From contig NC_043001.1 in assembly GCF_006345805.1 (NCBI RefSeq), positions 27,404,001-27,468,000 on the forward strand: a DNA stretch of 64,000 nucleotides, written 5' to 3'. The notes under the pieces were generated by a model, which was given only the letters and a program-made list of their open reading frames with translations, did not search any database and was not told where the DNA came from. This document shows positions 1-64,000 of the stretch, one piece after another. Origin of the DNA: Octopus sinensis (Eukaryota). Both the position numbers and the translations under genes were made by a program. Within the stretch, counting starts at the first letter, position 1. The number at the start of each line of letters is the position of its first letter.

Positions 1-176
1 AGGTCTCATTCACTTGTCATCATCTCGGTTTGAAGGTCGTGCTTCACCACCTCATCCAAGGTCTTCCTGAGTCTACCTTTTCCACAGGTTCCCTCTACTG
101 CTAGGGTATGATACTTTTTCACACAGCTGTCCTCATCCATATGCAACACATGACCATACCAGCACAGTCGTCTAAT
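1..176 (-). mobile_element. RTE-clade LINE ORF 3' fragment
   Basis: RRLCWYGHVLHMDEDSCVKK...VEGTCGKGRLRKT, typical RTE C-terminus. Confidence 0.8.
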
Positions 177-1027
177 GGTTTCAAATTTTGGCACGTGGGC
201 AGCAATTTTGGGGGAAAGGATGAGTCGATTACATCAACCCCAGTGTTCAACTGGTATTTATTTTATAGACCCTGAAATGATGAAAAGTAAAGTCAACCTC
301 AGCAGAATTTGAACTCAGAACATAGCGATGAGTGTAATATCGCTAAGCATTTCGTTCAGCGTGCTAAAGATTCCGCCAGCTTGCATTGAGAAGAATTATT
401 TGGGGTTTGAATAATTCACTTCTGAAAACTGGAAACATGGGTGCTTCATTCATCATCCTTAAACAAACTTTATTCAGGGATCTTTTGAGCAGGATGGGCT
501 ACTCAACCTGAAGAAAATTCTAACTGAGCCCCATCTGCAAGGTTATGTTATTTATCTTGATATGTGGTCAGTACTTGGACAGGAGGCTGAATGCACTTTT
601 GCCGAAGGATGAGAAGCTGAAGTCATGAAGCTGAACAGACAAGATGCCGAAAAGACAAGAAAATTAATATTTAATCTTGTTAAATCCTAAGTACCAAAGC
701 AATGAATTGGACATAAAACTATGTAGGTAGGAATATTTTTTTTTATTATTGTGTCCATTCATCTTTATGTCCGTTCAGCATAGTGTCTGTCTAGCATCTT
801 GGCTTTAGCTTTTTGTCCTTTGACAAAAGTGCATTCAGCACCCTGTCCATGCACAATGAGATCACCATGTCACACACATATGGTTGTGATGCATGTACTT
901 GGTGTACCCTTATCAGACGGGGAGTTATGATGGATATATTGAACTCCGAATATTTGTACCCCAGTGTCACTTTGATGGCATACATTGCTCTCTCACATAA
1001 TAATAATAATAATAATAATATACATAC

Positions 1028-1073
1028 CTGCAGAAGAAAAGAAAGATAGCACACCAGTTGGTTTCTTTGAAAC
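1028..1073 (-). CDS. POLD3: POLD3 coding exon 8
   Basis: ttttcAG|VSKKPTGVLSFFSSA|GTATGT. Confidence 0.75.
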
Positions 1074-4000
1074 CTGAAAATAGTAATTAACAATAACTCA
1101 ACCATTTCCTAAAATCTTCTAATACAAACTTCAACAAAACAACAAATTACACACTTTTAAGAAATGCAACTACATGATACATAACAGATTTATTCTAATT
1201 AAGGAACCAACTATTTTCAATCTACCACTATTTTCAGCCTATGCAAACAAATTCCTCTGCTAGGGCTCAGTAGAAAAAATGTAAAATTTCATTATCTTTC
1301 AATTTTTTTACTGGAGCGAAATTGTATCATTGGCATTCTAAAAGATTGAATTATTATTAAAATTAAATTCATGGTATTTTTCAAAGAGGTGTTATTTCAT
1401 TGATCAACAATATTTAGTTCAACTCCTACCAACCTTTTTAGCTGCCTGTTCCTTCTTCGGTTCAGAATTATTACTACTCTGATCTGTAGATGCTTGTTTG
1501 GAAATATTATTCTTATTGCATTGAGCAAACATTCCAGCAATTACTGATTTGGTAACTGAAGCCTTGGAACTGTTAGTGCTGCTGTTATTGTTGTTGTTAT
1601 TGCTGTCACTTTTTGTTTTAATGGATGTTTCATCAGATGTCTATTAGAAAAAAAATCAATATAGAGTTACAAAAATATTCATTCGTGTGTGACAAGCTCA
1701 AAACTTTAACCATTTCATTACAAAATTGTCTTGAGACAGCCTTCAGCCATGTGTTAGTAACGATAAACGTCGCCCTTTTTCAAGCCTAGCCAGGCTCATG
1801 GGCCCGGTTTCCATGGCGTATGTGTTCCCCCCAGCTGGACGGGATGCCAGTCCATCGAAGCATTACTCAAGAAACAGGAAGAGAGAGTGAGAGAAAGTTC
1901 TGGTGAAAGAGTACAACAGGGGTCGCCACACCCCCTGCCGGAGCCTTGTGGAGCTTTTAGGTGTTTTCGCTCAATAAACACACACAATGCCCAGTCTGGG
2001 AATTGAAACTGCAATCCTCTGACTGCAAGTCTGCTGCCCTAACCACTGGGCCATTGCACCTCCACATGCGCCCTTTTAAAGCCCAGCCAGGCTCATGGGC
2101 CCAGTTTCCCGGTTTCTATGGCGTATGTGTTCTCCAGCTGGACGGGATGCCAGTCCATTACAGCATTACTCATTTTTGCCAGCTGAGTGGACTGGAGCAA
2201 CGTGAAATGAAATGTTTTGCTCAAGAACACAATGCGTCGCCCGGTCCAGGAATCGAAACCACAATCTTACGATCATGGTGCTGACACCCTAACCACTAAG
2301 CCACGTGCCTCCACCCAGATTTACCTATTTATATTTAAATCAAAATATCAACACAAATTGCATCAGTATGTAAATTACAACCTGATTTCACCAGGTTAAC
2401 TAACATCTGTTGAACACCATCACCATTTGAATTTGTTACAACATAAATTTTATATTCTCCAAATATTTTGGCTCTCTCAGACAGTAGTGAAAGCAAGAAT
2501 AATTCCAAACTGGAATGAGAACTTGAAAAAAATTTCTTTTCCATATTTCTCAAAAAGAAAATAAAGATAACGATGCATTTTAGGAAGCTATCAATGAACC
2601 TTGCTGTGGCACCTATTTTTCCAACATGAAGACCTGAAGGCGGTTTTAAAACTGTATCAATATTTTCATATACATGAAGGTGGCATGCTGGGCAAAATGC
2701 TTAGCAGCGTATCATCCGGCTTTATCTTCTGAGTTCAAATTCCACCGAGATTGATAAAATAAGTACCAGTTGAGCAATGGGGACAATGCAATCAATTTAC
2801 CTCATCATCATCGTTTAATGTCCGTTTTCCATGCTGGCATGGGTTGGATGGTTTGACTGAGGTCTGGAGAGCCAGTGGCTGGACCGGGCTCCAATCTGAT
2901 TTGGCAATGTTTCAACAGCTTGATGCCCTTCCTAATGCCAATCGCTGTGACAGTGTAGTGGGTACCTTTTACGTGTCACCAGCACGGGAGCCAGTCAGGT
3001 GGGCCTGGTATCAGCCATGTTCGGATGGTACTTTTTATATACTACTGGCATGGAGTTAGTCTGGGGGCACTGGCATTGACCACGTTCAGATGGTGCTTTT
3101 TACATGCCACTGGTACGGGAGCCAGTCAGAGGACACACTGGAATTGACCACATTTGGATGGTTCTTTTTATGTGCCACTGGCATGGAGCCAGTCAGGGGA
3201 CACTGACATTGACCATTTTCGGATGGTATTTTTATCGTGTCACCTTCCTCTGAAATTCTGGCCTTGTACCAAAATTTGAAATCAGTATTTATTTCTTTAT
3301 TGCCTACAAGGGGCTAAACAGAGAGGGGACAAACAAGGACAGACAAAAGGATTAAGTTGATTACATCGAACCCAGTGCATAACTGGTACTTATTTAATCA
3401 ACCCTGAAAGGATGAAAGGCAAAGTCAACCTCGGCAGAATTTGAACTTAGAACGTAGAGGCAGACAAAATACTGTTAAGCATTTCACCCGGCATGCAAAT
3501 GATTCTGCCAGCTCGCCAACTTAAATCAGTATTTTCAGATACATGATGCCAGAAATACACCAGCATGAAGTGGGGAGAGGGGAGAATTATTTGAATTAAA
3601 ATTTCTCTTGAACACTGTACATAGGTGGTTGGGGTATAAAGCCTGGATAAGTTTCTGACAATGCCAAATATATCTATAAAATGGGTTTTGTAAGGCAGAC
3701 ACTGCAATGGGTTTCAGCAGAAAAGAAATTTGTCTATGATTTCATACAAGAATAAGAGACAAACTCATTTCCATCCATGTCCACTCGTCCTGTTTTGTGA
3801 ACAGCTGTGGTTATAAATTTCCAACAAGCTAATTACTAATTCATTACATCTCCAATAGTGAGAGTGACAAGACAGTTTGTATAACTTATGTGAAATAAAA
3901 TACCACAAGGTATTTTTGTTTTGAATACACGCATTTTATTAGACATTTCATCTGTATCTTTTGCCAAGAGTCTGGAATCACATGGCTGAGAAGCAAACTT

Positions 4001-7000
4001 TTTAATCACACAGCCATATCTGCACCTTAAACCAATCTTGAGTCATTTCATTTGGAAAACCAAACATTCAAAGATCTAACCTAACTGTTTTTTCCCAAAC
4101 TCCTTTTGTACTTCTCGTACAGTACAGTACTTCTCTATGGCTGTGAAACGTGGCCTATGCGGATGGTCGATCAACGAAGGCTGGAAGTCTTCGACAATGA
4201 CTGCCTCCGGTGCATTCTTCGCTGCCGTCGGGTGAATCAAGTTCCCACCGCCAATCTCCGATTTCACCTGTCTCTATGGCCCCTTCCATCTGTCCTTCTG
4301 CAATGGCGCTTGCGGTGGTTTGGCCAAGCATGTAGGCGTCCGGTGGGTGAACTGAGCCGTGATGTCCTTCTCCCAACTCCACTTCCCAACTGGCGGAAAC
4401 GCGCGGGCGGGCAACTGAAGACCTGGGCTACGACGATCAAGGAGGACCTCTCCGTGCTCACGGGTCCGCAGGTGGTCGGCCTGCGTCGATGGAACCGTGA
4501 CTGGCTTGCTATCTCCAGTGAACTGGCACAGGACCGTCGTGCGTGGGCTGCCATGGTTCGAGATGCCTCGAGGGTGGTAGAAGAAGCCGACTCAACCCGC
4601 CCAGGGTGAATGTCGCCACAAGTACAAGTAGTAAACTCCTTTTGTTCTATATTGATCAGTGAAGCAGCAAAGACATAACTGATACATGCCAGCTAGCAAG
4701 TGCAGAATCCACAATACTTCTGTACAAATCCTGCAGAAATTAGCTGAGATTTTACCTGTAGATTGATGAAATTTGAACTAAATAAGCTAAAATGGAAAAA
4801 GCAACTTAAGTACAGGATTTCAGATTGAATGATTTCAGTTTCTATGTTGTATCTACAATAGAACTAAGAAAAGACACTCTAAAAGCAAACCATGTTTCCT
4901 CATCTCAGAGACTGGGCATCTTGCTAGAAAGCACCACTAATCCCATACGACCTATGAATGAGACAAGCAATTTATAGAATATTTACAACAGACACAGGAG
5001 TGGCTGTGTGGTAAGTAGCTTGCTTACCAACTACATGGTTCCAGGTTCATTCCCACTGCATGACACCTTGGGCAAGTGTCTTCTACTACAGCCTTGGGTC
5101 GACCAAAGCCTTGTGAGTGGATTTGGTAGATGGAAACTGAAAGAAGCCTGTCATATATATGTATATATATGTGTGTGTGTATATGTTTGTCCCCCCCAAC
5201 ATCGCTTGACAACCGATGGTGGTGTGTTTACGTCTCCGTAACTTAGCAGTTCGGCAAAAGAGACCGACAGAATAAGTACTAGGCTTACAAAGAATAAGTC
5301 CTGGGGTCGATTCGCTCGACTAAAGGCGGTGCTCCAGCATGGCTGCAGTCAAATGACTGAAACAAGTAAAAGAGAGTTAAAGAGAGTAACCTGGACAGAA
5401 AATGTGGAAAGGACAATAAAAAAATGTACAAATTGATTTACAAACCTTTAAAGGAGAATTAGGTTGAATATCCTCAGTTTTAACTTTCCTCTCTGTCTTT
5501 TGTGCTGCATCATACTTAACTGCACTATACCTGCAGACAATACAAAAACATATAACAACTTGTCAATAAAGCTTTCTTATCTACCTCTGCTATTACCAAC
5601 CACACTATTCCCATCTATTTACTTCTGAGCCACCACAGTCGGAGTCAGCATGTATTCAAGAACATTAATCACTGACACAGGTCAGGGGATTGCATTTCAC
5701 TTGTATTTTATTTTTAACTTGGTTTCTCTGGCTGAATGCTCTTCTCAATGCCAACCACTTTCCAGAATACAAGAGGTGATTTTTCTCTCATGGCACCAGT
5801 GCTACAGACATGCCAAGACCCCAACAAGTTTAAAGGGATCTCTCACCTTTACAGTTTATAGTGTGTAGTGGGTATATTTTTCTTGGTATCAGCAATAGAG
5901 AAGCAGCCATGTCTAAAGGAACTTCACAACTCTATGCCTCTAATCCCTTACAACCTCTTTACAAAGTCAGAAGCATGAATAATAGCAATAAGGGGGATAA
6001 ATAATAGGAGGAGGAGTGATAGGGTTATATACCATAAATCCTCAAGTATGATCCGCATTTTTTCCCCAAAATTTAAAGGTCAAAATCCCTAGTGCGTACT
6101 ATAAACGAGGTTAAAAATGAAAATTATTTTCTAAGCAATGTCCGAGTCTCTATTTGCTGTGCAGCAATGTTTATTCAGCTGCATTTTGGGATGTCAGGTG
6201 CGAAAATACCTTAAGCTAAGCCTGAAAGCAATGAAGTCATAAAAGAATCATCCATAACTTGCAGTAAGCAACAGTTATTAAATTAAAAGTATTCAGAACA
6301 CAGAATAACATGTAACAAAAACAATTTGCAAACATATTTACATTCCCATATAACAGTTAAGAACATCACCATTATAGTATTACGCATGCACGGAAGTGTT
6401 TGTTCGACTAGGTGCTGCTAGCTTAATTACGCACGACTCAAGTTAGAGAAGGGGTGCGTATTATACACAAGGTTTAGGTTTTTCAGAGGTACAACCCCCT
6501 AAAAATCACCTGCGTATTATACTCAAGGATTTACAGTACATATCTTCAAGCAATGACAGAAGGCAAAGTGACCTAGTAGATAGAGCAATGACTTAGACCC
6601 AGGATGTTAGAAAGAAAAAGGAGCGAAATCATGATGGCGGACGGAGTGATGACAGATAGTGCAGGAGGAGAATGTGAAATTAAAATGTAATTTACACAAA
6701 TGATCTCCTGTAGTTTCCTATACATAGACTTTTGAGATGAGCAGAAATGTCAAGTGATATGGGTTTATAAAAAGTAGATAGGCCCTGTACCACGCTGGGG
6801 CATCACTTTGAAGAATTTTTAGTCAAATGAATCAACCACAGTAGTTAATTTTTTTGTTTTTAAGCCTGATGCTTATTCCATCCATCTCTTTTGCTGAACT
6901 GTTATGTTACAGGGATGTAAACACACCAACACTGGCTGTCAAGTGATAGTAGGGGACAAACACACACACGCACACACATATCTATGAACGGTTTCTTTCA

Positions 7001-10000
7001 GGTTCTATTTACCAAAGCTATAGTTGAAGACACTTGTGCAAGATGCCACATAGTGGGGCTGAACCCAGAACCATGTGGTTGAGCAGCAAGCTTCTTACCA
7101 CAAAGTCATGCCTGCACCTATGATACTTAAGTTTCTTGTTGCCTTAAGCTTATAAAGATGTGTGGAATATAAAAAAATCCCTAACTTGAAAAACTGGTGA
7201 GCATTGATGACAGGAACAGCATCCAGCTGCAAAACCCTGTCTCCAATAAGTCCCTGTCTAGTCCATACTAACATGGAAAAATGGACATGAAATGAACAAA
7301 CTGTATGTAGTAGTATTAGAGTTTCTCAAAACATCTATAAACAACTGCTATCAGTAGCAAGGTTTCATCAGTTTGTATTTGCTAGTTTGTAATAATGTAA
7401 ACAAATATGAACAGAAAAATCTCAACTAGGATTGAAACTAGGTTAGGCCAATCTTTTTCTGTCCATTTGTTCACATTTGTTCAAGTGCACTCAATTACAT
7501 ATCACAGCATCAGCTAAAAGCTTGGACTGTTTATAAAGGTATATCTTAATGTCCATTTGAAAGTATTAAACACACACTGTTTAGTTCATCAATAATTAAA
7601 TAATGAAAATTATCTTCTCTGAAATAATTTACAGCAGAGATGTACAAGATTAGTCTGCAACTCTGAACAAAGTTAAAAGTAAGTCAATCCAGTAAAAACC
7701 ACACTTTTCTCAAGAACAATATAATATAAACTCTGAATAATATTTGACATTTAATATAAGAGAAGAACGATATTCATTCAAGTAAAGAATAGTAAGTTTA
7801 ACATCAAACCTGGATGAGTCAATCTCACTTTCTTTCATTTTCTGGTAATCTGTAATATATAGTACACTGGAATCCTAAAGAAAAAGAAGTAATATCTTTA
7901 TTATAATTTCAAGATATCTTTAAGCAATTATAGTATACTAGGTTATAAATTGCACATACATGTACAATATTTTTTTTTAATGGCTCAGTTAAAGGCAAAA
8001 AAAACAGCATCTATAAAACTTTTCTGAGTCTCCAAGACTCATGGGAGGAAGTTATCCTCTGACCAGAAACCTGGATGCTTACAACAAAATAGACTCTGCT
8101 AAAGACACCCAAACTGACTTGTAGTTGAAGTCTCTCCAAGAAGAGAATCACTCACTCAGACTTCCAATATAATTCACAGGGATTTGGTCAACCTAATATC
8201 TAAGTAGAAGACACATTACCCAAGGCACTGTACAGTGGGAATCATGTCAAAAACACAGATCGTGCCCAACAGTCTAGAAGGTAGTAATGACAAACATGTA
8301 TTTTGAAACAAATGATTATAAGATGTAAGCAGCCAAACAATCAGTTTTATGGATCCCAAGGTAAGAAGTGTTATTTGTGTTCTATGTTTCTATGATGGCA
8401 GAGTTTAATCTTTTAGATACCAACCCACCTGAGCTGCTTTTTGTTCTATAACACAAACTTTTTGTTTTAAAGTGATCTAAATTAAAATCTGCCATCAAAA
8501 TTGATTTATGTTCCAAATACAAGTTTAATAATGACAGTTATTTTACTAAATTCATTATTTTCAAAATTTATTGAAACAAAGAGAAAGAATTTCAACATAA
8601 ATATGGTAACGAAAAGGTTAAATTAATCCATAAATATACTAATTTAAATTAAAGTATATCTCTTAGTCTGATGCAAATTTTCCAGCAAGGTAGAGTGAAG
8701 CAACTGCAATGAATATTCTATCCAGCCAACCATGTCACTATTTCTGAGAGGGTCGTGGGAGTGAACCCTCAGGCATTTCCTCAATAGGGTCCTATCAGAA
8801 ACAAGTGTCTGGCTGGATTCCCAAGCATGGTCAACTAAGACTGGATATTATCCAGCCATCTCAATCTTGGTCTTCTTCTAGGTTTTGTACCTGTTGATTC
8901 TTCTTGAATTTGTCTTGCAATTGTTTCCTGTGACATTCTAATCACATCTTTTTATCTTTTATCTTTTACTCGTTTCAGTCATTTGACTGCAGCCATGCTG
9001 GAGCACCGCCTTTAGTCGAGTAAATCGACCCCGGGACTTATTCTTTGTAAGCCCAGTACTTATTCTATCGGTCTCTTTTTGCCGAACCGCTAAGTGACGG
9101 GGACGTAAACACACCAGCATCGGTTGTCAAGCAATGCTAGGGGGACAAACACACACACACATATATACATATATACGACAGGCTTCTTTCAGTTTCCGTC
9201 TACCAAATCCACTCACAAGGCATTGGTCGACCCGGGGCTATAGCAGAAGACACTTGCCCAAGATGCCACGCAGTGGGACTGAACCCGGAACCATGTGGTT
9301 GGTTAGCAAGCTACTTACCACACAGCCACTCCTGCGCCTATGTTCACAATACTTTTAGAAGTATTCTAATACAATTAGAAGCTTTGACTTCTAATAGGGA
9401 GAAGTAGCAGCTCAACATGGAGGGACTCCCTTATCAAATATAAGTATATTACAGCTAGCCACTGCTTAGCATTTTCATTTAAAATTTGTAGATTCATAAT
9501 ACCCTTCAGGTGAATAATTGATTTATCTTTATTAAATGTTTCATATACAGTCATGTGTCATAAAATATATGAACAATTCCTTGATTAACAAACTTATAAA
9601 ATAAACTGACCTTTAATTTGGATTTTTGAACACTATATATATGACAACTGTATAATTGTTGAAGAGAGCTTTTAACAGTTTCCAATTTTTCTTCAGGAAC
9701 CACACTACAAAAGACCACCTAAAAGCAAAAAAAAATTTCTGTTACATTTGACCACCTCAATGATGTAGATAAGTCATTATTACAGTTAATCATTGGAAAC
9801 AGTTGAATAATTACTTAATTACTTTCTTTGAAAATTTTCATTGTATGGATGAAGACTCTTACCATTTTAAACATACAGAAAATCCTTAATTATGAAAAAA
9901 ACAAATACAGGGTATGTCAGTATTTTGAGGTCATTTGTAGGAATGAAGAAAAAGAAGTATAGCACATCAGAGAAAAACTTTAATAAAAAGAAAATTGGTA

Positions 10001-10146
10001 CAAATAATTTTGAGAGTCCTTAAAATCTAGGGATTACTTCATATTTATATGACCTGAGCATAATATCTTCAGAGGGGCAAAATATACCAGTATTTCCTTG
10101 GATGAAACCATCCCTTCATGAGGTTAACATAACCTCTAATTGAATT

Positions 10147-10190
<44 letters not shown>

Positions 10191-10544
10191 AAAAGGCTTC
10201 CAAATAAGGAAGTGTTGTGCTAGAAACACAAAAGGGGATAAATTCATGAAAGGAATGAAAATTAAAAACGTTTACCATCTCAGCTATATCCTAGACCGAC
10301 GGTTTCTACCTATTTTTAGCAAGCAAACAGAATATATTTGCCAAGGCAAGGTTCTTCAGTAGGAAGCCTTCGTAATCCTAGATGCACAAACCGTTAGAAG
10401 CACATGTTGATCTAACGGTTTGTATATCCTAACTTTTCAACCTCTGTGCAGACGCAAATCATACCCGGCAACAGAGAGGATGCCGGTAAAAAATTTACGA
10501 GCAAATTTATCAAGCAATATTTAAACAGAGTAAAATAGGGTAAT

Positions 10545-10582
<38 letters not shown>

Positions 10583-13500
10583 AATCTGAAAGATTGATTT
10601 ACATTTCTGTTTGAATTGTTGCTTTTAATCTGAGTATTGATCTAAACTGGTTTAATTCCAAACCATAACATTTTACTCATCCTTTTTACATTCTTTTATA
10701 CAAGTCAACAAAGCAATGTTGAAAATAACTGTGAGCTGTATATTGCTGTGTCATTACAACATACATCAGTTGACTTTTTATTTCTAATATGATTCTTGCT
10801 AAAGAAAATCATTACTAGCCTCTTAGACCTAGGGATTACTCACCCATTTAATTCTGAAACACGAATATAGCTAAAAATCAAAACAGCAAGAATTAGAATA
10901 CAGTACTTTTGCAAGGATAAACGTTAGATTTTCTTTGACAAGACATATTTCATACCCTAACAAAACCTAACAACACTCAATCCTGATCAGACAGTATCAA
11001 TATACATAAAAGTGTGGAAGAGAGAAAGGGTCTACCTCAAGTAAACCTAACAGAGATCAGCTATTGAAGTTGAGAGCTTTGATGAAGGAAAAACAGGAAA
11101 AGCAGATAAAACACCAGGAATAGTAAATAGTGACAGAAAAGAAACCAGTGAAATAGGATAAGCATTAGTCATTTGTCTTGTCTATCAGGTAGTATACATG
11201 AAGGAGTCATGCTCAATAAATAGTGTTGCAATATTATCATCAACTGGTACAAGGGCAAATGCAAAACTCCAGAAAGAAGCAGCAGCAACATCATCATCAT
11301 CATCATCATCATCATTTAACGTCCGCTTTCCATGCTAGCATGGGTTGGACGATTTGACTGAGGTCTGGCGAACCAGACTCCAATCTGATCTGGCAGAGTT
11401 TCTACAGCTGCATGCCCTTCCTAATGCCAACCACTCCAAGAGTGTAGTGGGTGCTTTTACGTGCCACCGGCAGGAGGGCCAGTTTGGTGGTACTGGCAAC
11501 GGCCATGCCCAAATGGTGCTTTTTACGTGCCACCAGCACAGGAGCCAGGCTAGTGGCACTGGCGACGACCTCGCAACAAAAACATCAAACTGATGAGCCA
11601 AATAATGGAAGTAATAGAAACTGATTAGGAGGAGAAATACATATGTAGATTGGAATTTTGCTTGGGAATGTCATAAACATCGTGCAATTTCGTTTCCTAT
11701 ACCCTATAAATCTGAGATATTTTAAAAATCAATATATATCTAATATTTACATAGTTTTCAATTAACAGGTCTACTCCTGTGAACAACAAAACAAATTACT
11801 CCTTACTTTGGTTCCATCCTTCTTTTTATCCGTTATTCCTGCCACAAAATAGGTGACATGAAGGCAATCAGAATCCTTTTCACTTCTCTGTTGCTTCACA
11901 AAGTTGAATAACATCCTAAGAAAAGATGCCAAGATCATTAATGATTTTGTTACAGGAAAAATAATAAATTATATATTCACATTTATATTACCACAATTAT
12001 TTTTTGTCTCCTGTTGATGTTTTAGACAAATTAATCTATCTGATATTGTGTCAGAAGTGACTGTGGTTTAAGTTAGCAGGTGTTTGTGACAAAAGTAAAT
12101 CGTAACTTGTTAGGAAGTGACACTATAAAACATTGGTTCTTAACCATTTTTTGTAGTTCTTCCCACCCCCACATCCTTTTAAGTAATTCATCATCATCAT
12201 CATCGTTTAACATCAACATGGGTTGGATGATTTGACTGAGGTCTGGCAAACCAGATGGCTGCACCAGGCTCCAATCTGATCTGGCAGAGTTTCTACAGCT
12301 GGATGCCCTTCCTAACGCCAACCACTTCGAGAGTGTAGTGGGTGCTTTTACGTGTCACCGGCACGACTGCCAGTCAGGCAGTACTGGCAATGGCCATGCT
12401 CAAATGGTGCTTATGTGCCACCTGCACAGGAGCCAGTCCAGCGGCACTGGCAATGACCTCGCTCGAATGTTTTTTTCGCATGCCACTAGTACAAGTGCCA
12501 GTAAAGCGACGCAGGTAACGATCACGCTCGAATGGTGCATTTTACGTGCCACTGGCACGGAAGCCAGTTTGTTGCTCTGGCAATGATCACACTCAGATGG
12601 TATTCTTAGCAGTCCACTAGCATGGATGCCAGTCATCGAATTTGATTTCGATTTCAATACAAATAAGATAATGTATTTTCAAACACACAAACACTAATAG
12701 AATAGCAAAGACAGGATAAAATATCCATACAAAATGGAAAAATATGTCAGCAACTAGCCATGAGACTTTATACATTGCAAGTTAATAATTTTTCTGTGCT
12801 TGATGAAATCTCATTTTATTTTAATAACCATTACTAGTTTTATCATGTATAACATAATTACTACTATAAGTAAAATTTAGTATGTCTCATGGCTGGTTGC
12901 CGACATATATTTCTGTTTTCTATGGATATTTTATCCTGTCTCTGCTGTTCTATCAGCGTTCATGCATTTGAAAATTAATTATTACCTTATTTATATCTCA
13001 TAATACACATTTCAGCACTTCTAAAGCAAACGTTGGTTTGTTTACATTCATCATTTTAAGTAGCTGTTATGCCTAACACCCACCTAAGTGGCAAGGGAGG
13101 TATCGTGACTAAACTTAACATGGATGATAATTTATGAAATTTACTCTAAAAGTGGATTGATTGTGTAAGCTTTTAATAGTGAAATAATAAAAAAATTAAT
13201 GAGGACAAAAGATGTAAATTTACTTTATACATTGCAAGTTAATGACTTCCCTGTGCCTGACAAAATCTCATTTTATTTTAATAACCATTACTAGTTTTAT
13301 TGTGTATAATTACTACTATAGGTAAAATTTAGTATGTTAATTATGCTCCTTCACTGCACCCTAAAGCCTAACACCCCTATCAATATGTCCAGTGTCCTCT
13401 GGATGGGCAGTACCACTGACATTGAGAACCTCTGCTATAAAAGAATGTCATACTGTTCTATATACTTCTACAGTAAAACAATGTGATTTAAAAAAAAAAG

Positions 13501-15574
13501 GACATCTCAAAGAACTTGGATTCAAGTTAGTCACTTTGCTATTTGCATATTAGTGTTTCTCTCACTTCTCCACAAGATTGTAAGGGTGGATAGCTAACTG
13601 TAATACATTTCAATTTACATAACAATACAAAAACAGATTATTTGAAATTTCACTTTGACAAAATAGTACTTACTGTTTAGCTAGGTTCACATGTACTTGC
13701 AAGGTAATGCTTAACCAACTGTAGGTCACCTGAGATCAGAAGGAAAATAAAGAAAGTCAATAATCAATTTTCAAGATAAATTACCATAAAGAACCATAAC
13801 TCTTGTCAATACACTGACATCTCTTGAAGCATATTCAATTATGAAAGGTGACTACCATAATACTTAATTTTGAAGTTTAACACAGATCTCATTATGCAAA
13901 CAAACAGCTGCATAATCAAATAATTGTATTCTCGGAGAACTACATTGCATCGAAACAACTGTAGTGATTAAAAAATAACTGTCCAACCATACTCCTTGTT
14001 GACTCCAATTTCTTCAATTTTATATTCACACATAACAAATGCCCAAACTTAAAATTGGAAGTATATAATACTACCGGATACTACTGGGCAATTCTGAAGG
14101 TAGACAAGCTTTATAGTGTACTCTACCATGTTCCTAACAGAATACTCCATAACTATATATATAAGCAAAGTGAAATCATAGCCATGGCCAATGCTGGTGG
14201 CATGTAAAAAGCACCTGTTACGGTTTTGGAATGGTAGGTATTCCATATAACCCATGCCAGCATGGAAAACATTAATCAGAAGGGTTAAAGCACCATCCGA
14301 TTGTGGCCGTTGCCAGCCTCGTCTGGCCCCCGTGCCGGTGGCACATAAAAAGCACCATCCGATCGTGGCCGTTTGCCAGCCTCGTCTAGCACCTGTGCAG
14401 GTGGCACATAAAAAGCACCCGCTACACTCCCAGAGTGGTTGGCGTTAGGAAGGGCATCCAGCTGTAGAAACACTGCCAGATCAGACTGGGCCTGGCGCAG
14501 CCTCCTGGCTTCCTAGACCCCAGTTGAACCGTCCAACCCATGCTAGCATGGAAAACGGATGTTAAACGATGATGATGATGTTACTTTGTACTTTTGTAGA
14601 GTAAAAACTTATTCTTTAACAAGAACAGTATTGAAAGTGACTTCAAAGTTTCAGCCAGCTTAGTCATTAACAGACTGTGATACATTATGGTTAATCTTGG
14701 TTATACTTAGTCTCTGTTGAGACAATGTTCTTCGTGGGTTAGTGGAGTTCAGTTGAATGGTTGGTTGTAGGGTAGGTTGTGATGGAGAGGTGTAATGAAT
14801 ATATTTTTATTGATTAAATTTGGGGTTATGTTCATCATCATCATCATCATCGTTTAACATCCGTTTTCCATGCTAGCATGGGTTGGACGGTTCAACCAGT
14901 CTGATCTGGCAGTGTTTCTACAGCTGGATGCCCTTCCTAATGCCAACCACTCCGTGAGTGTAGTGGGTGCTTTTTATGTGCCACCTGCACAGATGCCAGA
15001 CAAGGCTGGCAAACGGCCATGATCGGATGGTGCTTTTTACGTGCCACCGGCACAGGGGCCAGACGAGGCGGCGCTGGCAACGGCCACGTTCGGATGGTTC
15101 TCTTACGTGCCACCGGCACTGGTGTTCAGAATTTATTCATGAATGTAGAACTTTGTAAACAGGTGTGTATATTTAGGTGCGTTGGCTTCAGGCAATGAGA
15201 TCGTTTTTTAGTGATTCACAAAAAAAAAAAAAATGTAGATAGCTAAAAGGAGTTTTTTAGTCAGTGGATGTGCCACTAGTTTTAGTTATTTTTGGTTTAT
15301 AGGATTTAATTCCTTAGTTTGACAATGTGAAGCTCAAAGTTTAGTCCATCATTTAAAAAACTTAGAAACTGGGTGTGTCAGATTTTTGTAATGGAATTTT
15401 TAATGGTTCACAAAAAGAATGTAAGTAAGTAGTGTGTTTTAGCTGATCAGTAAGTTACTTCATTTGCTCTTCATGTCATTTAGGGGTCTCTTGTTTGTAT
15501 TTGGAGTTAGGAGACTATTAGTGGAGTGTGTCACGTTGTTATATGTATGGAAATGTGTTTATCTCGTGTTTTAC

Positions 15575-15625
<51 letters not shown>

Positions 15626-17470
15626 TAGCAGTATCGCCCGGCGTTGCTCGGATTTGTAAGGGAAATAACTATATAAGCATTTTTAGAGAGTTACTTTCCT
15701 TATAGATGCCAATTCAGGCTTTCTTAGCCATTTCTGTTTTGGTGTCTTCAAGCCATGAAGTCGTTGTTCTAAAAGAACGCTGGTCTCCTTGACAACGCTT
15801 TACGACGTTGATTTCCTTACACTCCCTTCTCCACAGCTTCACGAGGGAGGGAAGAAGGGGGAGAAGCAACACAGGTGCAGGTGTGACCATGGACGCCAAC
15901 TCCGCCGCCATCGACACACGAAAAATTATGCATTAAAATGGAATAAAAAATGATGTTGAATTATTTTTAAAATCGTAGACTCATCGTAGACGCGCGCTAA
16001 TACTCAGACGGGCTCGATATGAACCACGACTATAAGATACCCGAATTTGGTTAAACTGCACCGCAAAATGTGGGAGTAGTTAGGAATCTAAATCGAAGGG
16101 GACAGACACTCACACAACTACAGTTTTATATATATAGATATCATCATCATCGTTTAGCGTCCGCTTTCCATGTTAGCATGGGTTGGACGGTTAAACTGGG
16201 GTCTAACCTGCCACATGTGGGACCCAGTGTGCAATGAACGCTTCCACTGTTTCATCACTTGCCGGACCAAAACTGACATTTCTTAGCCTTTTACATGAGA
16301 TATTTGCTAATATTTGAGAAAAGTATTTCCAGGATAAGTCTGCTTTGCAAAAAAGTTCTTTGTTTTGTTACAATTAATGTCTTAACTGCAAACGAATTTC
16401 ACAAGCTATTTTTCGCAGCCTCCGAGTGCAGATAAAACAAAATAGTTTCGTATCATAAAAGTAACAAAAAAAGTTAAGGACATTAAGCATAATTAAATCT
16501 CAGAAACTAGTCTGAGGCCTTAAGGACATTGTTTTCCACATATTGTTCTTGTGAACACTGCTATCTTGATGTTTGTGGAATGATTCCACTGACAATCTGA
16601 CTCAAATCAAATGACACACAACCCTTAGTAATTGTTTTACCGTTTTGTTTACTGGTCGACCAGAAAAAAAATGTTAATACGTTTAATAAAATAATCGGTA
16701 TTCCTTCGAATTATATATAACTCGACAAAATCAAAACATAAACTTCGGGTATTTCCGTGGAAGCAAATGACAGTTCGATTCTGTTTTCTGCTTGGAAATT
16801 TGCGGATTTTGCATACACACATGAAACAGGTAAGAACAAATATGCAAGGCTTTTTCCCTTCAAGTTTTATAATGACATATTGCCGGCATAATTTCGTTAT
16901 ATCTATACTCCCCAACCCACGGAAATACCCGAAGTAAAATGTTTTGATTTTGTCGAGTTATATCGAAGGAATGCCAAATAATCTGTACAAATGGTAACAA
17001 AATTCTCAGTACGCAGTTCCGTCAATTTACTTTCGCTTTTCACGTTTTAATTTGGTACGCTAATCTTCAATATGGCTGTATTTCCTGTTAAACTTTGTAC
17101 AAGCAGAGCGAAATGATTGAAGTTTTCCTTTCTAACTGAAACCGTTCTCTTTACAAAAAAAAAAAAAAAAATTAATTACAAGGATACGACATTTCTCGAT
17201 AAACTCCTGAACCGAATTGTTTGCATTAAACAACACAAACATTTTAAACAGGTAAATAAACTCGAGGCAATCACCTTTTTACCTAACTTCCACACAGAAG
17301 ACTTATTAAAAATTGAATAAATGAGCTATTTCGGAGAACAACACGTAGTACGCAGAAAATACATATATCTAAATTGAAGAAAGCAGAATTAAACTTACAA
17401 CTTTGTTTTCATCATTGATATATTCATCTAAATTATCCAGATACATTGTATCGATGGATGTGGACGCCAT
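1028..17470 (-). CDS. POLD3: DNA polymerase delta subunit 3 (p66/Cdc27 family), spliced, 3'-partial (8 exons in window)
   Basis: Exons 17470-17399, 13729-13674, 11915-11807, 9718-9611, 7874-7810, 5530-5446, 1640-1434 and 1073-1028 are all GT-AG with consistent phases. Joined protein MASTSIDTMYLDNLDEYINDENKV-VTYSWLSITLQVHVNLAKQ-MLFNFV...LHVTYFVAG...HIYSVQK...DSSVLYITDY...IAGMFA resembles the metazoan POLD3 N-terminus (recalled from memory). Confidence 0.93.
1434..1640 (-). CDS. POLD3: POLD3 coding exon 7
   Basis: Open low-complexity S/N/K-rich frame with VIAGMFAQ motif; 207 nt, phase 0/0. Confidence 0.82.
1775..2312 (-). mobile_element. Two adjacent tRNA-derived SINEs sharing a common 3' tail
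   Basis: tRNA-like heads with A/B boxes at ~2065 and ~2312 on the minus strand; shared tail gccaggctcatgggccc...ccagctggacgggatgccagtccat; the first is related to 44225-44420. Confidence 0.7.
2803..3240 (-). mobile_element. RTE 3'-UTR-derived repeat with internal ~55 bp tandem units and (GAT)n tail
   Basis: Same family as 11290-11573, 12189-12655, 14287-14580, 14833-15120, 20513-20907, 32180-32420, 40889-41098, 48300-48750, 51574-51950 and 57890-58213. Confidence 0.75.
4110..4632 (+). mobile_element. Young 5'-truncated RTE LINE with 13 bp TSD
   Basis: Open GC-rich ORF (LLYGCETW...RLRWFGQ...RRAWAAMVRD), caagta tail, TSD aaactccttttgt at 4097-4109 and 4633-4645. Confidence 0.9.
4995..5388 (+). 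mobile_element. tRNA-derived CORE-like SINE with central (TA/TG)n and CR1-type tail
   Basis: A box tggctgtgtggt, B box ggttcattccc, ccttgggcaagt core; copies at 8949-9339(-), 32005-32645(+), 46098-46493(+), 50487-50850(-) and 51983-52371(-). Confidence 0.85.
5446..5530 (-). CDS. POLD3: POLD3 coding exon 6
   Basis: ctgcAG|YSAVKYDAAQKTERKVKTEDIQPNSPLK|GT; phase matches neighbouring exons. Confidence 0.82.
6032..6536. mobile_element. Tc1/mariner (pogo/Tigger-like) MITE
   Basis: TIRs ccataaatcctcaagtat / atactcaaggatttacag flanked by TA. Confidence 0.7.
7810..7874 (-). CDS. POLD3: POLD3 coding exon 5
   Basis: DSSVLYITDYQKMKESEIDSS(R); phase-2 donor. Confidence 0.88.
8949..9339 (-). mobile_element. 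tRNA-derived CORE-like SINE, full length
   Basis: Reverse complement of the 4995-5388 family. Confidence 0.85.
9611..9718 (-). CDS. POLD3: POLD3 coding exon 4
   Basis: VVFCSVVPEEKLETVKSSLQQLYSCHIYSVQKSKLK; AG/GTCAGT boundaries. Confidence 0.92.
10289..10364 (-). ncRNA. Type I hammerhead ribozyme motif
   Basis: UCCUA-CUGAAGA-ACCU...AGGU(A)-GAAACC-GUC-GGUC-UAGGA: stem I, core, stem II, stem III, GUC cleavage triplet. Confidence 0.7.
11807..11915 (-). CDS. POLD3: POLD3 coding exon 3
   Basis: MLFNFVKQQRSEKDSDCLHVTYFVAGITDKKKDGTK; AG/GTAAGG boundaries. Confidence 0.92.
12661..12992. mobile_element. Foldback/MITE-like element with ~105 bp inverted arms
   Basis: gacaggataaaatatccata...gcaactagccatgagac vs gtctcatggctggttgc...tatggatattttatcctgtc; the spacer is duplicated at 13223-13336. 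Confidence 0.6.
13674..13729 (-). CDS. POLD3: POLD3 coding exon 2
   Basis: tctcAG|VTYSWLSITLQVHVNLAK(Q)|GTAAGT, 56 nt. Confidence 0.93.
15624..16138 (-). mobile_element. Non-autonomous Helitron
   Basis: 5' TCTATATATATAAAA, 3' GC hairpin then CTAGT on the minus strand. Confidence 0.7.
16697..16976. mobile_element. MITE with ~60 bp TIRs in POLD3 intron 1
   Basis: ataactcgacaaaatcaaaacat..acttcgggtatttccgtgg vs ccacggaaatacccgaagt..atgttttgattttgtcgagttat. Confidence 0.65.
17399..17470 (-). CDS. POLD3: POLD3 coding exon 1
   Basis: ATG at 17470; MASTSIDTMYLDNLDEYINDENKV; donor GTAAGT. Confidence 0.92.
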
Positions 17471-18065
17471 TTTCGTTTCCCGCGATATTTTCGATTCGGC
17501 CAAAACTATGGATAGTTTTAATGATAACAATTGATGAGGTCCTTCGAATGCAGTATAATCGATTTTTTAAAGCAAATCTATCATAATAATTACATTGCTA
17601 TGATTGTTTATTAACAGTTTAGTAAATTTAGACTTCCAACTAGTCAAATCATCACAGAAACATAGATGCTATTTTTTGAATGTCATTACTGCGTTTAATA
17701 ACCGTTTTTCTCGCATTTCTCGAATTTGAGACAAGACACAAAATATATTTATTTCCTGTTTTCAAGCTCTCTTTTTGAGTTATTTTGATGACATTCGAAA
17801 AATAAGATAAAATATAGTTTGTAATTCATTTAGCGTAGTGTATATTTGAAAGTAAAGGTTTTGTAAATAAAAATTTTCATTTTAAATAATACATTTTGAG
17901 AGCGTTCCGAGGAAGGGAATTTATTGCAAATATAGGTCTCCATATATTTTAATGCAGCAACGACAACAACGGAATCAGGGTAGATAACTCTCAGTGACTT
18001 GTACACTATGGCTGCGAACACACTTTTATTTACTTCTACATCGTGATTTATTAATTTATTAAAGC
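17471..18065. promoter_or_regulatory. Putative bidirectional promoter and 5' UTRs of POLD3/LCMT1
   Basis: Divergent start codons 595 bp apart; repeat-free and relatively CpG-rich compared with the flanks. Confidence 0.7.
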
Positions 18066-18266
18066 ATGGCTAGTGACGAAGCTGTTATGAGCACTAACGA
18101 TGATGCTTCGCAATGCAAGCGTTTCGCTGTAGATAAAGGCTATTGGATTGACCCTTATATCTCTATGCTCGCGATGCGAGGCTCGGATATCCACACGCCG
18201 GAGATAAACCGAGGTTACTATGCGCGTGTAAAAGGAATTCATCTTCTGCTTGAAAAGTTTCTTAAG
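18066..18266 (+). CDS. LCMT1: LCMT1 coding exon 1
   Basis: [27 protein letters not shown]...EKFLK|GTTAGT. Confidence 0.95.
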
Positions 18267-21200
18267 GTTAGTTTATATTGAACAACAAACCACTTGATAT
18301 TAACCACATTTGATCGATCTGAATTTAGGCATAAATTTTGAGATATGATTCAATTACCAGCGTTTTAAACAAGTCTCCATTATATCAATTTTGTAAATTT
18401 TTAACATGATCAGATAACAACTATTAAGGCTTTGAACCATTCCGTCTCTAAACATCTCCAGTAATATACTGTCTAAGTTAACATTTTCACAGGTAACCGT
18501 TTTCGAAACTGAGTTTCGTTTCTGTATTTGCTGATATTGTTTTTTATGTTAACATCTGTACTGTTTTATCGAAAAGTTCTAGTATCGAGACTGCAAGTCG
18601 AATTTGCAGCAGGCTGTAATTACTCATTATTAGACAGTTTACATAATTACATACAATCCAAATGTGACTATAAAGGCGTTTGTGTGCGCAATCATTTTAT
18701 ATTAGTAAGACCTGTCTTTGATTATAACGTACCACTACCACTTTGTCAAGTATCGCTAAAAACAAGCTTGTTATTGCAAGTGTCATCGATTTTATAGTCA
18801 AGCTGTATTCTTGCAATCTCAAAGATAAGAGGCTGGAAAAAGTACAGATTTGTCAATTTTTAGTATTTGTGTATCTTCATTATCACAGCTCTACAATTCG
18901 TTGAGGTAACTCAGATCTTTGCAAAGGTTTGTATATCTGGAGACTAGCTTCAGAATATTGCTTCGCAAGCGTGTTGTATTAACCAGTCTAGAGGGTAACA
19001 TACTTTTATGTATACATATCATTGACAACTGCTCTCCTGCCAAATACTCGACTAAATATGAAAATATTACTGTGGTATTGTTTCACTTTAAACGAATGAA
19101 CCCACTAAAAGTCTCAAGCTTGACTCTTTACGGATTATTTAATAAAATGAAGTGACTACAAAGATATAGAAATTCTTTAAATTCCTATTATATTGGTTTA
19201 TTGAAACGACGAAATGTGCTTAGTTTCTGTATATAGGCAGCTACCATATATATCATTATCATTTAACGTCCGCTTTCCATGCTGGCATAGGTTGGACGGT
19301 TTGACTGAAAACTGGTAAGCTGGAGAGCTGCACTAGGTTCCAAAATGATTTGGCAGGATACCCTTCCTGGCGCCAACCACTCCGAGAGTGTAGTGAGTTT
19401 TTTTTTTTCTTCGTGCAACCGGTATGGGTGCCATTGACTTGACACCAGCATCAGCTACGACTACAGTCTCACTTGACTTGACAGGTCTATACAAGCACGG
19501 TATATTGCCAAATGTCTTGGTCACCTGTCACTACCCCTATGAGGCCCAAAATTCGAACGGTGCTTTTTATGTGGCATCGGCATGGTTGCCAATTAGATTG
19601 CACTGGCATCAGCCATGAATATGATCTCACTCATTTCGACAGGTCTTCACAAGCACAACATATCGCCCAATGATTGGAGGGTGCTTTTAACAGTCAGCTA
19701 CGCGACATTGGCATCAGCCATGACTACAATCTCGCTTGGCTTGAAGGACCTTCTCAAGTACGGCATATTGTCAAAGGTTTTAGTCACTTGTCATTGCCTC
19801 TGTGAAGCCCAGCGTTTAAAGATCATGCTTCACATCTTGTCCCGTGTCATTTTGGGTCTACCTCTTCCACAGGTCCCCTCCACCGTTAGAGTGTGACACT
19901 TCTTCACACAGCTGTCTTCATTCATATGCATCACATGACCATACCAGCGCAGTTGTCTCTCTTGCACACCACATCTAATGCTTCTTATGCCCAACTTTTC
20001 TCCCAGGACACTTTCACTTTGTTGTGCATGCACACTGATATTACACATTCAGCAAAGCATACTAGGTTCATATATATATATTTAGTAATAATAACAATAA
20101 TCCTTAGATAGAATTTATGAATATTTTAATGCAGTGCTACACGCATTTCCACAAATCACATGTCTCATAAGATCACAGTCTGTGTTAATGTTATACAACC
20201 TTTAGAAATGAATCATGAAGATGATCTACCCAATGCCCACAGATATCACTGACTACACTATAATCACCCCAAGAATACAGACTGTGATCTTAAGAGATAT
20301 GTGATTTGTGCAAACGCATGTATCAATGCATTAAGATATTTATAAATTCCTTCCAAGGATTATTGTTATTATTATTAATTTATCCTACATTGTATTGGTA
20401 CTGCTTGGTGCAACCCCAAAAAATTGGTTCATCAGTCAGCATCATTAGACTGTGGCTGGCATAATGGAATAGGAGCTTTATTTGCATATTCAAAATGTTT
20501 CCCCTAAACAAATTTCGAAATCAAATTCATTGACTAGCTTCCATGCTGGTCACATGTAAAAAGCACCATCCAAGCGTGATCATTACCAGCGTCACCTTAC
20601 TGGCAGTTGTGCGGTGGCATGTGAAAAAGCATTCGAGCAAGGTCGTTGCCAGTGCCGCTGGACTGGCTCCTGTGCAAGTGGCATGTAAAAAGCACCATTG
20701 CCAGTACCGCCTGACTGGACCTTGTGCCGGTGGAACATAAAAGCACCCACTACACTCTTGGAGTGGTTGGCGTTAGGAAGGGCATCCAGCTGTAGAGACT
20801 CATCCAGATCAGATTGGAGCCTGGTGTAGTCATCTGGTTCGCCAGTCCTCAGTCAAATAGTCCAACCCATGCTAGCATGGAAAGCGGATGTTAAACGATG
20901 ATGATGAGGATATATATATATGGCAAATGAAAGACGGAAGATATAATATACATAACAATCATTTGAAAGTGACTGTGCTTTACCAGTAAGCTACCAGGTG
21001 TAAACCATTTTATTACCCATTATACACACACACATACACATTATTCTTAAACAAGGATATTATTGTCAGTGACTTCGAAGTTTTGGCCAGTTATGCCATT
21101 GTCAGACTTTGATGCCTCGAAGTTAATCTTGGCTTTATATGGCCTATCTTGAGTTAAAATCTTCTTTGGGTGTGTGGAAGATTTTTATTCAATGGAGACT

Positions 21201-24200
21201 ATATAAAGCCAAGATTAACTTCAGTGCATCACAGTGTAACGATGACTTAACTGGCCAAAACTTCAAAGTCACTATTAATAAGAGTAATACAGATTCACAA
21301 GAATCAAGGTACATCAACTTGCAGGACGCCAAAAATAGTTAGGTTCAATAACATAGAGCTCACAGTGAGATAAAGAACATTGAAGACATCAAGGGTTGGG
21401 AGCATATTGCCAGTACCAAATCCAACTTAAGTCATAGATCTGACTCAAGTGGGTCCTTGGTGTGGTGTAGGTATAAAAAGTAAAATTTATGACAGCTGTT
21501 TTGGTAAAATTTTATTCATTTAATAGTTATAGAAGATTACATCAAAATATATAATTCATCATCATCAGGTAAAATTTTTAACATCAACCTGGACATAGCC
21601 AATATTCATTCAACAACATTAAATAAATAAAATTGTATCAAATAAAATGGCTTATTAGCTTACCTAATTAAAAAGTGGCAGGGAGACAACTACAATAAAT
21701 AAAAATGGCTTTTAAAATTTACAACCGCTGTTTTGATACAATTTTATTTATTGTGGTTGTCTCCCTGCCATTTTTTAATTAGGTAAGCTAATAATTCTCC
21801 TCATTACATCTAGGGGGATTCACATGGGTTCATCACAACCAGCACAAATCAATAAATGGCATCCATAAAAACTAATGTTTTTTTTACAATTTAAGCCAGT
21901 TCCTGTGACTCTTTTTAAAAAGAAGTTTAGGAAGTCTTTAGAAGAATTCATCAAAATCTAACTATAATAACAAAAGATGAAAAAACAAAAAACATGGAAA
22001 ATGGCCGATAATTGAAAGTGAAAAAAAAGTGGAATCTAAAAACAAATTTCTTTTTCTTTTTACTAAATGTAAAAGCATACATGTGCAACATTCATCTGCT
22101 TAGAAGATTCCAAATTCCATTTCAAGAAAGGTTCTATTTTTGAAAATCAAAAATAACTTACTACTAAGGCAATTTAATTGCAGAGAGCTAACCTGAACTG
22201 GTACCTTATGGAAGAATAACACTAAACCATCAGCAAATTAAGGAACCATACACAAGAAAAAATTCTCTGAATCAACATATAGATATTTGTGGGTCACAAA
22301 TTTTGGTGAATTTCTTTTTCTTTTTATTTTTTCTCAATGTAGCAGTTCAGTTATAGAAAAACAAATAGACAAAGAAATGCAGTTTATAAACAGATTAGCC
22401 AAAATTAAATGCATTGTGTTTTAATAGACATAACTTTATTACATCCCTTTATTGACTTAATTATATCCCTTGAAGTAACTTGATGTCTTGTGTTATTAAA
22501 GCGTTTACATTCAGAACTACTCTTCTATTATTGTTAGGGATTCAGCAATGACTATAATTGTTTTTATTTTAATATATACTACTTTTAAAATTATGTAACA
22601 ACATTTAATGAAATTCAATAAAAACACTTAGTGACTTTGAAAATATTCAACTTGGGTTGAACTGGAAGAAAAAGATTTATCACTATTTTCTATATTCATT
22701 GTATTTTGAAATATTTTGATACTATATTTTGATATTAGATAAAAACTTTAGTGCTTTTGTTACTTTTACTTTTCCTGTGTGTGTTTAAGCTTACAAACAA
22801 TATAAAAAATATAAAAATTTATTATTCCTCAATTAGAATAGTATTGACAGTGACTTTGAAGTTTCAGCCAGCTAAGCTGTCTTTTATACACATGGCCATA
22901 CAAGATCTATACACATGCCCAGATAATGCAGTCTTTTCTTTTGTACACAACATGAGATTCCTATGTTCCGATTCTCTATCATTCATGCACACTACTATCA
23001 TCCAGTGGGAAATGCTCACTTTAGTTTGGTTTTAGTTGCTGGTTTTAGAAATTAAGTTTATTTTCTTAACTGCTACAAGGGTAAAGGTGATGCTCTAGAT
23101 AGAAATAACTGCAGGGGTATCAAACTACTGGATCAGGTGATGAAGATCACGGAGAAGGTCATAGCCCATCTCATCAGGGAGAGAGTCTGCTTAGATGAGA
23201 TGCAGTTTGGTTTTGTGCCGAGTAGAAGCACCACTGATGCCATATTCCTGGTTCGACAACTTCAGGAGAAATACCTAGCTAAAGATAAACTCCTATACTT
23301 AGCTTTTGTGGACTTGGAGAAAGCCTTTGACAAGGTCCCCTGATCCCTTATCTGGTAGGCGATGCAGAAACTGGAGATTGACGAATGGTTAATAAGGGCT
23401 GTATAGACCCTTTACAGAGAGGCCGTTAGTAAGGTTAGGATTGGCAATGAGTATAGTGAAGTATTCCGGGTAGAAGTAGGGGTCCACCAAGGTTCAGCCC
23501 TCAGTCCCCTTTTATTCATCATAGTCCTCCAGGAAATAACAGAGGAGTGGTTGGCGTTAGGAAGGGCATCAAGCTGTAGAAACACTGCCAGATCAGACTA
23601 GAGCCTGGTGCAGCCACCAGACTTCCCAGACCCCGGTCGAACCGTCCAACCCATGCTAGCATGGAAAACGGACGTTAAACGATGATGATGATGACGTACT
23701 ATTTAGTTTTCTTGGTGTATGGTTCAGTAAAAGAAAGTAGTAGCTTTATGAGATCCTTTAAAAATTTGGCACCTCAGACATGTGCTCTACCTATCTCCAG
23801 CCTAGTTCTTCACTGATTATGTATAATCTTTAAAATGTCTTAGTTCACTACATTAATGTTAACACCAACCAATGCAACTATTTGTAATATTTACTGATGG
23901 TCAGCTGTGATTTTTAATTCTACACTAAGATACTTGACGCATTTATCATTGGTTTCTTACTTGCTGATATTAATCTCTCATATATATAAGTGAGGAAAAT
24001 AAAGTTATGTAACATTTGTGCCTTTTTCAAGAACATTAATAACCAGAATTTATAAATGTTTCACTTATTTTGCTCATCAGATCTTCATCTCTAGCCATCA
24101 CAATTCAATAGTATTTTCAATTTGTCTATGAAATTTCACATTTGTTTCAGTACATTTTGCTTCTCTAACTTCTGGTCATCCCAAATCTTCATATATTTTA

Positions 24201-27200
24201 GCAACAGAATATTTTTTTCTTTTATATACTTTTAGCATACCCAATGTAACTGTCAAGTTATAAACCTAGGAGCAGGATATGACACAACTTTTTGGCAATT
24301 TAAAGACAAGAACCTGATCCCAAAATCTTATATTGAAGTGGATTTCCAGAGTGTGACTGCAAAGAAATGCCATTACATCAAATCTCGAAAACGTCTTCTC
24401 CAAAATTTGACTTCTGAAGGCATGTGAGCATATTCTATATTATCATTTAATCTTAATTATAATAATTTTGTCATCAACACCACTACCATCAATGTCTAAA
24501 ATATAAATCAAAAATGTAATTTTCTTCATTGGAGAGTATCAATTTGGCAGAAATCACAGATTGTTTGACCAAACAATGTTTTGATATTTGATTTCTAGCC
24601 ATCTACTTCTGTATTTAATTCCTGCCAAAGTTGACTTTCCTTTAACTCACTTGGGATCAATAAAATTATTGTACTTAATTTTGTAATTATTGTATCATTT
24701 CTGTTATTGTCACTTTTCTACCATTAGTACCAGCTCACACCATTCTATTCTCGTTGTCTAAATGATGTCCATGAACTTCTTTTAATAATCACTAGCACTA
24801 TGACCCGGCAACGCCGGGTCATAGTGCTAGTGCATATACAGCTGCATGTGTGCGAACATACACACGAGTACTGTCCAAATCTCCGACCAGTCACATACAG
24901 CTAGCTGCCATTCAATTGGCGTATCAAGTTTCGGGCGTTTTGATTGGGTTTTGGATAGAAAATTCACAAAAAAGTCACTTTTATTGATTTTTTAATGGCT
25001 TTGATGGGTGACTGGGGAAATGTAAAGATATGCACGACCACCCTTGGACAGTTTTGAATGACCATAGAAAGTGCGAGCCCTCTAACTGAAAAATTGTGGA
25101 TTTGTATAAAGGACACACACACAGACATTTTGCCATTTATATATATAGAGATTATGAATTGAGTTAATTTTTGATTAGCTTCAAGTTAATCCAACCTAAA
25201 CAGCTGCTGGGGGCTTATGTTCTATGAGATTTAGAATAATGAGGCTGTTGTTTGATTTAATATTTGGATAGACCATCACTTGAAAAGTTTCAGCTAAGAT
25301 CTGAATGAGTACTTCAAGCATCAATTTAAAAATTATAATATGTCAGTGGAGTTCTGTTGTCTGTTAAATGTGAATGTATGTGTGAGTAGAAAGGGCTGTA
25401 TGTATGTGTAGGGCTGAAATCATTACCTACCCACATCACTTACTGATGATATTGATATTGTAAGGTGGCGAGCTAGTAGAAACATTAGCATGCATGGCGA
25501 AATACTTAGCAGTATTTCATCTGCCATTACGTTCTGAGTTCAAATTCCACCGAGGTTGACTTTGTCTTTCATCGTTTCGGGGTCGATTAAATAAGTACCA
25601 GTTAATTATTGGGGGTCGATGTAATCAACTTAATCCCCTTGTTTGTCCCCTCTATGTTTAGCCCCTTGTGGGCAATAAAGAAATATTGATTGAATACTTA
25701 AGAAAACTTTGAAGAGTTGAACCCAATTATTTTGTTTGGTAAAGAAAAGATATTGATATGTTTATAGTTTTGATAATATTATCAATTTAAGCTGTTATTA
25801 CCATGGGCAATTGTAATGTTCAGGAAAATAAAAAGTAAAAGCTCCACATCTCAAAGTTTATATATTTCTGCTGTTTTGTCTTTTTTCAACTAAAAAAATA
25901 GCTTTTTTGCTTTTAATTGGAAGTTTGCTATACTCCAAATATTATTCCTTTCCATGCTTACTGAAAAAAAGCTCCATAAAATTGATGGTAATGAAGATGG
26001 TGGTGGTGAGCTCTGATGCATTTAAAACATTTTTGCCCTGAAAAAGTGACCATTATTATTGTTATTGTTTGAGATTATTAGTTTTCAACTTTTATATAAC
26101 CATTGCCCAATCTATTTTCAAATCATCTCCTGCACACAAAAATATGCTAAAAGGTCATTCTGCCTTCCGTCCACTGACGTACATCAACGTTAGATTTTCT
26201 TATAGAACTTTATTTTTGTCACTCAAGGATTTTAAACCAATAAAAATAGATTCCCCAGAAATCTCAGCATCAGTGTATTTCATAAATCTCTTTGCAATTT
26301 AGTTATCATTTAAATAACATAAATATACCATTAGAAGAGACTTGAGTTGTTACTGACAACTGTAGACTCATCAACTGAAATTGGGAAATTAGTTTTTTTC
26401 TGGGTTTTTTTCCTCTGTCTTTCAGTTATTTATTATTCAACATTCACAGGCATAAAGCGACGAGCTGGCAGAAACATTAGCACACTGGGCGAAATGCTTA
26501 GCAGTATTTCATTTGTTTTTACATTCCGAATTCAAATTCCGCCAAGTTTGACTTTGCGTTTCATCCTTTCGGAGTCAATAAACTAAGTGCCAGTTGCATA
26601 CTGGGGTTGATCTAATTGACTGGCCCCCTCCCCAAAAATGTTGGGCCTTGTGCCTAGAGTAGAAAGGAATATTCACAAGCATTTCATTAATTTCCTTCAA
26701 ATTGAATTTTCAGTTAATGGTCAACCTTTCAAGATATCTAAAGGGTCTTTCCATGCATCACATTTGAAATACCCATTTCTCATATAGGTTTAATGACAGT
26801 CTTAGTAACCTTATTTATAACAACACTGGTATCACTTAATTTGGTATATCTCTTTAAATAATAATAATAATAATAATGAAATTATTGTATACAGTGCTCA
26901 GGTGCACCACAACTTGTCAGAAAGTGCGTATAAAGTGTATGCAGTAATGTACAAATGTCTGGAAAGCGAACAATGTACGAGTCAGATACATACTTGTGTG
27001 TGTATGGAGGGGAGAAAATCAGGTGTAGTGTTGGCAAATCTCAGAAAGCATGGAAGTTTTGAAGGATGCAGTGCTCCGACAACTAACAACTGATGCCGGC
27101 AGTTTGTTCCATACTTCAACAACTCTCAGCGTGAAAAAATGTTTCCTAAAGTCATGGGAGCTGTGCTGTTTTCTGACTTTGTAAATATGTCCACGAGTGT

Positions 27201-30200
27201 TAGACGGGTGGAGTTTGAAAAGGCGCTCAGAGTTATTGTTTTACAAAATAGATTCCCCAGTAGTCTCAATATTAATGTATTTCATAATTCTCCTTTCAAT
27301 CTAGTTATCATTTAAATAACATGTATGCCGTTAGAAGAGAGTTGAGTTGTTACTGACAACTGTGGACATATCAACTGGAATTGGAGAATTAGTTTTTTTC
27401 TGGGTTTTTTTTTTCCTGTCTTTCAATTAGTCATTGTTCAATATTCACAGGCATTTCATTGATTTCCTTCAAATTGAATTTTCATCTGATCGTCAACCTT
27501 TCAAGATATCTGAAGAGTCTTCATGCATTACATTCGAAATACCCATTTCTCATATAGGCTTAAAGATCATCCAAGTAACCTTATATATTACAACACTTGC
27601 TTCACCTAATTTGGTATATCTATTTACAAAATATGTAAGTTGGGGATGAGGCTTGAAACCGGTTTTAATTTTTTTAAAATAGGCTTTATGTAGATACTTC
27701 CTTTTTAAATGATCAAGAAGCCTTGCCAGTTTTAAAGCTTTATTCAAAAGAGTACTATTACATGAAAGGCACAGTTTTTATGGATTGCAAAAGGGCTTTT
27801 AATAAAATCAAAAGATAGATGTTCACTGCAGTACTAACAATACTTTTCTTTGTCTCACTTCACAAGCCTTATGATTAGAACTTTGGATTGAAGATCACAA
27901 GTTCATAGTTTCATTTTCTAGATTAGGCATTGCATTGTGCTCTTGAGTAAGACATTTCATTTCGCATTGTTCCAGTCTACCAGATAGGAGTAAGTGAAAC
28001 CCTCCCTCTTTTTCTCTTGTTGTTGCAACCTGAATGTTCTGTTGGGTCAAGGGTGAGGGGCTGCCAGGTTGTCTGTATTTGCTCACCACTCTTCAGGTAC
28101 ATAAAGCAATAAGGAAAAGTGTGGTGCATGTTACCAAGCAATATTTGCTTACAAATGATGGAGGGCTGTACTGAGCATTATGTAATTATATTCAGAAATT
28201 GACAAACATAAAATGCAATAAGCATCTGCAATTTTTGCCATTTTGACTCAATCTACAATTAGAATAATGAAACCAGGTGTAAAAGCCTAATAATTGTGTT
28301 TTCAATTTTGTTAAAGTGCTAAGGCACTAGTTTGGTGGCTAAAATACACCAAAAACACACTAAAAGTAATGACAATCTTATCATTTTCATAACACAAGCT
28401 GTAATTTTAAGTGAAAGTAGCTTCATTCCTGAGAAGTAGGTCAATCTTGCATCCTCTGTCTTGCAATGTTATCAAAGAAAAATAGTATTAATACATGTGT
28501 TTAGCATCCCTTATTTATGATTTTTTATCATATAAGAAAGAGAACATTTAAAACTGTATTTTAGCCTTAACAAGCACAAGAACCAATTGTGGGATCAAAT
28601 TAAGTATCCAGAGAATTAACAATGAAGTCATTAACTCTGAACTCAAGCCTAGTTTTTGGATTCATTTTATGGATACTTTGGCATGTGTCATCAGTGATGT
28701 TTCAAGGGTTTCATGTCCTTCAAAATCAGACTATCACCTAGTGGACCCAGCTTGCATCCCAGGAGTGGCAGACAACTGGTCTGCCCTCCTTATCCAAAGC
28801 CTCTTAATGACCTTCTCTGCAGCTTCAGTGATGGAATTTATTGCACTCATCTTTTTGTTGCACCAGTAATTCCAAGCCCAGTCAGAGCCTTGCTGAATGA
28901 ACTCCCAACAAAACCATGGCAGCCCACTTCCTTTGTCTTGCAGTGTGCCTCCCAGCCTTGATTTCTGCACTGCTCTACCATCTCCTGGTATTCAGCAAGC
29001 TTCCTCTCACGAGTCTCCCTGTTTGAGTTCCTCCCTAAGCATAGTCAGTTCCCTCATCATCATTTGCTAGGTGGAGTTTTGAGATCACTATATCTGGTCT
29101 GAGTGTTGATGGAATTATATGATCTGAGAACCTAACTGTTCCATGAGATCTACTCTCAGCTGCCTGGCTGGGGCTATGCAAAGTATGTTGATCATTAAAG
29201 TTTCCATGAACTGGACATTTCTTCAGCTCTCAGAAAACTGATAGTGCCTTTTCTTGGATGGTATTTACTGCACATTGCCAACTGCATTTGTTACTGAGTG
29301 TGTTCTTGTATATATGGAGACTAACCATTCAAATAATTTGATCAAATGGATTGCTGACAACTTCTAAACTGCCTTTTTCATTAACTATGAACAGATAAAA
29401 CATTTGACTGAAACCCCTCTTTAATTAATATTATCAAATTAAAAAAGAATCAGATTTCAAACAGTATCATCTCTGCAACTGCCCTGAGCACCTGAATATA
29501 AAAATTAAGAAATACTATGGCACTAAAAAATACTAAATAATAGTACAAAAAAATAACATCCATTTATGCTTATTATTAGATAAGGGGTGAGCATTGTATG
29601 CATTATCATCATCATTAAACCACTTTATAATGCTTTTGATGACAACCTGTCTCCTTGTATTTCTCATTGATTAATTCCCTCTAAAATAATCAACAGATTA
29701 TGACACTCTAAAAAATGTTTCAAATTATGAGAAATTTGAAAATAATTTACTTTTAATCATTGCTTGCATAAATTTTCATCTTCTTTTAGTCAAATTTTCT
29801 CCCATTTTGGACTCAGAATTTCATTTTTGCTCCCAGATGTTTTAGTTAGTTGACAACAGATTGTTCATTATGAAAAGCAAAATTTCTCTAAGCTCATAGG
29901 TATTTGCTTTTATCACTGCTTACTTCATAATATAAAGATGGTGGTGGTGGCAGTGGTGGTGGTGGGGTTTTTTTTGTTTTGTTTTTCACACATTTTTCAG
30001 TGCTATTTCATATTTGTGTAGTAGTAGTAGTAGTCATGTGATGTTGACGTTGCATAAATAAAAGCTCTTCATTTAATTTCAGATGGTGAAATCAAATTTG
30101 ATCATTATGATCTTCATAGTGATATTTATCATTTAATTGGTGCTGACCTTCGGAATGTGAATGAGTTAGAAGCCAAACTGAAGTCTTGTAATGTTGACTA

Positions 30201-33200
30201 CACGTTGCCAACTGTATTTGTTACCGAGTGTGTTCTTGTATATATGGAGACTAACCATTCAAATAATTTGATCAAATGGATTGCTGACAACTTCCAAACT
30301 GCCTTTTTCATTAACTATGAACAGGTAAAACATTTGGGTGAAATCCCTCTTTAATTAATATTATCAAATTAAAAAAGAATCAGATTTCAAACACTAATTT
30401 GTTGTTAATATTTCATCTTCTCCAATAATTAATGCATTATGTACCTGACTCAATGATTTTGTGATGCATTTAGTCTTTGTTCTAAAAATTTATAGCCACC
30501 ATGTAGCTTAATTATATGATATAATATAAGTTTATTTTCTCTCTTACATGTTATTTACTAAATCTTACCAGTAGCCACAACTGATTTAGCTATAATTTTG
30601 TATGTACATCAGTAGTAACACACTAAATATAGTGAGCTAAATCAATAGCTTAACAATTAATTCTGGTCAATCCCAAAAGTTGAAATAATTTAAAATGGAA
30701 TGCATTCAAGAGTGATTTTGATCTTTAATGTAATACTTAGCTATTTTTTCTCAAAACACTTCCATAATTCTATATGATGACCTTTAACCAGAGATTTGTC
30801 TGGTAATTAATTCAATTAGAGGCGCAGTTTTTTGAGTCAAGAAAGTTTAGTTTGGCAGCTAAAAAGCTAATGGTTTGTATCCTATCACCAGTACTGTGTT
30901 GTGGCATTGATCTAGGCTCTTTAATTTCATGGCTCAGTCCATCTAGCTGTAAACAGGTACCACAAGAATGTACAGTGTAGTATATAATTATTAAGGTTTT
31001 TGATAGATTATGAATGATTTCAAATCTTAGGATTCTAGGAATGTTGACTTTTTTCTTCACCCTTTCAGGGTCAATGAAATATGTACCAGTCAAGTACTGG
31101 GGGCAATATAATTGACTGACCCCTCCCCCAAAATTTCAAGCCTTGTGCCTATAGTTGAAAGAATTACAGTGCATACTCATGTCTCTGGAGACAGTAACCA
31201 GTGATTCATAATTTAATATCTATGAAAACAATTACATAATTTAGAATTTCTAGAAACATTTCATTAATCTAGCTGCCAGTGTTGATTAAAATGAATTAAT
31301 CTCAGAGTGATATAATTCAGTAATATACAATGTAGAATGTACTTGTATTTTTCATTCTGCTTTTAGGTTCATATGAATGATAAATTTGGTCAGATTATGA
31401 TCTGTAATCTGAAAGCTCGTCAATGTGATTTGCCTGGTGTAAGTGCTTGTACAGATTTCCAGTCCCAAACTCAAAGGTAACTTTTCAACTTTTTTATTGT
31501 TTTATCAGAAGTTTTCCACAGAAGGCATTAACCTAGAACTGTTGAAGTTGACCATCAACCACAGTGAACTAACTACTCCAGGAAGGCCTGCAAAATTCAT
31601 AGAATGATTAAGTCGATTACATCAACCCCAGTGCATAGCTGGTACTTAATTTACCAACGCCGAAAGGATGAAAGGCAAAGTCGACCTCGACAGAATTTGA
31701 ATTCAGAACGTAACGGCAGATGAAATACCGCTAAGTATTTTGCCCGGCGTGCTAACGTTTCTGCCAGCTCGCCGCCTTAATCTTATTCTTCAAATCATGG
31801 TTGTTGTACTCCAGCTTCATTTAAACTAACCCACTGCAATAACTTTGCTGTTCTTAGTCACTCATACACTGCCTCTTTTTTGCGAAACCACATATTATAT
31901 ATTATTCTCCATTCTTTGGACTATCTCATCTTGTTCCTCTATTATATTTTCACATTGGCCTAACATGCAATTTTCCAGGCTCTATATCAACAAAAAATAA
32001 TCTGTAGGTGCAGGAGTGACTGTGTAGTAAGAAGCTTGCTTCCCAACCACATGGTTCCAGGTTCAGTCCCACTGCATGGCATCTTAGGCAAGTATCTTCT
32101 ACTATAGCCTTGTGCTGACCAAAGCCTTGTGAGTGGACTTGGTAGATGGAAACTGAAAGAAACCTGTTGTATATATATAAAAGCACCAACTGATCGTGGC
32201 CGTTTGCCGGCCTCCTCTGGCCCCTGTACCAGTGGCACATAAAAAGCACCCACTACATTCACGGAGTGGTTGGCATTAGGATGGGCATCCAGCTGTTGTA
32301 ACACTGCCAGATCAGACCAGAGCCTGGTGCAGCCTCCTGGCTTCCCAGACCCAGGTCGAACCGTCCAACCCATGCTAGCATGGAAAACAGACATTAAACG
32401 ATGATGATGATGATGATGATGATATATATGGTGTATTTGTGTGTCTGTGTTTCTCCCCCCACCATCACTTAACAACCAATGTTGTCGTGTTTATATCCCC
32501 ATAACTTAACAGTTTGGCCTAAGAGACTGATAAAATAAGTACTAGGCCTACAAAGAATAAGTTCTGGGGTTGATTTGTTCGACTAAAGGCAGTGCTCCAG
32601 CATGGCCGCAGTCAAATTACTGAAAGAAATAAAAGAATAAAAGAATAGTTTCTCATTTTTCTGATCTTCCTTGTACAAATAAAAACTAGTTCTAAAAAAA
32701 TCTGGTTGAAGTTAGTACAAAAAAATGAGCATTTATAAGTCTATTCTTACTAACCTATACACTTTTCATCTTTTGTACTACAACGGCAATTTTGCTTAAA
32801 TGAATGGATTATTTTTTTGTCCAAAACTGCATTAATTTCAAATGTTGAGTTTAGCACTGTGCGCTAATGAAGCATTCATCAATTATACAATGTCTCACAG
32901 TTCACAGCAGTGTATTGTACTTCTGTTTGGAGCCCTACTTATAATACAACATTTAAAAGTATATATCTCTGCCAATGGCACAGTGCCACTTGTTCAATAA
33001 AAATCAAGAAGCAATTAGCTAGTGGACTGACAATTCAACCACTTTGTATGACAAAGCAAGACATTAAGAATTCATATTAATAAATTATTAATCATTTATT
33101 AACAATGGATATAATTTTTTACATTACATTTTATCTCGTGTTTTCTTTCAGTTTTAATGTTTTTTCAACTCTGTATTGTTGTCCTTCAGTAACAGAAAAC

Positions 33201-36200
33201 AAGTTCAGTCTGTATTAGAATTTGAGATAATATAACCTGCTTAAAATGTACTAGCATCTCATTCTTCTGCCAAATTCCCTCTCTCTCTCCCTCTCTCACT
33301 CCCCCTCTCTCACTCCCTCTCTCTTCTTCTTCTTCTTACTACTACTGCTGCTGCTATTATTATTATTATTATCATTATTATTATTATCTCTATATATATA
33401 TAAATGGCAAAATGTCTGTCTGTGTGTATATATCCTTTATACAAATCCACAATTTTTCAGTTAGAGGGCTCGCACTTTCTATGGTCATTCAAAACTGTCC
33501 AAGGGTGGTCGTGCACATCTTTACATTTTCCCAGTCACCCCGCAAAGCCATTAAAAAAATCAATAGAAGTGACTTTTTTGTGAATTTTCTATCCAAAACC
33601 CAATCAAAATGCCCGAAACTTGATACGCCAATTGAATGCCAGCTAGTTGTATGTGATTGGTCGGAGATTTGGACAGTACTCGCGTATATGTGCACACGCA
33701 CGCAGCTGTATATGCATGCACTAACATGCATATACAGCTGCTAGTTATTATTATTACCAGAATTAAATTTGATTACCAACACAATGACTTGGTTAATTTG
33801 TTTGTGTCAAGGTAACTCTAGGCATTTGTGCAGACAAGTATTTATAGACATGTGCTTCTAGAGAAGCCAAATGAAAAACGTTTGAAAAATGCTTCATAAA
33901 TCTTCATTATATCATTATACCACTGATTGAGCAGATATTTAGGATGTTAATAGTTTTTTTTCTCTTGAGAATCTCATCAAGGTTTCTACATAAATCTTGT
34001 TACATAATCAAGTCAGTAATGATGGTTCATTATTTATGACAATTTTTAGGTGAGTGTGTTAAATTATAAGGCACAAAAAGAAAATGACTCTCCCCAGACA
34101 CAACAGAATTTAGCTAAAAAGCTGTATATTTTGCAATAATTCACTGTAGACCTTAAATTTTCTCTGCCCTTTAAGACAAGATATATTCACATTTGCTTGG
34201 CAGCTGATCCCTAAAATAGTTCATTGATTTTATTAAATGTCCCAGAGAACAATATTAGTTCAGCTGTGATTGAACACATTGTTGTTTTTATTGAAATGTT
34301 ACATAAATATGTGTTTTTAAATGCTTAGATGTATTCTCTTTCTGTGATGATCTTCGTTTGTATAAAGATGTTTCATACAGTTTCTGTCACAAATTCATGT
34401 TTCATTAGATTGAAGTATCTCATGGGCATTCTTGAGCAACAATTGATGTTTTCTACACTAGTATGGTGTAGCGTGGTGGGGTCTGCAAGTGTCTTTATCT
34501 CTTATACATGTATGTGCATGTGTAGATATACATCTATGTAAAAAAAAATCTGTTGTGATAAATAACATACACACAAATACTCTATGTCTCTCTGTCGCAT
34601 TCTAACCTTTTTATCATCTGACACAAGATCACCTCCTCCCATGCCCCTCCCTCCCAAAGGTTCTTTGTCCTGCAAGTTATGTAAAAAGCACTCAATCCTA
34701 TCTGCATGGTGATTGGTGTTAGAAAGGGCATCCAGCCATAAAAAAACCATGCCACAACAGACACAGAAGTTTGGTGCAGTCCTCTGCCTGTCCAGCTTCT
34801 GTCAAACCATCCAACCCATGCCAACATGGAAGGCGGATGTTAAACAATCCTGATTATGATGACTCACAGATAAAAACAAGAATGCTTACACAAGCATTAT
34901 TTATATAAAGTCATATATCATCATCATCATCATCATTTAACATTCCTTTTTCCATGCTGGCATGGGTTGGACGGTTTGACAGGAACCAAATAGCCAGAGA
35001 GCTGTACCACAGAGCTTAAATGTCTGCTTTTCATGATTCCTATGGCTGGATGCCCTTTCTAATACAAACTTCTTTAAAGAGTGTACTGGGCGCTTTTTTT
35101 CATGGCACCAGCATTAGTGAGTTGATGAAGTACTTACAAGACAAGACCCCCTCAACAGAGTGGACTATACTTTTGAAAAATGTAAAAGTATGAAAGAAGG
35201 ACAGGAGTTTGTGTCTTGCTGAAGAGGTGAAAATATGCCTTTCCCAGTTGGAAAGAGAGAGGGAGAAAGAGGGTTAATGAAGATATATCCTAAAGCAGGC
35301 CTGTCCAACTTAATTATATTGCAGGCCACTTTAATCACAGAAAGTTTTCTGAGGGCCACTTGTATACTTCATGCCCTAATAATCAAATAATCAAATTACA
35401 GAATCAAGAATTTTTCAAACTTTTCATTTGTTTAAATTTATAAAATTGTAAGCTATTGTTTTATTGCCACTTATAAATTTTAAATTTATTTTGAAACATG
35501 TTTTACACAAGCAATTTTATTTTGAAATTAAACACAATACTTTGAGAAAGTATCATGCTGACCACTAGATAAAAGCCTCAGGTTGGCCAACCTTGTCCTA
35601 AAGATACAAGGTGTATATGAGTGAAAGAATAAGGGAAAAGGAACAAAAAAACGGTGATTGTAGACAGGTGTTGGCATGTGAAAAGAGCATAGTGGATGAT
35701 GGGGATTGTGGTGGGAATTGAGGTGGACACAGTGAATATCAGTCTGGGAGAGGAGAAAATAATGGAAAGGAAATAGGAGTGGGTCAGGAAGGGGGGAGTG
35801 ATAAGGGACAGTAGTAGGGATATAATGTGAAGTGTAAGGAGATAAATGGTATTATTTATAGCACCTGAGTGAGAAGTATTGTAGTTAGAAGATTTGGTGG
35901 AAGGATAGGTGTTAAAAAATAAGGTGTTGGGGAAGGCTTCACAAAACCTCTTTTGTACTTAACCACACAGACATTTTTGTACCTATAGATGATATAGTTT
36001 GTTATCAAAAAACAAAAAGAAAAAAGGACCAAAGGCCTATCCTGAGCCACGGACTCATAACACTGGTTTCCCAGATTCCATAGTGTGTAAATTCCTCCAC
36101 TGGATAAGACACCAGCCCTCCATCAGATTACTCGTTTTTTCCAGCTGAGTGCAGTGTGCAATGAAGTTTTTTGTTCAAGAATACGATGCATTACCTGGTC

Positions 36201-36965
36201 TTGAAATGCATTAGCAGGAATTGAAACCTCAATCTTAAGATTATGAGTGCAACACCCTAACCTCTATGCAATGTGCCTCCACCTAGTTTGTTATAAGGTT
36301 CTACAATACTTGTTTCCTCAATAATTCTTGTGTCTCTTGCAAGAATTCAAACAGGGTTCAGTAATTAAGTTTCTGGTAAACTGTGTAATCCAGTTTTGCT
36401 TCTTGATTGCAATTAATATCATTTTACTTACATCAGCAATAGCCTTGGGAGAAAAGCATGAACATCTCACAATTAATTTACCATTTCCTATCAAACTATG
36501 GAGGAAATTGTTATTTCTTTTCTTGTGTTATTCACCAGGCACTGGATGTAATTAAACAGCTAATTTACTAATTATAATCTGTTGCCTTAGATTCTTGACA
36601 AATGGCTGGGAAGTTGCTGACATGGTAGAAATGACTCATGTTTACGCTAGTTTGCCACAAGCGGATGTTCAGAGGTAAGTTTACCTGTCTCTTTCATTGT
36701 CGTTAGCTGGAGTCGACATTTATATCTAAAACATTGTTGGCTGTTGTCTGTTGGTTAATTAACACATTTTAGGACTTCCATTTGAATACTGTTCTAATTT
36801 TAGAACTTTCAACTGAATGCTCTTGCAAGGAGATTAACACTGCTAGCTTTATCTGCTGATATTTCACTACCTTAAAAGGGATTCTTTTCAGATTTAAAGG
36901 AATGAACATTATTGCATACGTGATATAACGCACGCATACACTCACTCACTCACTCACTATATATG

Positions 36966-37002
<37 letters not shown>

Positions 37003-37008
37003 ATATAC

Positions 37009-37071
<63 letters not shown>

Positions 37072-37330
37072 ATATATATATATACAATTGCAGTGTGGAA
37101 GGTGTTTATAAGCCATTTAAGAAACACAGAAAAATTCGTTAGATTCACTTCAACATTTAAATTTATTTGTCAAAATATTTTCGTCGCTTTGAGGCCGCGA
37201 CCTGTTCACTGACAAAATCCTGTGCTGCATCTCTGTGCAGCATGGAATTTTGTCAGTGAATAGCTCAGTGAACAGATCGTTCCAGCACACAATCTCAGAT
37301 CAGGTCACTTGCTATGCAAGTACATCTCCG

Positions 37331-37370
<40 letters not shown>

Positions 37371-37455
37371 TATATATATACATACATATGTGTGTGTGTA
37401 TGTACATATATATATATTTATGTATATATATCTATATATATATATATATTATATA

Positions 37456-37494
<39 letters not shown>

Positions 37495-37661
37495 TATATA
37501 TATATGTATGTATAATATATATATATATATATATGTATGTATATATATATGTATGTATATAATATGTATGTATATATATATGTATATATTATATGTATGT
37601 ATATATATATGATGTATATATATATGTATGTATATATATATGTATGTATTATATATGTATG

Positions 37662-37701
<40 letters not shown>

Positions 37702-37738
37702 TGTATGTATAATATATGTATATGTATATATATGTATG

Positions 37739-37777
<39 letters not shown>

Positions 37778-38172
37778 CTATATATATATTTATGTATATA
37801 TATATGTATATATATATATGTATATATATATGTATGTATATATATTATGTATATATATGTATGTATATATATATGTATGTATATATATATATGTGTGTGT
37901 GTGTGTATATATATATATACAATTGCAGTGTGGAAGGTGTTTATAAGCCATTTAAGAAACACAGAAAAATTCGTTAGATTCACTTCAACATTTAAATTTA
38001 ATTTGTCAAAATATTTTCGTCGCTTTGAGGCCGCGACCTGTTCACTGACAAAATCCTGTGCTGCATCTCTGTGCAGCATGGAATTTTGTCAGTGAATAGC
38101 TCAGTGAACAGATCGTTCCAGCACACAATCTCAGATCAGGTCACTTGCTATGCAAGTACATCTCCGTAATAT

Positions 38173-38218
<46 letters not shown>

Positions 38219-38476
38219 ATACATACATATGTGTGTGTGTATGTACATATATATATATTTATGTATATATATATATCTATATATATATTATATATATATG
38301 TATATATATATATATATATGTATGTATATATATATGTATGTATATATATATATGTATATATATATATGTATGTATATATGTATGTATATATATATGTATA
38401 TATATATGTATATATATATGTATGTATATATATATGTATATATATATGTATATATATATGTATGTATATATATATG

Positions 38477-38516
<40 letters not shown>

Positions 38517-41500
38517 TGTATATATATATATGTATGTATATATATATGTATATATATATATGTATGTATATATATATGTATATATTATATGTATGTATAT
38601 ATATATGTATATATATAGTATATATATGTATGTATATATATATGTATATATATATGTATGTATATATATATGTATATATATGTATGTATTATATATATGT
38701 ATGTATATATATATAATATATATATGTATGTATATATATATATGTATATATATGTATGTAATATATATGTATATATATGTATGTATATGTATATATATGT
38801 ATATATTATGTATATATATATATGTATATATGTATGTATATATATGTATATATGTATATATATGTATATATGTATATATATATGTATATATGTATATATA
38901 TGTATATATGTATATATATGTATATATGTATATATATGTATATATGTATATATATGTATATATGTATATATATATATATATGTATGTATATGCATATATA
39001 TGTATATGTATATATATATGTATATATGTATATATATATGTGTGTGTGTATGTGTATGTAGGCAATATACTTTTTTCTCAGTCCTTGAACCCCCACTCAA
39101 ACGAAGCTTACAGAAAGCTGAAAGGAAAAGTGCAGACTGCTGTAAGGAAAATTAAACAGGAAAGGTGGAATGATAAAGCAAAAGGGGCACAAGAAGCAGC
39201 TGATAGAAATGACACCAAGGGTTTGTACTCTTATGTTCAGGAGGTATAAGGCCCAAAATCTTCTTCAATAGCTCCAGTGACAACAGCAAATGGTCGTTTT
39301 CTTTTGACTGACACCGCTTTTATTCATAAGCATTGGGTAGAATATTTTTCTGTACTTTTAAATAGACCATCATCCGTTGACATGAGGACAAGAGAAAAAT
39401 TGAACACTTTCCAGTTATAGAAGAGATGGCATTTGAACCAACTCTAAATGACATTTATTTAGCTGTGAATAAGCTGAATAGCAATAAGTCTCCAAGGTCT
39501 GATGGTATCCACGCAGAAGTCTTGAAATACGGGGGTGACAAAATGTTTGAACTCTTAAATGTATTAATTTGTCACTGTTGGAGAACTGAGTTTCAGTGTG
39601 GTTTTCGTTCCTCCAGGGGCACAGCTGATTGTATCTTTACTCTCAGACAGTTACGAGAAAAGTGCACTGAACAGAATCTTGCATTATACCATTGCTTTGT
39701 TGATTTGAGCAAAGCATTCAATATTGTTAATCGAAATGCTCTGTGACTAATTCTAAGGGAAATAGGTTGCCCAGAAAAATTTGTAAACATGATCAGGGCT
39801 TTGCATCAAGATATGAAAGCTAGAGTTAATTTTGGTGGTAGGCTCTCTGAATCTATTGCATGCGTGCTGGAGATTTCCAAGATGGCGTCACTACAAGGCT
39901 GAAGATTCGCCTAGAGGAAGGAAATGTTCATATTGCAAATCAAGAAATAAATATTTATACTGTTGAAGTTAACGGAAAATCTTGACTCTTTCTTCGATTA
40001 ATATTTAATGTAAAGGATGCGAGCTGCACCCATCCAGTGCGGGAACCTCTCATCCTGTTACAAAGCATTTAACTGCATTGCACTGCAGAATTTTATAATG
40101 AGGCTTTAAGCAGGAGTGTCTTCACAAATAAAATTCAGTAGATACCCAGACAGAGCACTTCTAATTCTAATAATACTAGAAAAAAATGGTTTTATGTTAT
40201 AATCTACCATTTATTTTGAATCCTCTGACATTGCCTTTATTGTCCTAAACATTTTCCTTTTAGCCGTAAGTTTCATAAAATTTTTGATAAGTGAATCTCG
40301 AGTTGTACTGATATTTTCACCTCTACTTTAGTTAGAATCAATGTATTCACATAAAATTCAATTCTACAATGCAATTGCCCTACCAGCAATTCCAGTCCTT
40401 CAAAGAGTAAATGTCTTCAAAAGAGTGTTATATACTGTGCTAAGCTCTCAATTATTGGTAGTCTAAGAAGTTTATAAGGCTTTATGCAGAATACTTTCAA
40501 CCCAAGTATAATCAGCATAAATCTTCATTCAAGTATGAAGACAAAAAAAAAAAGAACAACACTATCCAAGTACTTCTGGAATTTCAAGGACAATAGTTTT
40601 CATAATTACAGTATCAACTGGAACTGGTCAGTTATCAAATCTGCATCTGAATATATCAACCACTTTGAATGTTATTCCATCTATAGAAGAAATACAGGAA
40701 TAGAACATCCTGATGCAACAATTACATCTACAAAATTAGAATTGGTCTTTTCGTATCCTCATCAAAAGAAATTTATACTACTAACCTTTGTGCTGCCCAC
40801 TGAATAATGTTGTGTACCCTTGTAAGATTTCACAACACATCTTATGAAACTTCCTTGTTCGTTTATTTTCACTAGTTCTTTTATTTTTTGCCGATGCCAG
40901 CGCCGCCTTGGCTGGCTTCCGTGCCGGTGGCATGTAAAAAGCACCCACTACACTCGCGGAGTGGTTGGCGTTAGGAAGGGCATCCAGCTGTAGAAACACT
41001 GCCAGATCAGACTAGAGCCTGGTGCAGCCCCTGGCTTCCCAGACCCCGGTCGAACCGTCCAACCCGTGCTAGCGCGGAAAACGGACGTTAAACGATGATT
41101 GTATTTCACCCTGTTTTACTTCTTGTCTTTTAATTCACCACCTTTTGATGCTCTCTTTCACTCAGCTTCCAACATATATTATAGATGTGATACACATATT
41201 TTTGCAGATATCTTCTTGAAGGTACATGGCTCAGTTGATAGAGCGTCGAGCTTACAATCGTGAGGTTGTGAGTTCGAATCCCGGACCGGGCTGCATGTTG
41301 TGTTCTTGAGCAAGACACTTTATTTCACGTTGCTCCAGTTCACTCAGCTGTAGAAATGAGTTGCGACGTCACAGGTGCCAAGCTGTATCGGCCGTTGCCT
41401 TTCCCTTGGATAACACTGGTGGCGTGGAGAAGGGAGGCCGGTATGCAAGGGCAACTGCTGGTCTTCCATAAACAACCTTGCCCAGACTTGTGCCTGGGAG

Positions 41501-44500
41501 GGTAACTTTCTAGGTGCAATCCCACGGTCAGTCATGACCGAAGGGGGTCTCAGCATCTTCAAGTTTACTATAGACCTTTCACCAAACTGTCAGTACACAT
41601 CTTTTAAACCGAATTTATATAATCTATTTATACCTGTGCCCACCCTCACTGAACAATTTGCACAGATGGTAACTCTTACTAGATCCATACTGAATGTTTC
41701 ACTCTCCTTATTATGTATTTACATATATTTCATCTTCTTATACATTGTTGTTATGTAACATGCCCTATAATTTTTGCTTACATTCACAGGTTTCTGTTTG
41801 TACATCCTTACGTGCCTGCATGTGTGTGTATTTAAGCATGTATCTATGTTTACATGTACTTGTGTACATAAAGAGCAATATAGGTACATGCAACTGCTAT
41901 TATACATTGTGTATGTCTAGATGTATTCATAGGTATAAATTTCTGGATATACTTGTGTAGGGGTATCATCTAGTAAACAACACCCATATATTCACACATA
42001 CTTATATATGTCCATACATATATACACATGTGTTTACAAGGTGTTCAGGCTAAATTTGAGGAATTTCGTGTCTCCTTTTTCAGGAACAGCTTGGTGTGTT
42101 GGTGAAAAGTAAGAGGTGTTAGTCAGTATAAAGATAAAAGTTGTACTTGAGAAAAAGGTTAGCTGACAGGGACAGGAAGCCATCTGAATATTGGAAGAGA
42201 GATATCTGTAACATGATGATTCACAATGAATATCAAAATGCTGACCATCATAACTGATGCACAATGCTTTGTGAACATTGTAAAGGTTGTGACATGAACA
42301 GCTGTAACAGACTATGAAGCCGTGGCCAGCAGGAAGGAACACTGCAGGCATTCTAACTACATCTGCATGCCAGAATTCTACACCTTTGAACAGAGCCTTA
42401 GGCTCAATTCTGACTGCTATGGGAAACTGCTGGAGAGGGTTGCTGCAGGAAGCTATGTGTGTAGCAGCAGGACTCACTTCCTTGTTATTCTTTTGGAAAG
42501 AGTCAGAAGTAGCTTTTGGAGAATTTTTACAACTTCACCAGTCCCATTTTTGGCTTCCTAATTTTCCCAATTGTAATCCCATGGATTACTATGTGTAGGG
42601 TGCAGTTGAGAAAGACACCAACCACTCTACCAAGATCAAGTAGCTATTTGAGGATTTTCCCACAAACACAGTCACAAATGCATCCACTAGGTTTTGGAGC
42701 TGTCTTGAGGTTGTGGTGGAAACTGAGGGTGGCTACTTGGAGTAAACTGTTATCTCACAGCTATAATCTGGTTAATGTTTTTTAACCCTTTCATTACTGT
42801 ATTTCTGTTGAGATGCTCTGTGTTTCTTTCAATTATTTTAAATATAACAAAGAATTTAGTAAAATGACTTCATTATCATTCAGCTAGTTTTAGGAACATA
42901 AATTGGGACTAAGGTTTGGTGGAAGATTTTTATTCAAAACTTATGAAAACAAGACAATTATATTACAGAGTCAGGGCTGGTTTCAGCCAGGTTGGTAACG
43001 AAGGGGTTAAGATCCTTTTGTTTTTGAATGGGATATTATGTTTTCTTTTCCTTTTATGCAAATTGATATATTTAGCCTAACAACCTATATGGCTGTGTGT
43101 GTATACATACATATATGTGTGTGAGTATACATGTGTGTGTCTGTATACACACACACACAATATTCTTTGTGTATATATGTGCATAAGGAATATAACATTT
43201 GAGCACATTTTTATATTCTTGTGTACCGACATATATGCTGCATTCTTTGTGTGGATACAATTGTATAAAAACTATATGTACTTGTGAATATGTGTGTGTT
43301 CATATATGTATGAATGTATGTATAAATATGCATGTGAGTGGATATATAAGCTTATACTCTCTTATTCATATATGTGTATGCATCTTTGTATGTCTGTGGA
43401 CACAGTATAGCTAAATGGTTAAAAAGCTCATTTCATGTTCAATTGTCAAATATGCACACTTCATTTAGTCAAATTTGAACCCTATATCAGCAGAAAACAT
43501 CACTAAATCCAGCTGTTTCTCAGTATTATAAATATTTCTTGTGTATGGATCTTTAGATTGTCTTCAAAGAAATTAAAGTTATATTGGCATCTCTTGTTGT
43601 AGACTCTAACATACATCCACTGAATATTTCTAAAAGAAATGACAGTAGATTTAGTACCAAAAATAAACAGAACTGACAACTTTCTTTGGAATATGTGTTT
43701 TTCCTGAAGATTTTTGAAAGTTTTTTTTTTCATTCACAGAATTCAAGCTGATTACTAATAAAATGACAAAGATCTTTTTATATATGAGATGCATTCCGGC
43801 TTTATTTTTTCCTGTCAAAACTAGTGCTGCTTGGGAAAAATCCTTTGGGTGAGAGATGATAGCACTCTTCCTGTGCATGCATGAAAAAATTCTTAGAGTA
43901 CAGATGTGTAGCACAGACTCATCAGATTTTCATTTCCACTCAAGATAACCAAACACATTGAGCAGAGACCATAAACCCATGTCTTATCTCCAGTGGTGAT
44001 GGTTTTCACAGTCTAGTATATTCATGCGAAGTTGCTTCAGCTGCTGTTGCTGTTGAGCGAAGCTGTCTTTGTCCCAGAGCTCGCAGTGGGAAAAGTCCGA
44101 ATCGTGGTCTTTTGCTATTCGTAAGACCCGCAGAAGAGAAAGCAGGTCAACCCCTGACACCGAGAGCATCAACGGATGGATGAATGCGCATCCAGGCTCA
44201 GTGGTTGCGTAGGAAGTCGGGGACAAGAAACAGGAAGAAAGAGTGAGAGAAAGTTGGAGCTAAAGAGTACAACAGGGGCCGCCACCACCCTCTGCCGGAG
44301 CCTTGTGGAGCTTTAGGTGTTTTCGCTCAATAAACACACACAACACCTGATCTGGGAATCGAAACCGCGATCCTCTAACCGTGAGTGTGCTGCCCTAACC
44401 ACTGGACCATTGCACCTCCACTTGCTTCTGCTGCTCCTCTAGCACCTTGGTGTTGAATTTCGCTTACACTCTCTGCATGCACAAACCCTCCATTAAAATG

Positions 44501-45135
44501 GAATGCACTGATCCTGTGCATATTCCCACTTTGTGAGCAATTTTCCAGGATTGTCACATGATGGTTTTCCATGACTATTCACTGAACCTTCTCAATTGGC
44601 TCCTTGTTCTGGCTTGTGGATGGCCTGCTCGAGTGCAGCCATGTTTGAAGCAGTCGCACCACTCCTTGATCTGAGTTTTTCACATGGTATCATCACCAAA
44701 AGCTTGCTGAATCTTCTGGATGGTTTTGACCAAACTTGATGCAATATCTCTGCTCAACGCATTTGGTGAAAATCAAAAATCCAACAAGCGTGAACTACAT
44801 ATCTGTGCTCAAGGTGTAACAGCCGGGAACTGATGCAAACTACCAAAATGAAAATTTTCATGCATACACAGGAAGGTTGATGTTACCTTTTGCCCATGCA
44901 GCATTAGGTAAAAATAAAAGTTAGATACTTTTTTACTATTCCTCGTATATATGGGGCTGGTTGTATATCTTTTTGATGATATTATTTTCTGTTTTTTTTT
45001 TATTACAGGATCGAGAAAGTGGAATTTCTAGATGAGCATGAACTGTTACAGCAGCTGCTCTCTCATTATTGTATCACTTATGCGTTCAAAGATCCCAACA
45101 AGATTGGCCTTTACACTGTGAATTTCTCTCCTTGA
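18066..45135 (+). CDS. LCMT1: Leucine carboxyl methyltransferase 1 (PP2A C-terminal methyltransferase), complete, 6 coding exons, 315 aa
   Basis: Exons 18066-18266, 24236-24419, 30083-30324, 31367-31476, 36591-36674 and 45009-45135 sum to 948 nt in frame. Motifs: [39 protein letters not shown] (SAM binding), [48 protein letters not shown]. Confidence 0.96.
19253..20060 (-). mobile_element. RTE LINE 3' end (ORF C-terminus plus 3' UTR)
   Basis: [36 protein letters not shown] followed by a repeated UTR and the ggacgttaaatgat tail. Confidence 0.85.
20087..20375. repeat. Inverted repeat (~100 bp arms)
   Basis: aataacaataatcctt...cacaaatcacatgtctcataagatcacagtctgt vs acagactgtgatcttaagagatatgtgatttgtg...aaggattattgttatt. 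Confidence 0.7.
23070..23695 (+). mobile_element. Internally deleted RTE LINE (RT domain fragment fused to 3' tail)
   Basis: [11 protein letters not shown]...[15 protein letters not shown]...[13 protein letters not shown]...[13 protein letters not shown], then gagtggttggcgttagg...(gat)n. Confidence 0.85.
24236..24419 (+). CDS. LCMT1: LCMT1 coding exon 2 (GC donor)
   Basis: ttttAG|[20 protein letters not shown]...LTSE-G|GCATGT. Confidence 0.92.
24791..25151 (-). mobile_element. Non-autonomous Helitron
   Basis: 5' TCTCTATATA, 3' 19 bp perfect hairpin ending CTAGT; same family as 33387-33745. Confidence 0.75.
25462..25685 (+). mobile_element. tRNA-derived SINE (second family)
   Basis: ggcgagct(g)gcagaaac...gagttcaaattcc B box...tttcatcctttcggggtcgat; copies at 175-382, 3289-3520, 26455-26670, 31606-31778, 47011-47490 and 54192-54407. 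Confidence 0.8.
26060..27770 (-). mobile_element. Degraded, internally duplicated Penelope-like ORF remnant
   Basis: 26240-26856 and 27245-27635 are diverged copies; K-rich ORF remnant ending VVIYKVT (GIY-YIG-like); interrupted by a SINE and a CR1 fragment. Confidence 0.45.
26857..27240 (-). mobile_element. CR1-clade LINE 3' fragment
   Basis: [10 protein letters not shown]...[22 protein letters not shown]...SFK and (TTA)n tail. Confidence 0.8.
28700..29260 (-). mobile_element. Degraded RLE-type (R2 superfamily, HERO-like) LINE 3' end
   Basis: LRPDIV..ELT...[32 protein letters not shown]...AAEK...LWIRR. Confidence 0.7.
29267..29463 (+). pseudogene. Inactivated partial duplicate of LCMT1 exon 3 plus start of intron 3
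   Basis: Near-identical to 30197-30393 (offset 930 bp); CAA>TAA stop at 29365, donor GT>AT at 29395. Confidence 0.9.
30083..30324 (+). CDS. LCMT1: LCMT1 coding exon 3
   Basis: tttcAG|(D)[23 protein letters not shown]...FINYEQ|GTAAAA. Confidence 0.95.
31367..31476 (+). CDS. LCMT1: LCMT1 coding exon 4
   Basis: [36 protein letters not shown](R)|GTAACT. Confidence 0.95.
33387..33745 (+). mobile_element. Non-autonomous Helitron
   Basis: TC start, CTAGT end; body is the reverse complement of 24830-25151. Confidence 0.75.
35296..35595. mobile_element. hAT-type MITE
   Basis: 8 bp TSD tcctaaag (35288-35295, 35596-35603); TIRs caggcctgtccaac / gttggccaaccttg. Confidence 0.7.
36591..36674 (+). CDS. 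LCMT1: LCMT1 coding exon 5
   Basis: [27 protein letters not shown](R)|GTAAGT. Confidence 0.95.
37166..37216 (-). ncRNA. Hammerhead-like motif with G3:C8 swapped core (copy 1)
   Basis: UUUGUCA-GUGAACA-G-GUCGC-loop-GCGAC-GAAAAUAUUU-UGACAAA. Confidence 0.55.
38002..38052 (-). ncRNA. Hammerhead-like motif with G3:C8 swapped core (copy 2)
   Basis: Identical to 37166-37216. Confidence 0.55.
39075..39860 (+). mobile_element. Degraded RTE LINE RT fragment
   Basis: [14 protein letters not shown]...[24 protein letters not shown]...FVDLSKAF. Confidence 0.8.
40150..40870 (+). mobile_element. Degraded Penelope-like element C-terminal (GIY-YIG region) remnant
   Basis: [12 protein letters not shown]...YSINW...SVIKSASEY...[14 protein letters not shown] resembles PLE C-termini. 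Confidence 0.55.
41220..41550 (+). mobile_element. tRNA-derived SINE (third family)
   Basis: tggctcagttgatagagcg...gagttcgaatccc head followed by a ttcttgagcaagacact core-like segment. Confidence 0.75.
42037..43088 (+). mobile_element. Degraded Tc1/mariner-superfamily transposon
   Basis: TIR-like caaggtgttcaggctaaat / atttagcctaacaaccta; [16 protein letters not shown] ~ WPPNSPDLNPLDY motif. Confidence 0.6.
42782..43010. mobile_element. piggyBac-type MITE (TTAA flanks)
   Basis: ttaa-ccctttcattac...gtaacgaagggg-ttaa; relatives at ~8405-8620 and ~53017-53227. Confidence 0.6.
45009..45135 (+). CDS. LCMT1: LCMT1 coding exon 6 (terminal)
   Basis: [41 protein letters not shown]; TGA 45133-45135. 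Confidence 0.95.
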
Positions 45136-46031
45136 ATGCTGACTCACCATTACAAACAATACAGAAAGAACTGCAGTTTGGAATTTGTGTTTCTTTTTGA
45201 GTGTTTTTTTTTTCTGTGATTTTTTTTTTTTTTAATTTTGGAAAATTCTTTTGTACCACCAAGAATTTGTTCTTCCCCACAAAGTTGAATTATTTTATAA
45301 ATACTTACATAATAAAAATAACAATTAAAATCTATTATGTAAGTATATACTTACACACACATCTGTATATTTTTCGTCATATTATATAATATAATATATT
45401 AATGTATGTGATATTGTTGATGTGTGCTGTATTTTTACATGAAATATAACATCAGTTCTGAAATGATGATGTCTGGAAACTTTAGCAAGCCTATTTATGA
45501 AAACTAAATTTTTACATTTATTTGGATTTAAAAAATTTATTTTATCTTAATATGATTTAAAAGTTCAAAAGACTGTTGTTATAAATGAATTAAATTTTTA
45601 TTATAATTATAATATATTATGCTAATGAGAATATTTTTTTCGGAATATTTTCCACTGATGTCTGCACTTACTTTGTCTCTTTGATATCTAAAATTAAAAC
45701 AATCTGATGTTGATCTCCAAAGATGGTTAAATTCTTCTGAATAGCTTTATTTCAGTTTTGCTTTTTTTTCGTGTGTGTGTGTGTGTGTGTGTGTATGTTT
45801 GGTTTTTGTTGTTTTTTTTTTATTTTAGAATTATTATTATTTTTTTTTTTTCTCTGTTAAAGAATTAACAATGACTATTGAATGTGTGCCAACTAAGATT
45901 AATTTCTGTCCAAAGACACAGGCAAGACTACAATCAGAACTGGTGTAGAGAAAATGTCTCCTATTTATGGAGAAAGTTTTATCAACTAGAAATATAGTTC
46001 ATGAAACTAATGTTGTCATTGTTTTTTCATG

Positions 46032-46037
46032 AATAAA
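46032..46037 (+). promoter_or_regulatory. Candidate LCMT1 polyadenylation signal (another AATAAA at 45311-45316)
   Basis: AATAAA at the end of an AT-rich, TE-free stretch downstream of the stop, followed by T/GT-rich sequence. Confidence 0.4.
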
Positions 46038-47645
46038 ATCACTTGCAAGTATTTGTCTTTCCTATCATTTTCTTTTCAAACTATTTCTTATCATCATGAG
46101 TGGCTGTGTGGTAAGTAGCTTGCTAACCAACCACATGGTTCCGGGTTCAGTCCCACTGCGTGGCATCTTGGGCAAGTGTCTTCTGCTATAGCCCCGGGCT
46201 GACCAATGCCTTGTGAGTGGATTTGGTAGACGGAAACTGAAAGAAGCCTGTCGTATATATGTATATATATATATATGTGTGTGTTTGTGTGTCTGTGTTT
46301 GTCCCCCTAGCATTGCTTGACAACCGATGCTGGTGTGTTTATGTGCCCGTCACTTAGCAGTTTGGCGAAAGAGACCGATAGAATAAATACTGGACTTACA
46401 AAGAATAAGTCCCGGGGTCGATTTGCTTGACTAAAGGCGGTGCTCCAGCATGGCCGCAGTCAAAATGACTGAAACAAGTAAAAGAGTAAAGAGTATCATC
46501 CTCACCATCATTGTTGTTTTAACATTCCTTTTTCTATGCTTGCCTGACTCAGATGGAATTTGTTGAAGTGGATTTCTCCACAACTGAATGCTCTTCCAAT
46601 CACCAACCTTCATCTAATACATACACATATGTACTCACACACACATTCCAGGAATGTGCACATACTAAATGCACATGCTTGCACCAGATACATGCACACA
46701 TACACACATTTGCTACAAATGCACAGATATACACATTTGTGCATACACACACGTGCCATATACACACACTCACACATCAAGTACACATGCATACATTCAC
46801 CAATGAACTGATGTTTCCAGTACACATGTATGCTTAGACTCCTATATATGTACACATGTATGCTTAGACACACACACACACAGAGCACATATACACACAT
46901 ACATACTACATACACATACTCATATACCATTATTTGCGCATGTGCACACACACACACACACCAGGCCAAAGCTCTCTTCCTAGACAGAATGTTTCCACCA
47001 GCATTCATAAAGGCAGCAAGCTGGCAGAATCGTTTGCACGCCAGGCGAAATACTTAGTGGTATTTCATCTACCGCTACGTTCTGAATTCAAATTCCACCG
47101 AGGTCAACTTTACCTTTCATCCTTTCAGGGTCGATTAAATAAGTACGTCTTTCTTTATTACCCACAAGGGGCTAGACACAGAGGGGACAAACAAGGACAG
47201 ACATAGGTATTAAGTCGATTACATCGACCCCAGTGCGTAACTGGTACTTAATTTATCGACCCCGAAAGGATGAAAGGCAAAGTCGACCTCGGCGGAATTT
47301 GAACTCACAACGTAACGCAGACGAAATACCGCTTAGCATTTCACCCGGCGTGCTAACGTTTCTGCCAGCTCGCCGCCTTCGATTAAATAAGTACCAGTTA
47401 CCAACTGGGGTCGATATTATCAAATGAATCTGTTTGTCTGTCCTTGTTTGTCCCCTCTGTGTGTAGCCCCTTATGGGCAGTAAAGAAATAAGAATGTTTC
47501 CACCAACATCCTCTCCTAGCATGTGGTCCTAGAAATTCAGAATGGGAATTGATGTTGCTACTAAACTGATAACACCATGTGATCTGCATTCACCAATAGC
47601 AGCCCAGTATCCAGAAGCTATCTTAGACTTACCTCATTTCGTTTC

Positions 47646-47702
47646 TATGAGCCTGATGAATTAGGTTCTTTTGAGTAGCCTATGAAACTTAAGTCGCACG
47701 GA
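47646..47702 (+). ncRNA. Type I hammerhead ribozyme motif, stem I partly decayed
   Basis: CUGAUGA (47653-47659), AU(U)AGG..CCUAU stem II, GAAAC-UUAA-GUC palindromic stem III. Confidence 0.6.
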
Positions 47703-47847
47703 TCCCAATCCAACAGTTATTAAATAATGTGCATGTGTGCGTGTAGTCAGTTTCACTGGTTTCCTTAGACTGTGAATTCTGAAGTTGTAGATATCAATTA
47801 TATGCTTAAAATAATTTGTTTTCTGTCAAGATTTCTTTCTGGTTTTA

Positions 47848-49511
47848 TGAGGTGATATCAAAAAGTTCCCAGACTAGTTTTGTAGCACACTAACAGATGG
47901 CAGCACAGTTGTGTGTGCAGTGAGAGCTAGCACTATGCTGAGTGACATTACTGTGTTCACTTTGCAAGTGGTGAAATTTGTGTTTTTGTGATCACATGTA
48001 TGCTGTAGTCTGTAATTTTGTCATAGACAGGAAGAAAGAGCCAACGTGAAATTTTGCCTTAAATTTGCGAAGTCTGCTACAGAAACATTGAGTATGCTTC
48101 AGCAAGCTTACAGCAACAAGGTATTGGTTGTATGCAATGTTTTGAGTGGCATAAGCACTTCAAAAGAAACAGAACATCCTTGGAAGACATTGAGCAATCT
48201 GGAAGACCTTCCAGAAGCATCACCCCCGAAAACGTGGAGAAAATTCATCAGCTTGTACATGAGGATTGTTGGAGGACAATCAAGGACACTGCTGATTGAC
48301 ATCTGTTGCTAGTGGAGCGCTAAGAGTACCATACGAGTGAGATTGTTGCCAGAGCAACAAGATTGCCTCCGTGCTGATGGCACGTTAAAAACACCATTCG
48401 AGCATGGTCGTTACCTGTGTTGCCTTACTAGCACTTGTGCTGGTGGCACGGGGAAAAAAACATTCGAGCGAGGTCGTTGCCAGTGCCACTGGACTAGCTC
48501 CTGTGCAGGTGGCACATAAAAAGCACCATTTGAGCGTGGCCGTTGCCAGTACTGCCTGACTGGCCCTCATGCTGGTGGCACATAAAAGCACCCACTACAC
48601 TCTCAGAGTGGTTGGCATTAGAAAGGGCATCCAGCTGTAGAAACTCTGCCAGATCAGATTGGAGTCTGGTGCAGTCATCTGGTTCACCAGACCTCAGTCA
48701 AATCGTCCAACCCATGCTAGCATGGAAAGCAGACATTAAACGATGATAATGAAGCAAGCAATCCTAACATCTAAACTGAACATGAGGTGTGTCTCTGCTA
48801 AGTTTGACCCCTCACCTGCTGACCACTAAGCAGAAAGAACATCGCGTTGAAGTCTGTCAAGATCTCCATCAACATGCCGCTGATAACTCATCTTTCATAT
48901 CAAGGATCATCACCAGCGATGAGAACTGAGTCCATGAGTATGACCCTGAGACAGAGCAGCAGTCATTACAGTGGAAGAGCCCTTCATCTCCACAACCAAA
49001 GAAAGCATGACAGAGATGCAGCTCAATTAAGAGCATCCAGGTATTTTGTATTGAGAATTTGTCCCCCAGGGCCAAACCATCAATTGAAAGTTCTGCTGTG
49101 ATTTTTTTGAAGTGTGTGAGGGAGGACATTCAGTGAAAGCAACTAGATTTGTGGAGTGTGAAGAATTGGATTCTTCACAATGGCAATGCAGTGTGTCACT
49201 GAGTTCTCCTCACTTGTGAATTTCTCACTAAAGACAACTTGGTATCCCCCAAATTTAACACCTGCGGACTTCCATCTCTTCCCCAAGATGAAAAGCAGCT
49301 CAAAGGTCACCATTTTAACACTGATCCAGAGCAAATCACAGAAGGTCCTTGGCTTGCTTACAGAAAACAACTTCCAGGTCTGATTCCAGGAATCCTGGGA
49401 CCGGTGTATTGCTGCACAAGGTGATTATTTCAAAGGAGATTATGTTAAAACTTAGGATAAGTTGTTTTTTTTTAAACATAACTAGTCCAGAAACTTTTTG
49501 ATACCACCTTA
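47848..49511 (+). mobile_element. Mariner transposon remnant interrupted by an RTE-tail repeat
   Basis: TA-flanked TIRs tgaggtgatatcaaaaagtt / aactttttgataccacctta; KFCLKFAKSATETLSMLQQAY (HTH), YPPNLTPADFHLFPKMK motif. Confidence 0.85.
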
Positions 49512-50320
49512 TAGAGTTTATCTGCAGAAGTACAAATGACTAGCCAGGGACAAAACTGAGTTGCATGATTGAAACATTAAAATCACCTGCTACTATGTAC
49601 TGTGTACTCTTAACATTTAAAGAATGACTAATGGGTGTGATAATGGCAGTAATTTCCAAGAAAATGCAGCCAAAACATCAAATTTCTTTTTTTAAATGTC
49701 TTTCAAACACAGTCGGTCATTCCCATCATTCAAAGTCATTCACTATTTATTTTGTTTATTCCAATTCAAGTTTTCAAAATAATGGCAGATAAATTGCTTT
49801 ATAAAACGTAAACAAAGGAGGACAGCCTGAAAACTTTAGTGTTTCCACCAGGTGGTATTTAAACAGAATTTTAAAAACTTGATATTTTTGAATTTACCTG
49901 TACTTACCTGCAATTTGATTAGTCTTCAAACAAAAATTCCACAATACAATTATATTAGATTTTTCATTAAGTTGCATGCAAAAACCACTTCAATATAGCA
50001 TGAAATAAAAACGTTTCTTAATTATTAAAACCAGCTTTAAATTAATGAACATAATATTGTGTTTGATTCTATGCAAATTTCTGTGATAGTCATGTGGGTG
50101 TGCTTTGTTTTCAAATAGGGAACAGGGCTGGCTCAAGGTACAGACAACTTAGGCAGTTGCCTGGGGTGCCATGTGCTAGGGGGCACCAAGGAGGGCATGA
50201 CAAAGACAAGGAAATTTCCACAACCATCAACTTGTGCATGCCAAAGTTCAGCTTGCCTGGGGGGTGTTAGCAACCCTAGGGCCAGTCCTGATAGGGCAAC
50301 AACTCAATACATAAAGCAAC

Positions 50321-50355
<35 letters not shown>

Positions 50356-52184
50356 CTGAGATTACTACTAAAACTATTCAAACCAAGAGTTTTGTCACAA
50401 TAATTTTCAAAGTTTTGATACGAAACTATAGCTTCTTGTGCAACTCCACTCATATTCTCTATGAATAAAATAATAATAATAATTATACTCTTTTACTCGT
50501 TTGACTGCAGCCATGCTGGAGCACTGCCTTTAGTTAAGGAAATCGACCCCAGGACTTATTTTTTGTAAGCCTAGTACTTATTCTATCAGTCTCTTTAGCC
50601 AAACCACTAAGTTATGGGGACGTAAACACACCAGCATCAGTTGTCAAGTGATGTTGGGGTGGGGGACAAACACAGACACATATATATATATATACGACGG
50701 GCTTCTTTCAGTTTCCTTCTACCAAATCCTCTCACAAGGCTTTGGTCTGCCCGAGGCTATATAGTAGAAGACACTTGCCCAAGGAGCCACGCAGTGGGAC
50801 TGAAACTGGAGCCATATGGTTGGTAAGCAAGCTACTTACCACACAGTCACTTAATTATTATTATTATTTTATAATTATTATCATACATGCATACATACTA
50901 TCTGTGTGTGTGTGTGTGTATTATCTCTTACAGCCTACAAAAACATTTTATTTGTGAATGAAGCTGCAATTTTTAAAATTTTCTCTACCAAAATTTTTTT
51001 TAAAAATACTAATGTCTATATTCATTGATTATCTTGAAGGCATGATTCTCTTTTCAATGTTATTCAAATGAAACAAGAATAGCTTAGCTTAGCAATTGGT
51101 ATTTCCACCTATAGGATAAAGAACTGAAACTGTTTCCTCAGGAAGGCAATTTAATAGCAATATCAATAATAACACCAATAACAATATTAACAATAATAAT
51201 CATAGGCATATATTATAATTTCTGAGCAGACACATAACAAAATGCATAATTTTATTCTAAATTTTAAAATAACTTTTTATAGTTATTAACAACAAATATT
51301 CCAAATAACATATTTAATAATTTTAACAACAATTTTATTTGTATTTTATATTTATTTATTCATATTTTTAATGAAAGTTTTGTTTTTCATCAAGATTTAA
51401 AATAAAAATCGTTTTCCCACTTGGCTTTTATGTTAGCTATGAAACGTATTGATAATGAATTACCTCCCTTGCACTCAATACGTCATAGATTTGCAGTTAC
51501 GTACCTTGCTAATTTGTAAATATTATAGTTGTTCATCAGGATTGTCTGTGTAGATATAGATACTGTGTTTATATCATCATCATCATCATCATCATTTAGC
51601 GTCCGTTCTCCATGCTAGCATGGGTTGGACGGTTCAACTGGGGTCTGTGAAGCTGGAAGGCTTCATCAGGCCCAGTCAGATCTGGCAGTGTTTCTGTGGC
51701 TGGATGCCCTTCCTAACGCCAACCACTCCGTGAGTGTAGTGGGTGCTTTTTACGTGCCACCCGCACAGGTGCCAGACAGAGCTGGCAAACGGCCACGAAC
51801 GGATGGTGCTTTTACGTGTCACCGGCACGGGGCCAGGCGAGGCTGGCAACGGACACGAACGGATGGTGCTTTTACGTGACACCAACACGGGGGCCAGACA
51901 GAGCTGGCAAACGGCCACGAACGGATGGTGCTTTTACGTGTCACCGGCACGATACATATGAAATATATATATATATATATATACTCTTTTACTTGTTTCA
52001 GACATTTGACTGCTGCCATGCTGGAAGATCCGCCTTTAGTTGAGCAAATCGACCCCTAGTACTTATTCTATCGGCCTCTTTGCCGAACCGCTAGGTTACG
52101 GGGACGTATACACACCAGCATCGGTTGTCAAGCGATGTTGGGGACACACACACACACACATAAACATATACACACACACATATA

Positions 52185-52218
<34 letters not shown>

Positions 52219-54737
52219 CGACGGGCTTCTTTCAGTTTCCTTCAACCAGATCCACTCACTAAGCTTTGGTCGACCCGAGGCTATAGTAGAAGACACTTGC
52301 CCAAGGTGCCATGCAGTGGGACTGAACCCGGAACCACGTGGTTGGTAAGCAAGCTACTTACCACACAGCCACATATATACATACGCGTATGTATATACTT
52401 ACATCTATACATAAATATATATATATATAATATAAATATGTGTGTGTGTGTGAGAGAGAGCGAGAGAGAGAGAGAGAAGAGAGAGTAAAAGTATATATAT
52501 CTTTGAGATTTGGTGCCAAGCCATCTGCAATTATTTTCCATTTTTTTTTAATGGCTAGGGCAGCATTCATGACCTTCTTTCATTGCTTTCAAGACTGGTG
52601 AGGGCTCTTAAGGACTGGATGAAATTGTCATTAATTAATTATATTTGTTAATAATTTTAAATGTCTCAATTACTGTATAAGAAAAAAAAACTATAAAGAT
52701 ATACTAAACATATTTTGATGAGATTGTCCACAATGTTCTGCAGTGTTCAACAAGGTTTATGGAAAATTCTGGTAGAGATATTGTTACATTTCGGGACGGT
52801 CATTTTACCTTCTTTTTTTTTTTTTTTTGTTTTTTTAATGACCATCTCAAACTATAACAATATCTGATAACTGACAAAGATGTTATTCTAGAATTGATAA
52901 AGCTTAATATTATCAAGTGTTCTCAAAAGTATTGGTCAGTACATATTTATTTTAAAAATGAAATCAGTTGATCCAATTACTAACAATCTTGTCATTGCAA
53001 CCATCAATAAGAAATAATCCTTTGGATACCAACCCAAATGAGACTGTCCTCAATCCGTTGGTTCTCTGGAACAACTTTCCTGCTTTAAAGGCATCTAAAC
53101 TAAAATTTTCCATTAAAATTTCATGTAAATTTATGCTCCAAACATAAGCTTTATAATGACAAGGTTATTTTATTGTATAATCATTTTTTAAAATTAACAG
53201 AAATACAAGGGTGTATTTCAACAGAAATCATCATTATCATTTAACGTCCATTTTCAATGGTGGCATGGGTTGGACGGTTTGATTGGAGCGAGTAAGGCCA
53301 AGGACCAAACCAGGCTCTATTGTTTGTCCTGGCATTGTTTCTACAACTGGATGCCCTTCCTTAATACCAACTATTCCCCAGAGTGTATGGGGTGCTTTTC
53401 ATGTGGCACCAATTCTGCTGTGGTGGAAGGGTTTTCTTGAATACAAGGTACCAAATATCTCAGTCCTTTGTAAGGTTCAATGTCCTGAGATTGGCCTTCA
53501 GTACTTTGTCCCATGTCTTTCTGGGTCCCCTTCCTTCACAAGTTCCATCCAAATATTGTCACAAAAGAGTTAGAGCATTTCAACTTTTTAGTTCATATAT
53601 TTGACTTCTCCTTTGTCCAACAATGGTCATAGTCATTGTTTGCCATACCCTGCTCTCCTTGTTAATTTTGGTCAACTTGCTCTGATCAGGAAATATTATA
53701 ACAGAGCAATATTTTCAGCCTAAATGACAGGGCATGGATTATATCATCAATGTAGTAATGTCTAGAATATTCTTTTTTTACTTAACCCTTTCATGAAGTA
53801 GATTGGCTGGATCATTAGAATATTGGACAAAATGCCATGTGGTATTTAGTATTGGTTCTTTATATACTCTCAGTTCATATCAAGGGCAGCATCAATTTTT
53901 ATCCTTTCAGGGTTGACAAAACAAAGTACCAGTCAAGTACTAAACTGATCTAATTAACTAACACCTCTCCACATGTTCATGGCCTTCTGCATATTCATTT
54001 ATTATTATAGCAGAATCATTACAGCATGAGACAAATTTCTATATGGTATTTGTTCAGGTTATGTACCTTCTGAGTTCAAAACTTGCTAGAGTCAATTTTA
54101 TCCTTCATCTCACCAGGGTCGATAAAATATCAGCCTGAATTTCAAGCCTTCTGCCTTTAGTAGAAAGGATTATTATTATCATCATTATTTAAGGCAGCAA
54201 GATGGCAGAATCATTAGCATGCTGGGCAAAATGCTTAGCAGTATTTCACCCATTGCTACATTCTAAGTTCAAATGCTGTTGAGGTCAACTTTGCCTTTCC
54301 TCTTTTCAGCTTCGATAAATTAAGTACCAGTGAAACAATGGGGGTCAATGTAATCAACTAGTCCCTTCCCTACAAATTTCAAACCTTGTACCTCCAGTAG
54401 AAAGGATTGTAGTAGTAGTAGTAGTAGTAGTAGTAGGGTTGACTTTTGCTTTCTATTCGTACAAGTTGACTCCAAGTCTCACCCACAGACCCCAAGAGAC
54501 AATAAATTAGAAGTCCAAGTTGGTGTTATGACTAGGGTGCCATATTTTTGGTTTTCCAGAAAGTAGTGTTCTAGAGAATGTCTGTGAAAACATAAGAAAA
54601 TTACAAGTTTGTTTTAAAAGTAATTTGATTGTAAGATGATAGTGTGATGTTAAGATGACAGTAGATGTTTGCTATTATGTACATTTAAAAGTATCTTGAC
54701 ACTTTACAAATTAAAATGTTTTGGGGATTACATAGAC

Positions 54738-54770
<33 letters not shown>

Positions 54771-55779
54771 CATTATTATTATTATTATTATTATTATTCA
54801 TATACACACAACAGATTAGACTGTTGGAAACAAAAAATTCCTAACATCAGGCTACAAGTAACCTTAGATGCCAAAAACCTTGCTAAGTATCCTAGTTGTT
54901 TCTAATAACACTGTTTTCTAGAGCTGTACTAAACTGGGTTTTATACATATTTCTTCTAGCCATCTGTTCAAATTATGTCTATTTCATCTATCCATTTGTT
55001 CAGAATTATTATTATTATTATTATTATTGTTATTATTATTATTATTATCATTATTATTATTATTATTTTATATGACACCGTATATCAGAATTTTACTGTA
55101 TGAGTTCGTTTATTAATATTTTTGCTTCTTGTAATACTTTTGATTTTAAAGAAAATCTTGAGACATTTATTTATATTTTATATACTGGATGGTGCACATT
55201 TATATTATCAATACAATTTGTGTGTTTTTTTGTTGTTTTTTTTTTCTTATTAAAATCATTTCTACATTTAATCAAATACTTTGTAGCTATTTCAACAGCC
55301 TTCTGCTTAAAATATTTCTTAGTATATTTCCATTTTACTTCTCAGAGCTCTAAATTTTACTTCCTCTAGTTAATTCTGCAAGAGTAGACAACAACATGTT
55401 GTCAAAGGTCTCACAGGGTTGTGGTTGTTGTTGTTGTTGTTATTTTATATTGCTTCTCAGAGATTATTTGCTCTGGTTGATTGTCACTGTCAATGGACAG
55501 CAACCTGTTGTCAGAGATCTCACAGAGTCTCTTTCCACAAATTATAAGACTTGGTATTTGGATGTTAAGTATTTTGAAAGATATTCAACACTCAAGCACC
55601 AATCTCAAAATCCAAGCTGTCCCAAGTAGAGCAGTTTTTTAGGCATGCTCTGTCCTCATGTCAATTCCAATTTCTCTGATATACATATTTCTTGAACTTG
55701 TATTATTTTTATCATTATTATTATTGCTATTATTATTATTATTATTATTATTATTTTTATTAATATTATTATCATTATT

Positions 55780-56172
55780 ATAAACGTTGCACAGTATACA
55801 ATATTGGGAAGTTATTGATTGAAGATATTGTGTCTACCATGGGTTTATACTCTTTTTCAAGCCACAACAAGGACCTCAGAGAGACAGTACTTTCGCAATA
55901 TTCATGCAGTTCCAAGTAATGCCAACTTTTACAATACACCGAGATTGTAGGTATCTCTAAGTTTTCAGATGTTTTTTCAGATTAGGTGGTATTGAACCCA
56001 ATGCTCTGATGACAATAGGGATAACCTTTATGTTTGACTCTCATAGCTGCCTCATCTTAGCGATCTCAATTCTCACATCTCCATATTCATCAACCTTTTC
56101 TCTTTCTTTCATGATGATATGTTGATCTCCTGGCACTGCCACATCAATTATTAGGCACTTTCTTTTATCCCT
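55780..56172 (-). mobile_element. Degraded RLE-type LINE 3' end
   Basis: KCLIIDVAVPGDQHIIMKEREKVDEYGDVRIEI...KVIPIVIRALGSIP; (TAA)n tail. Confidence 0.75.
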
Positions 56173-57843
56173 GAATTGGTAGAATAGTTAAGGTGTCAGA
56201 TAATGCCTTGCTGTATTTGTTTTGGTCATTACATTTAGAGTTAAAATCCTGCCAAAAGTCAACTTCGTCTTTCATCTTAACTTATATTGTCAATCTAATC
56301 AACTAATATACTTACCATAAAATTTGTGGCATTGTACCTATGTTAGAAATTATTATTAATTTTTATGGGGTTGTGATGAATTTTGAGGAAGTGAACCCAG
56401 ATAGTGTTCATTAAACATAGGTTGAATATCAATTTGATCTACTCAAAGAAGATAAAGGAAATCCTGACTATATAAAGGAAGGATTTTGAAAAAAAACAAG
56501 TTAATTGTTGGATTTTGGAACTCTGTTTGAAATAAAATTTTGTTAACTTTTCTCATTATCACAATCATCATCATCATCATTGTCATCATCATTATAGTTA
56601 TTAATATTGTTGTTGTTGTAGTTAAGACTGCTAGCTGGTAGAAACATTAGCATGCATGTCATCTGTCTTTACATTCTGAGTTCAAATTCTGCCAGGGCTG
56701 ACTTTACCTTTCATCCTCTCAGGCTCAATACAATACGTACCAGTTGAGAACTGGGGTTGATGTAATCAACCTACCTCAAAACTGCTGGCCTTGTGCCAAA
56801 ATTTGAAACCATTATTACTATTTTTAAGGTGATGAGCTGGCAGAGTACATCAGAGAAAATAATTCATGGCATTTCTTCCAGCTCTTTATGTTTTGAGTTC
56901 AAATCTCACCAAGGTTAACCTTGTCTTTCATTCCTTGAGGTTCAATAAAATAAAGTAGCAGTCAGATACTGGGGCCGATGTAAACAGCTTGTTTGCCTCC
57001 CTAAAAATTGCTGGCCTTTTACCAAAATTAGAAATTATTATTATTTATATTATTATCATATTGTTGTTGTTATTTTTATTGAAATTCACTCTTTTTAACA
57101 CTTTAGAGGTGAATCCCTGGAATGTTTTTACACCATGGAAGAATAAGATATTTTTATCTTATAGTTGCTATCTATTTTAAATTCAGTAAAAAATCATCTG
57201 AATTTCAATTATATATTTTTTTTAAAAGCTTCTTTTTTTTCTTTTTTTTCAGAAAATCTCTTTAGCAATTTTAATATCTTTTTCTAAGCACCAAATCAAA
57301 CCTTTATTTAAATTACAAAGTCCAACCATCACTGTGAAGAAACAACATCACATTCTGCAAAGGCCCTTCAAGTCAAGCATATATGAGTAGGTTTCTTTTT
57401 TGTTTGTAGTACTCTCTTGATAAAGTATAAGAAGCCATCTGAAAGTATAGGCATTTTACATCTGAAATAATTCTATCCAGCACACTATACAAAGCGGTTG
57501 ATGTTAAGAGGCACAATCCAGTCCCCCAACTCATAAGATCCTGTTAAAACAACATCCACAGCATGCTGACATAGAAGATAGATATCAAATGATGATGATG
57601 ATGATGTTAACGATTATGATGATGATATATGTATGTGTAGACATACATATATATATATATACATACATACAGACAGACAGACAGATATAAATAAGTAAAA
57701 GTAACAAAGTTGTACAGGTGTCAATTTATTATGGCTGTTTCAAACAAGGTACCTCAATTTAAGTACCTAATTCAAATGAATCTTACTTATATTTTACATA
57801 TATATATATGTGTGTGTGTGTGTGTATACATAATATATATATA

Positions 57844-57886
<43 letters not shown>

Positions 57887-58558
57887 AGATGTGGCCGATG
57901 CTAGTGCTATCTGACTGGCACTCGTGCTGGTGGCATTCATGAGTGGGTCATTGCCAGTGCTACCTGACTGTCTCTCCGTACTGGTGGCACATAAAAAGCA
58001 CCATCCAAATGTGACCCCCATTCCAGTGGCACATGAAAAGCACCCACTACACTCTCAGAGTGGTTGGCATTAGGAAGGGCATCAAGCTGTAGAAACATTG
58101 CCAGATCAGTTTGAAGTCTGGTGAGGCTTCCTGGCTTTCCAGTCCCCGGTCAAACCATCCAACCCATACCAGTATAGAAAACGGATGTTAAGCGATGTTG
58201 ATGATGATGATGATATATATATATGATGATGATATATATATATATATCCCACTACTGGTAAACTGTAAACCAGTACAACCTGTGTCAGTGGGGTAGAAAG
58301 GGCTCCTTAGCCGTAGTGAAGGCAATCTGTCTAGGGAGATAACCTTACAATAAATCACTCGGTCTGTAGCTTAGAAATACTGGGTTGACATCCAGCGGGA
58401 ACAGCTTTGTTTCATGGAGGAAGAAAGACCTTCTTTAGTGCTTGGTTGTACAATGCTTTCCAATGTGTGTAGTAGCGGCGCGCGCACACATTATTAGCCA
58501 TTTGAAAAGACTATGGAGTCTCGACCACGGTTGAACAATGATGATGATGATATATTTA

Positions 58559-58591
<33 letters not shown>

Positions 58592-58929
58592 ATATGTATA
58601 TATACATATCTACACACACATATATATATATACTTATATATATATATATATGTGTGTGTGTTTGTTGTGTGTGTATATATATATATAAGATAGATAGATA
58701 GATAGATATATATAGATATAGATATATATGTTGGACTGATGAAATCTACAAGTTTTTTTCTTTCTCTCTCTGTTTATTTTCTCTTATTCCTTTCTGTTTA
58801 AGAGTGTAGGTTCAAAACATAAAAGACTTTTCCATTTTTCCTGAGTGTCAAACTAATACATTTGCATGTTGTTCATACACCTGTCTTCACCTTTTGTTTT
58901 TCTATAAATTTCAACTATATATGTATATA

Positions 58930-59651
58930 GTGCAGACAACTGGCAGGATGGATACTGAGGTCCTTCAAGACAAGAGACTAAGAAACTATGTTAACCCTGT
59001 GGAAAAACTTTGTTCTCAGTTGCCTGGACTACTGCTCCCAGTTATGGTCACCACATAGTACCAAATTAATAGTGGATCTTGAAACAGTCCAATGCCACCA
59101 ACTAAAATGATTGAAACAGCGCAGCAGATGAGCTACAGGGGTAGGCTGAGAAAACTACAGATTTACTCCCTGGAGCAAAAGCGCGAGAGATATGAAATAA
59201 TATACAAATGTAGAATCCTAGAAGAGCTAGTACCTAACTTTGGCATTGAGTGTTATACAAATACCAGAACTAGCCACCATTGTATTGTACCAAAGATACC
59301 ATCCACTCCATCTACATTCAAGACCAGGTACTGCCATAGTCAAGGGTTTAAAGGCCCACAGCTCTTCCATGCTCTACCGCAAAAGTTAAGCAATTTGTGT
59401 AAGGTGGAAGTAGATGTCTTCAAAAAGGAACTAGATAGCCTCCTCTCCACAATACCGGATGAACGAACAGCCCGACATAAGGTACAGACAAGGGCAGCAG
59501 AATCAAACTCCTTTATACACCAAATGTACCAACAGCTGGGACAAAGGCACATACAGGAGTGGTGATATGAAACGCCAGACTGAGGAAGCCCGAAAGACCA
59601 TGGTGGTGCTCCAGCATGACCATGGCCGCATGGCTGAAATGAATAAAAGAG
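58930..59651 (+). mobile_element. CR1-group LINE 3' end
   Basis: LDYCSQLWSP, SYRGRLRKLQIYSLEQKRERY..IY, GPQLFHALP...FKKELDSLLSTIPDE. Confidence 0.85.
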
Positions 59652-59694
59652 TATGTATGTATGTATGTGTGTGTATATACATATATATATATAT

Positions 59695-60425
59695 ATATTG
59701 GAAGGTTTGGAGATGATGTACAGGTATCTGTACATATCTGAATGATATGATATATATATGTAAAAAATGTAATATATAAATAAATATCTGTAAATATGAA
59801 CCATCCGATCTTCTGATTACCTCATTTCTTCTAATATGTATATATATATACATATATATATAAACAATTGCAGCGTGGAAGGTGTTTATAAGCCATTTAA
59901 GAAACACACAAAAACCGTTAGATTCACTTCAACATTTAAATTTAATTTGCCAAAATATTTTCATTGCTTTGAGACCACGACCTGTTCACTGACAAAATTC
60001 TGTGCTGTCAGTGAACAGGTCGCGGTCTGAAAAGCAATGAAAATATTTTGCCAAATTAAATTTATATATATATATATATTGGAAGGTTTGGAGATGATGT
60101 ACAGGTATCTGTACATATCTGAATGATATGATATATATATATATACATACATATATAGATATGTACATATATATATGTACACGCATATATATATACATAC
60201 ATACATATATATATAAACAATTGCAGCGTGGAAGGTGTTTATAAGCCATTTAAGAAACACACAAAAACCGTTAGATTCACTTCAACATTTAAATTTAATT
60301 TGCCAAAATATTTTCATTGCTTTGAGACCACGACCTGTTCACTGACAAAATTCTGTGCTGTCAGTGAACAGGTCGCGGTCTGAAAAGCAATGAAAATATT
60401 TTGCCAAATTAAATTTATATATATA
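59695..60425. repeat. Tandem duplication (~353 bp offset), each unit with an inverted pair of the GUGAACA hammerhead-like repeat
   Basis: 59866-60063 matches 60218-60416. Confidence 0.85.
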
Positions 60426-61111
60426 TATAAAAGAGAGATTCTGTCCATTTGCGTGTTTGTCCCATAAAAATGAAAGTAAATGTTTCAAGGGAGATAACAC
60501 TAATTGTGTGCACAAACCTATGGCAAACTGCATTGAGGCAAATATTCTCACTGGTTGTGGTAAATGTGACACCATGACACCGTCTTCATTCCTCACATGC
60601 CAGTTATATCATCTAATGTCCCAATGACAGTTTCCTATCCTGCTTTCTTTTGCCAGGAGCATGAATAAAAGTTTAGGCCAAACACTAAAAGTTGCTGGAT
60701 TGCAACTTGAAGAACAAACAGAAGTTCGTATATGAAATCCATCTTTTTTCTACTTCAATTATTACATGTTTTTCTCTTATATAATACACACATACAAGAC
60801 AAGTAAACCTAAATCTGATAGGACATAGCATTTGTAATTTCAATGAACTATTACCTACTGATAATTCTAATCAAATAATGTCTGCTAAAAGAAAGACTGT
60901 CAAAAAACAAACACCACGCAAATGCACAAGGTGCAATGCTTTTTCTATATGAACAGTGATGTTCCACTTAACCTGCAACCTTTTAAGGGCCATTGCAGTC
61001 AACTGGATTCCATAAAGATATTCTTCTATATGATATAACCATTTTTGTAGCATCTCAGCCCAAGAAGCAGTAAAAGTAATTACCCGAGCAACGACGGGTA
61101 TTACTGCTAGT
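60415..61111 (+). mobile_element. Deleted Helitron with helicase remnant
   Basis: QFPILLSFARSMNKSLGQTLKVAGLQLEE (60628-60714, PIF1-like motif); 3' hairpin tacccg..cgggta then CTAGT. Confidence 0.8.
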
Positions 61112-61200
61112 ATATATACAAATATATGTGTGTGTATACATGTATATATGTATACACATATATATATACATACATATATATTATATATATACACATATAA

Positions 61201-61239
<39 letters not shown>

Positions 61240-61242
61240 CAT

Positions 61243-61275
<33 letters not shown>

Positions 61276-61664
61276 CATACATACACACACATATATATAT
61301 ATATATCATACATACACACACACACACACACACATATAATATATATATATATATATATATAAATGTACATACATACATGTATACATATATGATGATATAT
61401 ATATATATATGTATGTATATATATGCTGATATATGACATATGTTGGACACCTCATTCGCATAATCACTGAACCTGGAGCTTAACTATAGTCTGTCCATAG
61501 CACTTACTCAGCATTACCTGACACCTTTGGGTCTTATTGGCACCATTCCCTCTTATAGCCTATGTACACACACACACACACATATATATATATTATATAT
61601 ATACATACATACATATATAGATATGTACATATATATACATATACATACATATATATATATACAC

Positions 61665-61696
<32 letters not shown>

Positions 61697-61816
61697 ACAT
61701 ACATATATGTATACATATATATATATATATATATACATACGTATATATACATACACACATATATATACCAATATATAGATACATAAATATATATATGTAT
61801 ACACACATATATATGT

Positions 61817-61865
<49 letters not shown>
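61112..61865. repeat. (TA)n/(CA)n/(TACA)n microsatellite tracts
   Basis: Low-complexity dinucleotide and tetranucleotide repeats. Confidence 0.9.
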
Positions 61866-61868
<3 letters not shown>

Positions 61869-62642
61869 CAATTTACAGGAAAAGACAAAACAAAAGACAA
61901 AGATAGGTCTGTAAACAACAGACGTATTAGTTTAACACTCGGGAATTGAGAAATTGTTTTACATTTTGAGCCTATGCGCTTCGACAGAAAGGGACACAGA
62001 AAAAAGTAGAGAGAGAAAATAAAAAAGGTTTAATGGCTAGCGATCAATAATGGCAAATATATATACATATGCACAGACACACACACACACACACACATAT
62101 ATATGTACATATATATAATATATATGTGTGTGTGTGTATATATATACTTCCATACACACATACACAAACGCACACAATATAATGTGTATGCACATAACCA
62201 TTATTAAATATAGTATCATAATAAACTAACTGGGATTTTTTCAATCTTTGATTATTACTAAAAGTATGCACAAATATATGTACGTATCAATTAATGTAAT
62301 TAATATGTTGCTTTTTATTGCAGGTTTTCATTAAATATAAAACTATTTTTGAAGTTAGGGAATTGCTTTGATAACTGTTTGGTCATATTGATTTTCCAAG
62401 CTGTGTACTTTTATGAGAACAACACAAAATGTTATATCAATTATTCAGTACATATAATACATCAACAGGGCCCAATATAACTCCAACACCTCTAAATCAA
62501 ACTATAGATTTGACTCAGTACTTAAACTAAATGCATGTTTGGGTGTGTATGTGAGTTTGTGTGTGTGTGTGTGTAAATGTCAGTGCATTTATATATATAT
62601 ATATATGTGTGTGTTGTGTGTGGTGTGTGTGTGTAAATGTCA

Positions 62643-62717
<75 letters not shown>

Positions 62718-62947
62718 ATGTATGTATAAATATGTACTTATATATATATATATACATACATAGATATATATGTATGTTTGTATATATGAGGGTGTGCTGA
62801 AAAGTTCCTGGCTTTGGGTAAAAGAAAATACAGGAGTGTCAGTTAATTATGATTTTATTCAACATATTCCCCTCTCAAATTTACAGATTTATTGCAGCAG
62901 TATGTAAATTATATATTTGTATATTTATATATATATGTGTATATATA

Positions 62948-62992
<45 letters not shown>

Positions 62993-63183
62993 TATATAAT
63001 ATATATATTGGCCTGCTCGCTTAGCCAGCGGGTGGTGTCATTTGAAGGCTAAAACAATGTGAAGCGCATTGTGACCAGCGATGTGTAGCAACATCTGATA
63101 GCCTGGTCGGTCACGGTGATCACGGTGATGGTGATATATATATATATATATAAGCGAGAAAGAAGCAACAAGAATGGATAGGT

Positions 63184-63274
63184 TTTTAGTACGATCGTTC
63201 ATACCAGGGACAGGTTTTATTAAAAGTTGCAAAGATTACAGCATATAAACGAGTCCCGTACTCATCAGCTAAAA
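63184..63274 (-). ncRNA. Hammerhead motif copy with defective GAAA (reads GAAC)
   Basis: Inverted copy of 63871-63961 lacking one A of GAAAC. Confidence 0.6.
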
Positions 63275-63870
63275 TACATGTAAGTTCTCTAGACATCCTA
63301 GTGTTTGAGGCTATACTCATGAAGTAATGTAGATAATTAAACAGATTTCTAAAGTTCATTAAAGTTCTTTAAAGATGATGTACAGTCTTATCACGATTTT
63401 AAAAAAGTTTGATAGCATCACAGAGAAGGTGACCTAATCCATATGAATTTCCATAGATATGATGAGGGATTATATATCACAGAAGACAAATTTATCCATT
63501 GTTAATTACAAACGAGGTGGGTCTCAATTCCTGCTTATTAGCATTACAGAGAGGGTGAATTAATCCTTAGTATATATGCACAGATTCCAATGGTGTAGAT
63601 GTAAATTTCCAGAGAAATGGAGATGAATTTCATATTCCCAGGCGATAAATTTTACAATGGTTGAACACAATGAGGTAGGTATCAATCCTTGTTATATGAT
63701 TAGGTGTTTGCCATATCTCTGTGATGCTATCAAAACTTTTTTAAAATTCTGTGATAAGACTGTACATCATCTTTAAAGAACTTTAATGAACTTTAGAAAT
63801 CTGTTTAATTATCTACATTACTTCATGAGTATAGCCTCAAACACTAGGATGTCTAGAGAACTTACATGTA

Positions 63871-63961
63871 TTTTAGCTGATGAGTACGGGACTCGTTTAT
63901 ATGCTGTAATCTTTGCAACTTTTAATAAAACCTGTCCTTGTATGAAACGATCGTACTAAAA
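63871..63961 (+). ncRNA. Type I hammerhead ribozyme motif (intact core)
   Basis: UUUUAG-CUGAUGA-GUACGGGAC...GUCCUUGUAU-GAAAC-GAUC-GUA-CUAAAA. Confidence 0.8.
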
Positions 63962-64000
63962 ACCTATCCATTCTTGTTGCTTCTTTCTCGCTTATAATCA

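What the first reader, a model, noticed from the sequence alone, without database searches (positions are those of the whole stretch)
37166..38052. Repeat-borne hammerhead ribozyme with a non-canonical GUGAACA core (G3:C8 swap)
Seen: two identical minus-strand copies (37166-37216, 38002-38052) read UUUGUCA-GUGAACA-G-GUCGC-ggccucaaa-GCGAC-GAAAAUAUUU-UGACAAA. That gives a perfect 7 bp stem I, a 5 bp stem II, GAAA and a palindromic AAAAUAUUUU stem III in type-I hammerhead geometry, but with GUGAACA in place of CUGANGA. Established: C3-G8 is a tertiary Watson-Crick pair and the G3:C8 double swap can retain activity. Minimal PLE/retrozyme hammerheads have palindromic stem III and are thought to cleave as dimers. 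Inference: this is a multicopy variant that canonical CUGANGA searches would miss. U at position 17 would avoid a G3-C17 pair, and there is one extra G between A9 and stem II.
Basis: partly seen in the sequence, partly recalled or inferred. Interest (0 to 1): 0.85.

Follow-up and report, generated by a model that had tools for sequence, protein, structure and literature searches.

The report
Flipped-core hammerhead in a Penelope retrotransposon
A hammerhead-shaped RNA motif whose core base pair is flipped (G-C instead of the usual C-G) sits in the end repeat of a Penelope-type jumping gene and occurs thousands of times in this animal genome; related elements carry the normal pair at the same spot, so it is likely a natural self-cutting variant, though cutting is untested.

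Summary
[quoted passage not shown] A parent copy has an open 1,042-codon RT plus GIY-YIG frame ending about 920 nt upstream. The genome gives 6,208 matches with G3:C8, 237 without G3 and 354 with G3 but not C8. Related PLEs carry C3:G8 or U3:A8 hammerheads at the same place, with compensatory changes in stem II. A model built only from those relatives ranks the two window copies first in 64 kb (E about 4e-4).

- The two copies are one insertion, locally duplicated.
- The extra G is normal for PLE hammerheads.
- U17 is shared with C3/U3 relatives, so it is not an adaptation to G3.
- In the window an inverted arm masks stem I.

Cleavage is untested. Insertions derive mostly from uncut RNA, and a small G3/G8 lineage spread. 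I found no natural G3:C8 hammerhead in print, but two key papers were unreadable. The scan noted a similar GUGA core behind a PLE in another genome (e1-7353390). Verdict: new variant of a known kind, interest 0.55.

The parts
37166..37216 (-). Type I minimal hammerhead, copy 1: stem I 37216-37210 with 37172-37166; core GUGAACA 37209-37203 (G3, C8); bulged G 37202; stem II 37201-37197 with 37187-37183; GAA 37182-37180; palindromic stem III 37179-37174; U17 37173
38002..38052 (-). Identical hammerhead, copy 2 (836-nt local duplication of the same insertion); predicted cut 38009/38008
37084..37233 (-). Sense arm of the PLE pseudo-LTR (unit positions 1-150), from the inferred transcription start (extra G, then AGAUG) to the first inferred reverse-transcription start site
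37084..37116 (-). Likely first codons of the PLE ORF (ATG at 37116), cut off by the end of the insertion; similar short peptides follow the hammerhead in related families
   Evidence: pairwise BLASTP found no alignment
37236..37276 (+). Partial inverted arm (antisense to about unit positions 5-37, plus a second short antisense piece); it pairs with the 5' half of the hammerhead in a read-through RNA
37277..37333 (+). Inverted PLE 'tail' (unit positions 153-209)
37919..38069 (-). Sense arm, copy 2
38072..38169 (+). Partial inverted arm and inverted tail, copy 2
59862..60067 (.). Second, decayed insertion of the same family (two arms in inverted orientation; core intact, stem II damaged by CpG-type changes)
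60215..60420 (.). Local 353-nt duplicate of the decayed insertion

Best explanation
The motif is the type I minimal hammerhead of a Penelope-like retrotransposon's pseudo-LTR, with the core C3:G8 pair naturally swapped to G3:C8, and it likely cuts slowly after U17, as a dimer or with help from the element's protein. Shown: the parent element (RT plus C-terminal GIY-YIG, a simple-repeat 3' region, then the pseudo-LTR with the motif); thousands of G3:C8 matches; C3:G8 and U3:A8 hammerheads at the same place in related PLEs; stem covariation between families. Inferred: transcription starts at AGAUG about 60 nt before the cut site. Reverse transcription starts at one of two sites inside the ORF start (unit positions about 150 and 209) and copies capped, uncut RNA back to its 5' end. 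This gives solo pseudo-LTRs, often with an inverted partner and a one-sided tail, in AT-rich or (TA)n targets; the window holds such a remnant. Inferred: the swap arose once on this family's lineage and was tolerated because N17 was already U rather than C. Cleavage is probably not needed for insertion; it would instead trim tandem or read-through transcripts.
For: Parent: L231 has a 1,042-aa open frame ending about 920 nt before the motif; the same link is in L221, L227-L230, L233 and L236; GIY-YIG PF01541 at E 7e-5 and 1e-4 on two family copies. Counts: 6,208 G3:C8 matches, 237 non-G3, 354 G3 with non-C8, reversed-pattern control 0. Relatives: two sister families in this genome (about 50% amino-acid identity) carry U3:A8 (L235, L101) and C3:G8 (L232, L234); metagenome contigs L239 and L241 carry C3:G8 and L237 U3:A8. 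On 7 rows the 3:8 pair is Watson-Crick in 7 of 7 (CG 3, GC 2, UA 2), stem II pairs in 35 of 35 cells with double changes at 4 of 5 pairs, covariation score 0.81 against 0.27 +/- 0.065, 0 of 500 shuffles. A model built from 6 non-G3:C8 sequences ranks the two window copies first and second in 64 kb (29.7 bits, E about 4e-4). Subfamily changes inside the motif fall in loop II or keep pairing (A to G in stem I, 28 of 134, gives U-G). PLE architecture: 3' ends at two places (49 and 72 of 130 pieces), inverted arms, variable target duplications read by eye. An extra G stands before AGATG in 335 of 599 matches, where the parent has C or T. An engineered C3G/G8C double mutant partly restores cleavage in a PLE hammerhead that needs the protein (PMC11167929). 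G3-C8 does worse with C17 than with G17 (PMC3884650, 'data not shown').
Against: No cleavage data. Only 1 of 130 pieces begins at the base after the predicted cut, and about 1 of 100 listed matches by eye; this is also true of the canonical PAc element, so it neither shows nor excludes cleavage. A G3/G8 lineage, predicted inactive, spread: 40 of 100 listed non-C8 matches have G8 (counted by eye), and about 10 near-identical long copies, mostly on contig C20, share it. In the window copies an inverted arm takes the 5' half of the motif (stem I probability 0.0 in the 248-nt unit, 0.66-0.85 from the pseudo-LTR start). The six-base stem III duplex is marginal (-0.2 kcal/mol), while a longer duplex (-6.2) would bury A13, A14 and U17; the best two-strand fold is not the active dimer. 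No head-to-tail tandem with an upstream sense pseudo-LTR was seen in the parent loci fetched. The 7 rows are related and the structure was named by hand, so the shuffle count is not a probability.
Confidence: 0.7

Rival explanations
1. The motif is a true hammerhead descendant but no longer cuts usefully; the fold is kept as a 5'-UTR, promoter or protein-binding structure, or persists only because the family is young.
For: A G3/G8 lineage amplified. Insertions come from uncut RNA. Hammerhead mutants do not affect PAc insertion in vitro. Engineered G3:C8 gives only partial rescue. The stem III duplex is very weak.
Against: Reaching G3:C8 needs two changes that restore a tertiary pair whose known role is catalytic. 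The pair stays Watson-Crick in three different states across related families. Loop II and flanks changed between subfamilies while the other core letters and stem II did not.
Confidence: 0.22
2. The unit is a non-LTR retrozyme that spreads as a circular RNA cut at tandem hammerheads.
For: Type I hammerhead with a palindromic stem III in a short non-coding repeat; two copies 836 nt apart on one strand in the window.
Against: Copies are solo or inverted, not head-to-tail arrays. They begin about 60 nt before the cut site. The same sequence is the pseudo-LTR of a coding PLE. The window pair is a duplication that includes its microsatellite flank.
Confidence: 0.04
3. The unit is a fold-back DNA transposon (MITE) and the hammerhead shape is a chance product of inverted repeats.
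For: Many copies are long palindromes in TA-rich targets. The 63-nt fold is only modestly stable against shuffles, and about equally so on both strands (z -2.36 and -2.25). Rfam finds no hammerhead.
Against: Arms are unequal and variably truncated, the parent codes RT and GIY-YIG, relatives have canonical hammerheads at the same place, 0 of 20,000 shuffles match, and the leave-out model finds it.
Confidence: 0.02

Closest known systems
Minimal type I hammerheads in PLE pseudo-LTRs (Cervera and de la Pena 2014, PMC4209133)
   Same: Place in the pseudo-LTR, a bulged base between positions 9 and 10.1, G10.1-C11.1, short palindromic stem III, many solo copies and pairs on opposite strands; U17 also occurs in their listed examples.
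   Different: They report C3-G8 and U3-A8 cores. Four GUGA-N-C words were not found in the readable supplement text. Here the core is G3:C8.
PAc (Poseidon, green anole) PLE and its protein-assisted hammerhead (Frangieh et al. 2024, PMC11167929)
   Same: Hammerhead near the ORF start, two reverse-transcription start sites that define the tail, AT-rich targets, uncut RNA as template. Their engineered C3G/G8C double mutant has the same core pair and partly cuts.
   Different: Their G3:C8 is a laboratory mutant. Here the tail is about 57-60 nt rather than 30-40, the hammerhead lies wholly before the likely ATG, and the protein has the Cys linker of Neptune/Nematis elements.
Natural hammerhead core variants (Perreault et al. 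2011, PMC3088659)
   Same: Natural covariation at the 3:8 pair.
   Different: The section read reports U3-A8 only.
Nematis-type C-terminal EN+ PLEs (Craig et al. 2021, PMC8557442)
   Same: RT, then a CX2-5CxxC linker, then GIY-YIG; short linker like the two Nematis rows seen in their supplement; inverted 5' copy, one-sided tail.
   Different: Clade placement is by motif and eye only; that paper describes canonical hammerheads for such elements.

Membership tests
Type I minimal hammerhead (PLE type) | Literal CUGANGA core | tested here: not met
   Core is GUGAACA in the window and in 6,208 of 6,799 genome matches
Type I minimal hammerhead (PLE type) | Watson-Crick pair between positions 3 and 8, with U4, G5, A6, A9 kept | tested here: met
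   G3:C8; 7 of 7 rows paired, in three pair types
Type I minimal hammerhead (PLE type) | Stem II closed by G10.1-C11.1, a bulged base after A9, then G12-A13-A14-A15.1 | tested here: met
Type I minimal hammerhead (PLE type) | Short palindromic stem III, U16.1, H17 and a closing stem I | tested here: met
   AAUAUU, U17, 7-bp stem I; stem I is masked in the window's full unit
Type I minimal hammerhead (PLE type) | Stem covariation among homologues | tested here: met
   Between families; leave-out model hit; none expected or seen among decayed copies
Type I minimal hammerhead (PLE type) | Site-specific self-cleavage after N17 | not testable with these tools
   Only contigs were available for RNA runs
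Rfam hammerhead families | Match to an Rfam hammerhead model | tested here: inconclusive
   No match, but the canonical relatives in 5 loci were missed too
Penelope-like element, C-terminal EN+ | ORF with RT followed by GIY-YIG endonuclease | tested here: met
   1,042-aa frame with YVDD; PF01541 on two family pieces but not on the whole L231 protein; RVT_1 only weakly on the sister protein, E 0.002
Penelope-like element, C-terminal EN+ | Pseudo-LTR with hammerhead, inverted 5'-truncated copy, one-sided tail, AT-rich or microsatellite target | tested here: met
Penelope-like element, C-terminal EN+ | Partial tandem with a sense pseudo-LTR upstream of the ORF | tested here: inconclusive
   Not seen in L231, L233 or L236, which look 5'-truncated
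Nematis clade | RT phylogeny with named Nematis elements; short CX2-5CxxC linker | tested here: inconclusive
   Linker C-x3-C-x2-C is present and short, compared by eye with the supplement; no named references in my tree
Non-LTR retrozyme | Head-to-tail tandem units, each with a hammerhead | tested here: not met
   Solo or inverted copies in loci L001-L060
MITE / TIR DNA transposon | Symmetric terminal inverted repeats, fixed-length target duplication, transposase parent | tested here: not met
   Unequal arms, variable duplications read by eye, RT parent

The most novel reading that the evidence does not exclude
This is the first natural G3:C8 hammerhead: an active ribozyme that crossed a two-step gap in the catalytic core, made possible by an older U17, and was then amplified thousands of times. 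One PLE clade uses C-G, U-A and G-C at 3:8, and a whole class of GUGANCA ribozymes is being missed, possibly including some PLEs now described as lacking a hammerhead.
Probability: 0.45. Interest if true: 0.72.

Novelty: new variant of a known kind. Interest (0 to 1): 0.55.

Why it matters
The 3:8 pair positions the general acid of the hammerhead. The papers I could read report only C3:G8 and U3:A8 in nature, with G3:C8 known as a partly active engineered rescue. A natural, high-copy G3:C8 form, with sister families holding the other two pairs at the same place, gives a ready-made series for testing how the core tolerates the swap and whether N17 decides it. It also shows that searches built on CUGANGA or UUGANAA miss real PLE hammerheads. 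A co-occurring G3/G8 lineage and the uncut, capped templates bear on the open question of what PLE hammerheads are for. It is not a new ribozyme class or a new kind of element.

Tried and rejected
Rfam: no hammerhead match in the region, none on 6 loci that include canonical relatives, so uninformative.

First search for the parent by GIY-YIG family returned mostly Neptune-like families that share no sequence with the unit. Looking for a shared extension past the tail found none in 100 listed matches. The parent was found through a shared upstream extension.

No pile-up of 5' ends at the predicted cut.

Sequencing runs: no RNA holder listed on record, contigs only. Four runs from four organism codes cover the unit, but contigs cannot show RNA ends.

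Pairwise BLASTP of two pseudo-LTR peptides gave no alignment; their likeness rests on a five-row alignment with 28-37% identity.

A G3:C8 sequence pattern in viral contigs gave 47 matches; none scored with the hammerhead model at E up to 1. The viral protein scan gave one weak locus. Of 25 metagenome loci, 3 showed a clean hammerhead after the ORF, 2 more scored with the model though G12 is changed, and many end too early.

Tree: one Neptune outgroup row (L093) was taken out of frame, so the root is unreliable. The rerun, a formal count of target duplications and a per-locus count of the extra G were not obtained, because the script machine was lost.

Literature: seven full-text searches were answered; none showed a natural G3:C8 hammerhead. 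Lunse et al. 2017, Przybilski and Hammann 2007 and the paper PMC3334697 were not held, so they could hold a prior report.

Full report
1. Observation. The two 51-nt minus-strand motifs are at 37166-37216 and 38002-38052 and are identical. They read as a type I hammerhead: 7-bp stem I, core GUGAACA, one bulged G, 5-bp stem II closed by G10.1-C11.1, GAA, palindromic AAUAUU, U17. Both stems form in the predicted fold of the motif alone. A descriptor that allows any Watson-Crick 3:8 pair finds only these two places in the window, 0 of 20,000 shuffles of the unit and none in 20 window shuffles; it was written with the motif in view. The two 248-nt units differ by one base and share their microsatellite flanks, so they are one insertion duplicated over 836 nt. 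A decayed second insertion, also duplicated, lies at 59862-60420.

2. The family. The window lies in a 2.72-Gb genome. The best-scoring homologue of the parent protein is from Octopus vulgaris at 57% identity, so the host is probably an octopus (inference). The unit is about 209 nt. One 51-nt version of the motif has 348 exact matches, control 0. A 24-nt pattern across the core gives 6,208 matches with G3 and C8, 237 without G3 and 354 with G3 but not C8; an insertion with two arms counts twice. Of 100 listed non-G3 matches, 1 is C3:G8 and nearly all keep C8 (by eye), so these are decay and not a canonical subfamily.

Copies are solo or carry an inverted, variably truncated arm. Their 3' ends fall at two places, 49 of 130 pieces near position 150 and 72 at the far end. 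Targets are AT-rich or (TA)n. Target duplications of about 8-13 nt were read by eye in about ten loci. This is the PLE pattern of inverted copy plus one-sided tail (PMC8557442, passages), and the tail has been mapped to the stretch between two reverse-transcription start sites (PMC11167929, parts 1-2 of 4).

3. The parent. Five of 100 listed matches shared an upstream extension (four of them held as loci). Following it led through a simple-repeat region to GIY-YIG and RT fragments. L231 (G000:C16) holds an open frame of 1,042 codons with YVDD, a C-x3-C-x2-C linker and the endonuclease, ending about 920 nt before an intact G3:C8 motif. L221, L227-L230, L233 and L236 show the same link; L222 and L223 have the arm with G8, L226 has it beyond the stretch fetched (see L184), and in L224 and L225 no arm fell within the stretch. 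Pfam finds GIY-YIG on two family pieces but not on the whole L231 protein. A likely ATG lies about 92 nt after position 3 of the hammerhead, and the main frame is preceded by an acceptor-like tract, which suggests an intron between them (inference). No sense pseudo-LTR upstream of an ORF was seen. The short linker resembles the Nematis rows in the supplement of PMC8557442; clade membership is not shown.

4. Homology to ordinary hammerheads. This is the decisive evidence. Two sister families in the same genome (about 50% identity in the endonuclease region) carry hammerheads 530-740 nt after their ORF: U3:A8 in L235 and L101, C3:G8 with C9 in L232 and L234. Three of 25 metagenome loci with 42-48% identical proteins carry them 130-170 nt after the matched ORF region: C3:G8 (L239, L241) and U3:A8 with C9 (L237). 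A similar short peptide follows the hammerhead in this family, both sisters and L239 (28-37% identity; no BLASTP hit for one pair).

On seven rows the 3:8 pair is Watson-Crick in all (CG 3, GC 2, UA 2), stem II pairs in 35 of 35 cells with double changes at 4 of 5 pairs, and the covariation score is 0.81 against 0.27 for shuffles and at most 0.26 for slid structures. The 4 unpaired cells come from one row that MAFFT misplaced. The rows are related and two are from this family. A covariance model built from six non-G3:C8 sequences ranks the two window copies first in 64 kb (29.7 bits, E about 4e-4, rough calibration), with the decayed copies next at 19.2 bits. In the protein tree this family groups with the two sisters (94/95), which group with each other (98/97). 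G3:C8 is seen only in this family, so a single origin on its lineage is the simplest reading; the root is unreliable because one outgroup row was out of frame. U17 is present in both sisters, L237 and L239, so it is older than, or independent of, G3.

5. Within the family. In 152 arm pieces from loci L111 onward (of 259 held; the earlier loci were dropped because they were picked on the motif itself), frequent non-CpG alternatives inside the motif are in loop II, at one stem I base (A to G, 28 of 134, giving U-G) and at C8 (G, 13 of 120). The G8 copies are mostly a cluster on contig C20 that my sampling enriched. Genome-wide, G8 makes up 40 of 100 listed non-C8 matches (by eye), roughly 2% of all matches, against 17 of 100 for the mirror change at position 3. 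So a small lineage with a broken pair probably transposed or was duplicated. This counts against cleavage being needed for insertion.

6. How it likely works. An extra G stands before AGATG in 335 of 599 matches, where parent copies have C or T and G is under a fifth of bases in the window. I read this as the copied cap of an RNA starting at AGAUG (inference; cap-derived G is recalled knowledge). Only 1 of 130 pieces starts at the base after the predicted cut. So insertions come from capped, uncut RNA, as for PAc, whose hammerhead needs the protein and whose engineered C3G/G8C mutant partly cuts. From the pseudo-LTR start the stems form (stem I probability 0.66-0.88), but in the window's full unit the inverted arm takes the 5' half (0.0). 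The window copies are therefore probably silent passengers; the parent's RNA is where the ribozyme would act. The six-base stem III duplex is marginal and a longer, inactive duplex competes, which fits slow, dimeric or protein-assisted cutting as described for PLE minimal hammerheads (PMC4209133, parts 1-2 of 4). RNA runs were contigs only and cannot show ends.

7. What is known. PLE hammerheads, the bulged base and palindromic stem III are known. Natural U3-A8 is known (PMC3088659, section 8). G3:C8 appears as an engineered rescue and is said to work better with G17 than C17 (PMC3884650, passages, data not shown). I found no natural G3:C8 in seven full-text searches, in term look-ups in PMC6155905, PMC11014351, PMC10085705, PMC6765202 and PMC13282606 (passages only), or for four GUGA-N-C words in the supplements of PMC4209133 and PMC8557442 (figures that are pictures are not searchable). 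Of the 2026 retrozyme preprint I read part 1 of 5. Lunse et al. 2017 and Przybilski and Hammann 2007 were not held and are the likeliest places for a prior report.

8. Verdict. A real hammerhead homologue in a PLE pseudo-LTR (about 0.93), likely still able to cut slowly (about 0.7 overall). New variant of a known kind; interest 0.55.

Noticed in passing
L232:5071-5110 (+), L234:161-200 (+), L237:2497-2535 (+): Related PLE hammerheads with C instead of A at position 9 (CUGAUGC, UUGAAAC), in two separate lineages; another core variant that standard descriptors would miss.
   Followed up: partly
G000 contig C20, about 2-7 Mb (L202, L206, L209, L212, L216, L222, L223): Cluster of long copies sharing a G3/G8 core that cannot pair; local hopping from one source copy or segmental duplication.
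   Followed up: partly
L233:4721-4821, run X1: Six A-to-G differences at about 5-19% in one guessed-RNA run and mostly under 0.5% in the other three runs; would fit A-to-I editing of double-stranded RNA from inverted arms, but no matched DNA run was available.
   Followed up: no
L092:4663 (+), L104:3255 (-), L093:5021 (+), L235:1642 (-), L226:2823: Hammerheads of other PLE families in this genome: U3:A8 behind Neptune-like elements and canonical C3:G8 forms. The Neptune-like elements have two overlapping long frames (L095).
   Followed up: partly
window 63149-63394 and 63751-63996: 246-nt inverted repeat (98%) next to (TA)n; the right arm holds CTGATGA followed by a possible long-looped stem but no GAAA; may be the end repeat of another PLE family.
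   Followed up: partly
window 14318-14580, 20529-20909, 23479-23693, 32179-32412, 40874-41106, 48357-48754, 57964-58206: Abundant SINE-like family with internal 63-66-nt repeats and a GAT-repeat tail (families D11, D15-D17).
   Followed up: no
window about 4084-4606 (+) and 59082-59562 (+): Open frames that look like C-terminal fragments of LINE reverse transcriptases (likeness recalled, not searched).
   Followed up: no
L248:5592-5634, L251:4014-4056: Hammerhead-like motif behind a more distant PLE with CUGAAGA but AAAA in place of GAAA (G12 lost).
   Followed up: no
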